From Naegleria gruberi (taxonomy: Eukaryota), in NCBI GenBank assembly GCA_000004985.1, contig GG738868.1: a stretch of DNA of 64,000 nt, one strand, 5' to 3'. Positions within the stretch are counted from its first letter, which is position 1. Each line of letters opens with the position of its first letter. Both the position numbers and the translations under genes were made by a program. Positions 1 through 64,000 of this stretch are shown here, in pieces. Below the pieces are notes generated by a model. The model was given only the letters and a program-made list of their open reading frames with translations. It ran no database searches and was not told where the DNA came from.

Positions 1-69
1 TATTTAAAATGTAAAAATATAAATTAAATAATATTTAAAATTCAAATATAATTTTAAATTCAAATATAA

Positions 70-792
70 TCAAAATTTAAAATAACAAATTAAATCAAAA
101 CATACCATTACATTAAATAATATAAATACAGTTATTAATCTGACAATTACACATGACATCCATCCCAGTAATGAAAATAATACAATCCAAATATTGATCA
201 GTGCACATAAATCAGGATGATTAGTAATCATATTATTGGTATAGGCATAGGACACGAATGAAATCGATCCAAGAATGACACTGACAGTCATCAGTTTAGG
301 CTGTTTAGTTTTAACCACTCTAAACCTCTGATTTAGTAATACAGCAAATCCAAAGAATATATTTACAATACAAATTACAAGTCCAATCGAAAAGAAGGTA
401 ATATCACCAACTGACATGGGCATGGTTGTTAAATTAAATACATTTACAGGAAATCCTATTGATGAAGAATCATTCCCTTCCCGATACGAATAATTTACAT
501 CATAAATTCCTCCTATATTATTATTATTATTATTATTAAATTCCCAATAATAATTATTATGATGATGATGATTAATTGATGATGGCAATAAGGATGATGA
601 AATCAAACTCTTCATCCACGACCCAAAAATCATGGAAAATATATTACTAAAATTCATAGAATGATCCATCGAATAATATTCTTGTTGTTGCTGTTGTTGT
701 TGGTGGTGATCAATAATTGAGAATAACACTCCCTGCTGCTGATCATCCCGATCATTGAGATGATGAAAATTAAAATCGTCGTCCTCAAGCAT
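70..792 (-). CDS. hypothetical polytopic membrane protein with polyQ/polyN/His-rich tracts
   Basis: 723-nt ORF starting at a real ATG (revcomp of 790-792). Hydrophobic TM-like segments such as GFAVLLNQ and ITFFSIGLVICIVNIFFGF, plus Q7 and N7 homopolymer runs. No recognisable catalytic motif. The 3' end is very AT-rich, so further exons may exist. Confidence 0.4.
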   Translation of the reverse strand: MLEDDDFNFHHLNDRDDQQQGVLFSIIDHHQQQQQQQEYYSMDHSMNFSNIFSMIFGSWMKSLISSSLLPSSINHHHHNNYYWEFNNNNNNNIGGIYDVNYSYREGNDSSSIGFPVNVFNLTTMPMSVGDITFFSIGLVICIVNIFFGFAVLLNQRFRVVKTKQPKLMTVSVILGSISFVSYAYTNNMITNHPDLCALINIWIVLFSLLGWMSCVIVRLITVFILFNVMVCFDLICYFKF

Positions 793-2284
793 TTTTAAAT
801 TTTGCTTTTTCCGGTTAATTAGAAGGAAATGAGAAAGATCTTAAGTGGTCGTGACCTCTCTCATCAATTTATATTGAGTAATTTGAATAATTGGCTGGGA
901 ATTGGCTGATGAAAAATTGTTTTACTTTCAGTATGAAGAAGACAAGAGTGGAGAGATTGTGAAGGTTTGTAATCAATATCAAGAAGAAGGAATTGTGGAA
1001 GAAAGGATATCAGAATAGTCGTTGATGGGTAACTGAAATCAGTGTAAAGCGTTCATTCTTAAATTTCACTTTTAGCCTAGTGCGTTTTTCATGATGTTGA
1101 AAGTGAAAAACTAACAACAATTAAAGACTTTTGACTTTTGAATAGTTTACAAGAGGTCAATTACTGATCTACTGTAAATTGTTATACAAAATCAATCTAC
1201 AGTAACAACAATCTCTCTTAGTTGAGCCTCCACACAAAACATAAATCTATAAATGAATATGATGCAAGAATACATCAACAAACATCATCCTTTTACAGAA
1301 GTATACAAATGGAAGTTAATATTAAGGGTGCGAAACATGAACTTTTAGAATCGTATTGGAGGTATGCAATGTAGTGCATTGAGACATGAAAATATAAATG
1401 GAAATTTTCTTCGTGCATGATTTTTGGGTAATAACTACTTTCCTTAAAGATTAGCGACAAGCTACTAATACGAAACCAAATATTCGAACAGCTAAAATTG
1501 TAATATGTACAAAAGGTGGAGATGTATCATGCAAGTTTAAATACTTAATATCCAAAAGAATTGAAAGTTGTTCACTTCCTCAAATTGTAAACCACCTAAC
1601 CCTTCTGGTATTCATCTATTCGAAAGCAGACTAAACTGTATTTCAAAATTAAAGTGAAACACATTGAGAACCTTAGTTGAAAGGAGATACAATGACTCAA
1701 TGAACATTATAAAATAATCAAACGAATTCATTTCCTTTCCAATAAAAATACCAATTTGTCCAATTTTAATATCCTTAAAAAAATCTCTTAAATGTTTTAA
1801 AAAACCAATCCAGACAAGTAGTTTTCTCTTTGGGCCACGTCTCTCCTGAATCAGATACCACTTCCATTTCTAGTAATCATCTCTATTTTTAACATTTCCT
1901 TAACCATCTGATGCAGTAAACCTCCTTCGAAATACCAATCACTCACCATCAACAAACAGACAACGAGAAAAACAACCGCCATTTTCGCACGTTGGTCACC
2001 ACCTCTATGGTATTTCACTACTGCTGTAAAACACTGAAGACGCTGCATCCATTCTCCTTGAGGTACAATACGAAATTTTTCATGCTTGCGTTCTTTTTGC
2101 AAAGCAAGTGCGAAGCAATACACAAGACAGCAAACAACAAAATTGACTTTCCGTGTTTGATGTTGCCGAAGTGACTTCGCACACGAATCAAGGAAACACA
2201 ATAAATAGTTCCACGAAGCCTTTTCATCATAATAACCCAAAAAAAAACATAAAAATCTCAAACTCTTCAACTAGCACTAGTAAA

Positions 2285-2614
2285 ATGCTCATGAATTCAA
2301 TTGTTCTCAATAATAACATGATGATGATGAGAATGAATACTCAATCGAATCAGGTTTATCAATTTCCTTCTCATTTTCAACAACAGGAAATGGAGCAGTC
2401 GAACAATTACTTTACCAGTTTGCTCTTATCAAATGAAAGCAAAACAAGCCTTGATGAAGTTCAAATCAATTCACCTCTTTTCTTAAAGTTGGATATTGAT
2501 GACTTGTTGCTCACCTTGCAAGAAATGAATCTTGTCAACAACCATACTCAACAAGAGGAACAACATTTGCCAACAACTCCTTCTTCAAATCTTAACACTT
2601 CCACTGATATGTAA
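2285..2614 (+). CDS. hypothetical N/Q/S-rich low-complexity protein; start uncertain
   Basis: The table ORF 2153..2614 begins at GTG. The first in-frame ATG is near 2285 (MLMNSIVLNNNMMMMRMN...). Composition is low-complexity and an antisense ORF (1851..2270) overlaps it. This is a weak call. Confidence 0.2.
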   Translation: MLMNSIVLNNNMMMMRMNTQSNQVYQFPSHFQQQEMEQSNNYFTSLLLSNESKTSLDEVQINSPLFLKLDIDDLLLTLQEMNLVNNHTQQEEQHLPTTPSSNLNTSTDM

Positions 2615-3190
2615 TTTTACTCTCAAACTCCTTGATAACAATCCAAACAATTCATCATCAACAACCAATAGATTACATTAACAAGATCGTGATATCAAAG
2701 AAAAACCAAACTAACTGTTTGTCAATTAATTGATTCACACAACTGCTTTGATTGACAAACACACAACAAACAGGCAAAAACACTCTGGGTATTATGCTGT
2801 ATGAACTCTTTAAAATATTTGAGGTGACTAGAACCATTCTAAAATATCTCAAAATCATGGTCCTTTTAAGTTAGTTTCCGTTTGTGAACATTAAATAATA
2901 AAAATGTAATAAAAAAGATCTAGTTGACTCTTATCAGATTATAATCCACAACACATGAAAATAATCTTAACGTCTGGGATTAAAGAAACCAATTTGTAAA
3001 TCTACAGTTATCGGCTTGTTGATTTAAGGCCATTTCCAAAGTCAACTCAGTTCCTTCAGTGTGTGGCTGAGTAATATTCGAAACAAAACACTAATTTATT
3101 TCACAATGAAAAAACATCTTTTCATACAAAATTCTAATCAACACAAAACTGTCAAAAACAACTCACAAAATTTCACTTCCAATTTCAAAT

Positions 3191-4609
3191 CTAAGCCCTC
3201 TGAACGTCCAAATTCTTCTTCTTATTCTGCTGTTGCTGCTGTTGTTGATCTCTAAAACATGGACACAATCTCCTCTTTCCATACATATCATTCTGACATC
3301 TGAAACGACTCTGTCTAGATCCTAGGATACAGTACTCACCATCCAATAATGGAGAACTGGAATCTAATACTGGATTTCTCTCATAGGTACAAACACAATT
3401 AGGTGCATATCGTTTCAATTCATCACATCGATTGATATACGAAAAGAATCTTGCATCACAAACTGAATCAAATCTTTCACAACAATTGGAACAACTTTCG
3501 CCTGCATCACATGGAACACTTCTCACTTTTTTCAATTCACTGAGTGGAATTGGATTTGAGGAAGGAAATGATGGTAATCTCAATGTATCATGATTAAATT
3601 CATATTCCTCATCATCTATATATGGAAGCATGAATGCTAAACTAGATTTTGGAATTCTCTTAGTGACAGTATTAGGACCCACGAGAGTATCATTACATGG
3701 GAAAAAGTAGGAATTTGGACAACCCTCCACTTGAAAGAGAACCAATAATTGAGATTGTGTTTGAGGTTCCATACAATTAGGGAAATCCAAATTATTTCTC
3801 TCAATATTTCTTTCATTTCCAACAGATGAAGTCACTCCAATATGTTTCATTAATTGATATCTATAAATATAGAATAATCTCTCTTTAAATCTCATTTTTC
3901 CATAATGATTCAATTGATGCCAATACTGTTCCAATAACCAATCAATTGGAGTATCAGTTTCTGCTTCTCTTTCTAAAAATCTCAATAAAAATCCCAAATC
4001 CTTTCTCTGAATTAAAACACCATTTAAACCGAATGAAAATCTGAATCCAACCCAATCCTTTCCATTCGATTCCAATTCATGAATCTTTTCAAATATTCTT
4101 CCAAAATGATAATGAGCTCCTTCACACATTATAAAATCATCTTCCATAATTGCAATTGGAGTATTATCCTTAATTCTCAATTGTTCATTGACAATTTTAA
4201 TCATATCATAAAAATCATTCGATTGATGCTTCTTTTTCGGTGATAATTGTGAATTATCAAAGTTATAACTTTCCCATTCCTTCTTTTTATGATAAATTGT
4301 CACATGTGCATCAAGTGCCGAGCTCTGAACCATAAATTCAACTTCTTCTTTAAAAGCTTCTCCTTTACTATTGAAAATTATAATACAAGGATTGAATAAT
4401 CGTTGTTTTAATTTTGCAATACTATTAATTGTTTGTCCTAAATAATGAAAACTATTTCCTTCCATTTGACGAGGAGCTGTCAGAATTAAAAAAGACATGG
4501 AACATTTGACATTATTTTTGGAGGATAGATAGAGTCTGAAGGTGAGTGCGGATAGGAAGAGAAAGAGTGCCTGCGAAAAGAAGAATATTAAAATTGTGGA
4601 TGATTTCAT
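3191..4609 (-). CDS. signal-anchor/secreted Cys-rich protein with glycosyltransferase-like luminal domain (family unassigned)
   Basis: ATG at 4607-4609. N-terminal hydrophobic segment ILIFFFSQALFLFLSALTF. A central acidic motif IAIMEDDFIMCEGAHYHF resembles DXD-type sugar transferases. The C-terminal region is Cys-rich (about 16 Cys; CSNCCERFDSVCD...CPCF) and ends in a Q7 tract. Confidence 0.45.
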   Translation of the reverse strand: MKSSTILIFFFSQALFLFLSALTFRLYLSSKNNVKCSMSFLILTAPRQMEGNSFHYLGQTINSIAKLKQRLFNPCIIIFNSKGEAFKEEVEFMVQSSALDAHVTIYHKKKEWESYNFDNSQLSPKKKHQSNDFYDMIKIVNEQLRIKDNTPIAIMEDDFIMCEGAHYHFGRIFEKIHELESNGKDWVGFRFSFGLNGVLIQRKDLGFLLRFLEREAETDTPIDWLLEQYWHQLNHYGKMRFKERLFYIYRYQLMKHIGVTSSVGNERNIERNNLDFPNCMEPQTQSQLLVLFQVEGCPNSYFFPCNDTLVGPNTVTKRIPKSSLAFMLPYIDDEEYEFNHDTLRLPSFPSSNPIPLSELKKVRSVPCDAGESCSNCCERFDSVCDARFFSYINRCDELKRYAPNCVCTYERNPVLDSSSPLLDGEYCILGSRQSRFRCQNDMYGKRRLCPCFRDQQQQQQQNKKKNLDVQRA

Positions 4610-5353
4610 CTGATGACAATTTTTTTTTGATTTTTTGAAAGGTGGCAGCTACAATTTCTGAAGAACATGATGAGACTTGAAAGGAAGATTTCATTGAATT
4701 TCGATTGATTGGAAGGCAAGAATGGTGCGGAATTGTTGAATGGATAATTCGGTTAGTTTAGTTTTGATTACTTTGCATCTTTAAACGATTAACTTTGTAT
4801 TGAAAGGAAAGTATTCATAATAAAAAGAAGGAAGGTAATCTTTGATGATGGCAAATAAGAATGTTACATCCTTCCATATCCAATAAAAACAAGAACATGT
4901 CATCCAACATTGACTTTTTCACACTACAAGAAACTCTTCAATTTCTGAATGTTTTTCTTTACAACCAAACTACGGTTGTATCACCAACATGACAGTTGGC
5001 ATCTCTTCTCCATTACAACCCATTGTGGAATATTCTCCTTTTTCAACTCGATTGCAAATCACAAAAAGTCGTTTGATGTGAAATTTATTTTTAAATCAAA
5101 AAAAATAACAAAAATCAACAAACTAAAAAAATTTGACGATTTTTTTCATCATCATTAATTTTTGTTAATCTTGAAGGAATTAAAAAATCAACAACCTTGA
5201 ATTCAGAAAATAATAATATCGGAATACAAAGATTACATTCTATACAAGAAGAAGAATATCATCATCATCACGATCTAAATTATCAAATTAATATTTTAAA
5301 TATTAAATACAATTAAATATCATCATAATAATATTTATACAAATAATAGAAAA

Positions 5354-6106
5354 ATGGGGAGATTGGTAACACCAAAGAGAAAAATAGCAGCTACAGGAGT
5401 TCTATTCATCATTTCTATAATCGTTTCAATTGTTTGTTTGGGAGTTGGAGCATATTTTGCCAAATCATATTGGGATTTCATTCATGATGCTTTTCATAGT
5501 ACAGAAAAACCACTCCTTACCGAATCTACACAATGTACTGTATTGAATGATAAGGAAAATTGTCGAATTGAAGAAGGAAAGACAGTTGATGGTGTTAAAA
5601 TGGATGTTAAATATTGTCATCTTGCAGTTTCTTATTCATATAATGGTCAAGTGCATCATAATACTACTTTGGATGATTTTGCTAAATACTATAGAATTTC
5701 TAATCAATCTTCAGATTGGATTGAATTGAAAGCTGACCAATATGGATTTACTGTTTATTCCACTAATAGTACAGTTGCTTGTTATGCTAGTAAGGAATAT
5801 CCTGATTGGTTTGTTGGAATTGCTGAGAGAACACTCTTTTATTATTACACTAATATTCAATCCTTCTTGACTTCTAGTTCAATAATTGCAGTTGTTACAT
5901 TAATTCCTGCAGCTTTATGTATTATTTTTGTAATGATTCCAGCTTTTATTTGCTTGATTTATCAATGTAGAAGAATTAGGAAATTATTACCTGAAAACTT
6001 GGTTGGTGAACAACACTTTAAACATCAAGCAATGGGTGGTCATGAGGATGAAATCAGTGATGAAGAAGATGATCATCACACTAAGAGAAATAAGAATTAC
6101 TTTTAA
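5354..6106 (+). CDS. hypothetical membrane protein (N-terminal TM + C-terminal TM, acidic tail)
   Basis: ATG at 5354. TM1 is GVLFIISIIVSIVCLGVGAYF and TM2 is IIAVVTLIPAALCIIFVMIPAFICLIY. An ectodomain with N-glycosylation sequons lies between them. The tail is acidic (EDEISDEEDD). Confidence 0.45.
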   Translation: MGRLVTPKRKIAATGVLFIISIIVSIVCLGVGAYFAKSYWDFIHDAFHSTEKPLLTESTQCTVLNDKENCRIEEGKTVDGVKMDVKYCHLAVSYSYNGQVHHNTTLDDFAKYYRISNQSSDWIELKADQYGFTVYSTNSTVACYASKEYPDWFVGIAERTLFYYYTNIQSFLTSSSIIAVVTLIPAALCIIFVMIPAFICLIYQCRRIRKLLPENLVGEQHFKHQAMGGHEDEISDEEDDHHTKRNKNYF

Positions 6107-6282
6107 TCTAAATGTGAAGGGAAATTCAAAAATAAAAATTAATTTATTAAAATTGTAAAAATTTTGATTTTATTTGGAAATTTTGATTTTCAAAATAATA
6201 AAACTTAAATAAATAATTGGGTTTTGTTGTGGGATGTGTTGTTGTTATTAATTAATTTGTGAAGGCGGTCGTATAGCAGAAT

Positions 6283-7185
6283 TTAAATCCAAGAACGACG
6301 ATTATTGTTATTGTTGGCACTATCTTCAAAGTAAAGGAAGTCAATCAAGAACAAAGCTCCCAAAAGAACAGCCTTTTGTTGAGGTGTAGCAGTAGCTGGA
6401 AGTTCAATACCAAAGTTGTCAGCATCTGTGAAAGCTTCCTTGAGGAAACCACTCCACTTTTTACGAATTTCACCAACTCTTTGACCATCCTTTTCAATGT
6501 GGAAAGTCCAACATTCACAACATGGTGAAATAATGTCAAACATTTTAACTCCTGAAGCATCAAAAACATTCATTTCTCTAGAGAATAAACTACATCTCAA
6601 TTCAATCTTACCCAACAAGGTGTTTGTTGCAGTTTCAAAAACATTAACTTCATGGAAGAAGAAACAATATGGTCTATCCAATGTGATGAATTCTTGACCA
6701 TTTTGTTTCAAAGCAATGTGCATCTTGAATGGTCTTCTTGGACCACAATATTGTCTAGCACAACAATCAGATTCTTCCAAAGCAACAGCTTGATATCCAT
6801 TTTCAAAATGGACATCATATCTATTCTCAGTTTCAAATCCAGTCAATAATTCAAAAGCTTCAATTCTTTGCTTGACCTGAATCTTTCTATTAGGAGCAAA
6901 GATTTGTTCAATCAATGATCCAGTAGTAGTAGTGGTTGTTGTAACTTGTTGTTGCATAATTTGTGGTTGTTGTGGTGGCATATAGACTCCTTGTTGTGCT
7001 TGTGGTGGCATATATCCTTGTTGTGGTTGTTGTGGAGGAATGTAGCCTTGTTGTGGTTGTTGTTGAACATATCCTTGTTGAGGAGGATAACCTTGTTGTT
7101 GTGCATAACCTTCCTGTGTTGTTGGTGGTACATAGACTCCCTGTTGTTGAGGTGGATAGCCTTGCTGTTGTTGTTGAGGAGGCAC
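6283..7185 (-). CDS. phospholipid scramblase (PLSCR family)
   Basis: The C-terminal core matches scramblase hallmarks. It has an EF-hand-like Ca-binding segment FTDADNFGIELP followed by AVLLGALFLIDFLYFE, which matches PLSCR1 FTDADNFGIQFPLD...FLIDFMFFE. A Cys-rich palmitoylation-like ISPCCECW motif is present. The N-terminus carries Pro/Gln-rich QGYPPQQ repeats, as in the PLSCR proline-rich region. The table ORF starts at GTG and the open frame upstream has no ATG, so the true 5' end or exon is unresolved. Confidence 0.85.
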   Translation of the reverse strand: MPPQQQQQGYPPQQQGVYVPPTTQEGYAQQQGYPPQQGYVQQQPQQGYIPPQQPQQGYMPPQAQQGVYMPPQQPQIMQQQVTTTTTTTGSLIEQIFAPNRKIQVKQRIEAFELLTGFETENRYDVHFENGYQAVALEESDCCARQYCGPRRPFKMHIALKQNGQEFITLDRPYCFFFHEVNVFETATNTLLGKIELRCSLFSREMNVFDASGVKMFDIISPCCECWTFHIEKDGQRVGEIRKKWSGFLKEAFTDADNFGIELPATATPQQKAVLLGALFLIDFLYFEDSANNNNNRRSWI

Positions 7186-7687
7186 GTAGGCTTCGTTATT
7201 TGGTGGTGGTTGGGCAGATGAGGTTTGATTTATGGATAGCGAACAATATCATGTTTTATTGGTTGTTCTTGTTCTTGTTGTGAATATTATCTTCTTCATC
7301 AAATATATTGTCATATTATATATAGGTCTCATAATATAAGCACAATGAATTCATCCAATATAAAATATCGGATATGATGTAACATTGCATCACAGTTAGA
7401 AAAAAAACCATCATGCCCATTATAATAATTCTGCATTTCACCTCGGCTTTGAGACAGCCCTTTGAATTTTTCGTCTCCAAGTTGATTCTAATTAGAAGGA
7501 GGAAATGTTGATTCGATTGGGCGATGAATGTTTTTCAAATAGAAGATTTTTAAACTGTAAAGTTCAGAGTTAATGGGAATGTGAGGTTCATTACAACATG
7601 CAAATTGTCTTTCCTTATTAAAAATTGTACAATGCAGGTGATCTATATTGTAAAGGTATTGTAACATGTGAAAAAATGAAACTCTTT

Positions 7688-8716
7688 TTATTTCAACAAT
7701 TTAACAAGATAATAATTGGCTTCCTCATTTCCTCCTCTAGCCGATTTTCTAAACCACTTAATAGCTTCCTCATTATCCTTCTCCACTCCATCTCCATTCA
7801 AATACATGACTCCCAAATTAAGCTGAGCATCAGAATGTCCTTGATTGGCTGACATTTCAAAATACTCACGTGCCTTCTCAAATGATTGAGGAATTCCTTC
7901 ACCACCACTTGCATAAATACATCCCAAATCACATTGAGCTCCAGAATTTCCTTTTTTGGCTGCTTTTGTGTAATATTTAACGGCCAGTTGGAATTCTCCA
8001 AATACTTGTTCGTAGAGAATTGCTAAATTGTATTGAGAGGCATTGTATCCTTGTTCAGCTGATAATTTGAACCATTTGAGAGCTTTCGAATATGATTGTG
8101 AAATGTCTCCCTCGCCATTCTTATAGAGTAATCCTAAATTATATTGAGCCATGGCAAATCCTTGCTTGGCAGCCTGTTTAAACCAACGCTTAGAATCCTG
8201 ATATGATTGTTTCACACCATATTCACCTTCCAGACAAATATTTCCCAAAGTATTTTGAGCTAGGAAGTTTCCATTCTCTGCTGATTTCTTGATCCATTCA
8301 ATTGCTAATTCGTCAGATTGTTCGACTTCTTCTCCATCCATAAATAATCGTCCAAGTTTGTATTGGGCAATGGCAAGATTGTGATTGGCAGCTTTTTCAT
8401 ACCATTCGAAAGCTTTCGTATTTGATTGTTCGATACCTTCTCCCTTTTCATACAGTACACCTACATTAAATTGTGCTTCTGGATAATCTTGATGAGCAGC
8501 TTTTTCCGTCCATTCGAATGCTTTCGAATAATTACCCTTGTCATGATAAAGATTCGCCAATTTAAATTGATATTCAGCATTTCCTTCAACTGCCAATTTT
8601 TCACATAATTCTTCTTCTTCCCTCTGTTTCTCCAATCGTTCTTCAACAATTTCTAACCAATTATTAAAAGCTTCAATTTCTTCACGTGTCGTTGACCAAT
8701 GGATTTTATCTTGCAT
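7688..8716 (-). CDS. Sel1-like repeat (SLR, TPR-like) protein
   Basis: At least 8 tandem 36-aa Sel1 repeats with the canonical pattern, for example AQYNLGLLYKNGEGDISQSYSKALKWFKLSAEQG and AQCDLGCIYASGGEGIPQSFEKAREYFEMSANQG. The table start is GTG; the first ATG is at 8714-8716 (MQDKIHW...). Confidence 0.8.
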   Translation of the reverse strand: MQDKIHWSTTREEIEAFNNWLEIVEERLEKQREEEELCEKLAVEGNAEYQFKLANLYHDKGNYSKAFEWTEKAAHQDYPEAQFNVGVLYEKGEGIEQSNTKAFEWYEKAANHNLAIAQYKLGRLFMDGEEVEQSDELAIEWIKKSAENGNFLAQNTLGNICLEGEYGVKQSYQDSKRWFKQAAKQGFAMAQYNLGLLYKNGEGDISQSYSKALKWFKLSAEQGYNASQYNLAILYEQVFGEFQLAVKYYTKAAKKGNSGAQCDLGCIYASGGEGIPQSFEKAREYFEMSANQGHSDAQLNLGVMYLNGDGVEKDNEEAIKWFRKSARGGNEEANYYLVKLLK

Positions 8717-8889
8717 TTTTTTTGTGTGCAATTTTAGAGCGACACAACATGTCACAATTTAAATATCAAAAATAGAACGCAATTCAAATTGCTACTTCTA
8801 CTTTACAATAATTATTGAGATTCGAATAGTTTATATTAACTTTATACAAAGGAGGAGTTGGCGAAAATGAGTCAAACTAATCCAGATAA

Positions 8890-10387
8890 TTATTCCCGAT
8901 GTTGTTGAGTCATGATAAATTGTTTAACTTCCTCAAAAACTTGTTTCGAATTATCATGATCAATTGCTGATAAAGTTTTCACAGAAACTGTATCAAGTGG
9001 ATGTTCAGTAATCTCATTCAGGAATAGTTTAGTCATATATTCGATACATGCCACTGGATTCTTCTCCTCTGCTTCATTAAATCCTGAAAAGTATTTTGAA
9101 AAACTCTTAGTGGCAATCTTCTTTTCGAATAAATCTCTCTTATTGAATAATAATACGAAAGGTACCTTGTAGAAGAGTGCATTATTTACAACTTCATTGA
9201 AAACTCGTAAACTTTCCTTCACTCTCCAATAGCCATTATCTTCGTAGAGATTTAAATCAAATTCTGAGAGACTTGTTAAAAAGACAACAGCATCTACTGT
9301 ATTGAAAAAGTGAATCCTGTATATTTCATTATTAATATAAATTCAATATATTTAAATAGTTGATTACAATATTTTAAATATTTTAAATATTGTTAAATTA
9401 CAATAAATTTAAATGATTCAAAGAATGAGTGCAACATACCATTTACGACGTTCATTTCTCTGACCTCCAACATCAACTAAACGTAACTGTTTTCCATCAC
9501 CAACGTCAAATTTCATATCTGTTATTCCAATGGTCTTGGTACGAGTTCTGATCACATCCACAACTGTTGGAACATATTTATCGGAACAAATTCTATCTAA
9601 ATTCTCAAAGAGACTGTCATTTTCCAATGGAAATATTGTAGAAAAAGGTTGAGAAGATGTTAAACAATTCGTCGAATATTTCCAAATTTGATTAGATTTG
9701 AAATTATTTGCATCAATTCGAATCATTAATTGTCATCATGATTATTATCAATTTTTTCAAAGTGAATACACAATAAACTGGTCAATTAATCAAGAAACGT
9801 TCAAACTTACTATTCAGTTGAATCATATAATTGAAATTTCTCTCTATTTTCATATGCTTTTTGAATTCCTGCATCTTTCCACAGAGAATACAATCGTTTA
9901 GACCAAGAAGGATCTTCCAAATCATTTGTATTCAATGAATTTATAATTAATTTTGCAGTTTCTCTATTTTCTGGTTGTTCAATTGGAATATTCAAGTGTT
10001 GTGTTGCTGCCACAAGATTTTTAGCATTTTCCAACACGTTTAATCGGACAATTTCTATTAATTCAATTCTCTCCTGATCGTGCGTTATTCCTACACCATG
10101 AAAGAATTGTACTTGTTTGAAAAGTGTTGATTTTCCTATTGGAATTGGGTTGAATTTTTGAATAGAATTGATTATTTGCAATTTTATATAAAGAATTTGA
10201 TTAATATTAGTCATGATTCGAATAAAAAGAACTTACCTGATTCACCAGCTCCCAGAAGAAGAACTGTAATCTCTGATTTGTTTTTTGCTGTGGCTGCTGA
10301 TCCTCCATTAGGATTGTTGGAAGTTGGAGTAGCCATCATATGATGTTGGCCTTCCTTATCATGAGGCGAAACTACAATATTACCCAT
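8890..10387 (-). CDS. heterotrimeric G-protein alpha subunit (4 exons, about 358 aa)
   Basis: Exons on the minus strand: 10237..10387, 9811..10135, 9440..9613, 8890..9316. Introns: 10136..10236 (GTAAGT), 9614..9810 (GTAAGT), 9317..9439 (GTATGT), all ending in AG. Phases are consistent, with total CDS 1077 nt. The spliced product starts MGNIV (myristoylation Gly2). It contains the P-loop GAGESGKSTLFKQ, DVIRTRTKTIGI (switch I), RLVDVGGQRNERRKW (switch II DVGGQR), and FVLLFNKRDLFEKKI (NKxD). Confidence 0.85.
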
Positions 10388-11521
10388 TATTATTAAGAAA
10401 ATAGACGAATGATGATTCTATTCGAAAGAGAGGTTTTTTTGATGTATTGAAAAATTGTATTAATAATAATACTTTGATGTAATGTTGTTGTGATGCTACT
10501 TCAGAGAGATGCTCAGTCGCTATCCAATTCTAAACAATTAATACCAATAAAGAACACAATTAGAAATTATTCGAAACGATGTGTTGTGATGGCAGTCCAA
10601 AGAAAAAGATACCAATTTTCCAAACAAGCACCTATATTAACTGACTAGCAACAGAAGAGTACTCTGTGATATTTTAATTTTTTTACACTTGTCAAGTGAC
10701 AAACAACCATCACCGTGATAGTGCACAACACCAACGAACAGCTTATTGATAACAGCTATTTTCTCACAACTAGCATTTGTGGTCACATACTGCCATTTAA
10801 ATGGAGAGATGAAAAATTTCAGTTTGTGAGCGTACAATTAGGTGAATTGCAAAGCTAGTTGAAACTTACAATATGACCACTCATATAACTTTGCTCATTG
10901 GAAGAAGAAGAGATTGAAGATTCAATGAGTATAGGACACAGTTGATGGGGAGGACAAAATATCTAAAAAATGTTAAAATGTTCATTACATTGTCATCATT
11001 TGGTTGAAAAATTGTTAAATAATTTGAAGATCATATTCGGAATGGCTTAGCAAAAAACTATCTCTCACCTGTGTTACATTTCAAGAACTTATCATTCCAA
11101 CAACAACTTCAAATCACATTTTTTATAGATGCATTTCCAGCCTTATTATTAATAATTCAAATACACACCATCACCTTCCCGATACATCAAAAAACCCATT
11201 CATACAAAACAAGCCTTTAAAAATTGTGCGGGAGATGACGAACAAAATGATGATGATTTGATGTGTTTGATATTTTGCCGGGGTGATGATGATTTAAGGA
11301 AACCCTCAACAATACAAAAGGGCAACAAGTTGGGATGAAACAATGTGTGGAAAGGCGAAAGTCTCATCTGAGAATTTTGTGTTGCCTTTGCTGCAACCGA
11401 ATCTGAATAATGCTGCAGGCAACAGTTAAAAAACAAATTCATTCCAAGGCTTGAATTGTCAGCATCTTTGCAGTCAATATTTCCAATAGAAAGGCTTGGT
11501 ACAATTATCATCACAAGAGGA

Positions 11522-13561
11522 ATGAATTTTAATTGGCGCCAATTATTTGGTTTATTAATTGCACTTGTTTCAGTAATAATATTATTGGAAAGTAATCGTG
11601 ATGGTTTAGTATTGAGTGTTGGTGCTGTTGGTGTTGTGAATATTACAATTCCTTCTTCAGGTCCTAAATTTCCCAAGTACGAATGTATGACACAAACACC
11701 AGTCAATCAAAAGTATTATCCAACCATGTACACTATCGATACTGATTATTATGAATTTTGTCAGATTGATGACAGTGCAAAGGTGCCGAAAATTGTGAGA
11801 GAATTGAATAGATTGGATACTTGTGCAGAGTTTTTCTGTCGATCGGATAAGGTTTGGGATTTTAGAAATAGTACACAGCTGTCATTGTTTGGATTCATGT
11901 TAAATCATTGTTTGTATTGTGAGAGTAATGAGTCAATGGCTAAGGAATTTAGAAATCAAGTGAGAAATGGCTCTTGTCCTGCAATGGTACTGCCAAAAGG
12001 GTTAAATTTTGTGGATGCTTTTTATGGAGTTGCTTCAGTTCATTGCAATTTGAATGATTTGAATTCGAATGGATTTGTGAACTTTCCACTTGTGGATTAC
12101 AACTTGTTCCTCTCTGAATACTTTATGAACGATTTTGCCAAGTATAGGAGGCAAGTCTTGTTGGAGAAAATTCCAGACAGCTACAAGGATGCCCTCAGTA
12201 ATGTCACTCTCAATTCCCTCGTAAGATATTATTTCAGAGATTATTCCGATTATTCATATGCCAATCTCACTCAAACAATCAAGTCACCAACTGACCTACC
12301 ACTCCTGTGCTGGTGCAGATATCAAGAACCATCAGTACAATCGTTCGGATATCAATGCAATGAATTCTATCAAAATGGCTATCTTTCCTTCATTTATCAT
12401 TACAGTGCCATCTTCTTTTCAATCATTTTCAGCTTTTACTGCTATGGAATTGTAATATTCATCATTATTCCAAGAGTTTATGAACGATTCTCCTCATTCA
12501 AACAAAGAACAGACATCAAAATGACATCATCCATTCCAAAAAAGATTTTAATGACATTGAGACACTTTATGGATATTGTCACTCATCCTCCTGTATTTTT
12601 TGCATTGGGATCTTTATGTGGATTTTTAGAAAATTTTGCAAGAAACATTTTCAACTTCAAGTCCACAAATCCATTCTATCAAGTTTACTTTTTCGGAATT
12701 TTCAGAGCACTCAGTTGTGCCTTACTATTGTGTGGCTATTCTTCATTAGTTATTTCATGGGCTCATGTTATTGATCTATCAAAGAGAAAGGCTGTTGTGG
12801 AGGAGGGAAAGACAGAAAAGAAAATCAAACTCAGAAAGGGATTGTCTGTCTTTAATCTTTCAGTTTTAATCATTTTCTATGTGGCTGTAATTGTTGTGAT
12901 TATTATTTCCCTGGGAATGTTTGTAATCTTCCAGAACGACACTACAGCTTGGATTTTGATGGCTGCTGCCATCTTGTTCTACTTATTGACCTTTGTTGCT
13001 GGGTTTTCATTCTATGGTATCAAAATTCTAGTAACTTTGAGAAAGACAAGCAACTTTGGAAGTTTAATAGAGTACAGATTCACAAAATTCATCATGGCTG
13101 AAACTTTTCTCTTCTTTATTGTGTGGGCTATTTGTTTCCTCATGTTGTTGACGTACATGTTTGGATTTGACTTTTTGTCACTCTTCTATGGATTGAGTAG
13201 AGTATTAGTTGGAGATGCTTCCCTTGTTGCCATGTTGGTGCTCTCCTCATACATTACATTCAATGAACCAGTGTTTGCAAGTTTGTACGGATGGAGAGCA
13301 TTGAATGTTTGGAAAATTGTAACATCATGTGGATATGAAATCTACAGAAAGAAGAAGGAAGCAAATGAACAATTAACAGTGAAGGAAATAGATTTGAAAC
13401 AAACCAAGGTCGTTGAAGACAAAAACGACAATTTACCAAACGACACAAACCTCAATTCGCCAGAAAATTCAAAATCAGAGAGTGTACCCAATCAAGTTGT
13501 GGATAGTAATCCCGAGGATTCTCAACAAGCCAATCAACACGAGCAAGTATCAAGTATATAA
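11522..13561 (+). CDS. 7TM receptor-like protein with signal peptide and about 290-aa Cys-rich N-terminal ectodomain
   Basis: The table ORF starts at TTG 11456. The first ATG is 11522 (MNFNWRQLFGLLIALVSVIILLE), a signal peptide. The ectodomain has about 14 Cys and N-glycosylation sequons. It is followed by seven hydrophobic helices, for example IFFSIIFSFYCYGIVIFIII and FLFFIVWAICFLMLLTYMFGF. The C-terminal tail is S/N-rich. It is transcribed divergently from the G-alpha gene. Confidence 0.6.
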   Translation: MNFNWRQLFGLLIALVSVIILLESNRDGLVLSVGAVGVVNITIPSSGPKFPKYECMTQTPVNQKYYPTMYTIDTDYYEFCQIDDSAKVPKIVRELNRLDTCAEFFCRSDKVWDFRNSTQLSLFGFMLNHCLYCESNESMAKEFRNQVRNGSCPAMVLPKGLNFVDAFYGVASVHCNLNDLNSNGFVNFPLVDYNLFLSEYFMNDFAKYRRQVLLEKIPDSYKDALSNVTLNSLVRYYFRDYSDYSYANLTQTIKSPTDLPLLCWCRYQEPSVQSFGYQCNEFYQNGYLSFIYHYSAIFFSIIFSFYCYGIVIFIIIPRVYERFSSFKQRTDIKMTSSIPKKILMTLRHFMDIVTHPPVFFALGSLCGFLENFARNIFNFKSTNPFYQVYFFGIFRALSCALLLCGYSSLVISWAHVIDLSKRKAVVEEGKTEKKIKLRKGLSVFNLSVLIIFYVAVIVVIIISLGMFVIFQNDTTAWILMAAAILFYLLTFVAGFSFYGIKILVTLRKTSNFGSLIEYRFTKFIMAETFLFFIVWAICFLMLLTYMFGFDFLSLFYGLSRVLVGDASLVAMLVLSSYITFNEPVFASLYGWRALNVWKIVTSCGYEIYRKKKEANEQLTVKEIDLKQTKVVEDKNDNLPNDTNLNSPENSKSESVPNQVVDSNPEDSQQANQHEQVSSI

Positions 13562-13702
13562 CTTTTTATTGCATCCAACAATGTCAAATGTATTTAATTG
13601 TGAAAAATCCAAAGACAGCAAATTCCTTAACATGACAATCTTCATTATTGCTTTAAACCAACATGAAATTTCATTCAATTAGACTCAAACAATCAAAACA
13701 AA

Positions 13703-14272
13703 ATGGACGGAATTAATTTACTCGAAACTGATCATACCAAGCTTCGTGACAAGATTTCACAATTCAGAAATAATGATAACTGGACAAGTCGTCAACTGTT
13801 GATCAAGGAAATTATTTCAAATGTGTGCCAACACACTTCTGCTGAGGAAAGATATCTCTACGATTTGATTACCCAAAAATTCGACAATGGAAAATTCCTC
13901 TACGATAAGCAATTGATCGACAATCAAGTCCACAAGGAAATGATGCAATTCTTACTCGACAAGATTGATATTCTCTCAGTTGGAAATATGTCATTCCGTG
14001 ATTCCTATCAACAAGAATGTGAAAAACTCTTCTCAGTTCTCGAAGATCACATGAAGGAAGAAGAACAATTAGTTTTCCCTAAACTTCGTGAAACTCTCAA
14101 CACTACTGAATTGAGTGATTTGTACAAGAATTTGGAATGGGCAAAACAAAATGCTCCAACCAGACCACATCCATCAACTCCAGTTGTTGGATCAAAGATT
14201 TTACATCCAGTTGCTGGACTTGTTGATTCACTTACTGAAAGTTTGACTGGAACTACTAATGTTAACAAGTAA
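13703..14272 (+). CDS. hemerythrin-like (HHE cation-binding) domain protein
   Basis: ATG at 13703. His/Glu spacing (HTKLRD...HTSAEE...HKEMMQFL...HMKEEEQLVFPKL) fits the four-helix H..HxxxE pattern of hemerythrin-like domains. This assignment is moderate only. Confidence 0.4.
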   Translation: MDGINLLETDHTKLRDKISQFRNNDNWTSRQLLIKEIISNVCQHTSAEERYLYDLITQKFDNGKFLYDKQLIDNQVHKEMMQFLLDKIDILSVGNMSFRDSYQQECEKLFSVLEDHMKEEEQLVFPKLRETLNTTELSDLYKNLEWAKQNAPTRPHPSTPVVGSKILHPVAGLVDSLTESLTGTTNVNK

Positions 14273-14631
14273 TTCAATTGAATCAACACAGTTGTGAACT
14301 AGAATAGATTGATTTAAATTGTATTGATAATATTAATAAAGTAAAGGTGTGTCAAGTGTTGTTTACAATAAGAATGTTATTGGAAAGGGCAAGAGAATTA
14401 AATGTCAATCAGTTGTTTAACCTTCCATGAATGTCTTTACAAACGAAGGAGCGTTCCTTTTCATCTAATGCCCTTCTAATTACTCTGTGTTTCGCTCACT
14501 TCAGCAGAACAATTATGAAGTATCGGATTTTGAAAACTAAACTTAAAAAAAAAATACGCAAACATCTTCTGCTGCTGCTATTAGAATTTAAACAAATAAT
14601 TAACGGTTAATCCTTCATCACTCACAACACA

Positions 14632-16120
14632 ATGAATCCCGTAGATCCGAATTGGATTGAAACTCAACATCGTTCCTTTTTAAATTGGACGAATAGTCAA
14701 CTACGAAACAAACATGTTCAATTGACTAATTTAACAGAAGATTTAAAGAGTGGAGTCCATTTACTTGAATTACTCTCCGAATTACTTCATACTCCAATAC
14801 ACATTCCAATTACAAATCCACAGTTTAGAATACAAATGATGAATAACTTGACAGAAGCTTTGGAAATTATTCGAAAGGATTGTGACATTTCCTTGATAAA
14901 TATTGATTCGAATGATATAGTAGATGGAAATACCAAGTTAGTTTTAGCATTAATTCACTCATTGATGTATAAATATCAAGTATGTAAAGCAATGAGTGAT
15001 GACAGAAATGTCATTGACAAGAATACGCCAATGACAGTTGTTGAAAAGCAATTAATTGATTGGTTGAATTCAATTTTATATAATTCTCAACCTGTAATTA
15101 CAAATATTACAAATGATTGGACAAATGGTGAACATTTGAAAAATCTAGTTCATTATTTTCTTCCACATAATTTCGAACAAGTATTCGAAAGTTTGAATTC
15201 AATGAATCCGACTGAGAAAATTGCAGAATGTATTAAATTAGCTGATCAAGAATTGAAAATTCCAAAGATTTTAGAAGCTCAAGATATTTCCAATGGTCCA
15301 GATCAATTTTCCATGTTGGCTTATTTATCCTATTATAGAATGGCAATTAAGAAACAATTAGATCAGAAACCACCATTGGTAGAAACTGTTTCTAATACTC
15401 CTCCTCTTCCTCAACCAACAACCAATAGAAGTGGTACAAGTTCCTCCTCCTCCTCAACAACAACCATCATTGGTAGCTCAACAAGTTCCTCCTCCACCAA
15501 TTCAAGTCGAAACTAAACCAATTTCACAGCCAACAGTTTCTTCTATGAATTTTGATGATATTTCAAGTGCTCCACCATTGTCTCCTCCTTCCATTGATGA
15601 GCAAAAATTTAATTATCAACAACAACCTCCAGTCCAGAATTGGAATTTACAACCAAGTCAACCAGTCCAACCAGTTCAATATTATCCACAATCTCATCAA
15701 CAATCATTGACCAAATCAACCTATCTTCCAGATCAATCCAATCAAGCAAATTCTCACATTTCTTCATTATATTCACCTGGAAATTCAAATTCTGTTCAAC
15801 TCATTCCACAAATTCCTTCTCCAAATCAACAAGTGTACGGACAAGAAAACAATCATCAATCATTGATGGTTCCACCACCTCTAATGCCAACACAATCATT
15901 GCAACCATACATGGATCCATATCAACAGTTTAATGGAATACCAACTCAACACATGATGATGATGAATCAATATTCTCCTCAAATGCAACCTCCTCCACAA
16001 ATGCCTCCACAACAGCAACGACAACCAATGATTATCACCACAACTACTACTACAAATAATCATCAAGTATTCACATCGGATAATATGCAATATGGATATT
16101 ATCAACAACAATTTTATTGA
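14632..16120 (+). CDS. tandem calponin-homology (CH1-CH2) actin-binding-domain protein with Pro/Gln-rich tail
   Basis: CH1 is WIETQHRSFLNWTNSQLRNKHVQLTNLTEDLKSGVHLLELLSELL. CH2 is VVEKQLIDWLNSIL...NITNDWTNGEHLKNLVHYFLP. The reading frame shifts by +1 between table ORFs 14632..15516 and 15431..16120, which overlap at 15385-15516. Either a short intron (for example donor near 15383/15395 and acceptor ...cattggtAG near 15476) or a frameshift joins the CH domains to the P/Q-rich tail (QVPPPPQQQP...QMPPQQQRQP). Confidence 0.6.
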
Positions 16121-16467
16121 GTAAATTGAAAATTTGAAATTCAATAAATTTTTATTGTAAACTTTCAAGTATTGGGAAATTTCCACTTTTTTGATATGTT
16201 TGTGGTATTGATAGATACGAATCTGAATATGAATCTCTGAGAATTCGAATATTTTTCTTGTAATTTCCATTTTTGAATTCTTTTCAAACCTCATTTAGAT
16301 CTAATACAACATTTCACATTCTTTCATTGTATTCGATAGTAGTACAATCCTATTCTAGCTGATTAGTATTGATTTTGGCGCGTTGTAGTTTTATATTCTC
16401 TGACACAAAATTCCTTAAATACTGAACTTTCGGCAGATTTCTTCCAGAACAGTTCCAAAAAAAACAA

Positions 16468-18339
16468 ATGACCCCATTCAAGAATCTAGTGCTTGCACTA
16501 TTGGGTCTTGTCTGCTTGACACTTATTACAAACTCTGTACAAAGTTCAAGCATGCCATCCATCATTAGAAGACAATTGACATATAAGAAATGTGAATCCA
16601 TTGGTGATCCACATTATCTTTCATTCACTGGTCAACGTTTCGATCACATGGGTTTAGGAGATTACGTTCTTGCTCAATCATCTGATAATCAATTCACTGT
16701 TCATGTCAGAACTAGTAAGTGGGGAGGTGCTGCAGCTGTCAATTCCAATGTTGCTGTCAGATTAGGTAAAGGAGAAGATGATACTTTCGAATATGATGTC
16801 GAACAAGATGTTTTTTACATTTCTGGTGTAAAGGCAAGTGTAGCTGTCAATCAAAAAGTTTCACTTGGAACAGGTGACATTCACAGATTGAATTCTAACA
16901 CTGCTGTCATTTCTGCATCCAATGGAGTCAAGATGACAATGTCTTGGTATCGTCATGCTGCTTGGAAACAACAATTAGGTTCGGTTGGCTACATTTCAGC
17001 TGTCATTGATGCTCCAAGTGATGTCAATTTCAGTAAGGGAATGTGTCTTGGCATTAATCAAGCATCTCAACAAGCAATTGACATTTTGCACAATCACGTT
17101 CAGAGAAGAATTGCTAGAAAGGCAGAACTCTTGAAGGAAACTCCAAAGAGAAAGAGAACTGCACGAAAGGTCTGTAAGAAAGCTGGTTTAAAGAAGAAAC
17201 AAAATCCATTCGCTTGGAAGTCATGTGTCAAGGATGCCATTCAATCAGGTGCCAAGATTGGTTTGGCAATTGGTAAAACCATTAAGAAGGTTAAAGTTGC
17301 TGAAAAGAAAGTTCTGAAAAAGGCAATGAAGAAGAGAGGCAAGAAAATTGTTCGAAAGGTAAAGAAGGGAATTAAAAAGGCAGAGAAACAAGTTGACTTG
17401 TTGAAGAAGAAGGCTGATCAAGCTCAAAAGAAGGCAACTGCAAAGAAAAACAAGTGTGCTAAGCGTGCTTCCAGAAAGGCCAGACGTGCTGCTAGAAGAG
17501 CCAGACGTGCCCAAAAGAAACTTGCAAAGAAACAACAAATTCTTGAAAAGGTCAAGAAAACTGTCAAGAAAACTATCAAGAAAGTTGGTCGTCGTGTGAG
17601 AAAGGTCAGAATTGTCAAGAATTGGAACAAGCTCATCAAGAAGGTCAGAAGGGACAGAAAGAGAGCCATGAAAGCTGCTAAGAAAGCTAAGAAAGCTGCT
17701 AAAAGAGCCATCAAGGAAGCAACCAGAAAGGCAAGACAACTGGCAGAAGAAAAGAAGAAACAAGCTGAAGAATTAGCTAAAAAGCTCCAAAGAGATGCTG
17801 AAGCAGCTGCCAAGAAATTGAGAGATGCTGTCGAAGCTGCTGCAAGAAAGGCAAGAGAGGCTGCCGAAAGAGCCAGACAACAAGCTGAAAATGCCAGATT
17901 GAAAGCTACTCGTCGTGCTAGAAAACAAGCTGAAAGATTGGCCAAGTTGGCCAGAGAAGCTGCTGAAAGAGCTGCCAAGCAACAAAGAGCCATTCTTGAA
18001 CAAATTCAAAAGCTTGCCAAATTGGCTGCCATCAAGAAAGCTCAACAACAAGCTGAAGCAAAGAAGAGAGCTGCCAAAGCTTTGAGAAAGGTTGAACAAG
18101 CCAAGAGAAAGGCAGCTGAAGCTCTTGAACGTGCCAAAGCGGAAGCAACCAGAAGATCTATTGAATTGGCTGATAAATTGAGAAAAGCTGCTGAAAGAGC
18201 TGCTAAAGAAGCAGTTGAAAGAGTCAAAAAAGTTGAGGAATTGAAGAAGAAGGCCATTAAGGAAGTTGAAGAAAGGGCCAGAAAACTTCTTACTGGAGGT
18301 GTTTCAAAGGGAAAGACTGTTTGTTTAAGACTTCCATAA
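16468..18339 (+). CDS. secreted protein: signal peptide + VWD-like domain (GDPH motif) + about 420-aa polybasic Lys/Arg/Ala-rich helical tail
   Basis: ATG at 16468. The signal peptide is MTPFKNLVLALLGLVCLTLITNSVQSS. KCESIGDPHYLSFTGQRFDHMGLGDYVLAQSSDNQFTVHVRT matches the N-terminal signature of von Willebrand factor type D domains (C-x3-GDPHY-x-[ST]F-x-G...Y-L). From about aa 200 the protein is more than 50% K/R/A (KKAMKKRGKKIVRKVKKGIKKAEK...), grading into mixed-charge KAAE/ERAR heptad-like helices. Codon choice is strongly biased (aag/aga/gct/gtt). Confidence 0.7.
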   Translation: MTPFKNLVLALLGLVCLTLITNSVQSSSMPSIIRRQLTYKKCESIGDPHYLSFTGQRFDHMGLGDYVLAQSSDNQFTVHVRTSKWGGAAAVNSNVAVRLGKGEDDTFEYDVEQDVFYISGVKASVAVNQKVSLGTGDIHRLNSNTAVISASNGVKMTMSWYRHAAWKQQLGSVGYISAVIDAPSDVNFSKGMCLGINQASQQAIDILHNHVQRRIARKAELLKETPKRKRTARKVCKKAGLKKKQNPFAWKSCVKDAIQSGAKIGLAIGKTIKKVKVAEKKVLKKAMKKRGKKIVRKVKKGIKKAEKQVDLLKKKADQAQKKATAKKNKCAKRASRKARRAARRARRAQKKLAKKQQILEKVKKTVKKTIKKVGRRVRKVRIVKNWNKLIKKVRRDRKRAMKAAKKAKKAAKRAIKEATRKARQLAEEKKKQAEELAKKLQRDAEAAAKKLRDAVEAAARKAREAAERARQQAENARLKATRRARKQAERLAKLAREAAERAAKQQRAILEQIQKLAKLAAIKKAQQQAEAKKRAAKALRKVEQAKRKAAEALERAKAEATRRSIELADKLRKAAERAAKEAVERVKKVEELKKKAIKEVEERARKLLTGGVSKGKTVCLRLP

Positions 18340-18480
18340 ATCTAATTCACCTAAGTATCAATTTGTAAATAAAACACGTTAAGATTTGTTTGTTGTAAAC
18401 TAGACACAAAAAAATTTGTGTCAAGCCAAAACCAATAAATACGTTGTTTCATCAACACGATCAAAAATTTTCAAAAAAAA

Positions 18481-19053
18481 ATGGCTAAAGCAACAAGAGG
18501 ACCTCGCATTCATCTACCAACTGATTACAAACACAAAAAAATTGACACTTTTTGTAGAAATCTGGCTTCGCAATCCAATACTACTCAAGCTTCCTCCCCA
18601 ACAAGAGATTTAGATGATTGTCAACCATTGGCAGATGACATTCCACTGGAAGAATGCGAGCATGATAATCAAGTAACAATGGCTGAGCAACAACTCATCG
18701 ACAGTACCAAATTATCACCGTGGCTAAAAGCAGCTGTTGAGAAATTGTGGAAGTTATCAATCAGAAACATCTATTTGAAACAGCTCTATAGAGAATACAA
18801 GCTAGGAAGATTGTTCTTTGAGCTAAAGAAGCAATGGGTATTCAATTTAGATATAGAATCGGTTGATCCTGTTGTGGAGAGTTGTAAGTTGTGTGGCCAC
18901 AAACATGTCAGCAAACATTTCCACATTCAACACAAGAAAAATGGAACAATCATCAAAGCAGGCTCAGAATGTGTAAAGAAGTTTAGAGTTGATGACTTGT
19001 CAAAGGAAGATTCCTTAATGGTTATCAAGCACTTGATTGGTTCCTTGCCATAA
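18481..19053 (+). CDS. hypothetical protein (possible C-terminal Cys/His zinc-binding motif)
   Basis: ATG at 18481. 190 aa. CKLCGHKHVSKHFHIQH...GSECVKKF may be a Cys/His cluster. No family assigned. Confidence 0.4.
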   Translation: MAKATRGPRIHLPTDYKHKKIDTFCRNLASQSNTTQASSPTRDLDDCQPLADDIPLEECEHDNQVTMAEQQLIDSTKLSPWLKAAVEKLWKLSIRNIYLKQLYREYKLGRLFFELKKQWVFNLDIESVDPVVESCKLCGHKHVSKHFHIQHKKNGTIIKAGSECVKKFRVDDLSKEDSLMVIKHLIGSLP

Positions 19054-19109
19054 CGAAAGAAAGAAAGGACTCTTATAATTATATGAAAATTAACCTTGTG
19101 TTCAATAAT

Positions 19110-19874
19110 TTATTGTTCTGCTTCTAACTTGTTTTCTTCCTTTGCTTTATGTCTTTTCAATTCTTCTTTGATATAATCATTATAAATAGCCTCTGTCTCA
19201 ATGAATACCTTATTATATAATGTAAAGTTATCTTTGTTATCTTTGATATCCTTCTCAGCAATCATATACTTGGCTTGCAAAATTTCAACAGTTTGTCTTC
19301 TGACACTTTCCAAACTAGTTCTCATCATGGCATTAATCAAACCAATTCTGAACATGGATTGTGGAACAACCTTAATAATGGTACCAGTACACAGGACACC
19401 TGTTTTGAAGATTGTAGCATCAAGTTTACTTTCGTAAACAGTGGAGGCAACACACATGATCATTCCATTATTGAGATCTGTCATCATGCATGTGTTATTT
19501 TCACCTGTGGAAATACTCATCTTGAGATTCTTGGCAACTGTTCTCAAAGCAGAAATGGCAAGAGCTTGATAACTCTTACTGTTGAATAATTCTAACAAAT
19601 CTACCAAGAGATCTGTCAAATTGACATCAATTGACTTGGTGAAAACGACAGCTTTCTTATAAATGATAGCACCACTTGCATCAGTTGGCATTGCAAAAGA
19701 ATCGTGGAATAGCTTGCAGGTTTTTTCATCACAATCTTTAATCCACTTTTTCACAGAATTGTACGTAGTTTCGTCTGTAGTACTTGGGTGAGTACCTGTT
19801 GTAATAGCATTGATGGCTCCAGTAACTCCTGACTGAATGTCTTCAATAGGAATCTTATCAAAAACGTTTCCCAT
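19110..19874 (-). CDS. hypothetical protein with N-terminal MGN (candidate N-myristoylation)
   Basis: ATG at 19872-19874. 254 aa. The C-terminus is a charged coiled-coil-like region (EELKRHKAKEENKLEAEQ). No family assigned. Confidence 0.45.
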   Translation of the reverse strand: MGNVFDKIPIEDIQSGVTGAINAITTGTHPSTTDETTYNSVKKWIKDCDEKTCKLFHDSFAMPTDASGAIIYKKAVVFTKSIDVNLTDLLVDLLELFNSKSYQALAISALRTVAKNLKMSISTGENNTCMMTDLNNGMIMCVASTVYESKLDATIFKTGVLCTGTIIKVVPQSMFRIGLINAMMRTSLESVRRQTVEILQAKYMIAEKDIKDNKDNFTLYNKVFIETEAIYNDYIKEELKRHKAKEENKLEAEQ

Positions 19875-20206
19875 TGTTTCTAATTGTTTGTTCTTGTGTG
19901 ATTTTTTTTGTTTTGTTTGGTGAAGTTATTAGTATTACGTGAGATGAAACATTCCAATACATGTGATTTTTCGAACAGTTTGGGAAATGGTTTACAATAT
20001 CGTGTGAACTGTTAAGAGGAGTTTTCATCATTTTTGAATTAATAATCAGGCATGGAGCTGAATTTTGATCAATGATATCCTAATACACGGAGAGGTCCTC
20101 ATTTGTTTTGGATTACTGTTCTGTTTAAATCAAAGTACTTTACAATGAAGCATTTACAGTTTATTTACTGTAAAGCGTCCTAGATCAAAAGATAACCCAT
20201 AAAAAA

Positions 20207-22463
20207 TTAATGTAATTGACCATCTTGTGTATCCAAATCAATATTGGATGATATTTCAGATCTAGTATCACCAAAATCAGAGTATGAACTATATAAAGGT
20301 TGTTTCAAACTGGATGAATCAAGTGAATTGGCAAATTCTTTAACTTCATCTCCTCCAACTTCGTCCCTCTCCCTAACAGAAGGCCAAACTCCAAATATTA
20401 CAAATACAAATAAACATGAGATGACCAACATCCACCCCAAAACAAGTGACAAAATGTCATATTCATAAACAATCTTTCCATCAGGTGATTGATTTCTATG
20501 ATTGGTAGAAAATGGTTGAATGCACTCAGTTACAATATTCCAAACAACGAGTATGAATAATAGAACAGGTCCAATGTACTTGATGGAAATGCTCCACAAA
20601 ATGTAAGGTCCAAATGAAGTTTCCTTGGAGAATCGTTCCCTTACATGTTCAATAGAAAAGAAGGAAACCTGTTTGAAATTATTCCAATTCTTTTCCAAAC
20701 GGAATTGATTCCAACGTTTTGAAAAGTATTGGCAAATAGAAATCCAATAGGTTATTGATTTGGTTCTTCTGAGTGCCTTTTTCTTTTTTCTATTGACTCC
20801 TCCATCTTGGTTGGAAGAGAACCATCCAATCATGACACATTCCATCATGGCAATCATTCCCATTCCATAATTTCCAACATAGTGATCTACAATTTCCAAA
20901 ATATAATACCCATTGGAGAGTGTGAATGGCACTGCAATCACACAAATGAGACAAACCACAATAATTGAAACAACTAATCGTCTGGTATTTCTACGAGGTA
21001 TTTGATTCTTGACAATATCAATCATGGACTCTACAAAACACATTATACTGTTAAATCCAACAAAGACTAGAGAAAGCAAGAGAATGAACACAAAAATTTG
21101 TGGTGTTGGGAATAATCTAGAAACTACTTCAATCATGACGAATAGAGGACTCGCAATCGCAGGAGTAAAGAGTGAATTGATTTCATAAGGACTGGTCCTA
21201 GTAGTCGAAAGATAACCTAAACTAGCATAATAGGTCAATCCACTAATTAAGGAAAATAACAATCCAAAGAAAATGATAGTCCACGAAGTGAAAATAGTAT
21301 CCTTCTTCGTCTTGTACTGTGAAGCATGAATAGCAAGAGCACCATTGGCAATACCATATGTGAAACATAATTGTCCAAAAGCTCCCAACCATAAATCTCC
21401 CTTTGCTAATAAGCTCCAATTTGGTCTGAGGAATTGCAACATTCCTGAACTAGCTCCAATTTCCAATGACACTCTAACCAATACAACAATCATAACCACC
21501 AGATACGACAAGCTCAATAATGAAATGATGACTCGAGAAAATCTATTGATGTACTGGGCAAAAACGAGCCAATAGGTAAGAAACCAGAAACAAACTAGAG
21601 AAACCAGTATTGGCCATGAAAGGAATCCTGAAAGATCAAATGAGTGATCTGAGAGATGCAATATTTCATCGTGAAAGAAGGTTTCTGGTTTATCAGACCA
21701 TGGAAATCTATATTTTCATCCAAAATATTGAAAAACAATGTTTCCAATTCAAATTAAATTGAAATACGTACTGTTCCATAAAAACATATCCAAAATAAGT
21801 TGCAATCCAACAAGTAATCACAGAATAATAAGAAGCAATAATCAAACTTCCAAAAACAATTGCTGCCATTCCAATTCCACTAGCTCTCCTATTCCACCTT
21901 CCCAATGCAAAGACAATCGATTGCTTGGCAATAGAACCCAATGTGAAATCCAAAATAATCAAAGGAGCTCCAATGATCACTAATAATACAATATATGGTA
22001 TAAAGAATGCACCTCCCTCGAATTGGTGCACTAAATAAGGGAATCTAATAACACTTCCAAACGTCATTGAGAATCCCACTGTTAAAATCAATGATTCCAA
22101 CATTCTTGCAATGACAAGGCTCTTCTTTTCATGTACAACAGAATTGCCTTGATCATTAGCAGCAGATGAGTAATAGTACAATGATGTCTGGTTATTTCCT
22201 CCGATTCCATGTTTGACAAACTTGTCATCAGCACCATGAGCACCACCACCATCATTAATACTCATCATTGAAGGAGAAGAATTTACAAAATGATTAGATG
22301 ATGAAATTCTGTGATTTGTTGATGGCTTATCTTCATGACTATCAATGGAACCATAATGAGTGGTGGGAATGTAATTGTGTTGTGAGGATTGCGAAAGGGC
22401 CCTTCCTCTCTGCTTATCATAATATTCATCATCATCATAATACAATTGATTATTATTCATCAT
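20207..22463 (-). CDS. SLC6 (SNF) sodium-dependent neurotransmitter/amino-acid transporter, 2 exons
   Basis: Exons 21772..22463 and 20207..21707, with a 64-nt intron 21708..21771 (GTACGT...ATATAG). The phase was checked: 692 nt, then 2+1501 nt. TM1 signature IRFPYLVHQFEGGAFFIPYIVLLVIIGAPLIILDFTLG (compare [22 protein letters not shown]). Downstream is a polytopic region ...GAFGQLCFTYGIANGALAIHASQ..., about 730 aa in total. Confidence 0.85.
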
Positions 22464-23119
22464 CTTGTGTTATTATGTACAATTATGTGTTCCGGTGATG
22501 AATTTGTTATTAAATTAAAATTATAAATATATTCTCTCAATAGAAGTATAAAATCCTTCTATGAATTATTATTGTGTAATAACAAGAAGTTTCCCTGATT
22601 GAAACTCTAATGAGAATCTTGACAAAAAAACTTTGAAAAAAAGGCGCCAAAGTGGAGATGTTTTTTTAGCTTTGGAAAGAAGAGAGAAAATCTTGGAAGA
22701 AAATCTTGCAAAGTTCCAAAAAACTGTAGTTGGTTTGAAATTCTCTGCTAAATGAAAGGTTCCTTATTACAACTTGAAATGCTGCTGAGAATATAATGGA
22801 AACAAGATGGACACTTTACAATGCTTTACAAAATTCAACGATTATCTTTTCATTTCACAAATTTTCCTTAATGATCAATATGAATTCAACAGCTCTTAGT
22901 TTTTCCTAATCAGTTCAATTCCACGCCATAGCACAACGACTAGCATTGATCCGTTACCACACAACAATCTGCATGCACTAAATTTCCCGCCAAAATAAAA
23001 ACCAATAATCAAAGCCTTGCTCAATCCAAAGCAATAGCAAAAAAAAATGAGCGCCAACAATACTAAACAACTTTGCTGTTCAACTCTTCGAGATTGCTCA
23101 CTTGAAAAGTGCTGGGGAG

Positions 23120-23716
23120 ATGAGTGCTCGGGCCTTTGAGGAAGATCCAGGCTGTTCATACATGTTTGTTGATTTTGAAGGAAAGGCCAAGTTGGATATT
23201 TTAGCTTGGTTCTGGGAAAGATATTTGTGGTTGAGTGTTGCTTTTAATCCTGAGAATTATGTAATTATGAATGGAGAGGATGTGATTGCCGAGACATGTA
23301 TTTTGTTTCATGATGGACATGTGGTCACATTTTGGGATAAGATGAGAGCTGGAATTTTGAAGATGCCATTCGTGGCTGGCATGAACGCTGTCAATAGAAT
23401 GTTGAAGAATGGAAATTTATCATTGGAAGATGATATATTGTGGGGGAAACTTGGATTGGACAAGACTAAATTCTCAAAAATTGAACATGTTGCTGTGGAT
23501 CCTAAATTTCAAGGAAGAGGACTTGGAAGAAAGATTGTCGAACATAGTATTGAGAGAATTAGACAGAAGGGATATTCTGGATGTTTTTTGGGAACTCAGA
23601 AAAAGGCAAATGTTGATTTTTACACCAAATTAGGATTTGAAAAGGTTGGAGAACAATTAGTTGATGAAACTGCTGAAGATTCTCCTTATAAGTATCTCAT
23701 GTTGATGAAATTTTAA
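23120..23716 (+). CDS. GNAT-family N-acetyltransferase
   Basis: The table ORF starts at TTG 23102; the first ATG is 23120 (MSARAFEEDPG...). Acetyl-CoA-binding motif A: HVAVDPKFQGRGLGRKIVEHSIERIRQKGYSGCFLGT (Q/RxxGxG/A), followed by FYTKLGFEKVGE. Confidence 0.7.
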   Translation: MSARAFEEDPGCSYMFVDFEGKAKLDILAWFWERYLWLSVAFNPENYVIMNGEDVIAETCILFHDGHVVTFWDKMRAGILKMPFVAGMNAVNRMLKNGNLSLEDDILWGKLGLDKTKFSKIEHVAVDPKFQGRGLGRKIVEHSIERIRQKGYSGCFLGTQKKANVDFYTKLGFEKVGEQLVDETAEDSPYKYLMLMKF

Positions 23717-23812
23717 AATCACCTCCATTCCTTAATATTAATTATTTAATTATTTATAGAATTAATTATTTAATAATTGTAAATTATCCACAAAATTAAT
23801 TTATTAAAAAAA

Positions 23813-25597
23813 ATGCTCAACAATAATCAGGCAATTACTACGAATACAAATCCACGAGTACTTTGCACATGTTTGTATCGTGCTCTGTGTGGAATGAATT
23901 CATCAACAAGACTCAAATTAAATAATGAACAAGATCCGAAGGCTTTTCTCAGATCAAGTTGTTTATTTACATTCATAGGAAGATCGGATGGAACAATTTC
24001 TATTTGGATTAATGATAGAGAGGAGTTTGTTTTGGATTTGATGAAAGAATTTTCTAAAGGCTCGATAAAGAAGAATTTAATGCCGAATGAAATTTTGATT
24101 TTGGAAAATGTTTCCATGAAGAATAATAACAAATCTAATTTGATAGTTCATTCTTTTACTATGATTGTGAATAGTAGATACTCGGAAGGTGGAGGAAGTG
24201 TTCATATATTTCAAATTGATATTTTGAAAGGAGAAGGTGATAAAAGATTTAATTTAACAATTTCCAAGTGGAATAAGTTATGCAATGGAAAGAATCTTAT
24301 TGGATTGAAAGTATTAAATTGGAGTAAAATGGTTGGAAAGAAGAAGGTTATTGATAGATATTTGGTGGGAATAACTCTGAGTGGAGAAATGATGATTTGG
24401 GAGGAGAAGAATTTAGAAAAGCCACTTGAAATAGTGCCATTAGATTTGGAGTCAATTGTTGTTGATTTTGGTTTGTGTGATAATGCAGAACTAGGAGAAA
24501 ATGAAAGGAGAGGAGCTGTAATGGTGGTTTTAGATTCACAACAAAATTTAAAGTGTATCAGTCTTGATATTTGTGCAAAGAATGCAATAACTATTAATGA
24601 TAATTGCAATATTTCGTTGAATATCAAATCAGTAATTACAAAGATAACATCTTTAAACAGTTCTGTATTTATTTATGAAAAATCCAATCAGACACACATA
24701 ATATCCAATCAACAAGAACAACAAATTAATATTTCATCAATGGAAGGAACTTTATTGAGAGAAATGAATGAAACACCACTCAATTTGGATACTATTTTGA
24801 AAATTATTGAACATGATGAAAATTCAATTCTAAAATTTAATATTACTAGAGATGGAATGTACATTCATCTTATTAACAAATCAAATCAATTATTAATTCT
24901 TGAAAGAGACGATTCAGCATATGCCCCTCTTTTCAAACTTGATTTAAGTGATTCCAAGTCAGCAAGTGCAATTTCATTCACAAGACAATCAGAATTCATA
25001 CAAATCATTCCAGCTAACTTACTTTCCAGATTCCTCTACACAAATCCAGTTTGCATTCTCTCGAGTAATCATGAAAACAAGAGAAATCTCATGACCATTA
25101 CTTGGCTCACACCTACCGACAATTCTGCTCATTTCATTTGCAGTATGAACAAGTCCAGACACTCGGCTTCACTCGTTCGAAGGAGTAAACAATTCACCCT
25201 CAATATTCCAACTCTTCCATTGGCAGATTATGTTTTGAAAATTGGAGGATGTTCAGGATCTGAAATAGACAAGTTTGCAACCTTTGTGAATAGTGACCAT
25301 TCAACACCTAACAACATGAAACCACTCACCTTAATAGAAAGAAGAAATTCTAATGGCCTCTTCCATTGCTTTGAGGAATGTTGTGCACACTTGTGTTGCG
25401 TTATTGAGAAGGAAATGGAAGAAACATGTCCAGGTCATCATTTATTTTATTGCAGAATTGTTGAAGGTTATGTGAAGGAAGGATATTGGAAAGATGGAAA
25501 ACAATTCATTCACATCAATGATTCTTATCCTCCATATCTTTCCTTTTTAGGATCTCAAGAATTTGCCCTAACAAGTTTGAATTCTTCAATTAAATAA
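23813..25597 (+). CDS. protein with C-terminal flavin-reductase-like (FMN-binding split-barrel) domain; N-terminal about 400 aa unassigned
   Basis: The C-terminal region NPVCILSSNHENKRNLMTITWLTPTDNSAHFICSMNKSRHSASLVRRSKQFTLNIPTLPLADYVLKIGGCSGSEIDKFATF resembles HpaC/flavin-reductase-like domains (V..s....N.MT.sw...vs..PP......S.T...I...g.F.vN.L......l...c.......DKF). Confidence 0.5.
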   Translation: MLNNNQAITTNTNPRVLCTCLYRALCGMNSSTRLKLNNEQDPKAFLRSSCLFTFIGRSDGTISIWINDREEFVLDLMKEFSKGSIKKNLMPNEILILENVSMKNNNKSNLIVHSFTMIVNSRYSEGGGSVHIFQIDILKGEGDKRFNLTISKWNKLCNGKNLIGLKVLNWSKMVGKKKVIDRYLVGITLSGEMMIWEEKNLEKPLEIVPLDLESIVVDFGLCDNAELGENERRGAVMVVLDSQQNLKCISLDICAKNAITINDNCNISLNIKSVITKITSLNSSVFIYEKSNQTHIISNQQEQQINISSMEGTLLREMNETPLNLDTILKIIEHDENSILKFNITRDGMYIHLINKSNQLLILERDDSAYAPLFKLDLSDSKSASAISFTRQSEFIQIIPANLLSRFLYTNPVCILSSNHENKRNLMTITWLTPTDNSAHFICSMNKSRHSASLVRRSKQFTLNIPTLPLADYVLKIGGCSGSEIDKFATFVNSDHSTPNNMKPLTLIERRNSNGLFHCFEECCAHLCCVIEKEMEETCPGHHLFYCRIVEGYVKEGYWKDGKQFIHINDSYPPYLSFLGSQEFALTSLNSSIK

Positions 25598-25629
25598 TTT
25601 ATCTAATATTTACAATAATTTACAAAATA

Positions 25630-26451
25630 TTATTGTTGTGGAAACCAAGGAATAAAGCTCGAAGTCTTTCGAATATATTCAACATATTCAGGTCTCTTTT
25701 CCTTCAAGTGTTTTTCTAAGAGTGGTCTTCCAGTAACATTCATTAACAAGTAAACCATGGCAATTGGACCCAAGAATAAGTGATACCACGAGACTGCAAA
25801 ATTAATTCCCAAACTCATCACTCCAAATCCAATCCAAACCATAGAATCTCCAAAATAATTTGGATGTCTTGTATATCTCCATAATCCAGTATTTAAAACC
25901 TTTCCCTTATTTTCAGGTTTAGATTTGAATGATTCCAATTGTAAATCTCCAAAAGTTTCAAATAAAACTCCAATCAACCAACAAATAGCATCAATCCAAA
26001 ACACTGCGGAACTAGTCAACTCACTTCTCAATGTTTGACACAACACACTTTGTACAACCTGTGAAAATATCCAAATCAACAATCCCTGCAACCAAAACAC
26101 CTTCATCAAACTCTTCCACCAATAACTCTCTGGATCATTCTTTCTGAAATTGGCATATCTATAATCCTCATGCTCAACCCCCTCTCTCACAAATCTCCTC
26201 CCCAAATACAAACTCAATCTCAACCCCCAAGCCATCATCATCCCGATCAACATCCACTGATGAACATTCCACGAATAATCATTCACCATCAAATGCACCA
26301 ACCCAACAAGAACAAATCCAAACCCCCAGAACGGATCAATTATTGCTGTATTCTTCAATCGCACTGAAAGAAGCCACAACAGTGAAACAGCCAACACGAC
26401 AACGATCAAGGCTAAAAGACGCGGCGAAGAGGAACTTTCAAATTCTTGCAT
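25630..26451 (-). CDS. DUF1295-family polytopic membrane protein (steroid 5-alpha-reductase / ICMT-like fold)
   Basis: The table start is TTG at 26544; the first ATG is 26449-26451 (MQEFESSSSPRLLALIVVVLAVSLLWL...). The conserved C-terminal motif GLWRYTRHPNYFGDSMVWIGFG is typical of DUF1295 and related reductases. Confidence 0.65.
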   Translation of the reverse strand: MQEFESSSSPRLLALIVVVLAVSLLWLLSVRLKNTAIIDPFWGFGFVLVGLVHLMVNDYSWNVHQWMLIGMMMAWGLRLSLYLGRRFVREGVEHEDYRYANFRKNDPESYWWKSLMKVFWLQGLLIWIFSQVVQSVLCQTLRSELTSSAVFWIDAICWLIGVLFETFGDLQLESFKSKPENKGKVLNTGLWRYTRHPNYFGDSMVWIGFGVMSLGINFAVSWYHLFLGPIAMVYLLMNVTGRPLLEKHLKEKRPEYVEYIRKTSSFIPWFPQQ

Positions 26452-26736
26452 TTTTTTAAGATTGTTTTTTTGAGATTGATTCTTTTTGGCGCGCTTTTTA
26501 AATTGTTTCTCAAGTTCAAGTTTAAATATTTTTGACTTATTCAATTGTAATACTTGAAGATGTTAAATGGTATTTTTTAAATAGAGTATATTACAATGTT
26601 TTTACAGTAAATATTTTGTAAAGTATTTAATGAAGAAGTTTCTTTTCTGAACTGTAGTTAATGAGGAAGATTTTTGAGTGCAATCTTACGCAGCCGTTAT
26701 TTCCATAAAAGTTTCGTCCAATGAGATGAAAAAAAA

Positions 26737-26792
26737 TTTCTGCGTCTTACTGGATACACACAATCGAATTTCTGCGTCTTACTGGATACACA
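26737..26792. repeat. perfect 24-nt direct repeat x2 (tttctgcgtcttactggatacaca) separated by 8 nt, about 40 nt upstream of the predicted ATG of the 7TM-RGS gene
   Basis: Copies at 26737-26760 and 26769-26792 are identical in sequence; the spacer is caatcgaa. Confidence 0.8.
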
Positions 26793-26829
26793 GTCGCTTT
26801 GTGTTAAAAATTGTCAAGAAATTAAAAAA

Positions 26830-28948
26830 ATGGCCTCTCCAACAGTTCTTTTATCAACAACAAGGGCACTTTTGTTTCTTTCATTTCTTTTTGGTATCCA
26901 CCACTTTCGAATACATAAATGCCACCAATCAAGATCCATTCTTCTTATTTCTCGATAGTAACTTGTATACGGGACATGCATGGTCTGGATTACATGCTTT
27001 TTATTGGAAAGACTCTTTCAATTTTACGGATTCGGCAAGTTTCGTAAAGTATATGCAACAAGAACAAAATATCAAGGTTGCATTCATGGGAGATGATGAT
27101 TACAGAAATTATCTTCAAAAAATGTGGAGCGACTATTCGAAACTATATCAATTAGAAAATCTGCAATTTACCTATCTTCCAACAAGTGTTGGAACTTGCT
27201 TGACATATCATCCATTCGATGATTTTGATATTCTTATTTCATTGGATAGTTCTTTCTATGTTTCTATTCGAAAGTTCAATACTGGAAGAAGGAAACCTGA
27301 TGGTCAACTCTATAATTTTACCGATTTTTCATCAGTTTATTTGGATGCACCATTTGCCTTATATCAATACGATTCGGATAACAGTACAGGGTATCAATAC
27401 TATTCGAAACCTAATTGTACGAATGTCCAATTAGTTGCTGCCTATGAATCAGAAGTGCATATGAGTTATCTCTATTTGAAAAGAAATAATTCACTTTTAT
27501 CAGAAAGAGAAATTGAGTTTCTAAAATTTGCAAATTCCTTGACGAATCTCAAAACAATTTCTTCTACAATGCAAGAAAGAGCAAATATGGAGAAGGCATA
27601 TGGATTTGGAAATAATTCCTCTTTAGAATATTATCATTCATTATTCATGCCAGATTGTCAATGTGCGAATTCTGCATGTGCTTCAATTTCTTTTCAAGAA
27701 TCAGATTATTGGATTATACCAGCTGTAGCTTTGATAGTGGTGCATTATTTGGTATTATTCATTTCGAAATCTTTCTTGACACCTTCCTTAAAAAGTAGAC
27801 TTTTAATTCCATATTTGCCATTTATAGTAATATTTTTTGAAGCTAATAATTTTGGATTAATTTATAACTTGTGTTTTTATCCAAGAATGTTAATTTTTTC
27901 ATTTGTTATTACTTGGTACATTATGATCTATTCCTTGACAATTATAAGAATTTACTATTTAAGAAATTTATATCATTTACTTTCCAAAAATAGAAAGAAT
28001 ATTGAAAAGAAACTTAGGTTTCAGAAAACAATTTCAGGTCCTCTCATAGGTCTACTATTCACTTTTGTGGGCGGATTTGCTCTATGTGCCTTCCTTTCCC
28101 TTCCATTTTACTTTGTCTTTATGTACATCCCAATTGGAAACGCAATTTACGTGAATATAATTATTGGAATTTATGTTGCAGTTGCATGTTTGGTGGGTTT
28201 ATTGGCAATTGGCGCCGATTTGATATTTAATAGGAAGAAGATTAAGGAGAAGGGATTGAGATACTTGTTCTTCTTTGATGATCCTTATATGATTCGTATA
28301 GAGTTGATTCTAATTTCCATGATTATTGTTTCGATTATTATTGTATCGACGATACCTAATTCACATGGAGCCAGATTCGTTTCTTTTGTGATTTATGTTT
28401 GCATTGTGTTGATATCAGGAGGAATGGCCACACTCAAGAATATCTTCAACAAGATTCTGATAACTATTCGAAAGAATAAGGCAAATCACCACACAAAAGA
28501 TGAAATTGAAATCATGTTACAAAACTCTGATTTTAGAAATATTTTAAGAGAATACTGCACCAAAGAAATGTCTTTGGAAAATTTCAACATTTTCACACAA
28601 TTATTAGAAATGAAGGAAAAGAAAATTAATCTAACTTTTGAAATATTGAAAAATATTGAGGAACAATACATGGCACTGAATTCCTTATTCGAATTGAATG
28701 TTCCTTCTCATGTAAGAAGGGAATTTTATGTATTTTTGAAAGAAATGGAAAGTGGAAATAATTCGAAAGAAAACGAATTGAAGGAAAGTAAGGAAGAATC
28801 AAATTCCAATTTGGATAGATTAAATCTCATTCTGAAAGATTCAATTTTGCAAAATCTTGGAGATACACTCTCAAGATTAGAAACAACAAAGGAATATGAA
28901 ATATGGAATGAAATTTATTCGATTCAATCCAAAACCTTACAACAATAA
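26830..28948 (+). CDS. 7TM-RGS protein (signal peptide, N-terminal ectodomain, 7 TM helices, C-terminal RGS domain)
   Basis: The table ORF 26678..28948 starts at GTG and lacks a signal peptide. The +1 frame has ATG 26830 encoding MASPTVLLSTTRALLFLSFLF. A 40-nt intron 26894..26933 (GTATCC...CAAG, phase 1) joins it to the main frame (D-PFFLFLDSNLYTGHAW...). Seven hydrophobic helices span about aa 340-640. C-terminal RGS-like segment: NSDFRNILREYCTKEMSLENFNIFTQLLEMKE...IEEQYMALNSLFELNVPSHVRREF (compare RGS F..F..SEFSEENL.FW...E.Y......P.EVN). Confidence 0.6.
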
Positions 28949-29089
28949 AGTCAAAAGATTATCAAGAACAATTATTACAACAATAAACTTCTTTTTTCAA
29001 AGTGTGATTCTTGAAAAATGGAAATATTTCTGATATTTTAATTTTAAATGAAATTTAACATTTCTATTTTAGTAAATTCGAATATTTGA

Positions 29090-29974
29090 TCAAAGTTTGA
29101 AATTGAGAAATAAATTAGTTTGGTTTGTTTCATTTTGTGAAAATCCATTAGAAAGAAGATTAGTTTCTTTATGTAAAAATTCAGCGAACGTATCAAACCA
29201 AGAATATGTAAGAAACCCCAAATCCTCTTCTCTAGTGCAAAAATCCAATGAATTGTCAGTAAATGAAACTCTGCTGTTTCCAGAATATTCCTCATTTTGC
29301 ATGAAAGCTTGATTCGAATAAGAATGTTCATTCGAATAGATTTGTTCGGTAGATGGAACATGTTCACCAATGTTAGAACATGTAGTATTGTTTTGAATGG
29401 AGGCGTGTTGTTGGTCAAAATCAGAAACGCTTTCGAATGAATTGTTGTTGGAACATGTAAGTGAGATGTTATTCGAAATATTTACATGTTGCTCACTCAA
29501 CTGTTGGCATGGGTTACTTAGTAGCATGTTTGCTTTGATTGGTACTTTGGAGGTTACCACTCGATTAGTTTCTTCCATGTTTCCATTCGAAACTTCTTGT
29601 TGTTCAAGTCTTTGTGTGTCGACCATCTTGTACACAGTTAGGTCATTGTTATGTTTGTTATTGGAAACAGCAAACTCAAAGTAATTATTCAACAGCTTAT
29701 CGTTTTGTAATGTCTTTCTTAATCTTGTGTTTCGAATATTTAATTGACGATTCCTCTTCATGACTTTTGCCTTCTCTTTGACATGGGTAGTTTCGTCCAC
29801 GAAGGACATGCTGCAGCTCTGATTACTGCTAGCTGAAGATTCTTTCCAACAACCATTCACCATTAGGATAAAAAGAGATTCGAAAGTGTTTATATTTTCT
29901 TTTTTTTGAGAGAATATTCTTTCAAATATTCTATTCACTCCAAAAGCCTCAACAATTGGCATCTGCTTACGCAT
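29090..29974 (-). CDS. hypothetical N/S-rich protein with basic stretch (KEKAKVMKRNRQLNIRNTRLRK)
   Basis: The table start is GTG; the first ATG is 29972-29974 (MRKQMPIVEAF...). Low complexity. No family assigned. Confidence 0.3.
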   Translation of the reverse strand: MRKQMPIVEAFGVNRIFERIFSQKKENINTFESLFILMVNGCWKESSASSNQSCSMSFVDETTHVKEKAKVMKRNRQLNIRNTRLRKTLQNDKLLNNYFEFAVSNNKHNNDLTVYKMVDTQRLEQQEVSNGNMEETNRVVTSKVPIKANMLLSNPCQQLSEQHVNISNNISLTCSNNNSFESVSDFDQQHASIQNNTTCSNIGEHVPSTEQIYSNEHSYSNQAFMQNEEYSGNSRVSFTDNSLDFCTREEDLGFLTYSWFDTFAEFLHKETNLLSNGFSQNETNQTNLFLNFKL

Positions 29975-30447
29975 TAATAACACATGAAATTAAACTAATC
30001 ATTATTTCTATTCGAAAAAGGCTCTACCTACCCTAAGAATGCAGCTCAAAATTTCAAATCTTACATCACCTCTAGAATTGTTCAAAGCGATGCCATTACA
30101 ATAAAATTTACAAAAAATGAACTAACTTGTAAATTTGCCGGTTGTGTTTTGGATTTATCATTGTTAGAGGCAAATTAAGCTTCTTCCTCTCACCTAATGA
30201 AGGTGAAGAAGATGAACCTTTGAGATTAATTCTGAAAAAAATTGAAATTAAAAGATGATATGTACCACAGTAGCTTTGATTGCTCACACAAAACAATATT
30301 ATTAAGGAATTCTTTTTCATTCTTTTTTAATTTGCAAATATCTCCCTCATGAACCCAATTACCAATACTACTACTTCTCCTTCTATGATACATTGATAAT
30401 ACTTTATTATTCAATCAATTTCCCAACTCGCTTCTATTATCAAAAAA

Positions 30448-31128
30448 ATGTTCAAGTCTTCCAATCTCAAACTCTTCAAAAATTCTTCTTCCATTCTCCG
30501 TTCCTCATCATCGTCATCACCAATTATTAATAATAATAATATTAATAATTTTAAAAAATATTCAACAACAGCAACAACAATGGAATGGATTCCAGTTTCT
30601 AAGGACGGTCAAGTCAAGAAGAGAATTATTACTCAAGGTTCAGGTGCTGAACTCCCACCACACGGATCAAAGGTCTCTGTTCACTACACTGGTACTTTGA
30701 CTAATGGAAAGAAGTTTGATTCTTCTGTTGATAGAGGCACTCCATTCTCCTTCAACTTGGGTCTCGGACGTATGTAGTATTTATTATTGTGTTGTTTAAC
30801 AGGCTAACTGTGTTTGAATTTGTATTATGATATTATACAAATATTATTATGATATTGGATTTTGTTGATTTATTATTGAATTCAATAATAACGTCGTTTG
30901 ATTATAATATTATTATTGAATAACATCGTTTAATTATAATATATTACTGGCTTAACAACAATAGAGGTTATTAGAGGTTGGGATTTGGGCGTCAAGACCA
31001 TGAAGAAGGGTGAAAAGGCTATTCTTGAAATTCCATCAGAGTACGCATATGGCTCTCAAGAAATTCCAAAGTTAATCCCTGCCAATTCTACTTTGATCTT
31101 TGAAGTTGAATTGTTGTCATGGAAGTAA
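30448..31128 (+). CDS. FKBP-type peptidyl-prolyl cis-trans isomerase (FKBP12-like core), 2 exons
   Basis: Exons 30448..30769 and 30965..31128, with intron 30770..30964 (GTATGT...AATAG, phase 1). The spliced core is [94 protein letters not shown]...[11 protein letters not shown], close to FKBP12 (VHYTG.L.DGKKFDSS.DR..PF.F.LG...VIRGW..GV..M..G......IP...AYG). A 44-aa Ser/Lys/Asn-rich N-terminal extension precedes the core. Confidence 0.85.
30880..30950. repeat. imperfect tandem duplication (about 32-nt unit) inside the FKBP intron
   Basis: aataacgtcgtttgattataatattattattg followed by aataacatcgtttaattataatatattactgg. Confidence 0.5.
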
Positions 31129-31369
31129 ATAATTGGAAAATGATAATAATTAAATATTTAATAAATATTTAAAAATATTTATTTAAAATAATTCAAAAAT
31201 CTGTGGATGGGATTATTCAACATTTGTATCAATGTCGAGGCAAGAGAAGAAGAGGATCAATGGTCAAACAACAACCAATACGCCGATTATTAATCAATAA
31301 TAATATAAATGAACATATTGAACGGATTCATATCAAGAAGGCTGCCGACAAGAATATAGAAACAAAAAA

Positions 31370-31837
31370 ATGTTCAATAAACTTGGAAGCCTTGTCCCAA
31401 GAGGCAACAAAATTCTCTCATCAACGCTATCATCATCAAGAACAAGCATTAAATTAAATAGTATCGGATGTAATAACTTTTCATATTCCTTGACTAGATT
31501 TGATAAAACAAGTGCGGAAACAAAACAAGCACCAACAACAGAGGAAAATACTGTTGCTACCACAACAATAAGTGAAAATACAGAATCAGCAGTTGCTGCT
31601 GCTCCATCGGAAGATAAATCAACACTCACATCAGGAAAATCATATAATGGAATTCCTCTTCATAAACCTCCTCAACACATTAAGAAATTGAGTTTCGTGG
31701 GTGCTTTGGCTAGATATACCTTCTACTTTGTCTTCTTTATTTGGATTTTCAGTGGTTATCCAATTTATACTGCTTGTCAATTCATTTATAGATTAATTCA
31801 TGGAGAACCAGAGCCAGAACCAGTTGATGAAGAATAA
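31370..31837 (+). CDS. hypothetical small membrane protein (basic/Ser-rich N-terminus, one C-terminal TM)
   Basis: ATG at 31370. MFNKLGSLVPRGNKILSSTLSSSRTS is presequence-like. The TM is FYFVFFIWIFSGYPIYTACQFIY. The C-terminus is EPEPEPVDEE. Confidence 0.35.
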   Translation: MFNKLGSLVPRGNKILSSTLSSSRTSIKLNSIGCNNFSYSLTRFDKTSAETKQAPTTEENTVATTTISENTESAVAAAPSEDKSTLTSGKSYNGIPLHKPPQHIKKLSFVGALARYTFYFVFFIWIFSGYPIYTACQFIYRLIHGEPEPEPVDEE

Positions 31838-32106
31838 ATTCAATCCTTCATTACTGGAATGAAACCTAACAACACAAAATACGAAAACACTTAGTAGAGG
31901 ATTAAGCAATTTGTACAAACTCGCATATTTTAATTTAAGGAATATTTCACATAAACACACAATAAAAGAACACAACTTTCTCAAATGAACCATTCCATGT
32001 ATGTGAATAGGAAACTCAATTCAACAAATCCTTGCTGGACACGTTAAACATCACCCATTATTACTGAGGTTTTGAAACTTGCAAATTAATTTCCAATTAC
32101 AAAAAA

Positions 32107-33672
32107 ATGCCACCACGAAGAAAGGGACGAACTCTCTCGGTAGTTGGTTCGAGTCGTGGTGATGAAGCTGATCAGAGTAATTCATCCTCATCATCCACAT
32201 CGACTGAATTGCAAGCTTATCTATCACCAACTAAATCAACTTTGGATGAGGAGGAAAATTCTTCTACAAATTCACCAAATCATATTAGTAATAATAATAA
32301 TAATAATAGCCATAATAACTCTCCCTTGACAGCTATAACAACACGAAATACCAATAATAATAATAATTTATTTGTGAATAATAATTTAAATAATCAACAA
32401 CAACAACAACAATATCAGAGGAGTTTTATGAGTTCGAGTCCAAGTGCGAATAGTCTTCTTTTTGGAGCCAATCATCATGTTATTCGTCCTACTAATTTTA
32501 CAATCCACCAACAACAACAACAACAAACAACAACAAACAATGATAGGACAGATTCAGATCATTCCGAATCATTTTTGAGTAGGAGAACATTTTCAGTAGA
32601 TTCATTTTCGGATAAAGGTGATAATGATGCTTATTTATCACCATGCTCGGATGAGGACGATTCAAATCCAAGTGGTTGGAAATCACCACTCTCTGCTCCA
32701 GTTAGGGTTGTGGATATTGCATCTCTCATTCCAGAAGAAATTGAGTATCCAGAAGATGATGACGTGGATGTTGACCCTGAATTGTTGGTCATTCGTTCCA
32801 AGTTGAATACTTCCGATATTCATGACTCAGATGCAATTGATCTCGTCATTGAGAATTCAAAGAAAAAGATTCCTACTAAAAGTCCAAGATCCAAAATAGT
32901 TGATGAAACACCATTCTTCCAAGCTCATATTCACTACGACGATGATGATAAGCAGACGAATAATATTGAAAAGGTTACCACAACTTGTTGTGGTTGTTTT
33001 CTTGAAAAAATCCCAAAAGGAATTAGAACTAGAGTTGGATATTGTGGAAAGAAAGTTTGTGCACCTAGATTTAGTGTCAGTATTGGACTATTTATTGCCT
33101 TTAATACAGTAGCATTTATTTTGGCTGTCTTTGGTATTGCTGTACTAGGATTGAGTTATGGAGATTATCCTAAAATGCAAAGGGATCCAAATGCTATTGC
33201 TTACCTACATAGGGGATGTTGTGAAGTTTTTCTACAGGAAAAACACAGTACAGTCGATAATGGATATCCCTACGATGTCTATTTAAGAGTACCCATTCTA
33301 GGATTTTCATCAATGACTGAGGAACAGCTTGAAAAAAGAGGATATGATATTAAATGTGAATATAATCAGTATTCACATAGAATATTCGATTTACACATTG
33401 CTGGAAGTGCTCAAAATTTTACAAATAGATCCTTTGTCGATTGTTTTACAGATAAGGAGGAATTAGTAGTCTATTTGGAACCTTACAGTTACATGTATGA
33501 GGTGTTTCATTTTGTTGGCATTGTTTCTCTTGTTCTCTCCTTTTCACTATTCTGTTTGGCATTTTGTAGCTTTGGTCTTGCATGTATTGCCTTCAGAAAG
33601 AGAAAGAAGAACTCCTCAGCAAAACGTACAGGTTGTTGCAGTTCAATTCGATTATTCTTGTGTTGTAAATAA
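32107..33672 (+). CDS. hypothetical S/N/Q-rich protein with two C-terminal TM segments
   Basis: ATG at 32107. Long N/Q homopolymers. TM segments are SIGLFIAFNTVAFILAVFGIAVLGL and VFHFVGIVSLVLSFSLFCLAFCSFGLACIAF. The tail is Cys-rich (GCCSSIRLFLCCK), a palmitoylation candidate. Confidence 0.45.
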   Translation: MPPRRKGRTLSVVGSSRGDEADQSNSSSSSTSTELQAYLSPTKSTLDEEENSSTNSPNHISNNNNNNSHNNSPLTAITTRNTNNNNNLFVNNNLNNQQQQQQYQRSFMSSSPSANSLLFGANHHVIRPTNFTIHQQQQQQTTTNNDRTDSDHSESFLSRRTFSVDSFSDKGDNDAYLSPCSDEDDSNPSGWKSPLSAPVRVVDIASLIPEEIEYPEDDDVDVDPELLVIRSKLNTSDIHDSDAIDLVIENSKKKIPTKSPRSKIVDETPFFQAHIHYDDDDKQTNNIEKVTTTCCGCFLEKIPKGIRTRVGYCGKKVCAPRFSVSIGLFIAFNTVAFILAVFGIAVLGLSYGDYPKMQRDPNAIAYLHRGCCEVFLQEKHSTVDNGYPYDVYLRVPILGFSSMTEEQLEKRGYDIKCEYNQYSHRIFDLHIAGSAQNFTNRSFVDCFTDKEELVVYLEPYSYMYEVFHFVGIVSLVLSFSLFCLAFCSFGLACIAFRKRKKNSSAKRTGCCSSIRLFLCCK

Positions 33673-33964
33673 ACCAAAAAAAGGACAAGTGAGAACAACA
33701 ACAATCACTAGTACAGGTGCATTTGTGAACAAATGTCCAAGAGAAGAGCCGAGACCGATCCACAAGTACTGGCAAAGGAGAGGAAGTTGCCATCCAGCAC
33801 AGCACACTTTATCACCAGATGTTATTCATCAAATTTCATTATTTGTGAATTTCTTTGATGGAAACAAGTTAAAACATGTCGATACAGAGAATGAAGAAGA
33901 GGTTGAAGATGATAATGAAAATAATAGCACACCAACATTTGATGAGCAATTTAATTTGTTGAAC

Positions 33965-35052
33965 ATGATGCTAATTGATTCACAATGGAATCAAGTGTTG
34001 AATTCCGATGAATATTACAAGGATATAATTTCAACGTTCTTATCCCAAGATGTAGCACCACACTATTTCAAAGTACCAGGTTATGGAAGAAAGAAATTGG
34101 ATGATTATGAAGTTTTAATAATGAAGGGAATTTATCAATCATGGAAAGAATTATTTGTTAATTTGTAAGTTTTTCATGTGTTCAAAATCTGATTAAACAT
34201 CTTGATAGATTCTTTAGAAAATTCGAAACATTTAATGAACAATACCATCAGGCAGAGACTATTCTTGCATTTGAACAAAATATCAGATACGGAAGTGAAA
34301 AGGAAGATGACGAAGAAGAAGTGGAGGATAATCAAGACGAGGAGAGCAATGAAAAAACCAACTTGACCCTATTATTGAAAGAAGAGGCAACTCTTTGCAT
34401 TAAAGCAATTGAACAATCCAATGACACAACAGATTCCCTTCCTATTGGATCTTCTAAATTTGGAGGTAGACCTGATTTACCAAATGATTGTGTGTGGCCA
34501 ACTATGAAGAATGATTCAACAACACACATGATTTTTGTTGGTCAAATTAACTTGAAAGACTTGAAAAATTGTCATGCACCTAAGGGTGTATTACCAGTAA
34601 CTGGTTGGATGTTCTTCTTTATGGATTGGGGAGTTAATGGAGATTACTTTTCATTTTATTGGAATGGACCGGAATCTGAACTAAAAAGACATGACATGCC
34701 AGAGAAAGTGTACAACGATACCAAGTCTTTAAAATCAGTTTCCTTAAGTTTTGAAGAAATTGTTCAACCTTTAAAGAAGAGTTCTATTGAAGAGCATGAA
34801 TTACCTGAGGATGAAGAAGTTTTACTGCCTGTTGGTGGTTTTTCCTCAATACTGGGCTATCCTATGGCTTTCCAAGATGATGGAAATTACCTTCATACTA
34901 GTGGAAAGGTTTTCCTTTTCCAATTCAGTGGTTCAAACCAAGTAGACATTGATATGGGTGATGCCAACTTTTATTATTGTGCAAATATTGAAGATTTTTG
35001 TGGAGAAAAGACCCAGTCCAAGGTTGGTATTTATTCTGAATTCCAATCTTAA
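33965..35052 (+). CDS. DUF1963 (YwqG-like) domain protein; predicted 5' exon joined by a 44-nt intron
   Basis: Main exon 34209..35052. DUF1963 signatures: SKFGGRPDLPNDCVWPT...HMIFVGQINLKDL...LPVTGWMFFFMD ... VGGFSSILGYPMAFQDD...LFQFSGSNQVDIDMGDANFYYCANIEDF. The upstream ORF (frame ending ...SWKELFVN) terminates at a TAA that overlaps a GTAAGT donor at 34165. The acceptor ...cttgatAG at 34207-34208 restores the frame (phase 2). The upstream exon start (ATG 33965?) is uncertain. Confidence 0.5.
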
Positions 35053-37250
35053 GCTGCTAACACGACATCCATATCATTCTTATCTACTTGAATTCTAATT
35101 GGTTCCATAAATCCATAATGGATCATTAATCTATACCATACATTCCATAACCATTGCTTGTATTCATAAATAAAGAGAATGGTTTCGAAATGTAAATATT
35201 GAGAATGTTGTTGATATTTCAATTTCATGTAATTCCACATTGACAAATTTTCACTCAAAGGTTTGCCTTCTTGACAAGCACTAAGAGTGTCTGGAAGAGA
35301 TTTAGAATGATACATTCCTCTTGATGCAATTCTTGCATTAATGACATATCTATTAACAGGAACTCCCATCGATTGATTAACATATCTCAATAAATTATTG
35401 GTTCTCATAATTAACAACATTTCTGTTGGCATATTTCTGACCATTTGTTGGAACTTGTCCATTCTGTGCTTGATAATTCCCTTAAAGAAGGTTTCAAATT
35501 CTGCCTTTGTTCCATGAGATGACAATCCAATACCACTCTTCTCATCATAACCTCTCATTAAAATCAGAGAGGCATACAATTGAGAATCATCAATACCCAA
35601 ATCTTTACAATATTGGTCAACAACTGGCTTGTCATGCATTACCAAAGCTCTCCAAAATCTTGCAAATTTCACTCTGAAATCTGGATCCAATGTCTGATAC
35701 AAACCATGATCGAGTAGGACAACCTGTGAATGATTTGGATTTTTGGGATGAGCCCTCACTAGAATATTCCCAGGATGTGGATCAGTGTGGACGAAACCAA
35801 ACACAAAGATCATCTTGGCAAATATACTCATAGTTGTCTTGGCAGATTCGACCATTCTCTTATGATCCATATGTTTGGTAATAGATTCAATGTCACTAAT
35901 TTTCCATCCATCGATAAATTCCATTGTGAGAACTCTTTTTGAAGAGAGTGGTGAAACAATTTTAGGAATGTAGAGACTTTGGGTGATTCCTTCTTCCTCC
36001 TTCTCAAATAATTTTCTAATCTTGTTTGAATTTTCATGTTCAATGTGAAAATCCAACTCTTGATTCAGAGTATCGTCCAACATTTTGCCCATCCATGAAA
36101 TGTTATAATGAGGAAAGAAGAAGTGAATAATCTCCATGGCAGCTTGCTTGGCAATCATATCTCCCTTATAGAAATAACGAATGGATGGATATTGAATTTT
36201 CACAGCAACTGTCGATCCGTCCAATTCAGTTCCTTTCAGTGATTCAATAGCCCCTTTTCTGAGCTTTGCCTTGTGTACTTGTGCCAAACTTGCTGCAGCA
36301 ATTGGCAATTCGTCAAATGACTCGAAAATATCTTCCAATTTCCTATCCTTCAATTCTGGATGTTTGTGAAATTCTTCCTCAAACATGAGCCTGATTTCTG
36401 ATAAATCTGCCTGATAAGGAACCTTATCTTGCAAGACTTGGAGTGTCTCTGTCCATGCATCTGGTAAGAAATTGGTCATTGAGGACATGTACTGACCAAC
36501 CTTGATGAAAATTCCTCCCAGATCAATAAACAAGTTCAAAAATTTGGTGGCACTTCTCTTGTGGGTCTGATAGATGAGAGTTTTTGTCTCATCAAACTCT
36601 TGATACTTTCCTTCGAGTGAATCTTTCAATCTCTTTTCACTTTCGATTAATTCCTTATCCCACTCATCACTTCCCATATTGTTGAGATAATCGTACAAAC
36701 AACTAATTCCCACAAATCCCACTCGTGAAAATCTATAAGTTCCCTCCAATAATTGAATGAAATTTGCAACTAGATGCATAATTTCATGTTCCACCTTGTC
36801 AAGAAAATCCAAATTTGAATGATGCTCTCCTTTCACATCATGTTGTGAATAATGCCAAAGAAAATTTCTAAATTTCATCATGTGTGGTTTCATTGGTTTT
36901 TCTAAATACTTTTCATAAACCAAAATCAAGTAATAAATAACAAATAAATTAAACAGTAAATTATTAAATCTCATAAATTTTGATTTCCTTCTTGAATTTT
37001 GTTCGGACTTTTCATTGTTTTTTGAAATTTGTCCATCATTCAATTTATTCTCTTCTCTTGGTTGATGATTATTCAAAAGGATTTGCTCAGAGTTATGAAA
37101 CTCTCTCGTTCGGAACAAATCAAACTTTGTATTCATGAATAATTTTGTCATCTTTGAATTATTCTTCATTAAACATGATAATTTTCTCTTCCCTAATCCA
37201 CTCAACACTGCATTTGAAAGTGAGAGGGTATTTCCTTGTCGTTTCATCAT
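35049..37250 (-). CDS. ABC1/ADCK (UbiB/aarF-domain) atypical protein kinase
   Basis: ATG at 37248-37250. ABC1 motifs present: IAAASLAQVHKAKLRKG...VAVKIQYP, and GFVHTDPHPGNILV ... VVLLDHGLYQTLDPDFRVKFARFW (catalytic HxDxHPGN and DHG). Confidence 0.85.
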   Translation of the reverse strand: MMKRQGNTLSLSNAVLSGLGKRKLSCLMKNNSKMTKLFMNTKFDLFRTREFHNSEQILLNNHQPREENKLNDGQISKNNEKSEQNSRRKSKFMRFNNLLFNLFVIYYLILVYEKYLEKPMKPHMMKFRNFLWHYSQHDVKGEHHSNLDFLDKVEHEIMHLVANFIQLLEGTYRFSRVGFVGISCLYDYLNNMGSDEWDKELIESEKRLKDSLEGKYQEFDETKTLIYQTHKRSATKFLNLFIDLGGIFIKVGQYMSSMTNFLPDAWTETLQVLQDKVPYQADLSEIRLMFEEEFHKHPELKDRKLEDIFESFDELPIAAASLAQVHKAKLRKGAIESLKGTELDGSTVAVKIQYPSIRYFYKGDMIAKQAAMEIIHFFFPHYNISWMGKMLDDTLNQELDFHIEHENSNKIRKLFEKEEEGITQSLYIPKIVSPLSSKRVLTMEFIDGWKISDIESITKHMDHKRMVESAKTTMSIFAKMIFVFGFVHTDPHPGNILVRAHPKNPNHSQVVLLDHGLYQTLDPDFRVKFARFWRALVMHDKPVVDQYCKDLGIDDSQLYASLILMRGYDEKSGIGLSSHGTKAEFETFFKGIIKHRMDKFQQMVRNMPTEMLLIMRTNNLLRYVNQSMGVPVNRYVINARIASRGMYHSKSLPDTLSACQEGKPLSENLSMWNYMKLKYQQHSQYLHFETILFIYEYKQWLWNVWYRLMIHYGFMEPIRIQVDKNDMDVVLAA

Positions 37251-37454
37251 TTTTTTATTTTATTTATTTGATTGTGTTGTTTTTAAGAATGTATCTGGAA
37301 TTAATCTCAATTTCGGAGGAATGGATTGGAATTGAAGCGACACAGTAGCGAAAAATGTCATCAAGTATGCCACAATTTTAACAAGAAGTGTTTTGAAGGA
37401 TAATAAAAAAGCCAACTTCCTTCAAGTATCATTCCTTAATCAATCCAAAATAAT

Positions 37455-37528
37455 TGCCTCCCTTGGGAATCGAACCCAAGACCTCTGTCTTACTAGGACA
37501 GCGCTACTGCCAACTGAGCTAGGAAGGC
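37455..37528 (-). tRNA. tRNA-Thr (anticodon AGU)
   Basis: The revcomp is GCCTTCCTAGCTCAGTTGGCAGTAGCGCTGTCCTAGTAAGACAGAGGTCTTGGGTTCGATTCCCAAGGGAGGCA. The acceptor stem has 7 bp (one G-U). Anticodon stem CTGTC/GACAG with loop CTAGTAA gives anticodon AGT. T arm is TTGGG-TTCGATT-CCCAA. Confidence 0.8.
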
Positions 37529-37576
37529 TTACATTCAAGTTGAAAATTAACCTCTGATATTCCTGGCAAATACTAT

Positions 37577-39157
37577 TTAATTTTTATTAAGAAAAGTATT
37601 TTCCCATTCTTTCATTGGAATATAACCTCTCGTTGATTTTTCTCTCATAACAGATAAATATTGTACAGGAAACTCAGCACAAGCTATTAAATGTTTTGGA
37701 AGATACAATTGCCCACCATATTCATGTTCCATTCTGATTTGATACAATTCTTGAAAGTAATGGTTATTTTGAGCATATCCATTTTGCTTGACCGCTTCAA
37801 TTCTCATTTCTAAAGTTGGTGAATTAACATATCTTAGAGCTAGACCATTTTGTTTGACAGCTATTATACAAAGTTCTGGATCAGATCTCACCGAATAATT
37901 AAAATACTGAATACTGGTTCCATTCTGTTTGAGCATTTTCTTAATAAAATCTCTATCTTTTCTAATTGGATTCTGACTTGGAATAAACTCTATAAAACTC
38001 TTATTCGCATGTCTAGACGCCATTTCAATCATATCAGGATCATTTCTTAAATCCGTACAAGCAAATTCATATATTATACAAGAGCTCTCCAAAGCTTTCA
38101 TCAATAATTTCTTATTGTTAAGAACTAAACTCTGAATTGTTGCAAGCCTATTGTAAAACACAAAGCAAGGCCAGGAATCTTGCTTGTAATACTTACTAGC
38201 AGCTTCAAGTGCTTCAATATTCATATCATGATTGGACTGAAATTCCTTGGAGGCATGGCACACTTCTAAGGCACATCTATTGATTGCTTTGCTCACTAAT
38301 TCTCTATCATTTTTGAATTCTTCTGAAACATATTTCAAGAAGTTAATCCCATCTGGATGACATGGTTGAATTAAATCGAGTAGCTCCATCACCATTTGTT
38401 TGTTGTTTCTTATTCTTTCAGAAACATGGATTAAACTTGGTAATTTGATCATGGAAGCACGGACAATCTCAATATCGTCTTTAAATTGTTTTGGAAAATA
38501 ATGCAAACAATCAAAATTTGAAACCAGTAACAGAGCACACTTCTTACTATACAGTACACTATCGGGAAGCCAATTAAACTGAATTTCCTTCCTCATATCA
38601 ATGGCTTGTTTGATAATTTCCACACTTTCATCTTCATTCTTTCCATTAAAGTCTTGAAATTCTAAACGACCTCTGTGAAAGAGTTTCAGAGCATCCTTAT
38701 TCAAAGCAACATCGTAATCTGTCAAATTATTCTCTAATGCAGCCTTGCAAATCATATAATTCTCGCGAATTCTCTTGGAACCATATGCAAGTGCTTTTCC
38801 ATCAAATGAAACACTATTAAGCATAAATTCATCATTATCCAATAAACAATCTGTTGAGGAATATAACTGAATAGCCTGTAATAGAGATCTATTGGTAGAA
38901 CTATCTCCATCGCTTGATAAGCTAGTTAATTGCTTCCTTAATATCATTCTATCGTTATGAAACTCTATCGGAATGTGAAATTCACTCATTTCTCGATAAT
39001 CTGTACAAAAAGCCTGTGTAAGAACTTCATCCCTCCGATTATTCCACTTGATAAACATTTTTCTCTGCTGTGAAAACTTGTTTAAAAGTAACCGATTAAG
39101 GGTTTCGTTTTTATGAGTCGTTTGTGTGAAATCGACTAGTAGAAGACAAACAGTCAT
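37577..39157 (-). CDS. DUF4116 repeat protein
   Basis: ATG at 39155-39157. The C-terminal half has tandem roughly 30-aa repeats of the DUF4116 type (PELCIIAVKQNGLALRYVNSPTLEMRIEAVKQNGYA; MICKAALENN...; ELVSKAINRCALEVCHASKEF). Confidence 0.55.
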   Translation of the reverse strand: MTVCLLLVDFTQTTHKNETLNRLLLNKFSQQRKMFIKWNNRRDEVLTQAFCTDYREMSEFHIPIEFHNDRMILRKQLTSLSSDGDSSTNRSLLQAIQLYSSTDCLLDNDEFMLNSVSFDGKALAYGSKRIRENYMICKAALENNLTDYDVALNKDALKLFHRGRLEFQDFNGKNEDESVEIIKQAIDMRKEIQFNWLPDSVLYSKKCALLLVSNFDCLHYFPKQFKDDIEIVRASMIKLPSLIHVSERIRNNKQMVMELLDLIQPCHPDGINFLKYVSEEFKNDRELVSKAINRCALEVCHASKEFQSNHDMNIEALEAASKYYKQDSWPCFVFYNRLATIQSLVLNNKKLLMKALESSCIIYEFACTDLRNDPDMIEMASRHANKSFIEFIPSQNPIRKDRDFIKKMLKQNGTSIQYFNYSVRSDPELCIIAVKQNGLALRYVNSPTLEMRIEAVKQNGYAQNNHYFQELYQIRMEHEYGGQLYLPKHLIACAEFPVQYLSVMREKSTRGYIPMKEWENTFLNKN

Positions 39158-39427
39158 TTTTTTAAAGTTGCTATTATTGATTTTACAACTATTTTATTGG
39201 TAATAAGCGAAGTTAAAAAGACTACAGCACCACAGGTTCCCAAGTTGTCTCCAACCTCAGTACTGATGTGGCTCGACGATGCTTAACTTCTCAAATCGGA
39301 CGGGATGAGGTGCATTCATCGTGATATGGCCGTAGCCATCCATAACACCAATTTTTCGATCTTCAAATCATACCAAGGTCAGAGCGAAAGATAAGGATGG
39401 GATGAAGGTTGTGAAAAATATTACAAT

Positions 39428-42329
39428 TTATTCATCATCTTCATAGTCATCATCTTCATAATCACCTTCCTCATCATCCTCATCGTGATTAATACTGTGT
39501 TTGAAAGCAGCTTCTTCCTCCAATTTCTTTACCTTCATTTCAATAGCTCTTTGCTCCAAAACACAATCTGAGAAAATTTCGGCAATCTCTGCCAAGACTT
39601 CAAAATCCACTTTTTGTAACTCTTTTGCTGCACCTTCTAACTCATCACAGCTGAATGCTCCACTCGATACAAGTCTTCTGACATATTGTAACAAACTCTC
39701 TTTCAAAGAAATGTCTGCTATAAAATCGGCCATTGAATAAATATCAATAATGTACTGAGTAATGGTTTCTTGATTAATCTCAAAGGAAGGATTAATGTCA
39801 GTAGTGTCGCAAGTTGGAAAAGCAGATTTACATAAGATTACATTTTCAAAATCCACATCGTTAGTGTATGCAAAGTATACTAAGGCTGCTACAGAAATTA
39901 ATGGATGGGCTTGGTCTTGCAAATAAAATATCATTGAGACATCTGAAATATCAATCACATTACTTTCATCCACAACCATATTGTTGAACAAGTTGTTAAA
40001 ATATTCATAACGAATACAAAGGAGTGCCTTTGGTACTGTAATTTTCCAAGTTTTGTCTTCAAATGTCAAAGATAAAGTAGCGTTAGTGTTGATTTGTGAA
40101 TATTGAAGAGAGCTATCCATAAGCATGGAGAAATTAGTGTACATGTATTCTCTTGCCAATCTTACTCTCTTAGTTTCATAGCTATCGATCTGAGAAGTGC
40201 AACAGAGCTTGAAAAAGGAAATTTCTTCTTCTGAGAACCCTTTTTGACTGAGGAAGATATCAATATGTTTCTCTCGTGTTTCGTTGATTGTTGGGAGTAC
40301 ATTAAAGGATAAATAATTAGCAGTTAAAATTGCCAAATCTTTCAAGATAGCATCATTTGAAAGTTTAAGCTTGTCCCAAATAATCTTGAAAAGAGAAATA
40401 CCCTTCCTGATATCAATTGATATATATAATAACTTTCTTAAATAATCAATCATTTCTTGAATGCCAATAGAACAGACAGCTGAATATATCTCTATAAAGT
40501 CTTTAAAAATTGGCGTGTCTTTTTCATGATATGGAAGACTGACATCATTTGGGGTTAACTCAATACCATAGCAATACCTTAGTAAACACTTCAATGTCAA
40601 TGTAGTAAAGTGTGTAGTGTCAAGCTTTTTCTCAAACAATTCTCTAAAATATTGAATATGGGATAGCATGAATTTGTGGCATAGGAATCTGTCACCATCA
40701 GTTGATACTAGGGTATAATCTGAATAATTGTTTTCTTTAAGTAACTTCATGGACAATTCCTCAAACACAGCATCAGTAGAAGCACTTTTAGTTGGATCAA
40801 TAAGTAGAGAAGGGTCGTTTTGATAATCAAAGTGAGTCAAATCAAAAGTAAGAAGGGAAGAATCATAATCAGAATAACCAGTTTTGCCAGTTTTACCTCC
40901 AAAGCTAAGAAATTTCTTAGATAATGTTGTAGGATAAGAAGAAATCATTGGTCTGGAAAATGTGGTCATACTATCTCCATAATCATAGAATAAGCAGTTA
41001 GATTTAAAGTTAATATCATTATAACCAATACATAATCCAATATTTCCTCCTCTGTAAATTATTTCATCGTCGGTCAGTATTTTCTTTTTTAATTTTCTCT
41101 CCTTGCCTAGAGTAATTCTCTTCAAAGAAGATTTTTCATTCTCTTCTTCTCTCTGAATATCAAGCATTGAAAGTGAATCATCAACTAGTTTACAATTTTT
41201 CCAAATTTCTTCCTCAATGTTATATATTTGAGTATCTTTAAATCTATTTATGTCGTTTCTTCCACCATGAAGAATTAGGTATTCATATTGTGATTCAAAG
41301 TTATGATTGAACTTCATAGTCTTTGAAATAAACTTTGGTTTTCCATAAGATTGAAATGATGATAATCCAGCTGCAAATCTAGCATCTGGGAAAGAGTAGT
41401 TACAATCAACACTGAACCAAGTCTTACAATTAAAGTCAAAATATTCCAACAAGTTAAGTGAAGAGCTACTCGCATAGTAATGGTCATTACTTGTTCTTCC
41501 ACCAAAAATAAAGAACTTATTCAAGACCATTGCAGAACAAAGTACATGCCTGGAACTTGGTTTCTTACCTGCCAACACCTCGACATCCTTCCAAAGCAAA
41601 TCTCTAAAATCAAATTCAATAAAATCATCGAATTCAAAAAGTGATCCCTCACCCCCAAACACTACAAATCCCGATTGATCTGATTTCAATTCCATAGCAT
41701 GAGCATATCTTTTACAATCACCAATAGGAACAACTGTCTCAAAAACACTTTGATAATGGACTTTCCTCTCGTGTGGATAAGGGTAACCAGTTAGATTTCC
41801 AGTTGCTTGCCTCCAGTTAGTTAATCCTGTGTCACCAAGATGTGTTTTCCACTTGAATGTATTCAAATCCAATTTAAAAACGCCAATATCTAGAAATTGA
41901 TATCCCATATTGCTCTAAATGAATCATTCAGAAATGCAAAATGAAAAATAAACTCACCACATTACCACCAAAGAAATAGATTGCATGATCAGCTCTTCTA
42001 TAAACACATTTCATTCCCCATGCCTGACGAATTGCTGAATTATTAACAGAGTGTTGTTGCCAAACACCTGTTCTCAAATCTAATTCAAATACTTCAAGAT
42101 CTCCACTCACAACATGTTCTTCAACAACACCACCCATACAGAAGAGTGAATGTCTCGGAGGACAAGCCACAAGAGCAATTTGAGATCTTTGTGAAGGAAC
42201 TTTGCCTCGTTGTTGTTCCGCTGTAAATTTTCGATAGGGAATAAATGGATCGGAGCAAATATCATTCATGAAGCGAGACGAAGTGGTCGAACCAACACTA
42301 ACACTCTCGCTTTGATAATTTGATGACAT
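39428..42329 (-). CDS. Kelch-repeat protein with two C-terminal BTB/POZ domains and acidic tail, 2 exons (about 952 aa)
   Basis: Exon 1 is about 41958..42329 (ATG 42327-42329; MSSNYQ...IYFFGGNV). A 43-nt intron (GTGAGT...CATTTAG) follows, then exon 2 is 39428..about 41914 (SNMGYQFLDIGVFKLD...). Kelch blades have GG/W spacing (FVVFGGEG, FIFGGRT, LILHGGRND). BTB1: DYTLVSTDGDRFLCHKFMLSHIQYFRELFEK. BTB2: WKITVPKALLCIRYEYFNNLFNNMVVDESNVIDISDVS. The tail is DEDDEEGDYEDDDYEDDE. My base count disagrees with the ORF table by 1 nt in this stretch, so splice coordinates are accurate only to +/-1. Confidence 0.75.
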
Positions 42330-42381
42330 TTTTTTAAAAATAAAAATAAAATTGAAGAAGTGATTATTAGACTTATTACAT

Positions 42382-43270
42382 TTATTGATTGGAATTTGAT
42401 TCAGTTGGAAGGAAGCGTTGAAGACAATTCGACACCATCATTTTACAACTCAATATGTGTCTGCCAATGAGAGCCAACTCTTCATTTGTAAGATCAGAGA
42501 AATCCTTTTGGTCAATATCAAATCTGTTCATGGGAGCTTTGTAAATTTTGAGGTCATCATTGTGCTCTCTCAGTTTTTGCAAATTTTCAACTGCTCCTGA
42601 CAATACTTCACATAATTTACCATCATCAATATCTTCATCTTTCTGGAGAAATTGGCATTCGTTCATCACCAGTATTCACTCTTTTAGCTTTTCTAAACAA
42701 CCTTAAATTCAATTCAATTGAAAAATTCTTCTCTCTATTGGTCAAGAGTTCGTACAAATTCGCCAAGTAATCTTTTCTTTCTTTTTTCAATTCTTCCTCT
42801 GTGAGAGTCATTTTGTTGATCAATTTGGATCGTTCACGAATACTTTGCTCCACTTTTTCTGTTTCTTGTTGCAAAGATGTAAGTTTTGTAATTAATCGTT
42901 GCAAGCTGAGTTTTGTGAAATTAAGTGAAGAATAAGGATGAAAGACTTCTGCTTGCAATGGTGGAAATGATGATTCTGAAGCTTCTGATGATGGAGAATA
43001 AGAAGTATCATCAGATTCATTGTCTTCATCGTTAAGTACTTCCTCCTCGCTTCACCTTCATCAGAGGAAGAATCATTTTGTTGATGTTGTTCTTGTTGTA
43101 TTTTACTCAAAGGAGGTTCTTTTGTGGGATTGATCATCTGTGTAGCAATGTTCCTCTTTGATTGTTGTCAAAAAACAGCTATTATCAGCAGAAACGTCTG
43201 CCTTCTTCAATTTAGAAGGCTTTTCTGCGTGATCATTGTCGGATACAGAAGCACTCTTTCTTTTGACCAT
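42382..43270 (-). CDS. hypothetical charged/coiled-coil protein; coding sequence broken across 4 frames (short introns or frameshifts)
   Basis: ATG at 43268-43270 (MVKRKSASVSDNDHAEKPSKLKK...). The table then shows successive ORFs 42892..43137, 42635..42958 and 42382..42669 in different frames. A candidate 37-nt intron (GTGAAT...TCTCCAG) would join ...RLFRKAKR to KDEDIDDGKLCEVLSGAVENLQKLREHNDD.... Other junctions are ambiguous. Confidence 0.3.
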
Positions 43271-43341
43271 TTTTTTTTAGAAAATATTTAACCAATTCCG
43301 CCCTTCATACACAAAATTTTGTTTTTCTTACGGAATTAAAT

Positions 43342-44358
43342 TTAGTTGTGCAACACTTGACCAAGAATTGAATGTCGTAGTAGTGCATATTGTAGAGGTA
43401 GTATTACCTGAGAATATGAATCCTCAGCAGAACCCAATTCAAAATAATTTACTCTGCATTGCAGTAAGGGAATACCTTTAGAATAAATTTCGTCATTAGG
43501 AGTCAATTCTCTCATCAATTCCTCAATCATTTCGGTACTCACTTGTCTTTTCAATTCCTTCTTTAATCCAATAATTAAAAAAGTAATGTTTTTCTTACTC
43601 AACCAATCCATAATTGAATTTTCATTTAATTTTGAAAGAAAAAATGGAAGATATTTCATTCGTAAACTTTCGAATGATTCTTTCGAGCTCAAATCGAAAC
43701 AATATACAATAACATTACTTGATGGTATTTGAGATGATATTATTCCTTGATAAATCCACTCTCCTGAACAATCCCACAATTGAATTGAAAATGTTTCATT
43801 TAAAGCTGAAAATCTTACAAATTCCACTTCTGAACTTATTGTTGGTTCTATTTTCGTTTTAAATTTAGAGTTTGGAATTATCAATCTATCAACAAAACAT
43901 GATTTTCCACATGATTTAGGTCCCATGATGAGGAATTTCAAAAGTTTCCCACTTTCGGTAGTGTATTTAATATTTCTATTGAGAAATGGAAGAAAGGTTG
44001 AGTGAAAATGAGTAAAATATTCACTTGGTGAATTTTTGGGAATTGGTTTAAACCAAATAAAAGATCCATATTCTGAACTATCCCTCTCTTTCCAATTTAA
44101 TCGAATCCAATAATTTCTAAAATTCCTGCTAACTTGTTTTAACTTTGTATATTCAATATTATCCAAATATGATAATATTAAACTGAGTAATTCATCAGGT
44201 AATTGTTTTTCTAATGTGGAAATGTTGTTGAAATTGTAAACTTTCCGTTTATCAATATCATTATCAACATTAGTTTCGTATTTTGCAAGAAATAAATTTT
44301 TCGGATAATGATCAATTATTTCTGATGGTGACGGAGCGAGTGTTAGTGATTGTCCCAT
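43342..44358 (-). CDS. F-box domain + Ras-like small GTPase domain protein
   Basis: The table start is TTG 44379; the first ATG is 44356-44358 (MGQSLTL..., Gly2). F-box: LPDELLSLILSYLDNIEYTKLKQVSRNFRNYW. GTPase motifs: LKFLIMGPKSCGKSCFVDRLI (P-loop), IQLWDCSGEW (DxxG), LIIGLKKEL. Confidence 0.6.
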   Translation of the reverse strand: MGQSLTLAPSPSEIIDHYPKNLFLAKYETNVDNDIDKRKVYNFNNISTLEKQLPDELLSLILSYLDNIEYTKLKQVSRNFRNYWIRLNWKERDSSEYGSFIWFKPIPKNSPSEYFTHFHSTFLPFLNRNIKYTTESGKLLKFLIMGPKSCGKSCFVDRLIIPNSKFKTKIEPTISSEVEFVRFSALNETFSIQLWDCSGEWIYQGIISSQIPSSNVIVYCFDLSSKESFESLRMKYLPFFLSKLNENSIMDWLSKKNITFLIIGLKKELKRQVSTEMIEELMRELTPNDEIYSKGIPLLQCRVNYFELGSAEDSYSQVILPLQYALLRHSILGQVLHN

Positions 44359-44547
44359 TTTTTTTTTAATAATTTTCAAGATGACGTGTTATTGATTGTA
44401 AAATAATTTTCAATAATTACAAAATTAATAAAATGATATTGGAAAAATCAAAGAATAATTAACAAGAGTCTGCATACCTTATTGAAAGAAGGAATTTAAT
44501 TTACTGAAAATAATGAACAAACTTGAAAACTTAGATTTCTCAGTTTT

Positions 44548-45174
44548 CTAATTGGTAGTGATTGTCCAAAAACCATTTTCATCCTGACCAACAGCAACAT
44601 CAACACTGTCTTTGTGAAATGTACTCAAATCAATACAGGATACAGTGTTTGGATGAGATCTGATAATACCACCAGCTTCAAAATGAGTTTGATTGACAGC
44701 CAAATAAATCTTTGGAGACATTTTGATTTCGACATTGTTTTCAGGACCAACATTGGGAAATAAAACAGCTGGAGTGCCACTAATCATCAAACCAAGACTT
44801 TGGAAGGATCCAGTATTGTTCTCAATGTGAACAGTTGCTCCTGGAACGGCTACTCCACTTGATTCTTTGAAAATTGGAGCATCAAGATTTCCAGCCATCA
44901 CAACAGACACCGATTGACCTTCAGAAACATCCTTTGAAGTTGCAGCTCGGACCACATTTCCTTGAGTTTTATGCGAAACAAAAGCTTTCAAATTCATTTC
45001 AAACACGACCGAGGCATGAGAAGAACTATCATTGAAAGTAATTACTTTCCAGGCCACTGGGAACAGATCATTATAAAGTATGTATGGTTTAGTTTCAGGT
45101 TGAGTGAAAATCATCAAAGTGAAAGGTTGTTTAGCTTCCTTGGCAGTAAAATTAAGAACTCTCCTAAAGACCAT
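44548..45174 (-). CDS. hypothetical protein
   Basis: ATG at 45172-45174. 208 aa, Gly/Val/Ser-rich and likely beta-rich. No family assigned. Confidence 0.4.
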   Translation of the reverse strand: MVFRRVLNFTAKEAKQPFTLMIFTQPETKPYILYNDLFPVAWKVITFNDSSSHASVVFEMNLKAFVSHKTQGNVVRAATSKDVSEGQSVSVVMAGNLDAPIFKESSGVAVPGATVHIENNTGSFQSLGLMISGTPAVLFPNVGPENNVEIKMSPKIYLAVNQTHFEAGGIIRSHPNTVSCIDLSTFHKDSVDVAVGQDENGFWTITTN

Positions 45175-45557
45175 CTTTGCTTTTTTTTGAGTTTGAACTA
45201 ATTTGGCCTTTAAATATCGACTATCACAAAGTCATCCAGAAAAGTCAGAGAAGAATTGCTGGCTTTTAAAAAATGTCAGTGAATGTATAATATTAAGGTG
45301 CTTTCAATGATTTTAACAAAAATGTTCAGATCCTATCACAGTCATTCACTCTTTGTAAAGAAATAGTTGTTGCCTTGACGACTTCAGTGAATGGACCAAA
45401 AACTCTTTGTAATTCTTCACTACTGCCTCTACTGTATTCACTGACTGCCTCAATGAGGAAAAGTTTGAGTGAATGGAAAATGAAATAATGTTGAATTGAC
45501 AGTCAACTATAACAATTCTGAAATTGAAAATCATATGGCTGCAAAATATTTAAAAAA

Positions 45558-46538
45558 ATGTTTCAACCACCAACTCTCGATGAATGCCAACAAGCTCTCG
45601 AATTTACTTCCCTCTCCGATCATGAAAAAACATGTAAATGTTATCAATCACAATATTTTGATCAATTGACAGAACAATTGTGGGGAAATTGGTTGAATCA
45701 ACACAAGGAAAGTGGGCAAACTTTTAGAAATTTCATGGATAAACATCAGGATGATGATTTATATTGTAAACAGGAGGAAAGACGAGTGGTTTATATTTAC
45801 CTGTTGGATAATGTATTGATGGATGGACAGGTTGACACAACAGCTCAGGAAATTCAATTCAAAGACAGAATTGGAAATCATCCATGTTTGAAAAAGGTGA
45901 TTGAGTTTCTGAGAGCTTTTTATTGGGGAGTTACTGTGAAAGCCATGCAACCATCCGAGAAGCAACTTTCTGATTATAGAAATCAATTCAAATTTACGAA
46001 TAGAATAACTTCGTTTGGGAAGAAACAGTTTCTAACAAGTGATATTATCAATTTTCTAAAACAAGTGAAACCTAAAGACTGTTATTGCATGTTGGCATTA
46101 ACAAGTTTTGATTTGTATCCAAAGGAAGATTGGAATTATGTCTTTGGAATTGCAAATATGACCCATCAAGTTGGAGTTATTTCTCATTCGAGATTTGATC
46201 CAAACTTTATGAACAAGTTTTATCCGATTCTTTCAGAAAAGGAGAAGGAAGAATTGATTTTGAAGAGAAGTTGCAAATTGGCTGCCCATGAGATTGGCCA
46301 TTTGTTCAAGTTCAAGCATTGCATTTATTATGATTGTCTAATGAATGGATACAATAGCTTAGAGGAGGTGGATGGGACTTTTATTGATATATGTCCGATA
46401 GAGATTAGAAAGTTGAAAGAGTCAATTGGATTTGATGAGCAGGAGAGATTTGGAAAGATGAGAGAATTTTTCAAAGGCAATGAGGAGTGTTTTGGGAAAG
46501 AATTGGAGTTTGTGGAAAAGATATTGAGTAAACCTTAA
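45558..46538 (+). CDS. archaemetzincin-like zinc metalloprotease
   Basis: ATG at 45558. AHEIGHLFKFKHCIYYDCLMNG fits the archaemetzincin signature HExxHxxGxxHCxxxxCxM. Confidence 0.75.
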   Translation: MFQPPTLDECQQALEFTSLSDHEKTCKCYQSQYFDQLTEQLWGNWLNQHKESGQTFRNFMDKHQDDDLYCKQEERRVVYIYLLDNVLMDGQVDTTAQEIQFKDRIGNHPCLKKVIEFLRAFYWGVTVKAMQPSEKQLSDYRNQFKFTNRITSFGKKQFLTSDIINFLKQVKPKDCYCMLALTSFDLYPKEDWNYVFGIANMTHQVGVISHSRFDPNFMNKFYPILSEKEKEELILKRSCKLAAHEIGHLFKFKHCIYYDCLMNGYNSLEEVDGTFIDICPIEIRKLKESIGFDEQERFGKMREFFKGNEECFGKELEFVEKILSKP

Positions 46539-46588
46539 TAACTGCTGTTATAGCTCAGGAATGTATTTTTAAGATATAAAGTGTGAAA

Positions 46589-46659
46589 TCAGGTGTGGTA
46601 TAGTGGTAGCATTCCAGACTGTCACTCTGGCGACCCGGGTTCAATTCCCGGCACTCGAG
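46589..46659 (+). tRNA. tRNA-Asp (anticodon GUC)
   Basis: TCAGGTGTGGTATAGTGGTAGCATTCCAGACTGTCACTCTGGCGACCCGGGTTCAATTCCCGGCACTCGAG. Anticodon stem CCAGA/TCTGG with loop CTGTCAC (GTC). T arm is CCGGG-TTCAATT-CCCGG. It is close to eukaryotic tRNA-Asp consensus (GTATAGTGGT D-arm). The acceptor stem has an A3-C70 mismatch. The overlapping table ORF 46593..46976 is spurious. Confidence 0.75.
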
Positions 46660-47830
46660 AAGTAATAGTTTTATATTTTAATCATTTCTCAATAATTTTT
46701 TGCACTTTCTTGTGGTATGGTTTTGTATCTTCATTTGATTTCATTTTTATTTTTCAAAAATATTTTGTAATTCCTTTTTTGGAAGCCTCAGAAGAACCAT
46801 CATTTTTTTCACATCCCCTGTACTTTAATTTTCCAAACATTCTCAACCCAAAATCAATTCATCTCTCCACAAACTATTCTCCACCTTCACTTTCACCGAA
46901 ATATCAATTCTACCATTCATCCTTTATCTCGCTCAATTTTAATACAACCAATCAAGCATACTTCAATATTTTGTAAAAATAGCAAAAAAACGCCATACGC
47001 TCGAGTTATTACTTGTTCTTTCCCGCCAAAATCTCAGTTAGTATTTGTGGTAAGTGAGAGGACAACTCATTCTTGGTTTTGGTGTCACTCATCTCTATGA
47101 GATCTTGCAAACTGGAATGCAATCACTCTGTAGATGCAACGATATCTACAGAAATTTTACATTTTCCTCAACAAAATCTTGATAAACTTAGAGATAAATC
47201 TTTAGCCTATACTTTAATGCACTTTCTTCAAGTGTTTATTACAGTTTGTTGTCATGTAACAATATTTGGAATAGAGCACGAATCTTGATTGAGTCACTAA
47301 GTTTTCCTTCTTTACAAAAACCAAGCATATCAAAAAATCCCTGCCTAAATTGTTCCTAATTTTTGCTCTTCAACATTTGATTGGATCTTCAAAAAGAGAC
47401 TGGACGAATTGAATAGAGACACACTCATTACCGACTTTTGATGCTATCAATACACTTGTCTCAAAACTATTTCACATCTTCTATATACTTCATACAAAAC
47501 TTATTCGAAACATATTGTTAAAACTAATCAACATTATCCTTCTCGTTGTATGGAATCTGATACTCCCAATTGATGAACCTGTATTGTCAATTGACTGCTC
47601 CACTACATCGAAATAGTAAAGAGTTATTCTTTCAACATCCAAAATGTCACCCAAACCGCTAATTCAAATGACTTTCTTCTTCGCATCAGTGATTCGACAT
47701 GCTCGTGTCACCAATCCCCCATCATTTCACAACTAGTAATGTGTTCTCTCTGCTGAGCAATATTTAAAATGTCACTCGAGCCAACTGCCAATCAAATCAT
47801 CCACATAAAAAAATTCACAATTTATAACAA

Positions 47831-49064
47831 GATGAATAAGACCCTCTTGTTCGCATTAGCCATGCTTTTCTGCATGGTTGCTTTCGTTTCTGCTGGTCCA
47901 TCTGCCAGTGCTGAAACTCTCGCTGCCACCACATTGTGCAACACTTTAGGAAATAAAACTAAAGGATGTGTCAAGTCATCTAGAAAACTCTTGAAAAGAG
48001 TTCCAAAGAATAAGAGAAGACAAGTTAAGAGATTGTTAAAGAAGGCCAGAAAGAATGCTCGTAAAGCAAAGAAACAACAAAGAAAGCTCAGAAAATTGAG
48101 AAGATGTGCCAAGAAGGCTAAATCTTTGAAGAAGAGAAGACAATGTAGAAGAGCATTGAAGAAGGTTGTTAAGAAGATCAAGAAGGCTAGACGTGCTGCT
48201 AGAAGAGCTGCCAAGAAGGCTGCTAAGAAGGCTAGAAAGGCCAGAAGATCTGCTAGACGTGCTGCTAGAAGAAAGGCCAGAAAAGCTTTGAAGAAGGCTA
48301 AGAAATCCTTGAAGAAGAGAAGAGCTTTGAAGAGAGCTGTCAGAAAGGGTAGAAAGTTCGGAAGAAAGGTCAGAAAGGTCAGAAAGTGTAAGAGATCTTC
48401 CTCAAGAAAGACCAGACGTGCTGCCAAGAGAAGAGTCAAGAAGGCAGTTAAGAAGGCTTTGAGAAAGTTGAAGAAACAATTGAAGAAGGCTAGAAAGGTT
48501 GCTAAGAAGGCTGCCAAGAAGGCTAGAAAGGCTAGAAGATTGAGAAGAAGACCAGCTAGAAAATGTAGACGTGTCTCAAAGAAGTCCATTAAGAGAGCTG
48601 TTAAGAGAGTTGTCAAGAGAGCTGTTAAGAAGGCTACTTTGAAGCTCAGAAAGCAATTGAAGAAGGCTAAGAAGCAAGTCAAGAAGGCTAGAAAGGTTGC
48701 CAAGAAGGCTGTTAAGAAGGCCAGAAAGGTTGTCAAGAAGGTCAAGAAGACTTGTAGAAGAAAGGTCAAGAAGGCTGCCAAGAAGATTGCTAAGAGAAGA
48801 TCTGCTGCCAAGAAGGTCGTCTTGAAGAAGGCTGCTGCTAAAAAGTTGAACAAGGTTGTTAACAAGTTGTTGAAATTGAAGAAGAAGCTCGGTAAGAGAT
48901 TCAACCCAAAGAAACACATCCCAAAGAAGGTTAGAAAGGTCTTGAGAAAATTGAGAATTTCTGCCAAGTGTGTCAAGAAGGTCAAGAAGGCTGCCAAGAA
49001 GGTTAAGGTCTCAAAGGCTTTGTTGAACAAGTTGAGAAAGGTTTCTTCCAAGTGTAGAAAGTAA
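47831..49064 (+). CDS. secreted hyper-basic Lys/Arg-rich protein with regularly spaced cysteines (about 410 aa, more than 55% K+R)
   Basis: The table ORF starts at ATG 47769. A second in-frame ATG at 47831 begins a canonical signal peptide MNKTLLFALAMLFCMVAFVSAGPSASA. The mature protein is nearly pure K/R/A/V/L (KKARKNARKAKKQQRKLRKLRRCAKKAKSLKKRRQCRRALKK...). About 10 Cys occur at semi-regular spacing, and dozens of dibasic sites are present. Codon use is strongly biased (aag/aga/gct/gtt/gtc/ttg). Confidence 0.65.
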
Positions 49065-49295
49065 ATCAATTTCATTTGAATTTGAATCATTAAATTATTA
49101 AATACATATTTGGAAATTCAATTATTAATTTACCCATAAATTTGTTATTGTATTGCGTTTTGAAAAAAGCATGTAGATCAACAAAACTGATATGTATTGT
49201 AATATTATTTTAAATTGATTGGAAAAATTGTAAACTTTCAAAAAACGAAAAATTTGGTAATTCAAGATTAATTTTTTTTGAATTTGATAAAAAAA

Positions 49296-50447
49296 ATGCT
49301 CAACAATACTTTGGATAATAATTTTTCAATTAATCAGAATTCTGGTGATAATAATGATGGAAAAAAGAGAAAATTACAAATTGCCTTTGATGATGAATTA
49401 ATTAATCAACACGTTTCGGAGCAGATGAGTAAGAAGAGAATTCAGAATGATGAATTTGATTCGGAATTAATTCCTTTTTATCTGCAAGATGTATTTCTGG
49501 AAAATGTATTCCCGTTCATGAATGGAAGAGATTTGAATCGGATTCGATTGGTATGCAATAGTTGGTTTAATTTTCAGAAGGGAGATTATTTTGTATCGAA
49601 TCATGTGGCTCGTTTGAAATTAGAACATGATGTATTGAATATTTCAAAGAAAAAGACTCAATTATCTATTGTGAGAATGCATTTGGGATACAAGCAAGGG
49701 AAAATGTTGATTATTCATATAGAAAAGAATGATTCTCTTTCAGAGGATTTAATTGATGAACATGTATTGGATCCTGCTTGTACCAAACAAATAGATGATA
49801 CAATCATTTCAAAATTTGATTTTACAAAAATTAAATCAATTGTTGGATGGAAGGATGGAAAGAAACATGGAGAAGTTATTGATTATTTCAAAACTGGAGA
49901 AATTATGCAAATTGGACATTTTGAGAATGGAAAAAAGCATGGAGATTTTATCAAGTATTTCAACTCTCCTCATGTTGTGGAGAGGACATGTTCCTATAAG
50001 AATGACAAGTTGTGTGGTAAATTGGACGAATACAAGATAGTTCGCGATTTACAAAATCAAAAATTAGTGTTGAAAGATGTAGAATGTTCGTACGAGAATG
50101 GAAAGTATCATGGCGAGAAGATTGTCTATGATAAAGATGGAAAGATTACAGAAATTACCAATCACAAGAATGGAAAATTACATGGTGTTTCCAAATATTT
50201 CGAGGTTGGAAGAGGTTATTTGAAATTGGAAGTAAATTATCAAGATGGAAAATTACATGGCACCCACAAATCATTCTTTGCTAATGGAACACCATTTGAA
50301 ACCAAAGAATATGAAAATGGAAAGTTAATTTCTCAAACAATTGGCTCAACAGGGCGAAGAACTAGTCAAGGATTAGAATCTTCTGATGAAGATCAGGATG
50401 AGGAAATCATCAATTCAGACAATGACAACGAAGAAGATATTGAATAA
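49296..50447 (+). CDS. F-box-like + MORN-repeat protein
   Basis: The table start is TTG 49278; the ATG is at 49296. F-box-like: IPFYLQDVFLENVFPFMNGRDLNRIRLVCNSWFN. At least 6 MORN repeats (GKKHGEVIDYFKTGEIMQIGHFENGKKHGDFIKYF; YENGKYHGEKIVYDKDGKITEITNHKNGKLHGVSKYF; YQDGKLHGTHKSFFANG). The C-terminus is acidic. Confidence 0.65.
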   Translation: MLNNTLDNNFSINQNSGDNNDGKKRKLQIAFDDELINQHVSEQMSKKRIQNDEFDSELIPFYLQDVFLENVFPFMNGRDLNRIRLVCNSWFNFQKGDYFVSNHVARLKLEHDVLNISKKKTQLSIVRMHLGYKQGKMLIIHIEKNDSLSEDLIDEHVLDPACTKQIDDTIISKFDFTKIKSIVGWKDGKKHGEVIDYFKTGEIMQIGHFENGKKHGDFIKYFNSPHVVERTCSYKNDKLCGKLDEYKIVRDLQNQKLVLKDVECSYENGKYHGEKIVYDKDGKITEITNHKNGKLHGVSKYFEVGRGYLKLEVNYQDGKLHGTHKSFFANGTPFETKEYENGKLISQTIGSTGRRTSQGLESSDEDQDEEIINSDNDNEEDIE

Positions 50448-50536
50448 TTGGATTTCTAGATTTGTTTGTTTCAAATTGTGAAATCATCACTTGTTGAAAA
50501 GGAACTTGTTATTTATAGAACTTTCATCATAAAAAA

Positions 50537-51208
50537 ATGGAACCACATCACACCAACATCCATGAATATGAAGAACCGATAGGCGAGTCCACTATTGTAA
50601 CACTTGATCACTATATCGGATCACGTATATTAACCAATTTTTATAGAACATCAGCTAGATTTAATAGTACACTGATCAATTTTGCACAATATCTTCAATT
50701 ATTCAGAGGAGAGTTAAGGACTCAACAATCTCCAAAATTAATATTTAGAGCGAGTAGGGATGGATTTTCAGATGTGACTTTTCATAAACAATGTGATGAT
50801 CAAGGAAAGATTGTAATTATTGTAAAATCAAAGGCAGGAGATTTATTTGGAGGGTACACAACCCAAACCTTGAAATTGGAAGATGATGCAGGAAGTAATG
50901 TAAAGGATGAACATGCATTTACATTTAGATTTGAATCTGATCGATTGCATATTTTCAGATTAAACCCACTTTATTCTGCACATGCATTGTATAGATATTC
51001 CTCCACTTATTTATTTGCATTTGGTTATTGCTTTTGGTTGTGTAACAATGCTGACAAACAAAACCTCTCTAGTTCACACGCTTCTACTGACAATTGCATA
51101 TTACCAGAATGTCAATTGCCTGGTAATTCATCATCGGAAAAGAGATACTATGCAGGATATGATTTTCTAGTTGAAGAGTTTGAAGTTTATAAAATTATGG
51201 ACTACTAA
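50537..51208 (+). CDS. TLDc-domain protein (Oxr1/NCOA7-like fold)
   Basis: ATG at 50537. LIFRASRDGFSDVTFHKQCDDQGKIVIIVKSKAGDLFGGYTTQTL matches the TLDc core (LLYRASRDGFS...FH.KCD.KG.T...IK...G.IFGGYT). Confidence 0.65.
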   Translation: MEPHHTNIHEYEEPIGESTIVTLDHYIGSRILTNFYRTSARFNSTLINFAQYLQLFRGELRTQQSPKLIFRASRDGFSDVTFHKQCDDQGKIVIIVKSKAGDLFGGYTTQTLKLEDDAGSNVKDEHAFTFRFESDRLHIFRLNPLYSAHALYRYSSTYLFAFGYCFWLCNNADKQNLSSSHASTDNCILPECQLPGNSSSEKRYYAGYDFLVEEFEVYKIMDY

Positions 51209-51448
51209 TTTATGTTATTGCTCACCTTTAATGATTGGGATAATGAAAATGTTTGGCTAACGAAAAGAATCACTATTGGTATTATTTGCTGGATAAGTTT
51301 ACAATAACATTTTTAAATAGGTCCATATTTGGAGAGTGTAATTTCAAAACTACCTCCGGGCCAAAATTGGAGAAAAAACCAACACACAAAAAACAACTAG
51401 AATTGCATGCGAAAATTGTGTTTATAATATTTATATTGCAAAAACAAT

Positions 51449-52663
51449 ATGTATACAACAATACTATCATCAAACTCTTCCCTCGGAAATCAATCATCAT
51501 TATATATCGGAAACTGTTTACTGGTTGACCCAGATGGTTATCCCTATATTGAATGGATGTATAGCATAATGGGAGAGTGTGTTCATTCACCATTGGAACA
51601 GAGTTCATTCTACGTTGGATTGGGAAGTATAGTCCTCTATTTATTTGGAGGTATTCCACAGATTGTTCAGAATTTTATAAAGCATCATGCTGATGGATTG
51701 TCGCCTTGGACATTGGCTCAGTGGATGGTAGGGGATGGCAGTAATTTGTTGGGTGCAGTTCTGACAGGACAATTATTCACACAGATATTGTTGGCTGTTT
51801 ACTTTGTTTTGGTGGATATCATTCTTATTGGACAATATGTTGGATATAAATTGAGGGATTGGTACAGAGGAAGGAAAGATAAGAAGAAACAAGTGGAAAT
51901 GAAAGATTTTGAAGAGGATCACCATCATAAAATGGTTTTGGATAAAATAGAGCAAACCAGTAATAATGAATCAACAATGAAGAGAATTACCTCAAAGGTA
52001 ATATCTGTTTTTGGAGAGAATAAGGAGGATGTTCATGATATGCATGTTGAAATGGTACATTCAGATCATTCAGATGATGAGCACCATCATGAAGAAACAA
52101 TTCATGAAGATACTAATGCTGCAAAACTCAATTCTCCTCTCAATATTTCAATTCTATTGGTTTTGATTGCATTTTTCTGTATTTTTCAAATTATCAACAC
52201 AGCTCAATTGAATCCAAATCTAATTGGTGCCGAGTTCACAAATCAAAGAGTTGGCAGGAAATTGCTTACCATTCAAGAAGAGAAGGATCACAATAGTGTT
52301 GAATTTCCTCCAACTTCTGCCAAATCAATCATTGGATATGTTATTGGATGTATTGCAACTGTTTCCTACCTTGGTTCGAGGATTGCACAAACATTCAAAA
52401 ATTTTAAAAGAGGGAGTACCGAAGGAATGAATCCAATTTTATTCCTTTGTTCTGTATCAGGAAATATACTCTATTCGCTCTCGATATTCTTGTTTTCAGT
52501 GGATAGCTCATTCTTAATGTACAAAATTCCGTGGTTATGTAGCAGTTTGGGTAATATTACTCTTGATACAGTCATATTATCTCAATACACTTTCTATACA
52601 TTTATCAAAAAACATATCAAAGCAGGAAAATCCTCTAAGGGAAATCAATCAAATAAGGTTTAA
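51449..52663 (+). CDS. PQ-loop repeat membrane transporter (PQLC2/Ypq/LAAT-like)
   Basis: ATG at 51449. PQ-loop 1: GGIPQIVQNFIKHHADGLSPWTLAQWMVGDGSNLLGAVL. PQ-loop 2: SRIAQTFKNFKRGSTEGMNPILFLCSVSGNILYSLSIF (the KRGSTEG motif is typical of PQLC2/Ypq). There are 7 predicted TM helices. A central acidic His-rich loop (HSDHSDDEHHHEE) is present. Confidence 0.7.
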   Translation: MYTTILSSNSSLGNQSSLYIGNCLLVDPDGYPYIEWMYSIMGECVHSPLEQSSFYVGLGSIVLYLFGGIPQIVQNFIKHHADGLSPWTLAQWMVGDGSNLLGAVLTGQLFTQILLAVYFVLVDIILIGQYVGYKLRDWYRGRKDKKKQVEMKDFEEDHHHKMVLDKIEQTSNNESTMKRITSKVISVFGENKEDVHDMHVEMVHSDHSDDEHHHEETIHEDTNAAKLNSPLNISILLVLIAFFCIFQIINTAQLNPNLIGAEFTNQRVGRKLLTIQEEKDHNSVEFPPTSAKSIIGYVIGCIATVSYLGSRIAQTFKNFKRGSTEGMNPILFLCSVSGNILYSLSIFLFSVDSSFLMYKIPWLCSSLGNITLDTVILSQYTFYTFIKKHIKAGKSSKGNQSNKV

Positions 52664-52685
52664 CATGGTAATTCAACATGGATGG

Positions 52686-55075
52686 TTACATTGAAGTAGG
52701 ATAAGGTCTATCATAAATTACTGCTTCTGGTTGTTCAATTGAAGAAGATGTAGTGGTTGGCTGTATTGGTAATGATTGATTTTTCTCGCTTCTAGGGGAA
52801 ACTATACCTTCTTTAAGCACCTCACTGGATTTGTGTAACTCTTCAATTGCATTATTGACTTCATCTATTGAGGTTCCCGAGGAGGAGGAGGAGGAACTTG
52901 AGGAGGAGCTACTATCATGATTGGTTTCGACCACAGCTGCCGTAGCTGGTACTGTCACTGGTATAATTGGTTCACAAGGAATAATATTACTATTATTATT
53001 AGTATTTTTAGTTGTGCCAACTTTGTTCCTCTTAAGGTTCAAACTAGAGGGCAGATAATGATGTAAGAATAGTAGTTTCCCACCCTCTCTGCTTTGAAGA
53101 GTTTCATAAACCAAACACATAAAATATCCAATCGAAAGGGAAATGAAGAATACACCTATCACAATACCAGATACACCTAGTCCAATAACGTGATCCAACA
53201 TATCTGGTGCCAATACAATTTCCATGTTTGGACAAGTTTTAAGATATTCAATCACACCCCTATGTCCTCCATCAACATTTTCCCAAGGAATATTTCTATT
53301 CAATCTTTCACCATTAATTCTAATGTCATTGTAGAAATTTTGAGTTGTTACTTTGAAATCATCAGACAAGGAACATTTCATACCCAATGGATTAATCTGC
53401 TCTGAGGTCATGTTATTCAAGCAACAAATACGGAATGATGTTGAGCTAGATAGTTTCGATGGCTTAAATTTTATACCATCTGGACCGACCATATTAGAGG
53501 TCATGTAGAGACTCTCAGTAATTTCTCTCAAAATATCTCCATAGACGGCAACAAATGATACAAAACTCAAAAGACCTATCAAAAATGTTAATATACAATT
53601 GAATACAATAGCATATCTATAATTGCCAGCAAAAGTAAATAGTTGATAAATACACTAGATCACATACCTCATTTTCTTGTGGTAATCACTGGTTATTTTA
53701 CCAAAAAGCTTTGAGGTATAGACAGCTACGTATTGTAAATAATTAGTGATACATAAATCAACATACCTCCAATTAAGAAGAAGCCAACAGGCATCACCAT
53801 CATTTTCAAATTATTGCCCTTTGATGTAAGGAGACTTTCATCATAACTAAACCCTTCTTTCCATATTACTATATGGGAAAAAGCAAGATAAATCAGAATT
53901 AAGGCACCAACAACTCCAGTTAGAAAGCCTCCAGTCAATACTGGGCTCTCAATTAGACCAACTCCAAACTTTCTATCGGTTGCAATCGAAGAAGAACGAG
54001 GCGAATAGGAACCAGAATCGTCTGTTGTGTAATAGTCAATTTGTTTATCCTCTTTAAGCCAAATAATCAATGCTTGCCACTCTCCTCCTCTTTTTGGAAC
54101 ATTTCCAGAGATGGTTTCAAATAAATTTATCTTTTTGTTTTCTCTCCATGTTAAAGTTGTCCTGTTTAGCAATGCTTGTTCAAATGTTTTTCCTGAAGTA
54201 AAGAGTAGAGATCCATAAACACTATAGGGAAAAAAGTTAGGTGAAGAAAATTGCAATGTTAGATCGAACCCGTCTACTAGTTCAGAAGATAAATAGTATG
54301 CTTGATAAATATGTTGAGCACTGGATGGGTTTCCTTCTTTGAGATCTGAATAATAGACCGTAAAGAACGGATTTCCGCTTACTACTGTTGATGTTGAATT
54401 TGTTGTAGTATTTGATGAACTAGTTGCTAATTGATTTACAGTGCCATTAATTGCTAATTGATCTATAGTTCCATTTGTTAATGTATCAGGTTTGGATGTA
54501 TCATTAAGAGTTTGATTATTGATCATTGTATCATTCAAAGTGGAATCCATCCATTTCAATGATTCTCTTTTTGCAAATACTGGAGATGAAGTTGTTTTGA
54601 ACAGTATATCAATGAATCCAGAGAAGTCAAATCTTCCATTCATTGAAACAAACTTCATACTTTTAGAATCAACAGTGGCAATTGCTGAATCTCCATTAAA
54701 AAAGAACCTCAAACTGAAACTAGTTGTGTAAGGATATTGATTCATTAATTCCGTTTTAAAATCATAATTTGATGATGAGGCAGTATCTCCAACCTTGATG
54801 AATATTTGCCCTGGCCTATCCAAAAATTGCAAATTAAATGCGTTAAATCCTATAAATAATTGAGCATCAGATGCCCTATTATCCCTAAACGTTAACCTGT
54901 GATGATATTCATTACTTGAAGATGTACTGGGAAGAGAGACCTTACTAACGGAAGACATTCGTGAGCTGATGATGGTCTCAGCACCCATAACTTGCCATCC
55001 TCCCGAGCAATTTGCTATTATTATTACTAATATTGTCCAACTAATAACCACTCCCGACCACAATAATTTGCTCAT
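52686..55075 (-). CDS. large membrane glycoprotein (signal peptide, about 370-aa N-glycosylated ectodomain, multiple TM helices, Ser-rich cytoplasmic tail), 2 exons
   Basis: ATG at 55073-55075 (MSKLLWSGVVISWTILVIIIANCSGG). Exon A 53753..55075 ends ...GFFLIGGMLIY. A 98-nt intron 53655..53752 (GTATCA...GATCTAG, phase 0) follows. Exon B 52686..53654 continues CIYQLFTFAGNYRYAIVFNCILTFLIGLLSFVSFVAVYGD... in the frame of table ORF 52686..53582. No family assigned. Confidence 0.5.
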
Positions 55076-55435
55076 TCTCGTATGTTATTGAATGAGAACT
55101 CAAACTATTGATGTATTGAAGAAGAGGGAAGCGACGCCTTTTTTTCCTTAATTTTTTAAAAAACGACAAATTTATTGTGGCGGTTTTTTACTGTTACGAT
55201 GTTATTCACCTTAGAAAAAGTTCATCCTCCGACGGAAATCAATGAATGGATCAACGAACAAAGCATATGAAATAGGGAACAACGGAAGATGTGATGATGC
55301 AAAAAGATGAAACATTCAATAAGATTTGAAGAAGACCAAGCTTAATGTTACTTGAGATTTGTTTTTAATTGGAAATGGAAATGTTATAATTTAATAATAT
55401 ATATATTAATAATCAGTATAAATAATATTTAAAAA

Positions 55436-57109
55436 ATGGGACAAGATCAATCAACAGTTTCCATTCCGAAGAATAACATGTTTATTTGTGGAGAAAACAA
55501 AGAATGTAATTATATTTAAATACTTACATTTAGAATGAAAACAATTTGATAATTATTTAAATATATCATTGTATTATCAATATGATAAATAATGATCAAA
55601 TAATATTAAAGATCAATTCGGAATTGGATTTTCAAATTATACAACATTGAGAGAAATTAATAATTTCAAACAGGAAAATATTAAGAAGGTGTGCTGTGGA
55701 CCAAACTTTACAATTGTTCTAACCGATAGAGATGAAGTATATGGAACAGGATCGAATATTTATGGAGTTTTGGGTTTAGATTCATTTAGTCAATCGGATA
55801 GTCATCACTTTAATATTAATCGATTTGTAAAATTGCCAATTTCATTCAAGGTACAACATATTTGCTGCTGTAGATCGATGGTTGCTATTATTTCGAATGG
55901 ATATTTGAAAGCAAATAGGGAAACATTGTTGAATAGATCGATTATTTCGAATAGTTCCAGTCCTACCCAATTAAATGCCTATGGGCAAATGTTTTTCTGG
56001 AGTGGAGGTGATATTTCAATATCTGGTTGTCCAATCAATAAGAAATTCACTCCAATATATGATTGGAATTTTAATATAATGGGAAAAGTCAAGTTTTTCG
56101 AGTCGAGTCCATTTTCTTCCTTTTTTATAGTAGTAACAGGTAATTATTAATATTTCATTAGATTATAATTTTCGTTGGAATATATTAGAATTCAATAGGG
56201 TTTACTTTTCTGGACAAAATTGTAGTGGACAATTTGGAAATGGAGAGGAGAAACGAAATTTTAAATCCTTGTACCAATTGACTGATAATTTATTTCCAAC
56301 TTTTAAAGGCATAAAGCATGTTGCTTGTGGATCTAAACATTGTATTATAGTAACAGATGATAATGAACTCTACTCGAGTGGTAGTAATCAATATTTTCAA
56401 TTAGGACACTCCAACAATGCGAAACAAGACACCTTCCAGAAACCTGCAACAGAATTTCAAGGCAAAAAAATTGAACTAGTCAAGTGTGGAGAAAATTATA
56501 CAATGGTTTATTTGAGTAGTAAGTTTTGAGAGTTGGTTCGAATTTTTAATAATGAGGAAATTGTCAGATGGTGATTTATATGCTTGTGGAGCTAATCATT
56601 TTGGACAATTACTCAATAATCAAACTCAAAGGAAGGTTATATTTCACAAGATTCTAACTGATCGATCACTTGTTTCCCTCTCTTGTGGTAATAACTTTTC
56701 GCTCTATTTGACCAGGAATTGCCAAGTAATGAGGGCAGGTTCTAATGAATATGGTCAATTATTCTCTACGAAGAATGGATTTCAAATGCAAACTACAAAG
56801 GTGGATAAATCAATGCGTTTATTTGGATTGACTTGCTCCAACAATCTGACAATACTATATAAACAAAAGGATAATGATTGTGGAGAGATTTATTTGAGAA
56901 GATATTGCTCACAATTTGTCAAATCCTCTCCAAACAATAATAGACAACAGAACAAGGTATTATCACCCACAAAAAAGAGGAAGAAAAACTACCTTATGTA
57001 CAGATCTATCCACGACCATTTCTCGTTCATGTTTGATATTGCTTCGAGCTTGAAAATGGAGAATGCTACCCACCTTTTGTGCGATATTGAGGTGAAAATT
57101 TTGGAATGA
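55436..57109 (+). CDS. RCC1-repeat (regulator of chromosome condensation-like) protein, 4 exons (about 489 aa)
   Basis: Exons 55436..55505 (MGQDQSTVSIPKNNMFICGENKE), 55612..56139, 56189..56518, 56568..57109. Introns: 55506..55611 (GTAATT...AAAG), 56140..56188 (49 nt, GTAATT...TATTAG), 56519..56567 (49 nt, GTAAGT...GTCAG), all phase 1. The spliced product carries repeated RCC1 signatures: CGENKEYQFGIG, VCCGPNFTIVLTDRDEVYGTGSNIYGVLGLDS, IVVTEFNRVYFSGQNCSGQFGNG, VACGSKHCIIVTDDNELYSSGSNQYFQLGHSN, LYACGANHFGQLLN, LSCGNNFSLYLT...AGSNEYGQL. Confidence 0.7.
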
Positions 57110-57561
57110 TGAACAATGAAGACCTGCCCCACTACTGGTTGCAACTCTAATTCAAGAGTGTAATTCAAAGCACATCTTTCTTTTATTAAGGCAAATTGGT
57201 CTATTTCATTGATTAATTTTGAATATTTGTGATAGATTCATTTTAGTATGAATTTCTGAATGGGAAGATCAAAATGGGTGGTATCACTGTTTGGTTTTTA
57301 TGTATTCTATGAAGTATCAACTTTCCAATTTTGATTTTTGGTTTCTACATGGCGAAGGAGGAGGAGCTGAGAATTAGAACATTGCTAATTGGTTAAAAAA
57401 ATACTTGCTAAAACAAGGGTTGGGAATTCAGAATAAATCGACAATTTTCAGGTTTATTCAACAATATCACGGGAGCAAGCGGTATTTACAATAAACACGT
57501 GTCTGTGCAATCAGCATGTGTTGACTTTAGGTTAGTTTAGCCCTGTGCTTTCTTGTGTGAA

Positions 57562-59244
57562 ATGATTTCAAAAATTAAAAAAATGTTTGCAACAGAATGT
57601 CTGTTGAACGAACATAGAATATTCAAAAGAGATTACAGCAATTACCTTCATCAGTTCCATGATGATTCTTCATCAACATGTGGGAATGAACAATTCGAAT
57701 CTTTATCTTACTCAAGAAATTCATCTATGGAAGAAAGCTTGAACATTCAAACTAAAGAACTTGCTAAATCAATGCTTGAACATGCTGAAAGCTATGTTAA
57801 AGGTACTAATGGATATCCAAAATCCAATGAAAACGCTTTCGAATGGTATCTCAAATCTGCCAAACTTGGCAATGCTTCAGCCCAATATATTGTTGGACTA
57901 ATGAACATGGACGGTATTGGAACCTCTATTTCTCATACCAAGGCATTGAAATATTTCAAGAAAGCTGCCAAACAAGATAACATTGGTGCCCAACATAATT
58001 ATGGGAAACTGTTAGAAAGAAATGGTAAGCCTTATAAAGCTTTCAAATGGTTTGTAAGAGCTGCTGAAAAGGGTAACTGTAGGTACTCACAACATCGTCT
58101 CGGTGAATTATATCTGGATGGTATTGGAGTTGAGAATGATGATTCTACAGCTTTCGAATGGTTTCAACGAGCTGCAAATCAAGAATATTCAGAGGCACAG
58201 CTTGCTCTTGCTAGAATGTATTTTTATGGTCAAGGAGTAAGTCGTTCTCTGAAGAAATCCTTTGAATGGGCCTTAAAGGCAGCAACAAGTAATGAAAATG
58301 GAAGAGCCCAATATGAAACTGGCCTAAACTATTTGAAAGGTTGCGGAGTTGAACCATCAACAGAAGAAGCATTAAAATTCTTAAGAAAAGCAGCTGATAA
58401 CGAAGATGCAGATGCTCAATTACTTCTTTGTGTAATGCACTATGAAGAAGTAATACCAAAGACCACTCCTGAAGAAGTAATATTTCAATGGTGTTCCAAA
58501 GCAGCTGACAATTATATTCACCAAATTGCACTATTCATCTTGGGAGAACTCTATGAAAAAGGAATTGGAGTAGAGCAAGATAATGAAATGGCATTTGAGA
58601 AGTACATGTCTCTTGAAGTATCAACATCAAATTTTATACTGTTTCCTTATCATTATTACAAAGAGTTATTGTTTCGTATAGGTGATATGTATTTGAATGG
58701 AAAAGGTGTTGAACGATCAAGTAAAAAGGCAGGGGAATGGTTTAATAAGGCAGCCAATAGAGGGCACTCAGAATCCAAATTTCGATTTGGGGTTTTAATG
58801 TTCCTTATTGGAAAACATTCAGAAAAAGCTCTATATTGGATTTCACAGGCAGACCAAGATGGCCATGTATTAGCCTCTGTTTTCGAAATGTGGACACAAG
58901 ATATCCAAGACCTATTAGAGACAACTTCTTCATTCAAATTAGCTTGGATAATTAGAGAATGTTGCAATTTCTTTCTCTCCAACAAATATGAGACAATAAG
59001 GGATGTCGAGGAATATTTAGCAGGGAGGTTTCATGATGGAGGCTTTTATGAGCAAGCTTTTAAATGGTATAATATGTCTGCTGAAAAGGGAAACATACTA
59101 TCACAATATAACATAGGAGTTATGTATAAGAAAGGTATTGGTGTGGCTCAATCCTATTCGAAATCTGCTGAATGGTATGAAAAAGGATTTTACAAATTAT
59201 TACTTGAAACAGATTATTTATCAGGAAAGGATTTGGATTTTTAA
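57562..59244 (+). CDS. Sel1-like repeat (SLR) protein
   Basis: The table start is TTG 57553; the ATG is at 57562. About 12 Sel1 repeats are present (AQYIVGLMNMDGIGTSISHTKALKYFKKAAKQDN; SQHRLGELYLDGIGVENDDSTAFEWFQRAANQEY; SQYNIGVMYKKGIGVAQSYSKSAEWYEKG). Confidence 0.8.
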   Translation: MISKIKKMFATECLLNEHRIFKRDYSNYLHQFHDDSSSTCGNEQFESLSYSRNSSMEESLNIQTKELAKSMLEHAESYVKGTNGYPKSNENAFEWYLKSAKLGNASAQYIVGLMNMDGIGTSISHTKALKYFKKAAKQDNIGAQHNYGKLLERNGKPYKAFKWFVRAAEKGNCRYSQHRLGELYLDGIGVENDDSTAFEWFQRAANQEYSEAQLALARMYFYGQGVSRSLKKSFEWALKAATSNENGRAQYETGLNYLKGCGVEPSTEEALKFLRKAADNEDADAQLLLCVMHYEEVIPKTTPEEVIFQWCSKAADNYIHQIALFILGELYEKGIGVEQDNEMAFEKYMSLEVSTSNFILFPYHYYKELLFRIGDMYLNGKGVERSSKKAGEWFNKAANRGHSESKFRFGVLMFLIGKHSEKALYWISQADQDGHVLASVFEMWTQDIQDLLETTSSFKLAWIIRECCNFFLSNKYETIRDVEEYLAGRFHDGGFYEQAFKWYNMSAEKGNILSQYNIGVMYKKGIGVAQSYSKSAEWYEKGFYKLLLETDYLSGKDLDF

Positions 59245-59369
59245 GATTTTAATAAATAAGGTGTGTTGGTTTTTTATTGTTTTTAGAGTTTTGTGGTTTT
59301 TTGTGTGTGAGCTATTTACAAACCTTAGGCTAGTGATATGTTTGAGCTCAAAATGAGTCAAACAGTTAG

Positions 59370-60491
59370 TCACTCGGCCTTTGGAGATTCATTTTGTTGT
59401 TTTGGTTTCAGTTTGGCCAAACAGCCTGCAGAGTTTTGGAGGCATTGATTAAAGAGGCCAGCATTCCCAAGACTTGTTTCCAAAGTATGAGGAAGAATTT
59501 GTCGTGTATCCACAACACGATGACTTCCATACTCGAATGCATAAGGATCTAATCCAAATGAAGGGAAACATTCTAAAAGTGTGACATTATCCAAAGAAGA
59601 AATATCCCACTCAGTTTCAGGTTGAATCAAGATTGAGATTGGAACCCCTTCTTCATAATCGTAAAAGGTTTGAACTGTGATACTAGTGTCAAATTTACAG
59701 CAAAGTTCAGGGCTTTGTACTGACTTTTGATAGATATAAATAGTCTCTGAGGTAAGGAGAACTCTTTGCATGTGGAGACTGTCGTCTTCATCAGAATCTT
59801 CATCATCCTCATCTCTGACACTAATGACTGTATCTTCGAGGGCTTCCCGTACAATCTTTCCAATGAAACGAATAGGGATTCTACTGTTTGGTTGTCTATC
59901 CTTATTCAATTGAAGGAATGAGGAATATTCCTTCATGACGAATTCAATATGTTTTGGATCTTCATTGCCATACCAGAATGGAATTTCAATATCTACAAAT
60001 TCATCGTCTTCGTCCATTTCTTCATTGTCCTCTTCTTCGTCCTCCTCATCACTTTCATCGTCACTTTCTTCAGAATGTCTAAAGTAAAAATGTTTAGATT
60101 TAGGTTTAGATGGGACGACATTATCATCTTCATCGACATCGATCCAATCATCGTCATTATCGTCTTCCATTGAATCTTGTTGATTTGATTCTGTTGTGGA
60201 ATGTTCCTTTCCTTTGATTTTCGATGGGACTAGTTTATGTGAGTTGGCTAATTCGCCACTCACTTGTTGATTCACCACTGTTGTTGTGATAGTTGAGTGT
60301 TGGTGCACTACTGATGAAGAAGAAGGTGCTTGCATCATCTTAAAGTAGATAAAGTTAGTTGTAGTAGCTTGCTGATTCATAAACGGGTGCTGAAAGCCAA
60401 TGGCAATATCTGTTCTTGGAGCATAAAATGTTTGGTTCATTGTCAAGGTCATTGTTAATAATACTATTAATGTTGTTGTTGTTGGTGACAA
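59370..60491 (-). CDS. hypothetical acidic (D/E/S-rich) protein with conserved-looking C-terminal globular region
   Basis: The table start is TTG; the first ATG is 14 codons in (MTLTMNQ...). Long acidic runs (EESDDESDEEDEEEDNEEMDEDDE; DEDDEDSDEDD). The C-terminus is ...SPELCCKFDTSITVQTFYDYEEGVPISILIQPETEWDISS.... No family assigned; the 5' end may lie in an upstream exon. Confidence 0.4.
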   Translation of the reverse strand: MSPTTTTLIVLLTMTLTMNQTFYAPRTDIAIGFQHPFMNQQATTTNFIYFKMMQAPSSSSVVHQHSTITTTVVNQQVSGELANSHKLVPSKIKGKEHSTTESNQQDSMEDDNDDDWIDVDEDDNVVPSKPKSKHFYFRHSEESDDESDEEDEEEDNEEMDEDDEFVDIEIPFWYGNEDPKHIEFVMKEYSSFLQLNKDRQPNSRIPIRFIGKIVREALEDTVISVRDEDDEDSDEDDSLHMQRVLLTSETIYIYQKSVQSPELCCKFDTSITVQTFYDYEEGVPISILIQPETEWDISSLDNVTLLECFPSFGLDPYAFEYGSHRVVDTRQILPHTLETSLGNAGLFNQCLQNSAGCLAKLKPKQQNESPKAE

Positions 60492-61526
60492 TAGAGAAGA
60501 ACATAGGATTATAGAATTGAGTCAAACGATATAAATCGTGAGTGCGGAATAGTTGGTTGGTTTGGTTGTTGTTTTAAATATATAGTCTTGTCTAATTAAT
60601 TGTAGAAGCTCTTGATAATAATTGTATTGGGCTTTCTACTAAGTTCAAAGAGGTATGAATAATACTACTAATGATGTTGTTGAGTTTTTTTAAAATTATC
60701 AAATTCCAGATGCAAACCCGCCTACTTAAAACAATTGCTATCGTAACGGCTGTAGTTGAGGTTAAATTTAGAATAATAAGCGAAAGAAGAGGAAGAATGA
60801 AAACGTGAGGATTATTTTTAAACGCCAGAGTTCCTTTCGCAGCAGATATGGTGTTGATGGTATTTGCTTGTTGTGTTACACAAATATGCAATGATGGTGA
60901 TGATGGTCGAATGATTGTTGTATGAAAGATTCAACAATACTTAATGTGATGTTTTTCATTATCTATGTTATACTCAAACACAAAATACCTACACTTTCGG
61001 AAATTAAAATGTGATGGTGAATGTAGTGTTGTTATATGCTTGCTTCAATGTGCAATATAAACAACCTAGTTAGAAACGTAGGGTAGTACAGTTTACTAGT
61101 ATTGATAATGTTGTCGAATCAAATAACACACGCTTGTCTAAATGTGTGTTTCGTTCCGTGGCGAAGAGTTTGATGATGTGGTTAATCACTCTTTTTTTTT
61201 CAATGTTCCTCATCACTTTTCGCAACTTTGACGAAAAAAAGTCTAGTGGTAAATTAAAGGTTCTTTGCCATTAAAGACCAGCTTGTAGAATTGCCAAATG
61301 GAAATTTAGTTTACAATTGGCTTTACAGAATTTACCGATGAATTAAACTGCTACTCAAAGTTGAAATTGAGATTTCTTTTGGTTCTTTTCTTTATCCTGA
61401 TCATTCATATTTGATCAAAATGTAACAAAGTTAAGATTATTAATATTACTGTCTCTCGAACAAAAAAACGAATTGAGACTTTTCTAATCAGTGTAGCAAG
61501 AACAAACAGAATAAAGATTAAAACAA

Positions 61527-61613
61527 TCCGATGAGACGGAATCGAACCGCCGACCACAGGATGACAGTTTTTCTTGCTACAGTCCCATGCTCTACCAGCT
61601 GAGCTATCATCGG
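61527..61613 (-). tRNA. tRNA-Tyr (anticodon GUA) with 14-nt intron
   Basis: The revcomp is CCGATGATAGCTCAGCTGGTAGAGCATGGGACTGTAG[caagaaaaactgtc]ATCCTGTGGTCGGCGGTTCGATTCCGTCTCATCGGA. It closely matches the eukaryotic tRNA-Tyr consensus (CCTTCGATAGCTCAGCTGGTAGAGC...GACTGTAG...ATCC...GGTTCGATTCCGG). The intron lies immediately 3' of anticodon position 37, the canonical site. Confidence 0.8.
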
Positions 61614-61733
61614 TTACATTCCATTGGTAATTAAGGAATCTGACCCTTAGTACAATAATATGTTATCCATGCCTGTTACCTATGCTTAATAGTGGTAGAT
61701 ATTTAATATTCATCATTAATAATGTACAATTTT

Positions 61734-63829
61734 TTACTTCTTAAGCTTTGGGAAAATGGATCCAAGGTGAGGAATGAGTTCAGTGTGGAATTGGTATGAT
61801 TGACCAGTTGCATAAATTACAATTTTTCCTGCAGGATTAATTCTAAAAACTAAAAATCATATATAAATTAAAATATGAATGAGTAACACTTACTTCTTTC
61901 TGGAGCAATTCCTAATTGTGACATGGCAACATCATCAGTAGCTCTATTACCAAATCCAGAATAGAATGGAGTGACCTTCTTTAGAGCTTCATGACGTTGT
62001 TCTGTGGTAGTTGACAAAAGCCCTGGTACAAAGGTCTTTAACACAATGTCCAACATGTAAATCTTGAATGTATCTGGTCTCTTTAACACAATTTCTCTCA
62101 CAAGAGCATTTCCTCCTGAATTGTAAGCAGTAAATACAGCACCCTCAGGTAAATCCACTGACTTTCCATTCTTGGAGTATTTTTGTTGCAATCTTTCAAT
62201 GAAAAATCTAGTGCTGGAAGACATTGTAATTGGACGAGCTGTCAAGTAGAGCATCTTGTAACCAGCTTGATGAATTTCAGAGTATGCTTCAGTGATATCC
62301 TTGTGTACATAGTCCTTTCCAATTCTACAAGCAACATGACCTCCCAAATCAGATTTTGTAATAGTGCCGTCAATGTCCGAAACGATAATCTTGTCAGTAT
62401 CTTTCCACAAGTAGAGTCTTCCGAGAGCAAGTTGTTCCTTATTGGTACCACTGCTTTCCTTTTGCTTGGCACCTGCAACCTTGGCAATATTGCTGCCAAA
62501 CATTGAAAATTCAGGTAATTGTTGTTCTAACACCTTGGTTTTGAAAATCAAAGTCAACTTGGTTTCACCCTTTTCATAGAACTTGTTCAATTCAGTTTCG
62601 ATAGCTTTCAAGTGACTTCCGGCTGGAATAAACCATTCGTGTGGGTAGAGCAATTCATCGTGAATATTCTTCAAAACCTTCTTCTTGAGTCGTTCTCTTC
62701 TAGAAGACTTTTCCTCATTGGTTTCACTTGGTGTGGATGGAGTGTTAGATTTTTTGAGTTTTTGTTTGAAACTGGATAAACGGTGTTTCAATCCCTTCTT
62801 TTGTGTTGGTGTTTCTGGAGTCAATGTTGATGGAGAAGAGCTTTCATCGTCAGAAACTGGTGTTACAGGTGAGGAAATATCATGATGCATACTGTTGGTA
62901 GAACTAGTGTGAATGCTTGGAGTTGTAGAGTCAGAGAAACTTCCAAATCCCATAGAGAGGGCCATCTCTCCAGCAAAGTGTTTAAGCATGTCTCTCTTTT
63001 TCAGCTTTTCCTCTTCTTCCTGCTTTTCATCACGTCTCTTCTTTGTCATTTCTTTCAGGTATTTGATTTTTTCCTTTGGTGTTTTCAAGGAATTGTAATG
63101 TTTGTAAAATTCATTCATTTCCTCTTGGGTGGCATGTTGGAAATATTCAAATTCTTCGCCCTCAATTGGTGATGAATTCAATCCATTCTCCTTCTTTACC
63201 TCTTCAAGAATTGATGCAATATTCAATTGTGGAGCATCATGATCCAAGTCCTCACTTTCAATATCCTGATCAGCATGTTCTGCAATTTGCTGTTCCCACC
63301 TTTGAATCTTTTCTTGTTCTTTCAAATCATCTTCCACAGGTTTAAGTTCATCACCCAAATCCTTACTCAATTCTTTAGTTTCCTTTTTCATTTCCTTCAT
63401 CATGTCGCTAATCTTTCCACCAAATACTTTTTGGTCAAAGAAGGGAATTTTGAATCCACTTTCAATAGTCATGGTAGCAATCAAAGTTTCCTGTCCTCTC
63501 TTTGTGCTTGATCTATAATGTTCAGCAGTTAAATCAGTCTTGGCATCATAAGATTTAACAAATACTTGTACAGATTGATTGACTGTTGATTTCTTTGGAA
63601 ATCTAACAAAGAATGGTGTTGTTTTCACAGAGCATGATTCATCCCTCGACTTGACAGCAATAACATCAATACAATTACCAATCAATAATCGTTTCTGATC
63701 AGCAATCTTTGTAGTTGGTGCAATATTGTGCAAATCCGATGATGAGGCAGACATGTTTTCTTCTTGTTTTATATTAAATAATTTGCTTTTTGACAGTGAA
63801 TGAACAATTTTGCAAAATAAACTTTTCAT
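61734..63829 (-). CDS. lipin/Ned1/Pah1-type Mg2+-dependent phosphatidate phosphatase, 2 exons
   Basis: The N-LIP region is ...LLIGNCIDVIAVKSRDESCSVKTTPFFVRFPK (compare G.IDVIVV...DGS...SPFHVRFGK). The C-LIP catalytic DxDxT motif is IIVSDIDGTITKSDLGGHV, followed by LTARPI...FGNRATDD. The table ORF 61868..63829 reads through a 44-nt 3' intron 61850..61893 (GTAAGT...TTTTTAG, phase 1). The spliced C-terminus RIFRINPAGKIVIY... matches lipin (IFTINPKGE) and ends at the stop at 61734-61736. The start is ATG 63827-63829, or an alternative ATG at 63752-63754 (MSASSSD...). Confidence 0.85.
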
Positions 63830-64000
63830 ACACTATAGTGTTCGGGTAGAGTATCTATTATTATTTTCCCTACAAAATCAAACAACAACAACTTCTTGAT
63901 GAGTCAATATAGACGATAATTGTCGGACAAATGGTTAAACACACAATCAGCAGCTACGTGTGATTTTTGTGAAGAGAGGGTTTGATGAGTTTTTTCTGTT

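What the first reader, a model, noticed from the sequence alone, without database searches (positions are those of the whole stretch)
8890..13561. Divergently transcribed G-alpha and 7TM receptor-like genes sharing an intergenic region of about 1.1 kb
The G-alpha start (10387, minus strand) and the receptor start (11522, plus strand) face away from each other across one short intergenic region, a classic arrangement for co-regulated partners. Together with the 7TM-RGS gene 16 kb downstream, the window carries a receptor, a G-alpha and an RGS (GAP) from one pathway. Whether this receptor couples to this G-alpha is testable.
Basis: inference. Interest (0 to 1): 0.55.

Follow-up and report, generated by a model that had tools for sequence, protein, structure and literature searches.

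The report
Neighbouring G-alpha and orphan receptor genes
In this Naegleria gruberi region a G-protein alpha-subunit gene sits head-to-head with an uncharacterised seven-helix receptor-like gene, but nothing beyond their adjacency suggests that they work together.

Summary
A 4-exon G-alpha gene (8890-10387, minus) is identical to N. gruberi XP_002677164.1. An intact 679-codon ORF (11522-13561, plus) faces away from it across 1,134 bp.

The functional reading is not supported:
- No G-alpha lies within 8-10 kb of seven homologous receptor loci, and no receptor homolog lies next to the two closest Willaertia G-alphas. None of these is a demonstrated ortholog.
- Divergent pairs are common here (7 of 38 adjacent pairs), and this spacer is the longest of the seven.
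- The G-alpha has all catalytic motifs but lacks the usual charged N-terminal helix and the hydrophobic C-terminal receptor-contact tail.
- The "7TM-RGS" gene (26.7-28.9 kb) has only a sub-threshold RGS match, and the related N. fowleri carries about 107 RGS-domain genes.

The adjacency is most likely coincidental. The orphan GPCR-fold family is the more useful lead.

The parts
8890..10387 (-). G-protein alpha-subunit gene, 4 exons (10387-10237, 10135-9811, 9613-9440, 9316-8890), 358 aa. Identical to N. gruberi XP_002677164.1 / D2VF92.
   Evidence: Gene model with GT..AG introns. Pfam G-alpha 2.8e-100. Exact match to the RefSeq protein. Motifs present: GAGESGKST 46-54, RTRTKTIGI 181-189, DVGGQR 206-211, NKRD 275-278, SAID 333-336.
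10388..11521 (.). Spacer of 1,134 bp between the two start codons. No recognisable feature. Presumably holds the two promoters and 5' UTRs.
   Evidence: No Rfam or tRNA hit. Only short chance-level repeats. Only short ORFs without family matches, not studied further. Longest of the 7 divergent spacers in the window.
11522..11596 (+). Receptor-like protein, aa 1-25: signal peptide or N-terminal anchor.
   Evidence: Hydrophobic segment at aa 7-25. The N-terminus aligns with homolog P0001.
11597..12364 (+). Receptor-like protein, aa 26-281: ectodomain. Ten cysteines are conserved (invariant among the 12 closest members). Six N-x-S/T sites. No known domain match.
   Evidence: Cys and N-glycosylation positions. 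Invariant C80, C101, C106, C130, C133, C152, C175, C263, C265, C279 among the 12 closest members. pLDDT about 75-94 over most of aa 41-280. No Pfam or PDB sequence hit.
12365..13261 (+). Receptor-like protein, aa 282-580: seven-transmembrane domain with a GPCR-type fold in the model.
13262..13561 (+). Receptor-like protein, aa 581-679 plus stop: short amphipathic helices (helix-8-like) followed by a disordered polar cytosolic tail.
   Evidence: Helices 582-589, 591-601 and 605-627, then pLDDT below 50 from aa 631 onward.
26723..28948 (+). 7TM protein with a C-terminal RGS-like stretch (probable divergent 7TM-RGS). 100% identical to an N. gruberi predicted protein (P0210). Context only; not shown to belong with the pair.
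   Evidence: Identity to P0210. About 7 hydrophobic segments at aa 327-575. Pfam RGS E = 0.01, 16.7 bits against a cut-off of 23.9. No detectable homology to the receptor family (hhalign probability 0.6%).

Best explanation
These are two independent genes of Naegleria gruberi that happen to be neighbours.

(1) The first gene encodes a catalytically complete G-alpha from the lineage-specific heterolobosean expansion. It carries a full set of GTP-binding and hydrolysis motifs. Its N-terminus is rich in Pro, Gly and Asn instead of forming the charged alpha-N helix. Its C-terminus is short and polar (...VKQFIMTQQHRE) instead of ending in the hydrophobic receptor-inserting hook. I infer that it cycles GTP but may not use the textbook G-beta-gamma and receptor contacts.

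(2) The second gene encodes an orphan receptor-like protein. It has a signal peptide, a disulphide-rich glycosylated ectodomain that is the likely ligand-binding part, a seven-helix bundle with a GPCR fold, and a disordered cytosolic tail. It belongs to a family that has multiplied in Naegleria and Willaertia and has no Pfam model. I infer that it is a cell-surface sensor whose downstream partner is unknown.

Each gene most likely has its own promoter in the 1.1-kb spacer, and the head-to-head arrangement is coincidental or at most specific to N. gruberi.

Shown here: the gene structures, the motifs, the extent of the family, the fold of the model, and the absence of the pairing at related loci. 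Inferred: the membrane topology, the receptor function and the independence of regulation.
For: - Identity of the G-alpha.
- Atypical termini compared with 56 homologs. The closest relatives, Willaertia P0004 and P0005, also lack a charged alpha-N helix, and P0005 keeps the same 'ITVLLLG' motif, so this is a subgroup trait and not a gene-model error.
- Receptor family: 88 representatives at E <= 1e-3 among 1.84 billion proteins. All 14 named members among the 20 looked up are from Naegleria or Willaertia. No Pfam hit for the window protein.
- No G-alpha within +-8-10 kb (less on the two short metagenomic contigs) of seven receptor-family loci, and no receptor homolog near two Willaertia G-alpha loci, confirmed by tblastn.
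- Divergent pairs make up 7 of 38 adjacent pairs, and this spacer is the longest of them.
- Large G-alpha and RGS gene families in Naegleria: PMC9283941.
Against: - Adjacency of a G-alpha to a GPCR-fold gene is not frequent a priori. My rough estimate is below 1% per G-alpha if about 50-100 of about 15,700 genes are 7TM receptors.
- The comparison loci are paralogs at 31-48% identity with no shared flanking genes, so conservation of a true ortholog pair was never tested.
- No expression data could be consulted.
- The fold evidence rests on a predicted model, not a solved structure.
Confidence: 0.65

Rival explanations
1. Cognate pair. The 7TM protein is the guanine-nucleotide exchange receptor for this particular G-alpha, and the two are co-regulated from the shared divergent spacer.
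For: - Head-to-head adjacency.
- GPCR fold of the neighbour.
- Naegleria has slow-exchanging G-alphas for which almost no GPCRs are known: only one cAR-like candidate in N. fowleri (PMC9283941).
Against: - The pairing is absent at all nine related loci.
- The spacer is the longest divergent spacer in the window.
- The G-alpha lacks the alpha-N helix and the C-terminal hydrophobic hook used in all solved GPCR-G protein complexes (the role of these elements is established knowledge).
- The base rate of divergent neighbours is about 20%.
Confidence: 0.12
2. GAP-receptor module. The G-alpha is self-activating and is controlled by the 7TM-RGS-like protein encoded 16 kb away, as with AtRGS1/AtGPA1 or N. 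fowleri 7TM-RGS/G-alpha5 and G-alpha7. Under this reading the locus is a loose signalling cluster.
For: - The best solved relative is the self-activating N. fowleri G-alpha7 (6ne6, E = 1e-60, 39% identity).
- The third gene has about 7 TM segments plus an RGS-like C-terminus with an 'SLENFNIF' motif.
- 7TM-RGS proteins act on several Naegleria G-alphas (PMC9283941).
Against: - The RGS match is below the Pfam threshold.
- Human Gq scores almost as well as G-alpha7, so self-activation cannot be inferred.
- Nine or ten unrelated genes lie between the two.
- With 28 7TM-RGS and 79 other RGS genes in the ~28-Mb N. fowleri genome (size from my own knowledge), an RGS-domain gene within +-20 kb of any given gene is expected about 15% of the time (my estimate from counts).
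Confidence: 0.08
3. The 7TM protein is not a G-protein-linked receptor at all. It could be a THH1/TOM1/TOM3-like or other seven-helix membrane protein that works in trafficking, adhesion or G-protein-independent signalling.
For: - Two distant family members give weak hits to Pfam THH1_TOM1-3_dom (E = 4e-4 and 0.024).
- No DRY, NPxxY or CWxP motifs are visible in the sequence.
- Many GPCR-fold proteins do not couple to G proteins (established knowledge).
Against: - The window protein and the remaining relatives scanned show no THH1/TOM1 match.
- The topology, with an extracellular Cys-rich domain and a cytosolic tail, fits a surface receptor.
Confidence: 0.15

Closest known systems
Naegleria fowleri G-alpha subunits, e.g. 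the self-activating Nf G-alpha7 (PDB 6NE6; Bosch et al. 2022, PMC9283941)
   Same: Same protein family and same lineage-specific expansion. It is the best match among solved structures (E = 1e-60, 39% identity). All nucleotide-binding motifs and the switch-II tryptophan are conserved.
   Different: It is not an ortholog: identity is no higher than to many other G-alphas, and Gq scores E = 3e-57. The N-terminus lacks a charged alpha-N helix and the C-terminus is about 4 residues shorter and polar. Its kinetics are unknown.
G-protein-coupled receptors with large ectodomains (class B/adhesion, class C, Frizzled and cAR-like receptors)
   Different: Sequence identity is 4-13%. There is no Pfam GPCR family match and no significant Foldseek E-value. 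No DRY, NPxxY or CWxP motifs and no GPS motif are present. The ectodomain has no recognisable relative. G-protein coupling is untested.
THH1/TOM1/TOM3 seven-helix proteins (Pfam PF06454)
   Same: Both are seven-helix membrane proteins. Two distant relatives of the window protein give weak hits (E = 4e-4 and 0.024).
   Different: The window protein and the other relatives scanned show no hit. To my knowledge THH1/TOM proteins lack the large Cys-rich ectodomain. Membership is not established.
7TM-RGS proteins (Arabidopsis AtRGS1; the 28 N. fowleri 7TM-RGS proteins)
   Same: The third gene (26723-28948) has about 7 TM segments and a C-terminal RGS-like segment. This is the architecture described in PMC9283941.
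   Different: The RGS score is below the Pfam cut-off. This gene is unrelated in sequence to the receptor next to the G-alpha, and that receptor has no RGS domain.
Bidirectional-promoter gene pairs
   Same: The two genes are head-to-head, with nothing annotated or detectable between them.
   Different: The spacer (1,134 bp) exceeds the usual limit of under 1 kb. It is the longest divergent spacer in this compact window. The pair is not conserved in any related locus examined.

Membership tests
Heterotrimeric G-protein alpha subunit (Pfam PF00503) | Full-length profile match including the helical-domain insertion | tested here: met
   336 bits, E = 2.8e-100, profile positions 16-333 of 333.
Heterotrimeric G-protein alpha subunit (Pfam PF00503) | G1-G5 nucleotide-binding motifs with the catalytic switch-I Arg and switch-II Gln | tested here: met
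   GAGESGKST 46-54, RTRTKTIGI 181-189, DVGGQR 206-211, NKRD 275-278, SAID 333-336.
Heterotrimeric G-protein alpha subunit (Pfam PF00503) | Charged amphipathic N-terminal alpha-N helix (contacts G-beta-gamma and the receptor) | tested here: not met
   Residues 8-40 contain 3 Pro, 3 Gly and 4 Asn and are not K/R/E-rich, unlike most of the 56 homologs compared. The Pfam match starts only at profile position 16. This is a sequence-level judgement; no structure was predicted.
Heterotrimeric G-protein alpha subunit (Pfam PF00503) | C-terminal alpha-5 hook ending in hydrophobic residues (e.g. ...GLF) that inserts into the receptor | tested here: not met
   The protein ends ...VKQFIMTQQHRE. That is about 4 residues shorter than the canonical ...VKDIILxxxLxxxGL[FLM] seen in many homologs.
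Heterotrimeric G-protein alpha subunit (Pfam PF00503) | N-terminal lipidation site (Gly2 myristoylation, with or without Cys3 palmitoylation) | tested here: inconclusive
   The sequence starts MGNIVVS. Gly2 is present, there is no Cys, and Ser is at position 7 rather than 6.
G-protein-coupled receptor (fold-level superfamily) | Seven TM helices with N-terminus outside and C-terminus inside | tested here: met
   Signal peptide and an ectodomain bearing glycosylation sites. Seven long helices between aa 282 and 580 in the AF2 model. The topology is inferred.
G-protein-coupled receptor (fold-level superfamily) | Structural superposition on solved GPCRs | tested here: met
G-protein-coupled receptor (fold-level superfamily) | Sequence membership in a curated GPCR family, or class-A micro-switch motifs (DRY, CWxP, NPxxY) | tested here: not met
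   No Pfam family at E <= 1 other than a spurious DUF7131 hit. No PDB sequence hit with the family profile. The motifs are absent on inspection of the TM3, TM6 and TM7 sequences.
G-protein-coupled receptor (fold-level superfamily) | Ligand-dependent activation of a heterotrimeric G protein | not testable with these tools
   Needs biochemistry: GTP-gamma-S binding or BRET.
THH1/TOM1/TOM3 (Pfam PF06454) | Profile match at or above the gathering score | tested here: not met
   No hit for the window protein. Only two relatives gave hits. One is P0174 (14.5 bits against a cut-off of 25, E = 0.024). The other is an unidentified A2 member (E = 4e-4).
7TM-RGS (third gene, 26723-28948) | Seven TM helices followed by an RGS domain (PF00615 at or above 23.9 bits) | tested here: inconclusive
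   About 7 hydrophobic segments. RGS match of 16.7 bits, E = 0.01, on the C-terminal 182 aa only. No PDB RGS hit.
Co-regulated divergent gene pair (bidirectional promoter) | Head-to-head orientation with a short shared spacer (conventionally under 1 kb) | tested here: not met
   The genes are head-to-head, but the spacer is 1,134 bp. It is the longest of the 7 divergent spacers in the window, whose median is 571 bp.
Co-regulated divergent gene pair (bidirectional promoter) | Conservation of the pair in related genomes | tested here: not met
   No pairing at 7 receptor-family loci and 2 G-alpha loci. Caveat: these are paralogous loci without shared synteny.
Co-regulated divergent gene pair (bidirectional promoter) | Correlated expression | not testable with these tools
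   No expression data were available, and the accession numbers were not found in the paper library.

The most novel reading that the evidence does not exclude
The Cys-rich-ectodomain 7TM family, known so far only from Naegleria and Willaertia, is the missing class of true GPCRs (exchange factors) for the slow-exchanging G-alpha subunits of Naegleria. Under this reading the head-to-head pair is a cognate receptor/G-alpha unit that uses a non-canonical interface, since the G-alpha has no alpha-N helix and no C-terminal hook.
Probability: 0.08. Interest if true: 0.7.

Novelty: new member of a known kind. Interest (0 to 1): 0.3.

Why it matters
[quoted passage not shown] Only one weak cAR-like GPCR candidate was identified, so it is unclear what activates the slow exchangers (PMC9283941).

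A multi-copy family with a confident GPCR-fold model and a conserved disulphide-rich ectodomain is a concrete candidate set for those missing receptors. All its named members are from Naegleria or Willaertia. Relatives occur in the pathogen N. fowleri (P0141).

The specific G-alpha/receptor adjacency offers one cheap pair to try first in a coupling assay, but on present evidence it is probably a coincidence.

The receptor ORF also appears to be missing from the public N. gruberi protein set, which is a small annotation gain.

Tried and rejected
**Look-ups that failed or were unavailable**
- Exact look-up of the receptor, hemerythrin and G-alpha proteins in the gene-position index failed. N. 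gruberi contigs seem not to be indexed there, so the reference annotation around the pair could not be read.
- The first AF2 run, with 4 sequences, gave a useless model (pLDDT 50). It was replaced by the 47-sequence run.
- The afdb50 library was not available.
The scan with the 12-sequence alignment returned no confirmed locus.
- The PDB sequence search with the family profile found nothing.
- Accession numbers of the G-alpha were not found in the paper library.

**Ideas tested and rejected**
- The receptor is a paralog of the 7TM-RGS gene minus its RGS domain. BLASTP found nothing, and hhalign gave a probability of 0.6%.
- Any comparison locus is a positional ortholog of the window locus. None of 16 neighbouring window proteins hit any fetched locus.
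- The window comes from an unsampled heterolobosean or from Acrasis. This was my early guess from 40-48% identities. Exact matches to N. gruberi NEG-M proteins overturned it.
- A hidden alpha-N-encoding upstream exon lies in the spacer. No suitable ORF exists, and the Willaertia relatives share the same kind of N-terminus.
Full report
**Source of the window.** The window is AT-rich (about 33% GC) eukaryotic DNA with short GT..AG introns. It comes from Naegleria gruberi strain NEG-M. My G-alpha gene model is residue-for-residue identical to XP_002677164.1 / EFC44420.1 / D2VF92, "G protein, alpha subunit family". Four neighbouring ORFs are also exact N. gruberi proteins, on a scaffold of 427,589 bp. 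The 7TM-RGS-like ORF is 100% identical to another N. gruberi predicted protein.

**Check of the observation.** The G-alpha gene lies on the minus strand with exons 10387-10237, 10135-9811, 9613-9440 and 9316-8890. Its introns are 101, 197 and 123 nt, and the product is 358 aa. It scores 2.8e-100 against Pfam G-alpha. The plus-strand gene is one intact ORF, from the ATG at 11522 to the stop at 13559-13561, 679 aa. The start codons face away from each other across 1,134 bp. The spacer contains no Rfam family or tRNA and only short, chance-level repeats.

**The G-alpha.** Every catalytic element is present:
- P-loop GAGESGKST (46-54)
- switch I RTRTKTIGI (181-189)
- switch II DVGGQR (206-211)
- NKRD (275-278)
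- SAID (333-336)

The best solved relative is the self-activating N. fowleri G-alpha7 (6NE6, E = 1e-60, 39% identity). Human Gq is nearly as good (E = 3e-57), so no kinetic class can be inferred.

Two features are atypical. The first is the region before the P-loop, MGNIVVSPHDKEGQHHMMATPTSNNPNGGSAATAKNKSEITVLLLG. It is rich in Pro, Gly and Asn, whereas most homologs have a charged amphipathic alpha-N helix there. The second is the C-terminus, which ends ...VKQFIMTQQHRE. That is about four residues shorter than the canonical ...VKDIILxxxLxxxGL[FLM] and has no terminal hydrophobic residues. In solved GPCR-G protein complexes these two elements make the contacts with G-beta-gamma and the receptor (established knowledge). 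The closest relatives, Willaertia P0004 and P0005 (46-48% identity), have similar N-termini. The feature is therefore a subgroup trait, not a gene-model error.

**The receptor-like gene.** It matches no Pfam family. A word-indexed search found only three homologs. A full HMMER scan of 1.84 billion representatives, using a profile of these sequences, found 88 at E <= 1e-3 and 24 at E <= 1e-30. Of 20 representatives looked up, all 14 that carry a name are hypothetical proteins of N. lovaniensis, N. gruberi, N. fowleri or Willaertia magna. The rest come from metagenomes.

The family is multi-copy. My lower bounds are 7 copies in N. lovaniensis, 6 in Willaertia and 3 in N. gruberi.

The window protein has these parts:
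- a signal peptide
- an ectodomain of about 255 aa with ten cysteines invariant among the 12 closest members and six N-x-S/T sites
- seven hydrophobic helices
- a polar tail

It keeps every invariant residue of the family (for example P317, W413, G392, R395, T521 and D565), so it is not a pseudogene.

There are no DRY, NPxxY or CWxP motifs. Two distant relatives give weak sub-threshold hits to THH1/TOM1/TOM3. I therefore call it an orphan GPCR-fold, receptor-like protein. Membership in any named GPCR family is not established, and G-protein coupling is untested.

No protein at least 50% identical to this ORF exists in the representative library, although its neighbours are there. The UniProt numbering (D2VF92, then D2VF96) leaves room for only three of the four plus-strand genes in between. 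The gene is therefore probably absent from the reference annotation.

**Test of the functional link.**

*Conservation.* I fetched seven loci that carry family members: Willaertia L001, metagenomic L002 and L003, and N. lovaniensis L006-L009. I also fetched the two loci of the closest Willaertia G-alphas (L004, L005), each with 8-10 kb of flank where available. Neither the annotated neighbours nor tblastn show a G-alpha beside any receptor homolog, or a receptor homolog beside either G-alpha. None of 16 window neighbours is found in any of these loci. They are therefore dispersed paralogs, and a true ortholog comparison remains undone.

*Base rate.* In an approximate gene list for the window, 7 of 38 adjacent pairs are divergent. 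Their spacers are 178, 383, 464, 571, 638, 744 and 1,134 bp, and the pair in question has the longest. This gives no hint of a compact bidirectional promoter.

*Family sizes.* N. fowleri encodes 13 G-alpha, 28 7TM-RGS and 79 further RGS proteins (PMC9283941). Finding an RGS-type gene within about 20 kb of a G-alpha is therefore not remarkable.

*The G-alpha termini.* The atypical N- and C-termini argue, weakly, against canonical receptor coupling.

**The "7TM-RGS" gene.** ORF 26723-28948 has about seven hydrophobic segments. Its C-terminal stretch (…FRNILREYCTKEMSLENFNIF…ELNVPSHVRREF…) looks like an RGS box but scores only 16.7 bits (E = 0.01) against the Pfam cut-off of 23.9. It finds no RGS structure by sequence. 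It is probably a divergent 7TM-RGS. It is unrelated in sequence to the receptor beside the G-alpha, and nine or ten unrelated genes lie between it and that receptor.

**Verdict.** The proposal that the genes form a co-regulated or cognate signalling unit rests on adjacency alone and gained nothing from the tests available. I put it at about 12%.

The most likely reading (about 65%) is a chance neighbourhood of two genes. One is an already annotated, somewhat atypical G-alpha paralog. The other is a member of an undescribed GPCR-fold family known so far only from heteroloboseans.

That family is the more valuable product of this check. Naegleria has conventional slow-exchanging G-alphas but almost no recognised GPCRs (PMC9283941). 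The authors of that paper mention orphan 7TM proteins only as "data not shown".

Overall interest is modest at 0.3. In kind, it is a new member of a known class.

Noticed in passing
window 11522-13561: The intact 679-aa receptor-like ORF has no protein at least 50% identical to it in the 1.84-billion-representative library, and its exact sequence is not in the collection. Flanking N. gruberi proteins (D2VF89, D2VF90, D2VF92, D2VF96, D2VF97) are present. It is probably missing from the N. gruberi reference annotation.
   Followed up: partly
window 47769-49064 (+), mirrored by ORF 47822-49090 (-): An ORF encodes a signal peptide followed by about 390 aa of extreme Lys/Arg/Ala-rich low-complexity sequence. 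It coincides with the strongest GC skew in the window (+0.335 at 48-50 kb). The opposite-strand ORF is probably an artefact of the repeat composition.
   Followed up: partly
window 43342-44379 (-): A single ORF combines an F-box (aa 58-94) with a Ras-family small-GTPase domain (aa 147-291). This is an unusual architecture.
   Followed up: no
window 39219-39337 (-), 37455-37528 (-), 46589-46659 (+), 61527-61613 (-): A 5S rRNA gene (105 bits) and three tRNA genes are scattered among the protein-coding genes. Rfam detects the 87-nt tRNA at 61527-61613 but ARAGORN does not, so it may contain an intron.
   Followed up: no
L007 4669-6957 (-) and 8001-9875 (+) (N. lovaniensis PYSW02000032.1): Two paralogs of the receptor family lie head-to-head. 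The family therefore grows by local duplication, and a divergent neighbour of a family member can be another family member.
   Followed up: partly
L008 and L009 (N. lovaniensis PYSW02000006.1 and PYSW02000078.1): Family member P0128 and its neighbours occur twice with identical gene order. In each copy there is a 1,424-aa endonuclease/reverse-transcriptase (LINE-like) ORF a few kb upstream. This is either a recent segmental duplication or an assembly duplicate.
   Followed up: no
window 26678-28948: The annotated N. gruberi model of the 7TM-RGS-like gene (P0210, 631 aa) starts 110 codons inside the open frame and lacks a signal peptide. Its paralog P0211 (542 aa) has a signal peptide but ends within the last TM region, without the RGS-like part. 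Both reference models look incomplete.
   Followed up: no
window 7688-8716 (-), 57553-59244 (+), 13703-14272 (+): There are two Sel1-repeat protein genes (Pfam E about 1e-67 to 1e-70). A 189-aa hemerythrin-domain protein gene lies 142 bp downstream of the receptor gene.
   Followed up: no

What the first reader, a model, noticed from the sequence alone, without database searches (positions are those of the whole stretch)
11522..13561. 7TM protein with a Cys-rich 290-aa ectodomain that does not match the usual GPCR N-terminal modules
A signal peptide, about 14 Cys with N-glycosylation sequons, and seven helices give GPCR-like topology. I see none of the usual N-terminal modules (ANF/PBP, Frizzled CRD, GAIN/GPS, or the cAR-type short N-terminus). 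It could be a lineage-specific receptor class or a GPR107/TMEM87-like 7TM protein.
Basis: partly seen in the sequence, partly recalled or inferred. Interest (0 to 1): 0.5.

Follow-up and report, generated by a model that had tools for sequence, protein, structure and literature searches.

The report
Heterolobosean GPCR-fold receptor, private ectodomain
This is a real, intron-free gene from a Naegleria-like amoeba for a seven-helix membrane protein with a GPCR-type fold, a distant resemblance to plant TOM1 proteins and a cysteine-rich outer domain unlike any described domain; it belongs to an uncharacterised family known so far only from heterolobosean amoebae and metagenomes.

Summary
Window 11522-13561 (+) is one 679-codon ORF. 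It encodes an N-terminal signal/anchor segment, an ectodomain of about 255 aa (11 Cys rather than ~14, and 6 sequons), seven TM helices and a polar tail.

An exhaustive profile search found 88 relatives. Every named one comes from Heterolobosea: Naegleria fowleri, N. lovaniensis, Willaertia magna and Acrasis kona. All are annotated as hypothetical, and none passes a Pfam threshold.

Profile-profile comparison links TM3-TM5 specifically to the plant THH1/TOM1/TOM3 family. hhalign gives 88% probability, E 3e-6 and score 47; shuffled and reversed controls score at most 17, and rhodopsin, beta2AR, cAR1 and bacteriorhodopsin score at most 18.

The window protein itself does not match PF06454, and TOM1 proteins have no ectodomain. 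The ectodomain carries ten conserved Cys and an invariant C-x-x-C. It matches nothing in Pfam or PDB by sequence, and it is not a Fz CRD, ANF, GAIN or GOLD domain.

Best reading: a lineage-restricted receptor-like family built on a TOM1-related GPCR-fold core, probably sensing something on the extracellular or lumenal side. G-protein coupling and cellular location are inferred, not shown.

The parts
11522..13561 (+). Complete single-exon coding sequence, 679 aa plus stop
   Evidence: ORF listing and translation. Homologues align from M1 onward.
11522..11596 (+). N-terminal signal peptide or signal anchor (aa 1-25; hydrophobic core aa 7-25)
   Evidence: Hydropathy and model helix 5-24. Most full-length relatives also start with a hydrophobic segment. 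Cleavage was not tested.
11597..12364 (+). Family-specific Cys-rich ectodomain (aa 26-281). Conserved Cys: C80, C101, C106, C130, C133, C152, C175, C263, C265, C279. Invariant N-x-C-x-x-C at 128-133. Sequons at N40, N116, N136, N149, N227, N248.
   Evidence: Conservation counts. Co-loss of C106/C152, C175/C263 and C265/C279. Model pLDDT is mostly 84-95 over aa 41-240 (two 10-residue blocks at 76-80), 75-79 over aa 241-260 and 94-95 over aa 261-281, with a mixed, mostly helical fold. No Pfam or PDB sequence match and no Fz CRD similarity.
12365..13261 (+). Seven-helix GPCR-fold transmembrane domain (aa 282-580). Family-conserved residues: P317, E370, G392/R395, W413/H415, Y453, F495/G499, K/R519-F-T-K-F523, D550, D565, Y577.
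12725..13051 (+). TM3-TM5 segment (aa 402-510) that aligns with the THH1/TOM1/TOM3 family. Shared motifs: Y-x-x-L-x-x-x-W in TM3 and G-F-x-x-Y-G-x-[RK]-x(4)-L-R in TM5.
   Evidence: hhalign of the family profile against 117 plant TOM1 sequences: 88% probability, E 3.1e-6, score 47.3. Controls score at most 16.9. Specificity controls. Reciprocal HMM search.
13262..13558 (+). Helix 8 and cytoplasmic tail (aa 581-679). Conserved Y589 and C603; the distal part is polar, acidic and poorly conserved.
   Evidence: Model helices 582-601 and pLDDT below 50 after aa 633. C603 is conserved in 49 of 56 sequences. Palmitoylation of C603 is inference only.

Best explanation
The gene encodes a member of an undescribed family of type-I-oriented seven-helix membrane proteins. 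The family is so far confined to heterolobosean amoebae and unassigned metagenome contigs.

Shown here:
- It is a real, conserved single-exon gene.
- Its topology is N-out, C-in.
- Its seven-helix bundle is predicted with high confidence to adopt the GPCR fold.
- As a family, the bundle is distantly but specifically related in sequence to the THH1/TOM1/TOM3 domain.
- Its 255-aa N-terminal domain, with ten conserved cysteines, has no detectable sequence relative outside the family.

Inferred mechanism: the disulfide-bonded, glycosylated ectodomain sits on top of a bundle whose outer loops 2 and 3 are almost absent (about 2 and 6 residues). It acts as the ligand- or partner-binding module. Binding is relayed through the bundle to the conserved cytoplasmic face: the W413-x-H415 end of TM3, the K/R-F-T-K-F start of TM6, and Y577, Y589 and C603 around helix 8. 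That face then engages a cytoplasmic transducer. The most likely transducer is a heterotrimeric G protein. The alternative is a small GTPase of the ARL8 type, as for plant TOM1.
For: Gene reality and family. There are 88 profile hits at E<=1e-3 and 24 at E<=1e-30. Named members come only from N. fowleri, N. lovaniensis, W. magna and A. kona, with several paralogues per genome.

Topology: 30 K+R in the inner loops and tail against 1 in the outer loops, an N-terminal hydrophobic leader, and sequons and conserved Cys confined to the N-terminal domain.

TOM1 link:
- Two relatives give sub-threshold PF06454 hits over the same helices: P0042 at 4.2e-4 and P0057 at 0.024.
- hhalign against plant TOM1 gives 88% probability, E 3.1e-6 and score 47.3. 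One reversed and 20 shuffled controls score 9.5-16.9.
- The family profile scores 42 against a single TOM1 sequence, and 9-18 against rhodopsin, beta2AR, cAR1 and bacteriorhodopsin (controls validated).
- A plant-TOM1 HMM scores 14 of 75 family members above every reversed control.
- An Acrasis member is named 'TOM1' by its depositors.

Ectodomain: ten Cys are conserved in 47-58 of 58 sequences, and losses occur in pairs, which suggests disulfides. It has no Pfam, PDB or Fz similarity.
Against: - The window protein itself has no direct similarity to PF06454. There is no hit at E<=10, and it scores -3.8 bits against a plant-TOM1 HMM. The link is transitive, through the family profile.
- hhalign probability is 88%, not above 95%, and the confidently aligned part covers only TM3-TM5.
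- None of the class A/B/C/F or cAR sequence signatures is present.
- Whether TOM1-type proteins are receptors at all is disputed (PMC5924551). Plant TOM1 is an endomembrane protein that works with ARL8 (PMC3234234 abstract).
- Nothing here shows ligand binding, G-protein coupling or plasma-membrane location.
Confidence: 0.55

Rival explanations
1. It is an endomembrane (lysosome, contractile-vacuole or food-vacuole) TOM1-like scaffold, not a signalling receptor. The Cys-rich glycosylated domain faces the lumen. The cytoplasmic face recruits an ARL8-type small GTPase or other trafficking factors, as plant TOM1 does at the tonoplast.
For: The only sequence-level relative of the 7TM core is THH1/TOM1/TOM3. 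TOM1 is a seven-pass endomembrane protein co-purifying with ARL8 (PMC3234234 abstract). Heavily glycosylated, disulfide-rich lumenal domains are common in lysosomal membrane proteins (general knowledge). No canonical G-protein-coupling motif is present.
Against: TOM1 proteins have no ectodomain. Adding a conserved 255-aa domain that has diversified across several paralogues per genome looks more like a ligand-recognition repertoire. No conserved lysosomal sorting motif was seen in the tail on inspection; the tail is poorly conserved. Location was not testable.
Confidence: 0.25
2. It is a GOLD-domain seven-transmembrane (GOST) protein of the GPR107/GPR108/TMEM87/GPR180/Wntless type, working in Golgi-endosome trafficking.
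For: The gross layout is the same: signal peptide, lumenal domain of about 250 aa, seven helices.
Confidence: 0.03
3. It is a non-receptor seven-helix protein with a different fold and orientation: a PAQR/adiponectin-receptor-like hydrolase, a microbial-rhodopsin-like protein, or a transporter.
For: AdipoR2 and rhodopsins appear in the weak Foldseek list, with E 0.3-0.8.
Confidence: 0.04
4. It is a divergent member of a canonical GPCR class (Frizzled/Smoothened-like with a degenerate CRD, class C, adhesion or cAR-like) whose sequence signal has simply decayed.
For: The fold is GPCR-type. Ten conserved ectodomain Cys equals the number in an Fz CRD (the Fz number is from general knowledge).
Against: No hits to Fz, Frizzled, 7tm_1/2/3, Dicty_CAR, ANF or GPS in the protein, in 65 relatives or in 24 ectodomains. 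hhalign of the ectodomain profile against a validated Fz8 CRD gives 0.2-0.3% probability. The family profile scores 15-18 against rhodopsin, beta2AR and cAR1, the same as shuffles. Only one sequence per class was tested, not full profiles.
Confidence: 0.08

Closest known systems
THH1/TOM1/TOM3 domain family (Pfam PF06454, formerly DUF1084; plant tobamovirus multiplication proteins)
   Same: Both are seven-helix proteins with a collinear helix order. There is specific profile-level similarity over TM3-TM5, with shared motifs Y-x-x-L-x-x-x-W (TM3) and G-F-x-x-Y-G-x-[RK]-x(4)-L-R (TM5). Both have been proposed as non-canonical GPCR candidates (PMC5924551).
   Different: TOM1 proteins are about 290 aa with a short N-terminus and no Cys-rich ectodomain. 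The window protein does not reach the Pfam model at all, and the best family member reaches 20 bits against a 25-bit cut-off. Identity in the aligned part is about 21%.
Canonical GPCRs (class A and others), by structure only
   Different: Sequence identity is 4-13%. There is no DRY, NPxxY or CWxP motif, no TM3-ECL2 disulfide, and outer loop 2 is only about 2 residues. No Pfam 7tm family is hit.
GOST proteins (GPR107/108, TMEM87A/B, GPR180, TMEM145, Wntless)
   Same: The order of parts is the same: signal peptide, a lumenal or extracellular domain of about 250 aa, then 7TM.
   Different: The ectodomain is mostly helical and disulfide-rich, not a GOLD beta-sandwich. There are no sequence or fold matches.
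'Remi-sans-famille' GPCRs of choanoflagellates and other protists (bioRxiv 10.1101/2025.04.15.649019)
   Same: This is another recently noticed protist 7TM family whose only, weak, structural link is to TOM1.
   Different: [quoted passage not shown] This protein has a large ectodomain, and outer loop 3 is only 6 residues. The two were not compared directly.

Membership tests
THH1/TOM1/TOM3 (PF06454) | Match to the Pfam model above its gathering score (25 bits) | tested here: not met
   The window protein gives no hit at E<=10. The best relatives reach 20.2 bits (P0042) and 14.5 bits (P0057).
THH1/TOM1/TOM3 (PF06454) | Homology of the 7TM core at profile level | tested here: met
   hhalign gives 88% probability, E 3.1e-6 and score 47.3, against at most 16.9 for 21 controls. 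The match is specific compared with four other 7TM families. The reciprocal HMM search agrees.
THH1/TOM1/TOM3 (PF06454) | Compact architecture: about 290 aa, short N-terminus, no extra domain | tested here: not met
   The protein is 679 aa with a 255-aa Cys-rich ectodomain. Plant TOM1 proteins are 280-300 aa.
THH1/TOM1/TOM3 (PF06454) | Tonoplast/endomembrane location and partnership with ARL8 and TOM2A | not testable with these tools
   This needs localisation and interaction experiments.
GPCR fold (Pfam clan GPCR_A, structural sense) | Seven-helix bundle with GPCR helix packing and N-out, C-in topology | tested here: met
Class A/B/C/F and cAR GPCR families | Match to 7tm_1, 7tm_2, 7tm_3, Frizzled or Dicty_CAR models | tested here: not met
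   No hits in the protein or in 65 relatives. The family profile scores 14.7-18.2 against rhodopsin, beta2AR and cAR1.
G-protein-coupled receptors (functional sense) | Ligand-dependent activation of a heterotrimeric G protein | not testable with these tools
   No test was possible.
GOST / GPR107-TMEM87 (Lung_7-TM_R, GpcrRhopsn4) | N-terminal GOLD beta-sandwich plus the family's 7TM model | tested here: not met
   No Pfam hits. The ectodomain secondary structure is mostly helical. A domain-only fold search could not be run.
Frizzled/Smoothened | Fz cysteine-rich domain | tested here: not met
   No PF01392 hit in 24 ectodomains. hhalign against a validated Fz8 CRD gives 0.2-0.3% probability.
Class C and adhesion GPCRs | ANF/PBP domain, or GAIN/GPS autoproteolysis domain | tested here: not met
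   No Pfam hits at E<=1 in 24 ectodomains, or at E<=10 in 4 full-length members.

The most novel reading that the evidence does not exclude
The five-disulfide ectodomain is a previously unseen ligand-binding fold. On this reading the family is a true chemoreceptor class private to Heterolobosea, including the pathogen Naegleria fowleri, and it couples to the expanded Naegleria G-alpha set. That would be the first case of the TOM1-type seven-helix scaffold equipped with an extracellular sensor, and so indirect support for a receptor origin of the TOM1 clade.
Probability: 0.2. Interest if true: 0.65.

Novelty: new variant of a known kind. Interest (0 to 1): 0.4.

Why it matters
Heteroloboseans, including the brain-eating amoeba N. 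fowleri, hunt bacteria and switch life stages in response to external cues, yet their surface receptors are almost uncharted. This family is absent from Pfam. All members are annotated 'hypothetical', apart from one labelled 'TOM1'. It is multi-copy in each sequenced heterolobosean, and no member was found outside Heterolobosea and unassigned metagenome contigs. That makes it a candidate lineage-specific sensor and a possible selective target or marker.

For GPCR evolution, it links the enigmatic plant TOM1 scaffold to a protein with an obvious extracellular recognition module in a distant eukaryotic supergroup. This makes the question 'are TOM1-type proteins receptors?' experimentally approachable in Naegleria gruberi.

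Tried and rejected
- **Word-index homologue search.** The single protein and the 65-sequence alignment each returned only 3 relatives. The exhaustive HMM search was needed to find 88.
- **AF2 with 4 sequences.** This gave an unusable model, pLDDT 50. It was superseded by the 65-sequence run.
- **AlphaFold-database fold libraries.** Fold comparison was therefore limited to PDB, where the 7TM domain dominates the hit lists. The ectodomain fold could not be classified on its own, because no domain-only model could be made (cap reached).
- **Foldseek against PDB.** Nothing at E<=1e-3.
- **Consensus sequences against Pfam.** Consensus sequences of the TM and ecto profiles gave no hits.
- **Profile searches of PDB sequences.** The full-length and ectodomain alignments both gave no hits.
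- **Paralogue search inside the window.** None found.
- **Synteny.** The N. fowleri locus and a metagenome contig share no neighbours with the window.
- **Exact look-up.** Neither the window protein nor its downstream neighbour is in the public collections.
- **Literature.** No paper links Naegleria to TOM1. The supplements of the Acrasis genome paper hold neither 'TOM1' nor the accession. No TOM1 supplement text was held for PMC10576174.
- **Rejected readings.** GOST/GPR107-like, Frizzled-like, class C, adhesion, PAQR, rhodopsin and transporter; the reasons are given under rival explanations.

Full report
**The sequence**

Window 11522-13561 (+) is one uninterrupted ORF of 679 codons, starting at an ATG. 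The window is AT-rich, about 30-38% GC.

The window is eukaryotic and gene-dense. Neighbouring ORFs encode calponin-homology, VWD, SNF-transporter, ABC1-kinase, DUF4116, Sel1-repeat, Kelch-BTB, PQ-loop, lipin and hemerythrin domains.

All named relatives of the target protein come from Heterolobosea. No Naegleria gruberi protein appears among them, although N. fowleri and N. lovaniensis do. Neither the target nor its neighbour is in the public collections by exact match. I infer that the window is from a Naegleria-like heterolobosean, but this was not shown.

**Anatomy**

- A hydrophobic leader spans aa 7-25.
- A hydrophilic domain follows, to about aa 281. It has 11 Cys and six N-x-S/T sequons.
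- Seven hydrophobic segments lie between aa 294 and 580.
- The tail is polar and acidic.
- The inner loops and proximal tail hold 30 K+R, and the outer loops hold 1. This fixes an N-out, C-in orientation.

**The family**

The word-index search found only three relatives, at 31-41% identity. A profile of these four sequences, searched exhaustively against 1.84 billion cluster representatives, found 88 proteins at E<=1e-3 and 24 at E<=1e-30.

Named members are N. fowleri (FDP41_012754, _007134, _013261), N. lovaniensis (four loci), Willaertia magna (four loci) and Acrasis kona. The rest are metagenome or read-archive assemblies.

Nearly all full-length members share the same plan: a leader, 150-290 aa of Cys-rich sequence, then seven helices. 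The window holds no paralogue. There is no conserved synteny with N. fowleri or with a metagenome contig.

The following residues are conserved across 65 sequences:
- Ten ectodomain cysteines: C80, C101, C106, C130, C133, C152, C175, C263, C265 and C279.
- An almost invariant N-[YH]-C-x-Y-C motif.
- P317, which is invariant.
- E370, G392/R395, W413/H415, Y453, F495/G499, the K/R-F-T-K-F motif at the start of TM6, D550, D565, Y577 and Y589.
- C603, just after helix 8.

Cysteines are lost in pairs: C106 with C152, C175 with C263, and C265 with C279. This is what disulfide partners would do. The inference is weak, because some of the absences may be alignment gaps.

**Known families, by sequence**

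- Pfam gives nothing for the protein at E<=1, apart from a meaningless 12.5-bit DUF7131 hit.
- Nothing passes a threshold in 65 relatives.
- 24 isolated ectodomains give nothing.
- Profiles of the whole protein and of the ectodomain find no PDB chain.
- The only recurrent signal is sub-threshold THH1_TOM1-3_dom (PF06454) in two distant members, over the same helices. One Acrasis member is labelled 'TOM1' by its depositors.

**Testing the TOM1 lead**

Pfam confirmed it as a full-length PF06454 member at E 3.7e-143, and it is 97% identical to a database protein. I then collected 117 plant TOM1 sequences.

- hhalign of the family's TM profile (60 sequences, aa 280-610) against the TOM1 profile gives 88% probability, E 3.1e-6 and score 47.3 over TM3-TM5, aa 402-510. 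With a looser setting the alignment runs collinearly through most of the seven-helix region.
- One reversed and twenty column-shuffled TOM1 controls score 9.5-16.9.
- Against single sequences, the family profile scores 42.1 for TOM1. It scores 18.2, 16.6, 14.7 and 9.3 for rhodopsin, beta2AR, cAR1 and bacteriorhodopsin. Those controls were validated.
- Reciprocally, a plant-TOM1 HMM scores 14 of 75 family members above every reversed control, up to 20.5 bits. The window protein itself scores -3.8 bits.

The link is therefore real at family level, specific, and distant. The window protein belongs to a divergent branch and is not a PF06454 member by Pfam's own criterion.

**Structure**

With four sequences AlphaFold2 failed, at pLDDT 50. 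With the 65-sequence alignment it gave pLDDT 84.3 and pTM 0.82, with both the ectodomain and the bundle mostly at about 90 or above.

The bundle has a long TM1 and an extra short helix in outer loop 1. Outer loop 2 is about 2 residues and outer loop 3 about 6 residues. There is also a helix 8.

Foldseek gives no significant match. Its best E is 0.078, although its list is also mostly GPCRs.

The ectodomain is modelled as a mixed, mostly helical domain, not a GOLD sandwich. It shows no profile similarity to an Fz CRD.

**Interpretation**

Shown here:
- It is a conserved, lineage-restricted gene family.
- Its orientation is N-out, C-in.
- It has a GPCR-type predicted fold.
- It has a specific distant relationship to TOM1-type 7TM domains.
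- Its ectodomain has no sequence relatives.

Inferred:
- With outer loops 2 and 3 nearly absent, the disulfide-rich glycosylated ectodomain, together with outer loop 1, must form the whole outer face. It is therefore the recognition module.
- The conserved cytoplasmic residues at the TM3 end, at the TM6 start and around helix 8 form the output surface.
- The conserved Cys after helix 8 may be lipidated.

The transducer could be a heterotrimeric G protein. Naegleria has a lineage-specific diversification of G-alpha (PMC3971589). It could instead be an ARL8-type GTPase, as for plant TOM1 (PMC3234234). The data cannot decide between them, and the same holds for plasma-membrane against lysosomal or vacuolar location.

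I put about 0.55 on the receptor-like reading as stated and about 0.25 on a non-signalling endomembrane TOM1-like role. GOST, PAQR/transporter and degenerate canonical-class readings each get small remainders.

**Novelty and score**

Lineage-specific 7TM families with odd N-terminal domains are common in protists. The GPCR fold and the TOM1 family are both known. This is therefore a new variant of a known kind, not a new category.

Three things are new:
- An uncharacterised, Pfam-less family present in several copies in each sequenced heterolobosean, including N. fowleri.
- A private ectodomain with ten conserved cysteines.
- A link between the TOM1 scaffold and an evident extracellular sensor.

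A recent survey found another protist family, 'Remi-sans-famille', with only a weak TOM1 structural link. Such TOM1-peripheral families are only now being noticed. Interest is moderate, at 0.4.

Noticed in passing
window 13703-14272 (+): A 189-aa hemerythrin HHE-domain protein (Pfam 2.1e-13) lies 141 bp downstream of the 7TM gene on the same strand. Its exact sequence is not in the public gene collection.
   Followed up: partly
window 47769-49064 (+) and 47822-49090 (-): Two ORFs of over 420 aa overlap almost completely on opposite strands. The region has the strongest GC skew in the window (+0.335 at 48001-50000). Neither translation hits Pfam. It may be a biased or repetitive coding region, read open in both directions.
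   Followed up: partly
window 20207-21661 and 21708-22463 (-): The sodium:neurotransmitter symporter match starts at profile position 168 in the downstream ORF. A second ORF lies just upstream on the same strand. This looks like one gene split by a short intron or a frameshift.
   Followed up: no
window 14632-15516 and 15431-16120 (+): An ORF with a tandem calponin-homology domain overlaps the start of a second same-strand ORF in another frame. This is probably one gene with an intron.
   Followed up: no
window 7688-8755 (-) and 37577-39157 (-): One protein has six Sel1 repeats (1.1e-69) and another has DUF4116 repeats (2.8e-39). From my own knowledge, both repeat types are expanded in Naegleria, which fits the inferred source.
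   Followed up: no
whole window / database: No Naegleria gruberi protein appears among the named family members, while N. fowleri, N. lovaniensis, Willaertia and Acrasis do. The best identity to the window protein is only 42%. Either the source genome is absent from the collections, or this family evolves unusually fast.
   Followed up: partly
window 11906-11920 (aa 129-133): The C-x-x-C pair C130/C133 in the ectodomain is present in all 58 aligned ectodomains and sits in the conserved motif N-[YH]-C-x-Y-C. This could be two separate structural disulfides, or a redox or metal site.
   Followed up: no
method (vs 25): For this low-complexity, AT-rich-genome membrane protein, the word-index protein search recovered 3 of the 88 relatives found by the exhaustive HMM search. 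That held even when it was given a 65-sequence alignment.
   Followed up: yes
window 3191-4609 (-): A 471-aa ORF has a C-terminal match to glycosyltransferase family 18 (MGAT5-like; 4.4e-8, just above the cut-off). This is an N-glycan branching enzyme type, unusual outside animals.
   Followed up: no

What the first reader, a model, noticed from the sequence alone, without database searches (positions are those of the whole stretch)
16468..18339. Secreted VWD-like domain fused to a 420-aa polycationic Lys/Arg/Ala helical tail: no family I can place it in
The protein has a clear cleavable signal peptide and then a domain whose start (KCESIGDPHYLSFTGQRFDHMGLGDYVLAQS) matches von Willebrand D / GDPH-type domains. 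The remainder is one of the most basic long stretches imaginable: runs of KKAxKKAxKR grade into KAAE/ERAR mixed-charge amphipathic helices. VWD domains are normally attached to mucin, vitellogenin or RGM-type modules. A fusion to a histone-H1-like or apolipoprotein-like polybasic coiled region in a secreted protein is not something I recognise. Possible roles are binding of polyanions (extracellular DNA, polyphosphate, sulfated or acidic matrix) or an adhesive or antimicrobial function.
Basis: partly seen in the sequence, partly recalled or inferred. Interest (0 to 1): 0.8.

Follow-up and report, generated by a model that had tools for sequence, protein, structure and literature searches.

The report
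Secreted mucin-type head with giant polycationic helix
This is a real, apparently unannotated Naegleria gruberi gene for a secreted protein that joins a mucin/von Willebrand-type domain to a roughly 350-residue, +100-charged amphipathic helix, a conserved but uncharacterised design that most likely sticks to negatively charged surfaces.

Summary
Window 16468-18339(+) is an intact 623-codon, single-exon gene in Naegleria gruberi.

The protein has five parts:
- A signal peptide.
- A two-cysteine helical hairpin at the position of the C8 domain.
- An almost unbroken helix of about 350 residues.
- A cysteine four residues from the C-terminus.

The whole protein has net charge +115. The tail is not random low complexity. 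Its hydrophobic stripe repeats every 3.64-3.67 residues (11/3, not heptad). Its distal half has a large excess of i/i+4 salt-bridge pairs. The tail of the N. fowleri and N. lovaniensis orthologues is 90% identical, as conserved as their VWD.

The family is confined to Naegleria and Willaertia plus unnamed environmental sequences, and none is characterised. One N. fowleri paralogue was detected by mass spectrometry in conditioned-medium vesicle preparations. The N. gruberi protein itself is absent from the protein collections searched.

A second secreted hyper-basic helical gene (net +195, no VWD) lies at 47832-49064. It suggests that this kind of tail can exist without a VWD head.

Function is inferred, not shown: most likely an autoprocessed head carrying a polyanion- or membrane-binding sticky rod.

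The parts
16468..18339 (+). Complete single-exon gene, 623 codons plus stop. N. gruberi member of the heterolobosean VWD / polycationic-helix family.
   Evidence: ORF. Start and stop match homologue termini. The N. fowleri relative is one exon. The organism was identified from a neighbouring gene.
16468..16548 (+). Signal peptide (residues 1 to about 27), predicted cleavage after VQS26 or nearby.
   Evidence: Sequence features, and an N-terminal hydrophobic segment in all twelve homologues and relatives examined. No SignalP run was possible.
16582..17046 (+). VWD beta-sandwich (residues 39-193), bounded by Cys42 (16591-16593) and Cys193 (17044-17046), which probably form a disulfide.
16603..16614 (+). 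GDPH motif (Gly46-Asp47-Pro48-His49), the predicted autocatalytic Asp-Pro cleavage site in the turn between strands beta1 and beta2.
   Evidence: Conserved across the 32 modules: G 30, D 28, P 31, H 30. It lies between predicted strands 39-45 and 49-51. Asp and His are required for cleavage in FCGBP (PMC10880436).
17047..17253 (+). Helical hairpin at the position of a C8 domain (residues 194-262), with invariant Cys236 (17173-17175) and Cys253 (17224-17226). Motif: C-KKAGL-x8-C-V-x-D-x-I-x-SG.
   Evidence: Both cysteines are invariant in 32/32 modules. The profile aligns continuously through this region to FCGBP and MUC2 VWD-C8. Predicted helices span 226-238 and 247-260. There is no Pfam C8 hit, and hhalign gives only 30% probability over 23 columns.
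17254..17727 (+). Proximal hyper-cationic amphipathic helix (residues 263-420; residues 276-420 are 48% K+R, net +62, 5% acidic). Contains conserved Cys330 (17455-17457).
   Evidence: Composition. Predicted helices. L/I/V/A face against K/R face. Period 3.66 with power 11.0, only just above the shuffle maximum of 10.6. Cys330 lies exactly 77 residues after the second hairpin Cys in all four short-form proteins.
17728..18297 (+). Distal Ala-faced, salt-bridged amphipathic helix (residues 421-610). It forms most of a 235-residue Gly/Pro-free run (375-609).
   Evidence: Period 3.64, power 33.0 against a shuffle maximum of 10.6. The stripe phase drifts only about 125 degrees over about 220 residues. 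i/i+4 opposite-charge pairs: 46 observed against 18.7 +/- 3.6 expected, z 7.6. No heptad signal (z -0.8 at period 3.5).
18298..18339 (+). C-terminal break (TGGVSKGKTV) and the conserved terminal motif C-[LI]-R-[LI]-[PA]-stop, with Cys619 (18322-18324).
   Evidence: The last Cys is always 4 residues from the C-terminus in the window protein, P0004, P0005 and P0006.
47832..49064 (+). Second gene of related kind: a secreted protein with no VWD. The mature part is about 389 aa (K128, R68, A58, E1, D0; net +195, pI 12). It ends in the LGKRFNPKKH...KC...KC module shared with the long-form VWD proteins.
   Evidence: Translation and signal-peptide-like start. Composition, period 3.70 with power 16.5 against a shuffle maximum of 10.2, and C-terminal module alignment with P0001-3, P0011, P0022 and P0041. 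No Pfam family. It explains the GC-skew spike at 48-50 kb.

Best explanation
SHOWN:
- This is a genuine N. gruberi protein-coding gene from a heterolobosean-specific family.
- The product has a signal peptide and a GDPH-type VWD beta-sandwich with a C8-position two-cysteine hairpin. Together these form a stripped-down mucin/VWF 'D assembly' lacking TIL and E modules.
- It then has an almost uninterrupted amphipathic alpha-helix of about 350 residues. That helix has a very large positive charge and an Ala/Leu stripe repeating every 11/3 residues.
- Two conserved cysteines mark the tail, one near its start and one at its very end.

INFERRED MECHANISM:
1. The protein enters the secretory pathway.
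2. The VWD folds and the Cys42-Cys193 disulfide forms.
3. The Asp47-Pro48 bond cleaves itself, as in FCGBP, RGM and MUC2/MUC5AC. This leaves the roughly 20-residue first strand tethered by the disulfide and the head stabilised.
4. Outside the cell the tail acts as a long polyvalent cationic rod. It adsorbs electrostatically, and through its narrow apolar stripe, onto polyanionic surfaces. Candidates are anionic membranes (bacterial prey, vesicles), acidic matrix, or mineral and substrate surfaces.
5. The head and the two tail cysteines provide self-association or anchoring.

In short, it is a secreted 'sticky rod' for adhesion or prey and particle capture.

My confidence in the anatomy is about 0.9. 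My confidence in the sticky-rod, surface-binding function is about 0.35-0.4.
For: Gene and family:
- The ORF is intact and its termini match those of homologues.
- Homologues occur in N. fowleri, N. lovaniensis, N. gruberi, Willaertia magna and environmental contigs.
- The N. fowleri gene is a single exon.

Head:
- Pfam VWD above threshold.
- Profile against PDB sequences: FCGBP 4.8e-52, and MUC2 4.7e-11 across VWD plus the C8 region.
- GDPH is nearly invariant and sits in the beta1-beta2 turn. Cys42 and Cys193 co-vary perfectly. This fits the cleavage-plus-tether mechanism described for FCGBP (PMC10880436).

Tail:
- Whole protein net +115. Predicted helices 261-325, 329-418, 423-559 and 562-608.
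- 11/3 periodicity with z 12-21, also present in orthologues. Power 33 against a shuffle maximum of 10.6.
- Polar and apolar faces are segregated. Excess of i/i+4 salt-bridge pairs, z 7.6, and a 235-residue Gly/Pro-free run.
- The tail is 90% identical between N. fowleri and N. lovaniensis, against 88% for the head and 53% for the presequence.
- Only short degenerate DNA repeats are present, so it is not a recent microsatellite expansion.

Exported and expressed:
- Paralogue FDP41_006112 gave 18 peptide occurrences and 19.8% coverage, in three replicates of N. fowleri conditioned-medium EV preparations (PMC10558758).

Tail as a separate module:
- A stand-alone secreted +195 helical protein lies in the same window, and its C-terminal module is shared with the long-form VWD proteins.

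Surface-binding precedent:
- 11-mer '3-11' amphipathic helices of apolipoproteins, alpha-synuclein and the giant perilipin-4 helix bind lipid surfaces. Length and positive charge drive that binding (PMC5889406).
Against: - No binding, localisation or cleavage experiment exists for any family member.
- The EV proteome that contains the paralogue also contains many cytosolic proteins, so it proves expression more than selective secretion.
- 90% sequence identity in the tail between sister species is higher than expected for a non-specific polyanion binder. It hints at a specific fold or partner.
- The i/i+4 salt bridges and Ala-rich face would also suit a stiff monomeric spacer or an Ala-packed helical bundle rather than a surface-adsorbed helix.
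- No RNA or protein evidence is available for the N. gruberi gene itself.
- The C8 assignment is weak.
- Signal-peptide cleavage was judged by eye and by hydropathy only.
Confidence: 0.45

Rival explanations
1. Antimicrobial reservoir. The protein is delivered to phagosomes or secreted onto prey, and the cationic amphipathic tail, intact or cut into many peptides, permeabilises bacterial membranes. The VWD head serves as a carrier or pro-domain.
For: - The proximal tail (about 48% K+R, with a Leu/Ile/Val face) looks like concatenated cationic helical antimicrobial peptides.
- Naegleria is a bacterivore.
- From my own knowledge, not checked here: naegleriapores are released from multi-peptide precursors.
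- FCGBP, the closest solved relative of the head, is a mucosal defence protein.
Against: - There are no regular repeat units, acidic spacers or defined processing sites.
- The tail is one phase-coherent helix, not separate modules.
- 90% conservation between sister species is unusual for fast-evolving antimicrobial peptides.
- The Ala-rich distal face is only weakly hydrophobic.
Confidence: 0.2
2. Structural or condensing component of a regulated secretory product, such as cyst wall, pore plug or adhesive trail. The basic tail condenses with an acidic partner inside vesicles and in the extracellular matrix. The VWD and cysteines cross-link the material.
For: - VWD assemblies package and polymerise mucins and VWF (PMC10880436 introduction).
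- Giardia cyst wall protein CWP2 carries a 121-residue basic C-terminal extension that is processed and contributes to sorting and wall material (PMC2851657).
- Paralogues P0008 and P0009 carry long Ser/Thr-rich mucin-like regions beside the same VWD module.
- The second polybasic gene has an odd number (9) of cysteines in its mature part, so at least one is unpaired within the chain and could form an intermolecular bond.
Against: - The N. fowleri paralogue was detected in axenic trophozoite cultures, not cysts.
- No acidic partner has been identified.
- Only two cysteines lie outside the head in this protein.
Confidence: 0.2
3. Rigid spacer or stalk. The distal tail is a stable single alpha-helix or Ala-packed bundle whose role is mechanical: it holds the VWD head about 30 nm from whatever the C-terminal cysteine is attached to. 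Charge is secondary.
For: - Strong i/i+4 salt-bridge excess and a 235-residue Gly/Pro-free helix.
- High positional conservation of the tail.
- The two tail cysteines are at fixed positions relative to the hairpin Cys and the C-terminus, while the length between them varies from 202 to 289 residues.
Against: - Charge is far from balanced (K+R 63 against E+D 30 in residues 421-623, and 69 against 7 in residues 276-420), unlike ER/K single helices.
- A clear apolar stripe exists, which single alpha-helices lack.
- The stand-alone +195 protein has no head to hold out.
Confidence: 0.1
4. Not a functional gene: a chance ORF in low-complexity DNA, a pseudogene, an assembly chimera, or a nuclear histone-H1-like protein mis-read as secreted.
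For: - The protein is absent from the protein collections searched, although other N. gruberi proteins are present.
- The composition is low-complexity.
Against: - The 623-codon frame is intact.
- The same architecture, six conserved cysteines and terminal motif are present in other species.
- The tail is under purifying selection.
- A family member is detected as protein.
- There is no linker-histone or other nuclear domain.
- All homologues with an intact N-terminus begin with a signal-peptide-like segment.
Confidence: 0.03

Closest known systems
FCGBP (IgGFc-binding protein) and the D assemblies of gel-forming mucins (MUC2, MUC5AC, MUC5B) and VWF
   Same: - Best sequence and fold matches.
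- GDPH motif in the beta1-beta2 turn, with the first-strand cysteine four residues before the Gly, as in FCGBP (C-x-x-x-G-D-P-H).
- A helical cysteine-containing segment follows the VWD at the position where C8 sits.
- Secreted.
   Different: - Only 2 of the 8 C8 cysteines are present, and no Pfam C8 hit.
- No TIL, E, CysD, PTS or CK modules.
- A single head instead of tandem arrays.
- A 350-residue polycationic helix that no mucin, VWF or FCGBP has.
Repulsive guidance molecules (RGM), a GDPH-cleaved partial VWD
   Same: - GDPH autocleavage-type VWD.
- 10 of 32 family modules also score on Pfam RGM_C.
   Different: RGMs are GPI-anchored animal signalling receptors with an N-terminal BMP-binding domain. 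They have no polybasic helix.
11-mer (3-11) amphipathic helices: exchangeable apolipoproteins, alpha-synuclein, perilipin-4 giant helix
   Same: - 11/3 hydrophobic periodicity.
- Very long helix with a weakly hydrophobic, small-residue face.
- Lysines flank the apolar face.
- In perilipin-4, length and positive charge drive surface binding (PMC5889406).
   Different: - No detectable sequence homology (apolipophorin-III E 0.61).
- No exact 11- or 33-mer repeats and no proline punctuation.
- Extracellular, and much more strongly cationic than perilipin-4 (whole-protein pI 10.84 against 9.56 for the perilipin-4 helix region).
Giardia cyst wall protein CWP2 basic C-terminal extension
   Same: [quoted passage not shown]
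   Different: - The CWP2 head is LRR plus Cys-rich, not VWD.
- Its tail is 121 residues and is removed by a protease.
- No homology was tested or expected.
ER/K single alpha-helix (SAH) domains and Ala-based (EAAAK)n helices
   Same: The distal tail shows the i/i+4 opposite-charge signature, z 7.6, and an Ala-rich helix former composition.
   Different: - SAH domains are charge-balanced and lack a hydrophobic stripe.
- Here K+R outnumber E+D two to one and a coherent apolar face is present.

Membership tests
VWD domain (Pfam PF00094) | Profile HMM score above the curated gathering threshold | tested here: met
   34.7 bits against 22.9, E 2.8e-8, residues 42-165. 30 of 32 family modules match.
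VWD domain (Pfam PF00094) | VWD beta-sandwich fold | tested here: met
GDPH-autocleaving VWD subclass (FCGBP, MUC2, MUC5AC, RGM, BMPER) | G-D-P-H with catalytic Asp and His, located in the turn between strands beta1 and beta2 | tested here: met
   GDPH at residues 46-49, lying between predicted strands 39-45 and 49-51. Conservation across 32 modules: G 30, D 28, P 31, H 30. The requirement for Asp and His is taken from PMC10880436.
GDPH-autocleaving VWD subclass (FCGBP, MUC2, MUC5AC, RGM, BMPER) | [quoted passage not shown] | tested here: inconclusive
   Cys42 and Cys193 are at the homologous positions. They co-occur in 28 modules and are jointly lost in 3. The bond itself cannot be observed with these tools.
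GDPH-autocleaving VWD subclass (FCGBP, MUC2, MUC5AC, RGM, BMPER) | Actual hydrolysis of the Asp-Pro bond | not testable with these tools
   Requires reducing versus non-reducing SDS-PAGE, or mass spectrometry for a Pro48 N-terminus.
Mucin/VWF D assembly (VWD-C8-TIL-E) | C8 domain with eight conserved cysteines after the VWD | tested here: not met
   - Only two cysteines (C236, C253) are present.
- No family member hits Pfam C8 at E<=0.01.
- hhalign against FCGBP-type C8 gives 29.9% probability over 23 columns, the C...C-x-D core only.
- Positional equivalence and continuous profile alignment to FCGBP and MUC2 suggest a reduced remnant.
Mucin/VWF D assembly (VWD-C8-TIL-E) | TIL and E modules; PTS or CK domains for gel-forming mucins | tested here: not met
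   No Pfam hits beyond VWD. No Cys-rich or Ser/Thr/Pro-rich region appears in this protein.
Linker histone H1 | Winged-helix globular domain, nuclear protein without a signal peptide | tested here: not met
   No linker-histone Pfam hit. An N-terminal signal-peptide-like segment is conserved in homologues. The tail has an ordered amphipathic periodicity.
Exchangeable apolipoprotein / synuclein / perilipin 11-mer amphipathic helices | 11/3 hydrophobic periodicity with segregated polar and apolar faces | tested here: met
   Best period 3.64-3.66, power 33 against a shuffle maximum of 10.6. Face composition.
Exchangeable apolipoprotein / synuclein / perilipin 11-mer amphipathic helices | Sequence homology or recognisable tandem 11-, 22- or 33-mer repeats | tested here: not met
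   No Pfam family. Apolipophorin-III E 0.61. Only short degenerate DNA repeats.
Canonical heptad coiled coil | 3.5-residue hydrophobic periodicity | tested here: not met
   z -0.8 at period 3.5 in residues 421-610. The proximal part has a mixed 3.5 and 3.67 signal.
ER/K single alpha-helix | Charge-balanced alternating E and K/R with i/i+4 pairing and no hydrophobic stripe | tested here: not met
   i/i+4 pairing is present (z 7.6). However, the net charge of residues 421-623 is +33, and residues 421-610 show a strong apolar stripe.

The most novel reading that the evidence does not exclude
Heteroloboseans, and perhaps other gliding or crawling protists such as Mantamonas, may possess a previously unrecognised extracellular 'polycation system'. 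This would be a family of secreted, hyper-cationic (+100 to +200), tens-of-nanometres-long amphipathic helical proteins. Some would be armed with self-cleaving VWD heads and a C8 remnant. They would serve as protein glue or a prey-capture and defence matrix on anionic surfaces.

A corollary concerns evolution. The VWD plus C8-like unit thought to have arisen near animals would then already exist, in reduced form, in Discoba, either by deep ancestry or by ancient transfer.
Probability: 0.3. Interest if true: 0.8.

Novelty: new variant of a known kind. Interest (0 to 1): 0.6.

Why it matters
1. Evolution of mucus building blocks. VWD domains are the building blocks of animal mucus and haemostasis. 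The one survey I found that mentions Naegleria states that protist VWDs occur without C8 or TIL (PMC4948705). Here the VWD is followed by a conserved hairpin at the C8 position and carries the full GDPH and tether-cysteine apparatus. That bears on when the D assembly and its self-cleavage chemistry arose.

2. An unusual, tractable design. A secreted protein of net charge +115, with a +195 neighbour, built as one ordered amphipathic helix has no characterised counterpart that I could find. It could reveal how a soil and freshwater amoeba adheres to, captures or kills things on negatively charged surfaces. A paralogue is made by the pathogen N. fowleri and is recovered from its conditioned medium, so the family may matter for host contact.

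3. Annotation gap. The gene appears to be missing from the published N. gruberi protein set. Low-complexity secreted genes of this kind may be systematically under-annotated.

Tried and rejected
- Exact-product look-ups. Look-ups of the target, six neighbouring ORFs and the annotated N. gruberi protein P0155 all failed. Because P0155 also failed, N. gruberi is simply not in that index and these failures are uninformative. The 'unannotated' claim rests only.
- Synteny. The N. fowleri P0005 locus has different neighbours from the window, so orthology is supported only by architecture and similarity.
- Cys330-Cys619 closure. The AF2 helix lengths in the window protein (90, 137 and 47 residues) suggested these cysteines could meet through antiparallel packing. 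Recomputing from conserved break motifs left a remainder of 5 residues for the window protein and 32 for P0005, so I dropped the idea.
- Full-length AF2 with 4 sequences. It gave an unreliable head (pLDDT 30-70) and was replaced by the 32-sequence module model.
- Profile search with A2 in the word-indexed collection. It returned only one protein.
- AFDB fold library. It was unavailable.
- Literature searches. Locus tags, UniProt IDs and 'VWFD' plus Naegleria found nothing in main texts. Three other omics supplements had no hits.
- tblastn of the tail against the window. It missed the second polybasic gene. I found that gene only by following up the GC-skew anomaly.
- Histone-H1 fusion, canonical coiled coil, ER/K single helix and full D-assembly membership were each tested and not met (see the membership test).
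Full report
**Observation.** The ORF exists exactly as described: 16468..18339(+), ATG to stop, 623 aa.
- Signal peptide. The N-terminus (MTPFKNLVLALLGLVCLTLITNSVQS|SS) has the n-, h- and c-regions of a signal peptide. All twelve homologues and relatives examined with an intact N-terminus start with a comparable hydrophobic segment. I had no dedicated predictor.
- VWD. Pfam VWD matches residues 42-165 at 34.7 bits (gathering score 22.9). PDB sequences of FCGBP match at E 2e-25 through repeated alignment of CxSxGDPHY...F.G.
- Charge. The whole protein has K111, R60, E37, D19, net +115, pI 10.84. Residues 276-420 are 48% K+R (net +62). Residues 421-623 are mixed-charge (net +33).
- Antisense ORFs. 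The several 70-190-aa ORFs on the opposite strand are Leu/Ser/Phe-rich mirror images of K/A/R codons. They are not genes.

**Organism and annotation status.** The window is AT-rich (about 33% GC). A neighbouring ORF (35049-37250, ABC1 kinase) is 100% identical to a 'predicted protein [Naegleria gruberi]'. It is 55-59% identical to its N. lovaniensis and N. fowleri counterparts. So the window is N. gruberi.

Two searches failed to return this protein or any fragment of it, although other N. gruberi proteins are present in both collections:
- the word-indexed search of 5.8 billion cluster representatives;
- the exhaustive HMMER scan of 1.84 billion representatives.

The best N. gruberi hit is a 42-43% identical paralogue (P0003 = NAEGRDRAFT_59485). 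The gene therefore appears to be missing from the published gene set. Exact-product look-ups all failed, but so did the look-up for the annotated P0155. That index simply lacks N. gruberi, and I draw nothing from it.

**The family.** Homologues with E 1e-93 to 1e-131 are confined to these sources:
- N. fowleri (FDP41_012263, FDP41_006112);
- N. lovaniensis (C9374_001324, C9374_012176, C9374_013082);
- N. gruberi (NAEGRDRAFT_59485);
- one environmental contig.

The exhaustive search added the following:
- N. fowleri FDP41_005632 and FDP41_011818;
- N. lovaniensis C9374_012355;
- Willaertia magna ABK040_003113;
- a Mantamonas plastica transcript;
- many unnamed environmental proteins.

Three short-form proteins (533-603 aa) share the window protein's full plan. 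The long forms have two heads before a polybasic tail. Other paralogues place the same head next to Ser/Thr/Lys-rich mucin-like regions, or next to Pro-rich regions. The N. fowleri short form is a single uninterrupted exon, which supports the intron-free model here. Its neighbours are not syntenic with the window.

All family members are annotated only as hypothetical or 'VWFD domain-containing'. Searches of paper texts for their identifiers found nothing. [quoted passage not shown]

**The head.** I extracted 55 full-length modules from 39 proteins and aligned 32 of them (A2).
- Model. With that alignment, AlphaFold2 models residues 28-285 at mean pLDDT 92.6 and pTM 0.79. The model is a beta-sandwich followed by three helices.
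- GDPH. The motif (residues 46-49) sits between the first two predicted strands. It is nearly invariant across the 32 modules: G 30, D 28, P 31, H 30. In FCGBP this motif self-cleaves between Asp and Pro. Both Asp and His are required, a disulfide keeps the first strand attached, and cleavage stabilises the domain (PMC10880436).
- Tether cysteines. Cys42 lies four residues before the Gly, as in FCGBP. Cys193 lies at the end of the domain. Both are cysteine in 28 modules, and both are lost together in three. This is good comparative evidence that they pair.

I infer, but cannot show, that Asp47-Pro48 is cleaved and that the roughly 20-residue N-terminal strand stays tethered.

**The 'linker' is a C8-position hairpin.** Residues 194-262 contain two invariant cysteines (C236 and C253, 32/32 modules) in the motif C-KKAGL-x8-C-V-x-D-x-I-x-SG.
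- For a C8 relationship. The family profile aligns continuously from the VWD into the C8 region of FCGBP and MUC2. An example is CkkaglkkkalkaCivDvlqsG against CHEFLDPKPFLDDCVFDLCVTGG. Environmental relatives retain extra cysteines (C-x-x-D-x-C).
- Against. No member reaches Pfam C8. A direct profile-profile test against FCGBP-type C8 domains gives only 29.9% probability over 23 columns.

I therefore call it a C8-like remnant and do not file it as a C8 domain. TIL, E, PTS and CK modules are absent.

**The tail is ordered, not junk.** AF2 predicts helices 261-325, 329-418, 423-559 and 562-608 (modest confidence, shallow alignment).
- Periodicity. Hydrophobicity is periodic at 3.64-3.67 residues (11/3), with z 12-21 against shuffles. 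The same holds in the N. fowleri and N. gruberi relatives. The heptad period 3.5 is absent from the distal half. With a stricter control (maximum over all periods in each shuffle), residues 421-610 score 33.0 against a maximum of 10.6. Residues 261-420 score 11.0 against 10.6, which is borderline.
- Stripe coherence. The stripe's phase drifts only about 125 degrees between residues 393 and 610. Residues 375-609 contain no Gly or Pro.
- Faces. The apolar face is Ala/Leu-rich. The rest is K/R, with acidic residues confined to the polar face of the distal half.
- Salt bridges. In the distal half, opposite charges at i/i+4 occur 46 times against 18.7 +/- 3.6 expected (z 7.6). They are depleted at i/i+2. 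This is the signature of intrahelical salt bridges.
- DNA repeats. The DNA has only short degenerate repeats.
- Conservation. The tail of the N. fowleri and N. lovaniensis orthologues is 90% identical with 2 gapped positions. The head is 88% identical and the presequence 53%. So the sequence itself is under purifying selection, not just its composition.
- Tail cysteines. The first lies exactly 77 residues after the second hairpin cysteine in all four short forms. The last is always four residues from the C-terminus (C-[LI]-R-[LI]-[PA]). The distance between them varies from 202 to 289 residues. They could close the tail intramolecularly or link molecules, and I could not decide which.
- No known family. 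The tail matches no Pfam family and no solved protein significantly.

**Expression evidence for the family.** Supplementary Table S2 of Russell et al. 2023 (PMC10558758) is the LC-MS/MS proteome of EV preparations from N. fowleri Nf69 conditioned medium (2,270 proteins).
- The long-form paralogue A0A6A5BKG2 / FDP41_006112 is listed with relative quantities 107.6, 341.2 and 209.7 in three replicates, 19.8% coverage and 18 peptide occurrences.
- This shows that a family member is translated by trophozoites and recovered from the extracellular fraction.
- That list also contains many cytosolic proteins, so it is weak evidence for selective secretion. A polycation would also be expected to stick to vesicles.
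- The stored table is truncated, so other paralogues may have been cut off.

Codon usage of the window gene is more biased than that of its neighbours (AAG 0.66 against 0.46, GAA 0.92 against 0.74). I cannot calibrate this against expression.

**A second polybasic gene.** Following up a GC-skew spike at 48-50 kb, I found an ORF at 47769-49064(+).
- From Met22 (nt 47832) it reads MNKTLLFALAMLFCMVAFVSA|GPSA, followed by about 389 residues with K128, R68, A58, E1 and D0. That is net +195 and pI 12, with no VWD.
- It has the same amphipathic periodicity: period 3.70, power 16.5 against a shuffle maximum of 10.2.
- It ends in a module...LGKRFNPKKHIPKK...KC...(about 25 aa)...KC. This module aligns with the C-termini of the long-form VWD proteins of three Naegleria species and of Willaertia, and with the N-termini of P0022 and P0041.
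- It has no Pfam family.

The stand-alone gene suggests that a hyper-cationic helix of this kind can work without a VWD head, which some family members add. Homology between the two tails themselves was not shown.

**Mechanism (inferred).**
1. The protein is made in the ER.
2. The VWD folds and is locked by Cys42-Cys193. The C8-position hairpin is locked by Cys236-Cys253.
3. The Asp47-Pro48 bond hydrolyses itself.
4. After export, the tail offers more than 170 basic side chains along a rod that would be tens of nanometres long, with a narrow, weakly hydrophobic stripe.

The 11/3 design is the one used by apolipoproteins, alpha-synuclein and the giant perilipin-4 helix to lie on lipid surfaces. 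In perilipin-4, binding scales with helix length and depends on positive charge (PMC5889406).

I therefore think the most likely role is multivalent adsorption to polyanionic surfaces: anionic membranes of bacteria or vesicles, acidic matrix, or substrate. The head and the tail cysteines would supply stability and self-association or anchoring.

The rivals are:
- an antimicrobial reservoir;
- a condensing or structural component of a regulated secretion such as the cyst wall (compare the basic extension of Giardia CWP2, PMC2851657);
- a rigid spacer.

The unusually high sequence conservation of the tail argues that something more specific than charge is being selected. This is the main weakness of the simple sticky-rod idea.

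**Comparison with known systems and novelty.**
- By domain, the head is a member of the VWD family and of its GDPH subclass, by sequence and predicted fold.
- It is not a full D assembly.
- The tail works like an 11-mer amphipathic helix but is not a member of any such family.
- It is not a linker histone, a heptad coiled coil or an ER/K single helix.
- I found no description of this architecture in the searchable literature.

I rate it a new variant of a known kind: a D-assembly-type protein with an unprecedented polycationic helical tail, in a lineage far from animals.

Interest is 0.6. It is a real, conserved, expressed and extreme design with no known function, and it has some bearing on the origin of mucin building blocks. 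It is not yet tied to a phenotype.

Noticed in passing
window 47832-49064 (+) (ORF from 47769): A second secreted hyper-basic helical protein. The mature part is about 389 aa with net charge +195 and only one acidic residue. It has no VWD and ends in the LGKRFNPKKH...KC...KC module shared with the long-form VWD proteins. It causes the GC-skew spike at 48-50 kb.
   Followed up: partly
window 47822-49090 (-) and 17245-18257 (-): Long Leu/Phe/Ser-rich ORFs lie antisense to both polybasic genes (422 aa, and 71-189 aa). They are mirror-image artefacts of AAG/GCT/AGA-rich coding sequence and are likely traps for gene finders.
   Followed up: yes
window 14632-16120 (+): A calponin-homology-domain ORF (14632-15516, Pfam CH 126.8 bits) overlaps a Gln/Pro-rich ORF in another frame (15431-16120). 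They are probably one gene joined by a small intron or frameshift.
   Followed up: no
P0008 (N. fowleri FDP41_005632), P0009 (N. lovaniensis C9374_012355): Paralogues in which a single VWD-hairpin module is flanked by hundreds of residues of Ser/Thr/Lys/Pro-rich, mucin-like sequence. P0009 has a signal peptide. They may be protist 'proto-mucins'.
   Followed up: no
P0046 (EukProt Mantamonas plastica), P0097, P0089, P0145 (environmental): The same VWD-hairpin module recurs in other extremely basic contexts. Examples: a 1,411-aa Arg-rich Mantamonas protein with four modules, a His-rich protein, and roughly 1,500-aa signal-peptide proteins built of basic Cys-rich repeats. Basic context seems to be a general theme of this VWD clade.
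   Followed up: partly
P0022, P0023, P0041 (N. fowleri FDP41_011818 and environmental): A subfamily that has lost both the pre-GDPH cysteine and its partner but keeps GDPH. In these proteins self-cleavage would release the whole N-terminal part (WNPxxYL module plus Pro-rich region) instead of tethering it.
   Followed up: no
PMC10558758 Supplementary Table S2: Another N. fowleri VWFD protein, FDP41_008064 (A0A6A5B873, 92.5 kDa, 14 peptide occurrences), is also present in the EV-preparation proteome. Its relation to this family was not examined.
   Followed up: no
window 16468-18339 versus neighbouring ORFs: The gene's synonymous codon choice is more skewed than that of nine pooled neighbouring ORFs (AAG 0.66 against 0.46, GAA 0.92 against 0.74, AGG 0.03 against 0.17). 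This may indicate high expression, but it is uncalibrated.
   Followed up: partly

Follow-up and report, generated by a model that had tools for sequence, protein, structure and literature searches.

The coding sequence and its surroundings

The window, that is, the whole 64-kb stretch of Naegleria gruberi DNA analysed here, contains an unbroken open reading frame (ORF) whose predicted product joins a VWD domain to a long polybasic tail. Residues 43-51 of this product, ESIGDPHYL, are the translation of 16594-16620 (+) within the ORF 16468..18339 (+). The features of the coding sequence are listed below in plus-strand coordinates of the window.

16468..18339, + strand: complete coding sequence of a predicted secreted, VWD-headed polybasic protein (623 aa and stop), an unbroken ORF beginning at the first ATG after a stop
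16468..16545, + strand: predicted signal peptide, aa 1-26, with cleavage between VQS and SS, assigned by inspection from the hydrophobic core LALLGLVCLTLI and a site that follows the -3/-1 rule
16546..16608, + strand: predicted N-terminal cleavage product, aa 27-47, SSMPSIIRRQLTYKKCESIGD, about 2.4 kDa, which includes strand beta1 (model residues 11-17, corresponding to aa 39-45)
16582..17052, + strand: VWD beta-sandwich domain, about aa 39-195
16591..16593, + strand: Cys42, at Asp-5, the N-terminal half of the predicted beta1-tethering disulfide, spaced as C472 of FCGBP
16603..16614, + strand: GDPH motif, aa 46-49, with the predicted scissile bond Asp47-Pro48 at nt 16606-16611
17044..17046, + strand: Cys193 (in G-M-C), predicted to be the C-terminal partner in the tethering disulfide, at the alignment position of the second Cys in CGLCGN
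17137..17253, + strand: reduced C8-like helical module, about aa 224-262, with the invariant residues Cys236, Cys253 and Asp256
17254..18291, + strand: polycationic amphipathic helical tail, about aa 263-608, defined by composition, charge and hydrophobic moment
18322..18324, + strand: conserved Cys619 in the terminal C-L-R-L-P (CIRIA or CLRIA in orthologues), with C619 and R621 invariant in alignment A2

The neighbouring ORF at 13703..14272 is an exact match to the N. gruberi hemerythrin-like protein EFC44328.1 / XP_002677072.1. The other neighbours, which encode a CH-domain protein, an SNF transporter (its gene apparently interrupted by an intron), a Sel1-repeat protein and a flavin reductase, are unrelated eukaryotic genes, so that no operon-type context can be used. 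The exact 623-aa protein was not found in a collection of 15 billion proteins that contains the neighbouring EFC44328.1, and a full-length word search with it returned only paralogues and orthologues of 41-46% identity; it thus seems that the deposited reference proteome of N. gruberi lacks the gene.

The sequence-only reading had placed a GDPH motif near the start of the protein, and this is borne out. GDPH occurs only once in the six-frame translation of the 64-kb window, in which the bare tetrapeptide is expected by chance 0.07-0.09 times (from amino-acid frequencies and from 200 block shuffles), and it lies inside an extended VWD start signature, C-x3-GDPH-Y-x2-F-x-G-x2-F-D, which also has a single occurrence in the window (search pattern C-x3-GDPH-[YFL]-x2-[FL]-x-[GN]-x2-[YFV]-[DLNE]). 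A coincidental motif in a non-genic or low-complexity ORF, or in a pseudogene, might be suspected from the missing database entry for a gene whose neighbour is present in the same collection, and from the low-complexity 3′ two-thirds of the ORF, with long mirror ORFs on the opposite strand. However, the GC content is 32-37% across the DNA examined, and 623 codons stay open in it; the protein has significant Pfam and PDB matches and 512 relatives found by HMMER, among them orthologue-like proteins that share its architecture, invariant Cys positions and C-terminal C-x-R motif. Coincidence is effectively refuted by the low chance expectation for GDPH and by the amphipathic helical periodicity of the tail, which lies far above that of shuffled sequences, and we regard it as extremely improbable.

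The N-terminus, MTPFKNLVLALLGLVCLTLITNSVQS followed by SS, has a classical hydrophobic core (the h-region LALLGLVCLTLI, whose Kyte-Doolittle mean over 12 aa is 2.89) and, by inspection, a -3/-1 site after residue 26. Equivalent signal-like segments are found at the N-termini of the relatives, and we infer that the protein is secreted. Given the predicted cleavage after residue 26, Gly46 is mature residue 20, in agreement with the earlier estimate that the motif lies about 20 residues past the signal peptidase site.

The VWD domain and its GDPH turn

The N-terminal domain is a genuine but Cys-poor VWD domain. Pfam VWD (PF00094, gathering score 22.9) matches aa 42-165 with 34.7 bits in the full protein and 36.4 bits with aa 29-290, and it also matches 15 of 16 family members. 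The closest PDB sequence match is mouse FCGBP, in an alignment that passes through kCesiGDPHYlsFtGqrFDhmG. An AlphaFold2 model of aa 29-290, based on the 16-sequence family alignment, consists of a beta-sandwich followed by helices (pLDDT 92.8, pTM 0.90). In this model GDPH (model residues 18-21) forms the beta1-beta2 turn between strand 11-17 and strand 21-23, the same position as the published site of cleavable VWD domains (PMC10880436). All 48 Foldseek matches in the PDB with E <= 0.001 are VWD proteins (MUC5AC, VWF, MUC2, MUC5B, FCGBP, Cypridina luciferase and RGMB). The sequence-only reading had held that a structure prediction devoid of the VWD fold would speak against the motif; the prediction places a confident VWD sandwich around GDPH. 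RGM membership was rejected, as the query has no RGM match in Pfam and RGM_C is matched in only 2 of 16 relatives, at E ~1e-3.

The domain, which comprises about 160 aa with one N-glycosylation sequon, does not keep the canonical intradomain Cys set (G-x-C-x-Y and C-G-L-C-G-N): Cys42 and Cys193 are its only Cys residues, and G-x-C-x-Y is replaced by G-x-G-D-Y, in which Gly64-Asp65 is invariant in the family. The canonical set is typical for metazoan VWDs and is no requirement of the profile; Cys-free prokaryotic VWD relatives are known.

Mutagenesis of FCGBP has established that the Asp and His of GDPH are essential for cleavage and that Q4094, located at Asp+14 in D10, has a partial effect (PMC10880436). 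Asp47 and His49 are both present in the Naegleria protein, and none of the 16 aligned family domains, which have 23-51% identity to the query, departs from GDPH. The residue at Asp+14 is Met61, and the family has M, Y, Q or N there; Met is also found there in other FCGBP domains for which cleavage is reported, so that this position is uninformative. VWD folds elsewhere tolerate GDVH, GDTH, GDFH, GGAH and similar sequences at the motif position, and GNPH is found in one metagenomic cluster of the same subfamily. Because the fold accepts other residues elsewhere, the invariance of GDPH points to selection on the chemistry and not on the turn alone.

In the family profile, residue 1 of the FCGBP chains 8r0t_C, 8qci_B and 8r0t_B is aligned with the Pro of GDPH. 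Because these chains begin at the aligned Pro, the experimental chain break coincides exactly with Asp47-Pro48. The identification as an autoproteolysis motif of the VWD/RGM type, as claimed from the sequence, is thus supported by the Pfam match, the model, the VWD-only structural neighbours and the alignment to the FCGBP chain break, and further by the strict conservation of the motif and the covariation of the Cys pair described below. By analogy with the proven sites, self-cleavage of the Asp47-Pro48 bond is likely.

A GDPH sequence in a real VWD domain might nevertheless be kept as a structural turn only and remain uncleaved in Naegleria, with secretion of a single chain. Recombinant MUC2 D4 remained uncleaved in one expression host with its GDPH intact (PMC10880436). 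Moreover, because the Naegleria domain is without the other canonical VWD disulfides and has the invariant Gly64-Asp65 at a canonical Cys, the immediate surroundings of the scissile bond may be unlike those in FCGBP. On the other hand, every GDPH-VWD tested in vivo in the literature searched is cleaved (11 of 11 FCGBP sites, MUC2, MUC5AC, RGM and BMPER), the four motif residues are strictly invariant in all 16 divergent domains though the fold tolerates others, and the only pair of disulfide positions retained is the one required when the chain is cut. An uncleaved turn is therefore considered unlikely.

The cysteine pair, the C8-like module and the tail

In vWD1 of FCGBP, the fragments are joined by the C472-C611 disulfide, of which C472 lies at Asp-5 (PMC8267560). 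Cys42 of the Naegleria protein has this spacing, and when 14 canonical VWDs are aligned with the protein, Cys193 matches the second Cys of C-G-L-C-G-N, a residue that all of these canonical domains keep, including those that have lost the first. In the Cys-poor "GD[YFW]" subfamily, whose domains are related by descent and come from several lineages, the upstream and downstream Cys occur together in 28 domains, are missing together from 8 and are never found singly (mixed, 0). The 8 domains without either Cys belong to a Naegleria subclade, to Halorubrum and to RHS-type metagenomic proteins. Because the VWD domain keeps only Cys42 and Cys193, and these covary, the family seems to have dropped every VWD disulfide except the one that is needed after the cut. 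A Cys42-Cys193 disulfide is accordingly predicted from the alignments to be present, and to be the sole VWD disulfide retained by the family.

The computed products of cleavage would be a 21-residue peptide (aa 27-47, 2.4 kDa) and P48-P623 (64.6 kDa, pI 10.9). The uncleaved tryptic peptide across Asp47-Pro48 is predicted to be CESIGDPHYLSFTGQR, and the semi-tryptic cleaved forms to be PHYLSFTGQR and a peptide ending in ...CESIGD. The sequence-only reading had suggested that cleavage would release or reorganise the N-terminus and could covalently reactivate the protein. Release is unlikely, because the predicted Cys42-Cys193 tether would hold beta1 in place. Local reorganisation or stabilisation may be retained by the precedent of FCGBP, in which cleavage results in local rearrangement and in stabilisation against proteases and heat (PMC10880436). 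Covalent reactivation via the Asp anhydride is chemically possible and speculative.

If cleavage served covalent coupling, the Asp47 anhydride would be captured by a hydroxyl or amine of a glycan, a matrix or cyst-wall component or a protein, as in the heavy chains of inter-alpha-inhibitor. Such coupling has precedents: the Asp of ITIH3 is esterified to chondroitin sulfate after cleavage at D-PH, anhydride reactivity has been proposed for MUC2, and Asp-Pro anhydride ligation is in use with FrpC/NeissLock. ITIH resembles the Naegleria protein in that cleavage at D-PH in a VWD-like beta-sandwich leads to a reactive C-terminal Asp; however, the ITIH Asp ends a large functional chain that becomes esterified to chondroitin sulfate, whereas Asp47 would end a 21-residue peptide. 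Neisseria FrpC's self-processing module (SPM), the basis of NeissLock, is alike in its chemistry, an autocatalytic Asp-Pro cleavage via an aspartic anhydride, but it has an unrelated fold, is triggered by Ca2+ and stands in a bacterial RTX context, with no family relationship. Against coupling stands FCGBP, the most closely related protein of solved structure, in which the anhydride had been hydrolysed, neither cross-links nor cross-linked partners were detected (PMC8267560) and the new C-terminus is buried. Coupling is thus very unlikely to be the purpose of cleavage, and it is just as improbable that the polycationic protein is anchored through the beta1 peptide and the disulfide.

The helical module that follows the VWD domain is a probable C8 remnant with two of the eight Cys. 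It aligns with the start of C8 and with the C-x-x-D-x-C motif, and it overlays on VWD-C8 assemblies in structure comparison. No TIL or E module was found; there is no Cys-rich region after the VWD domain and no Pfam match past aa 262.

The remainder of the protein had been described as polybasic, and the composition of residues 206-622 (K101 A83 R53 E33) confirms this, with a net charge of about +114 and a pI of 11.4. Two charge regimes can be distinguished, with +11 to +15 per 30 aa in aa 211-420 and mixed-charge A/E/K/R sequence in aa 421-600. Gly374 is the sole helix breaker in residues 302-609, and dibasic sites number 61. The mean hydrophobic moment of the tail is twice that of composition-preserving shuffles (z = 10.8, reached in 0 of 500), with a sharp peak at 100 degrees; periodicity in the first half is mainly about 3.4-3.8 residues, and the second half shows a weaker one of about 2.8-3.2. 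The tails of four relatives are alike (z 4.4-10.9, net charge +55 to +162). A search of the tail for the heptad periodicity of a coiled coil found none. The full-length AF2 model draws the tail as three long helices with a pLDDT of 59, which supports nothing beyond a helical tail. Because the hydrophobic moment exceeds that of the shuffles and the relatives have similar tails, the tail is an ordered cationic amphipathic helix and not mere low-complexity sequence. From this character we infer that it might bind polyanions or membranes. At the C-terminal end, Cys619, within the conserved C-x-R-[IL]-[AP] C-terminus, could conceivably make an intermolecular disulfide, which is a conjecture.

Homology between two polybasic tails in the window was considered and rejected, as they are similar in composition with no alignable similarity and neither matches Pfam. 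For a terminal two-Cys basic module, homology is claimed for the module only and not for the tails, and the 623-aa VWD protein is without this module.

The family and its proposed maturation

An exhaustive HMMER search yielded 512 relatives. Word-indexed searches, which are insensitive, gave 0 matches with the N-terminal domain and only P0050 with the family profile. The architecture of head and basic tail is shared, at 41-53% identity, by N. gruberi EFC38641.1 (with two VWD copies) and by proteins of N. fowleri, N. lovaniensis, Willaertia magna and environmental/ENA contigs. The relatives include A0A6A5C1R4, XP_044566319.1 and XP_044542426.1 (N. fowleri and N. lovaniensis), and several bear the automatic label "VWFD domain-containing protein" in UniProt. 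These annotated Naegleria proteins are true family members with the same architecture; their entries carry the domain label alone, and the 623-aa ORF is not deposited among them. The Cys-poor GDPH-VWD type also occurs in Ancoracysta, in a haloarchaeon and in an RHS-associated protein.

Lang et al. 2016 (PMC4948705) noted that VWD is present in Naegleria. In the literature searched, the family's GDPH site, its one predicted disulfide and its polybasic tail are described nowhere, and searches by locus tag or accession found family members cited in no paper. A polymorphic-toxin paper and a cationic-peptide preprint mention Naegleria and contain nothing bearing on the 623-aa VWD protein.

The known systems differ from the Naegleria protein in architecture. 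FCGBP (D10, PDB 8QCI; mouse, 8RDE and 8R0T) is a metazoan protein with 13 tandem Cys-rich D assemblies (VWD-C8-TIL-E), and its cleavage is proven, whereas in the Naegleria protein cleavage is predicted, in a single VWD domain with one predicted disulfide, a C8-like remnant with two of eight Cys, no TIL or E, and a helical tail of +114. Gel-forming mucins and VWF (GDPH is present in MUC2 D4 and MUC5AC, and is absent from most D domains of VWF and MUC5B) have PTS/mucin, TIL, E, CysD and CTCK regions, all of which the Naegleria protein lacks, and it shows no sign of modules for disulfide polymerisation, save the lone C-terminal Cys. In contrast to RGMA/B/C and hemojuvelin, it has no RGM N-terminal domain, no GPI anchor signal and no neogenin/BMP context.

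The best explanation overall, which we consider probable, is a secreted VWD head with an autocatalytic GDPH site, matured into a tethered two-chain protein that bears a cationic tail. By analogy with FCGBP, MUC2, MUC5AC, RGM and BMPER, the side chain of Asp47 would attack its own backbone carbonyl, assisted by His49 and by the intrinsic lability of the bond to Pro, and the Asp47-Pro48 bond would be broken via a transient C-terminal Asp anhydride that is normally hydrolysed. The folded protein would undergo this reaction on its way through the secretory pathway. The peptide of about 2.4 kDa (aa 27-47, with beta1) would be held on by the Cys42-Cys193 disulfide, so that the mature form would consist of two disulfide-linked chains. 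Cleavage would thereby probably mature or stabilise the VWD head, with nothing released. The head, composed of the VWD domain and the two-Cys C8-like module, would bear the cationic amphipathic helical tail of about 350 aa, and the tail is presumably the working end, directed to polyanions or membranes, for example bacterial surfaces, matrix or the substratum.

A broader view covers tethered and untethered members together and regards the GDPH-VWD head of Heterolobosea as a self-processing "handle" of a secreted family of polycationic amphipathic-helix proteins. In the tethered members, cleavage may arm or stabilise the head, or the anhydride may link the protein covalently to a glycan at a surface. 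The paralogues P0030, P0041 and P0055 lack the disulfide; in these, RGRGRGDPH is immediately preceded by a basic or proline-rich segment, and cleavage may physically separate this polybasic segment from the VWD domain. This view of the family is unlikely to hold. If it is true, protease-independent release of a pro-domain would serve cationic effectors, perhaps antibacterial or adhesive, of an amoeba that feeds on bacteria, and autoprocessing at GDPH would not be confined to animals but would have counterparts among prokaryotes (Halorubrum and RHS-associated proteins).

Under the preferred explanation, the tethered two-chain protein, the mechanism is not new; a family already known for self-processing gains a new, pared-down member from a protist, with an architecture that had not been described. 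Confirmed cleavage would give, in the literature searched, the first evidence that VWD self-processing at GDPH operates in a protist remote from animals. Even for human proteins, this cleavage has no established purpose (PMC10880436). The Naegleria domain would then offer an exceptionally simple system for studying the chemistry, as it has about 160 aa, one predicted disulfide and one N-glycosylation sequon, and the tethered, untethered and GNPH natural variants, together with the fusion to a tail of +114, form a comparative series on the purpose of cleavage, with close relatives in the pathogen N. fowleri.

Gene models around the GDPH gene

The exact 623-aa GDPH protein (16468..18339, + strand), which is predicted to be secreted and carries a polybasic tail behind a VWD head, was not found in a 15-billion-sequence collection that does contain the product of a neighbouring gene, EFC44328.1. 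Word-indexed searches turned up no N. gruberi model that is identical to it or overlaps it, and the GDPH gene seems to be unannotated or modelled differently in the reference annotation. Two pairs of open reading frames lie nearby.

14632..15516, + strand: ORF with tandem calponin-homology domains and a Ser/Thr-rich end
15431..16120, + strand: Q/P-rich 229-aa ORF, overlapping the former in another frame
20207..21661, - strand: ORF matching the SNF sodium:neurotransmitter symporter profile (Pfam)
21708..22463, - strand: adjacent ORF matching the same profile

The first pair probably represents one gene, with either a short intron or a change of frame between its two parts. The SNF pair, which covers consecutive parts of the profile (positions 9-124 and 167-443), looks like one gene split by a short intron.

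A second polybasic protein and the 2-Cys basic module

The window encodes another secreted, K/R/A-rich polybasic protein, and long L/F/S/A-rich ORFs run antisense to both polybasic tails.

47769..49064, + strand: second polybasic protein
17245..17763, - strand: ORF antisense to the GDPH protein tail
17424..17993, - strand: ORF antisense to the GDPH protein tail
47822..49090, - strand: ORF antisense to the second tail

The three antisense ORFs are almost certainly not genes; they mirror the AAG/GCT/AGA-rich codon runs in the two tails. In the 48-52 kb bin the GC skew spikes at 0.25, probably because of the second tail.

The second protein, whose true start is probably an internal Met near nt 47832, consists of a signal peptide (MNKTLLFALAMLFCMVAFVSA|GPS) followed by about 380 aa of basic sequence; it lacks a VWD domain, and a Pfam search with it gave no match. 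Its C-terminal end is a conserved 2-Cys basic module (LKLKKKLGKRFNPKKH...KC...KC), which in alignment A3 also forms the C-terminal end of the N. gruberi relative P0003 and the Willaertia relative P0012, and the N-terminal start of the N. fowleri-type relatives P0041 and P0055. Because this module occupies differing ends of the relatives and is absent from the GDPH protein, the polybasic part looks like an independent module that is fused in some cases to a GDPH-VWD head.

Invariant residues and natural variants of the VWD head

Two elements of the head, together with Val91, are invariant across the family.

16657..16662: Gly64-Asp65 of the GDPH protein
16708..16710: Arg81 of the GDPH protein

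Gly64-Asp65 stands in place of the G-x-C-x-Y cysteine of canonical VWD domains, and the GD[YFW] signature is common to the GDPH family and Cys-free prokaryotic VWD domains (Halorubrum, RHS-associated).

Both tethering cysteines, Cys42 and Cys193, predicted to join the GDPH protein chains after cleavage, are missing in the subclade of P0030, P0041 (N. fowleri KAF0981957) and P0055, which shows the pattern RGRGRGDPH ... RGLI[LV]DG and has a basic or proline-rich region N-terminal to GDPH. In the Cys-poor subfamily to which these relatives belong, the cluster that includes P0020 (JGI metagenome contigs) carries GNPH instead of GDPH. Because Asp-to-Asn substitution abolishes cleavage of the VWD protein FCGBP (PMC10880436), this cluster may, by analogy, be a natural non-cleaving variant. 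Cleavage at GD|PH in P0030, P0041 and P0055 would leave halves without a covalent link, and these proteins would then provide a natural 'untethered' contrast to the GDPH protein.
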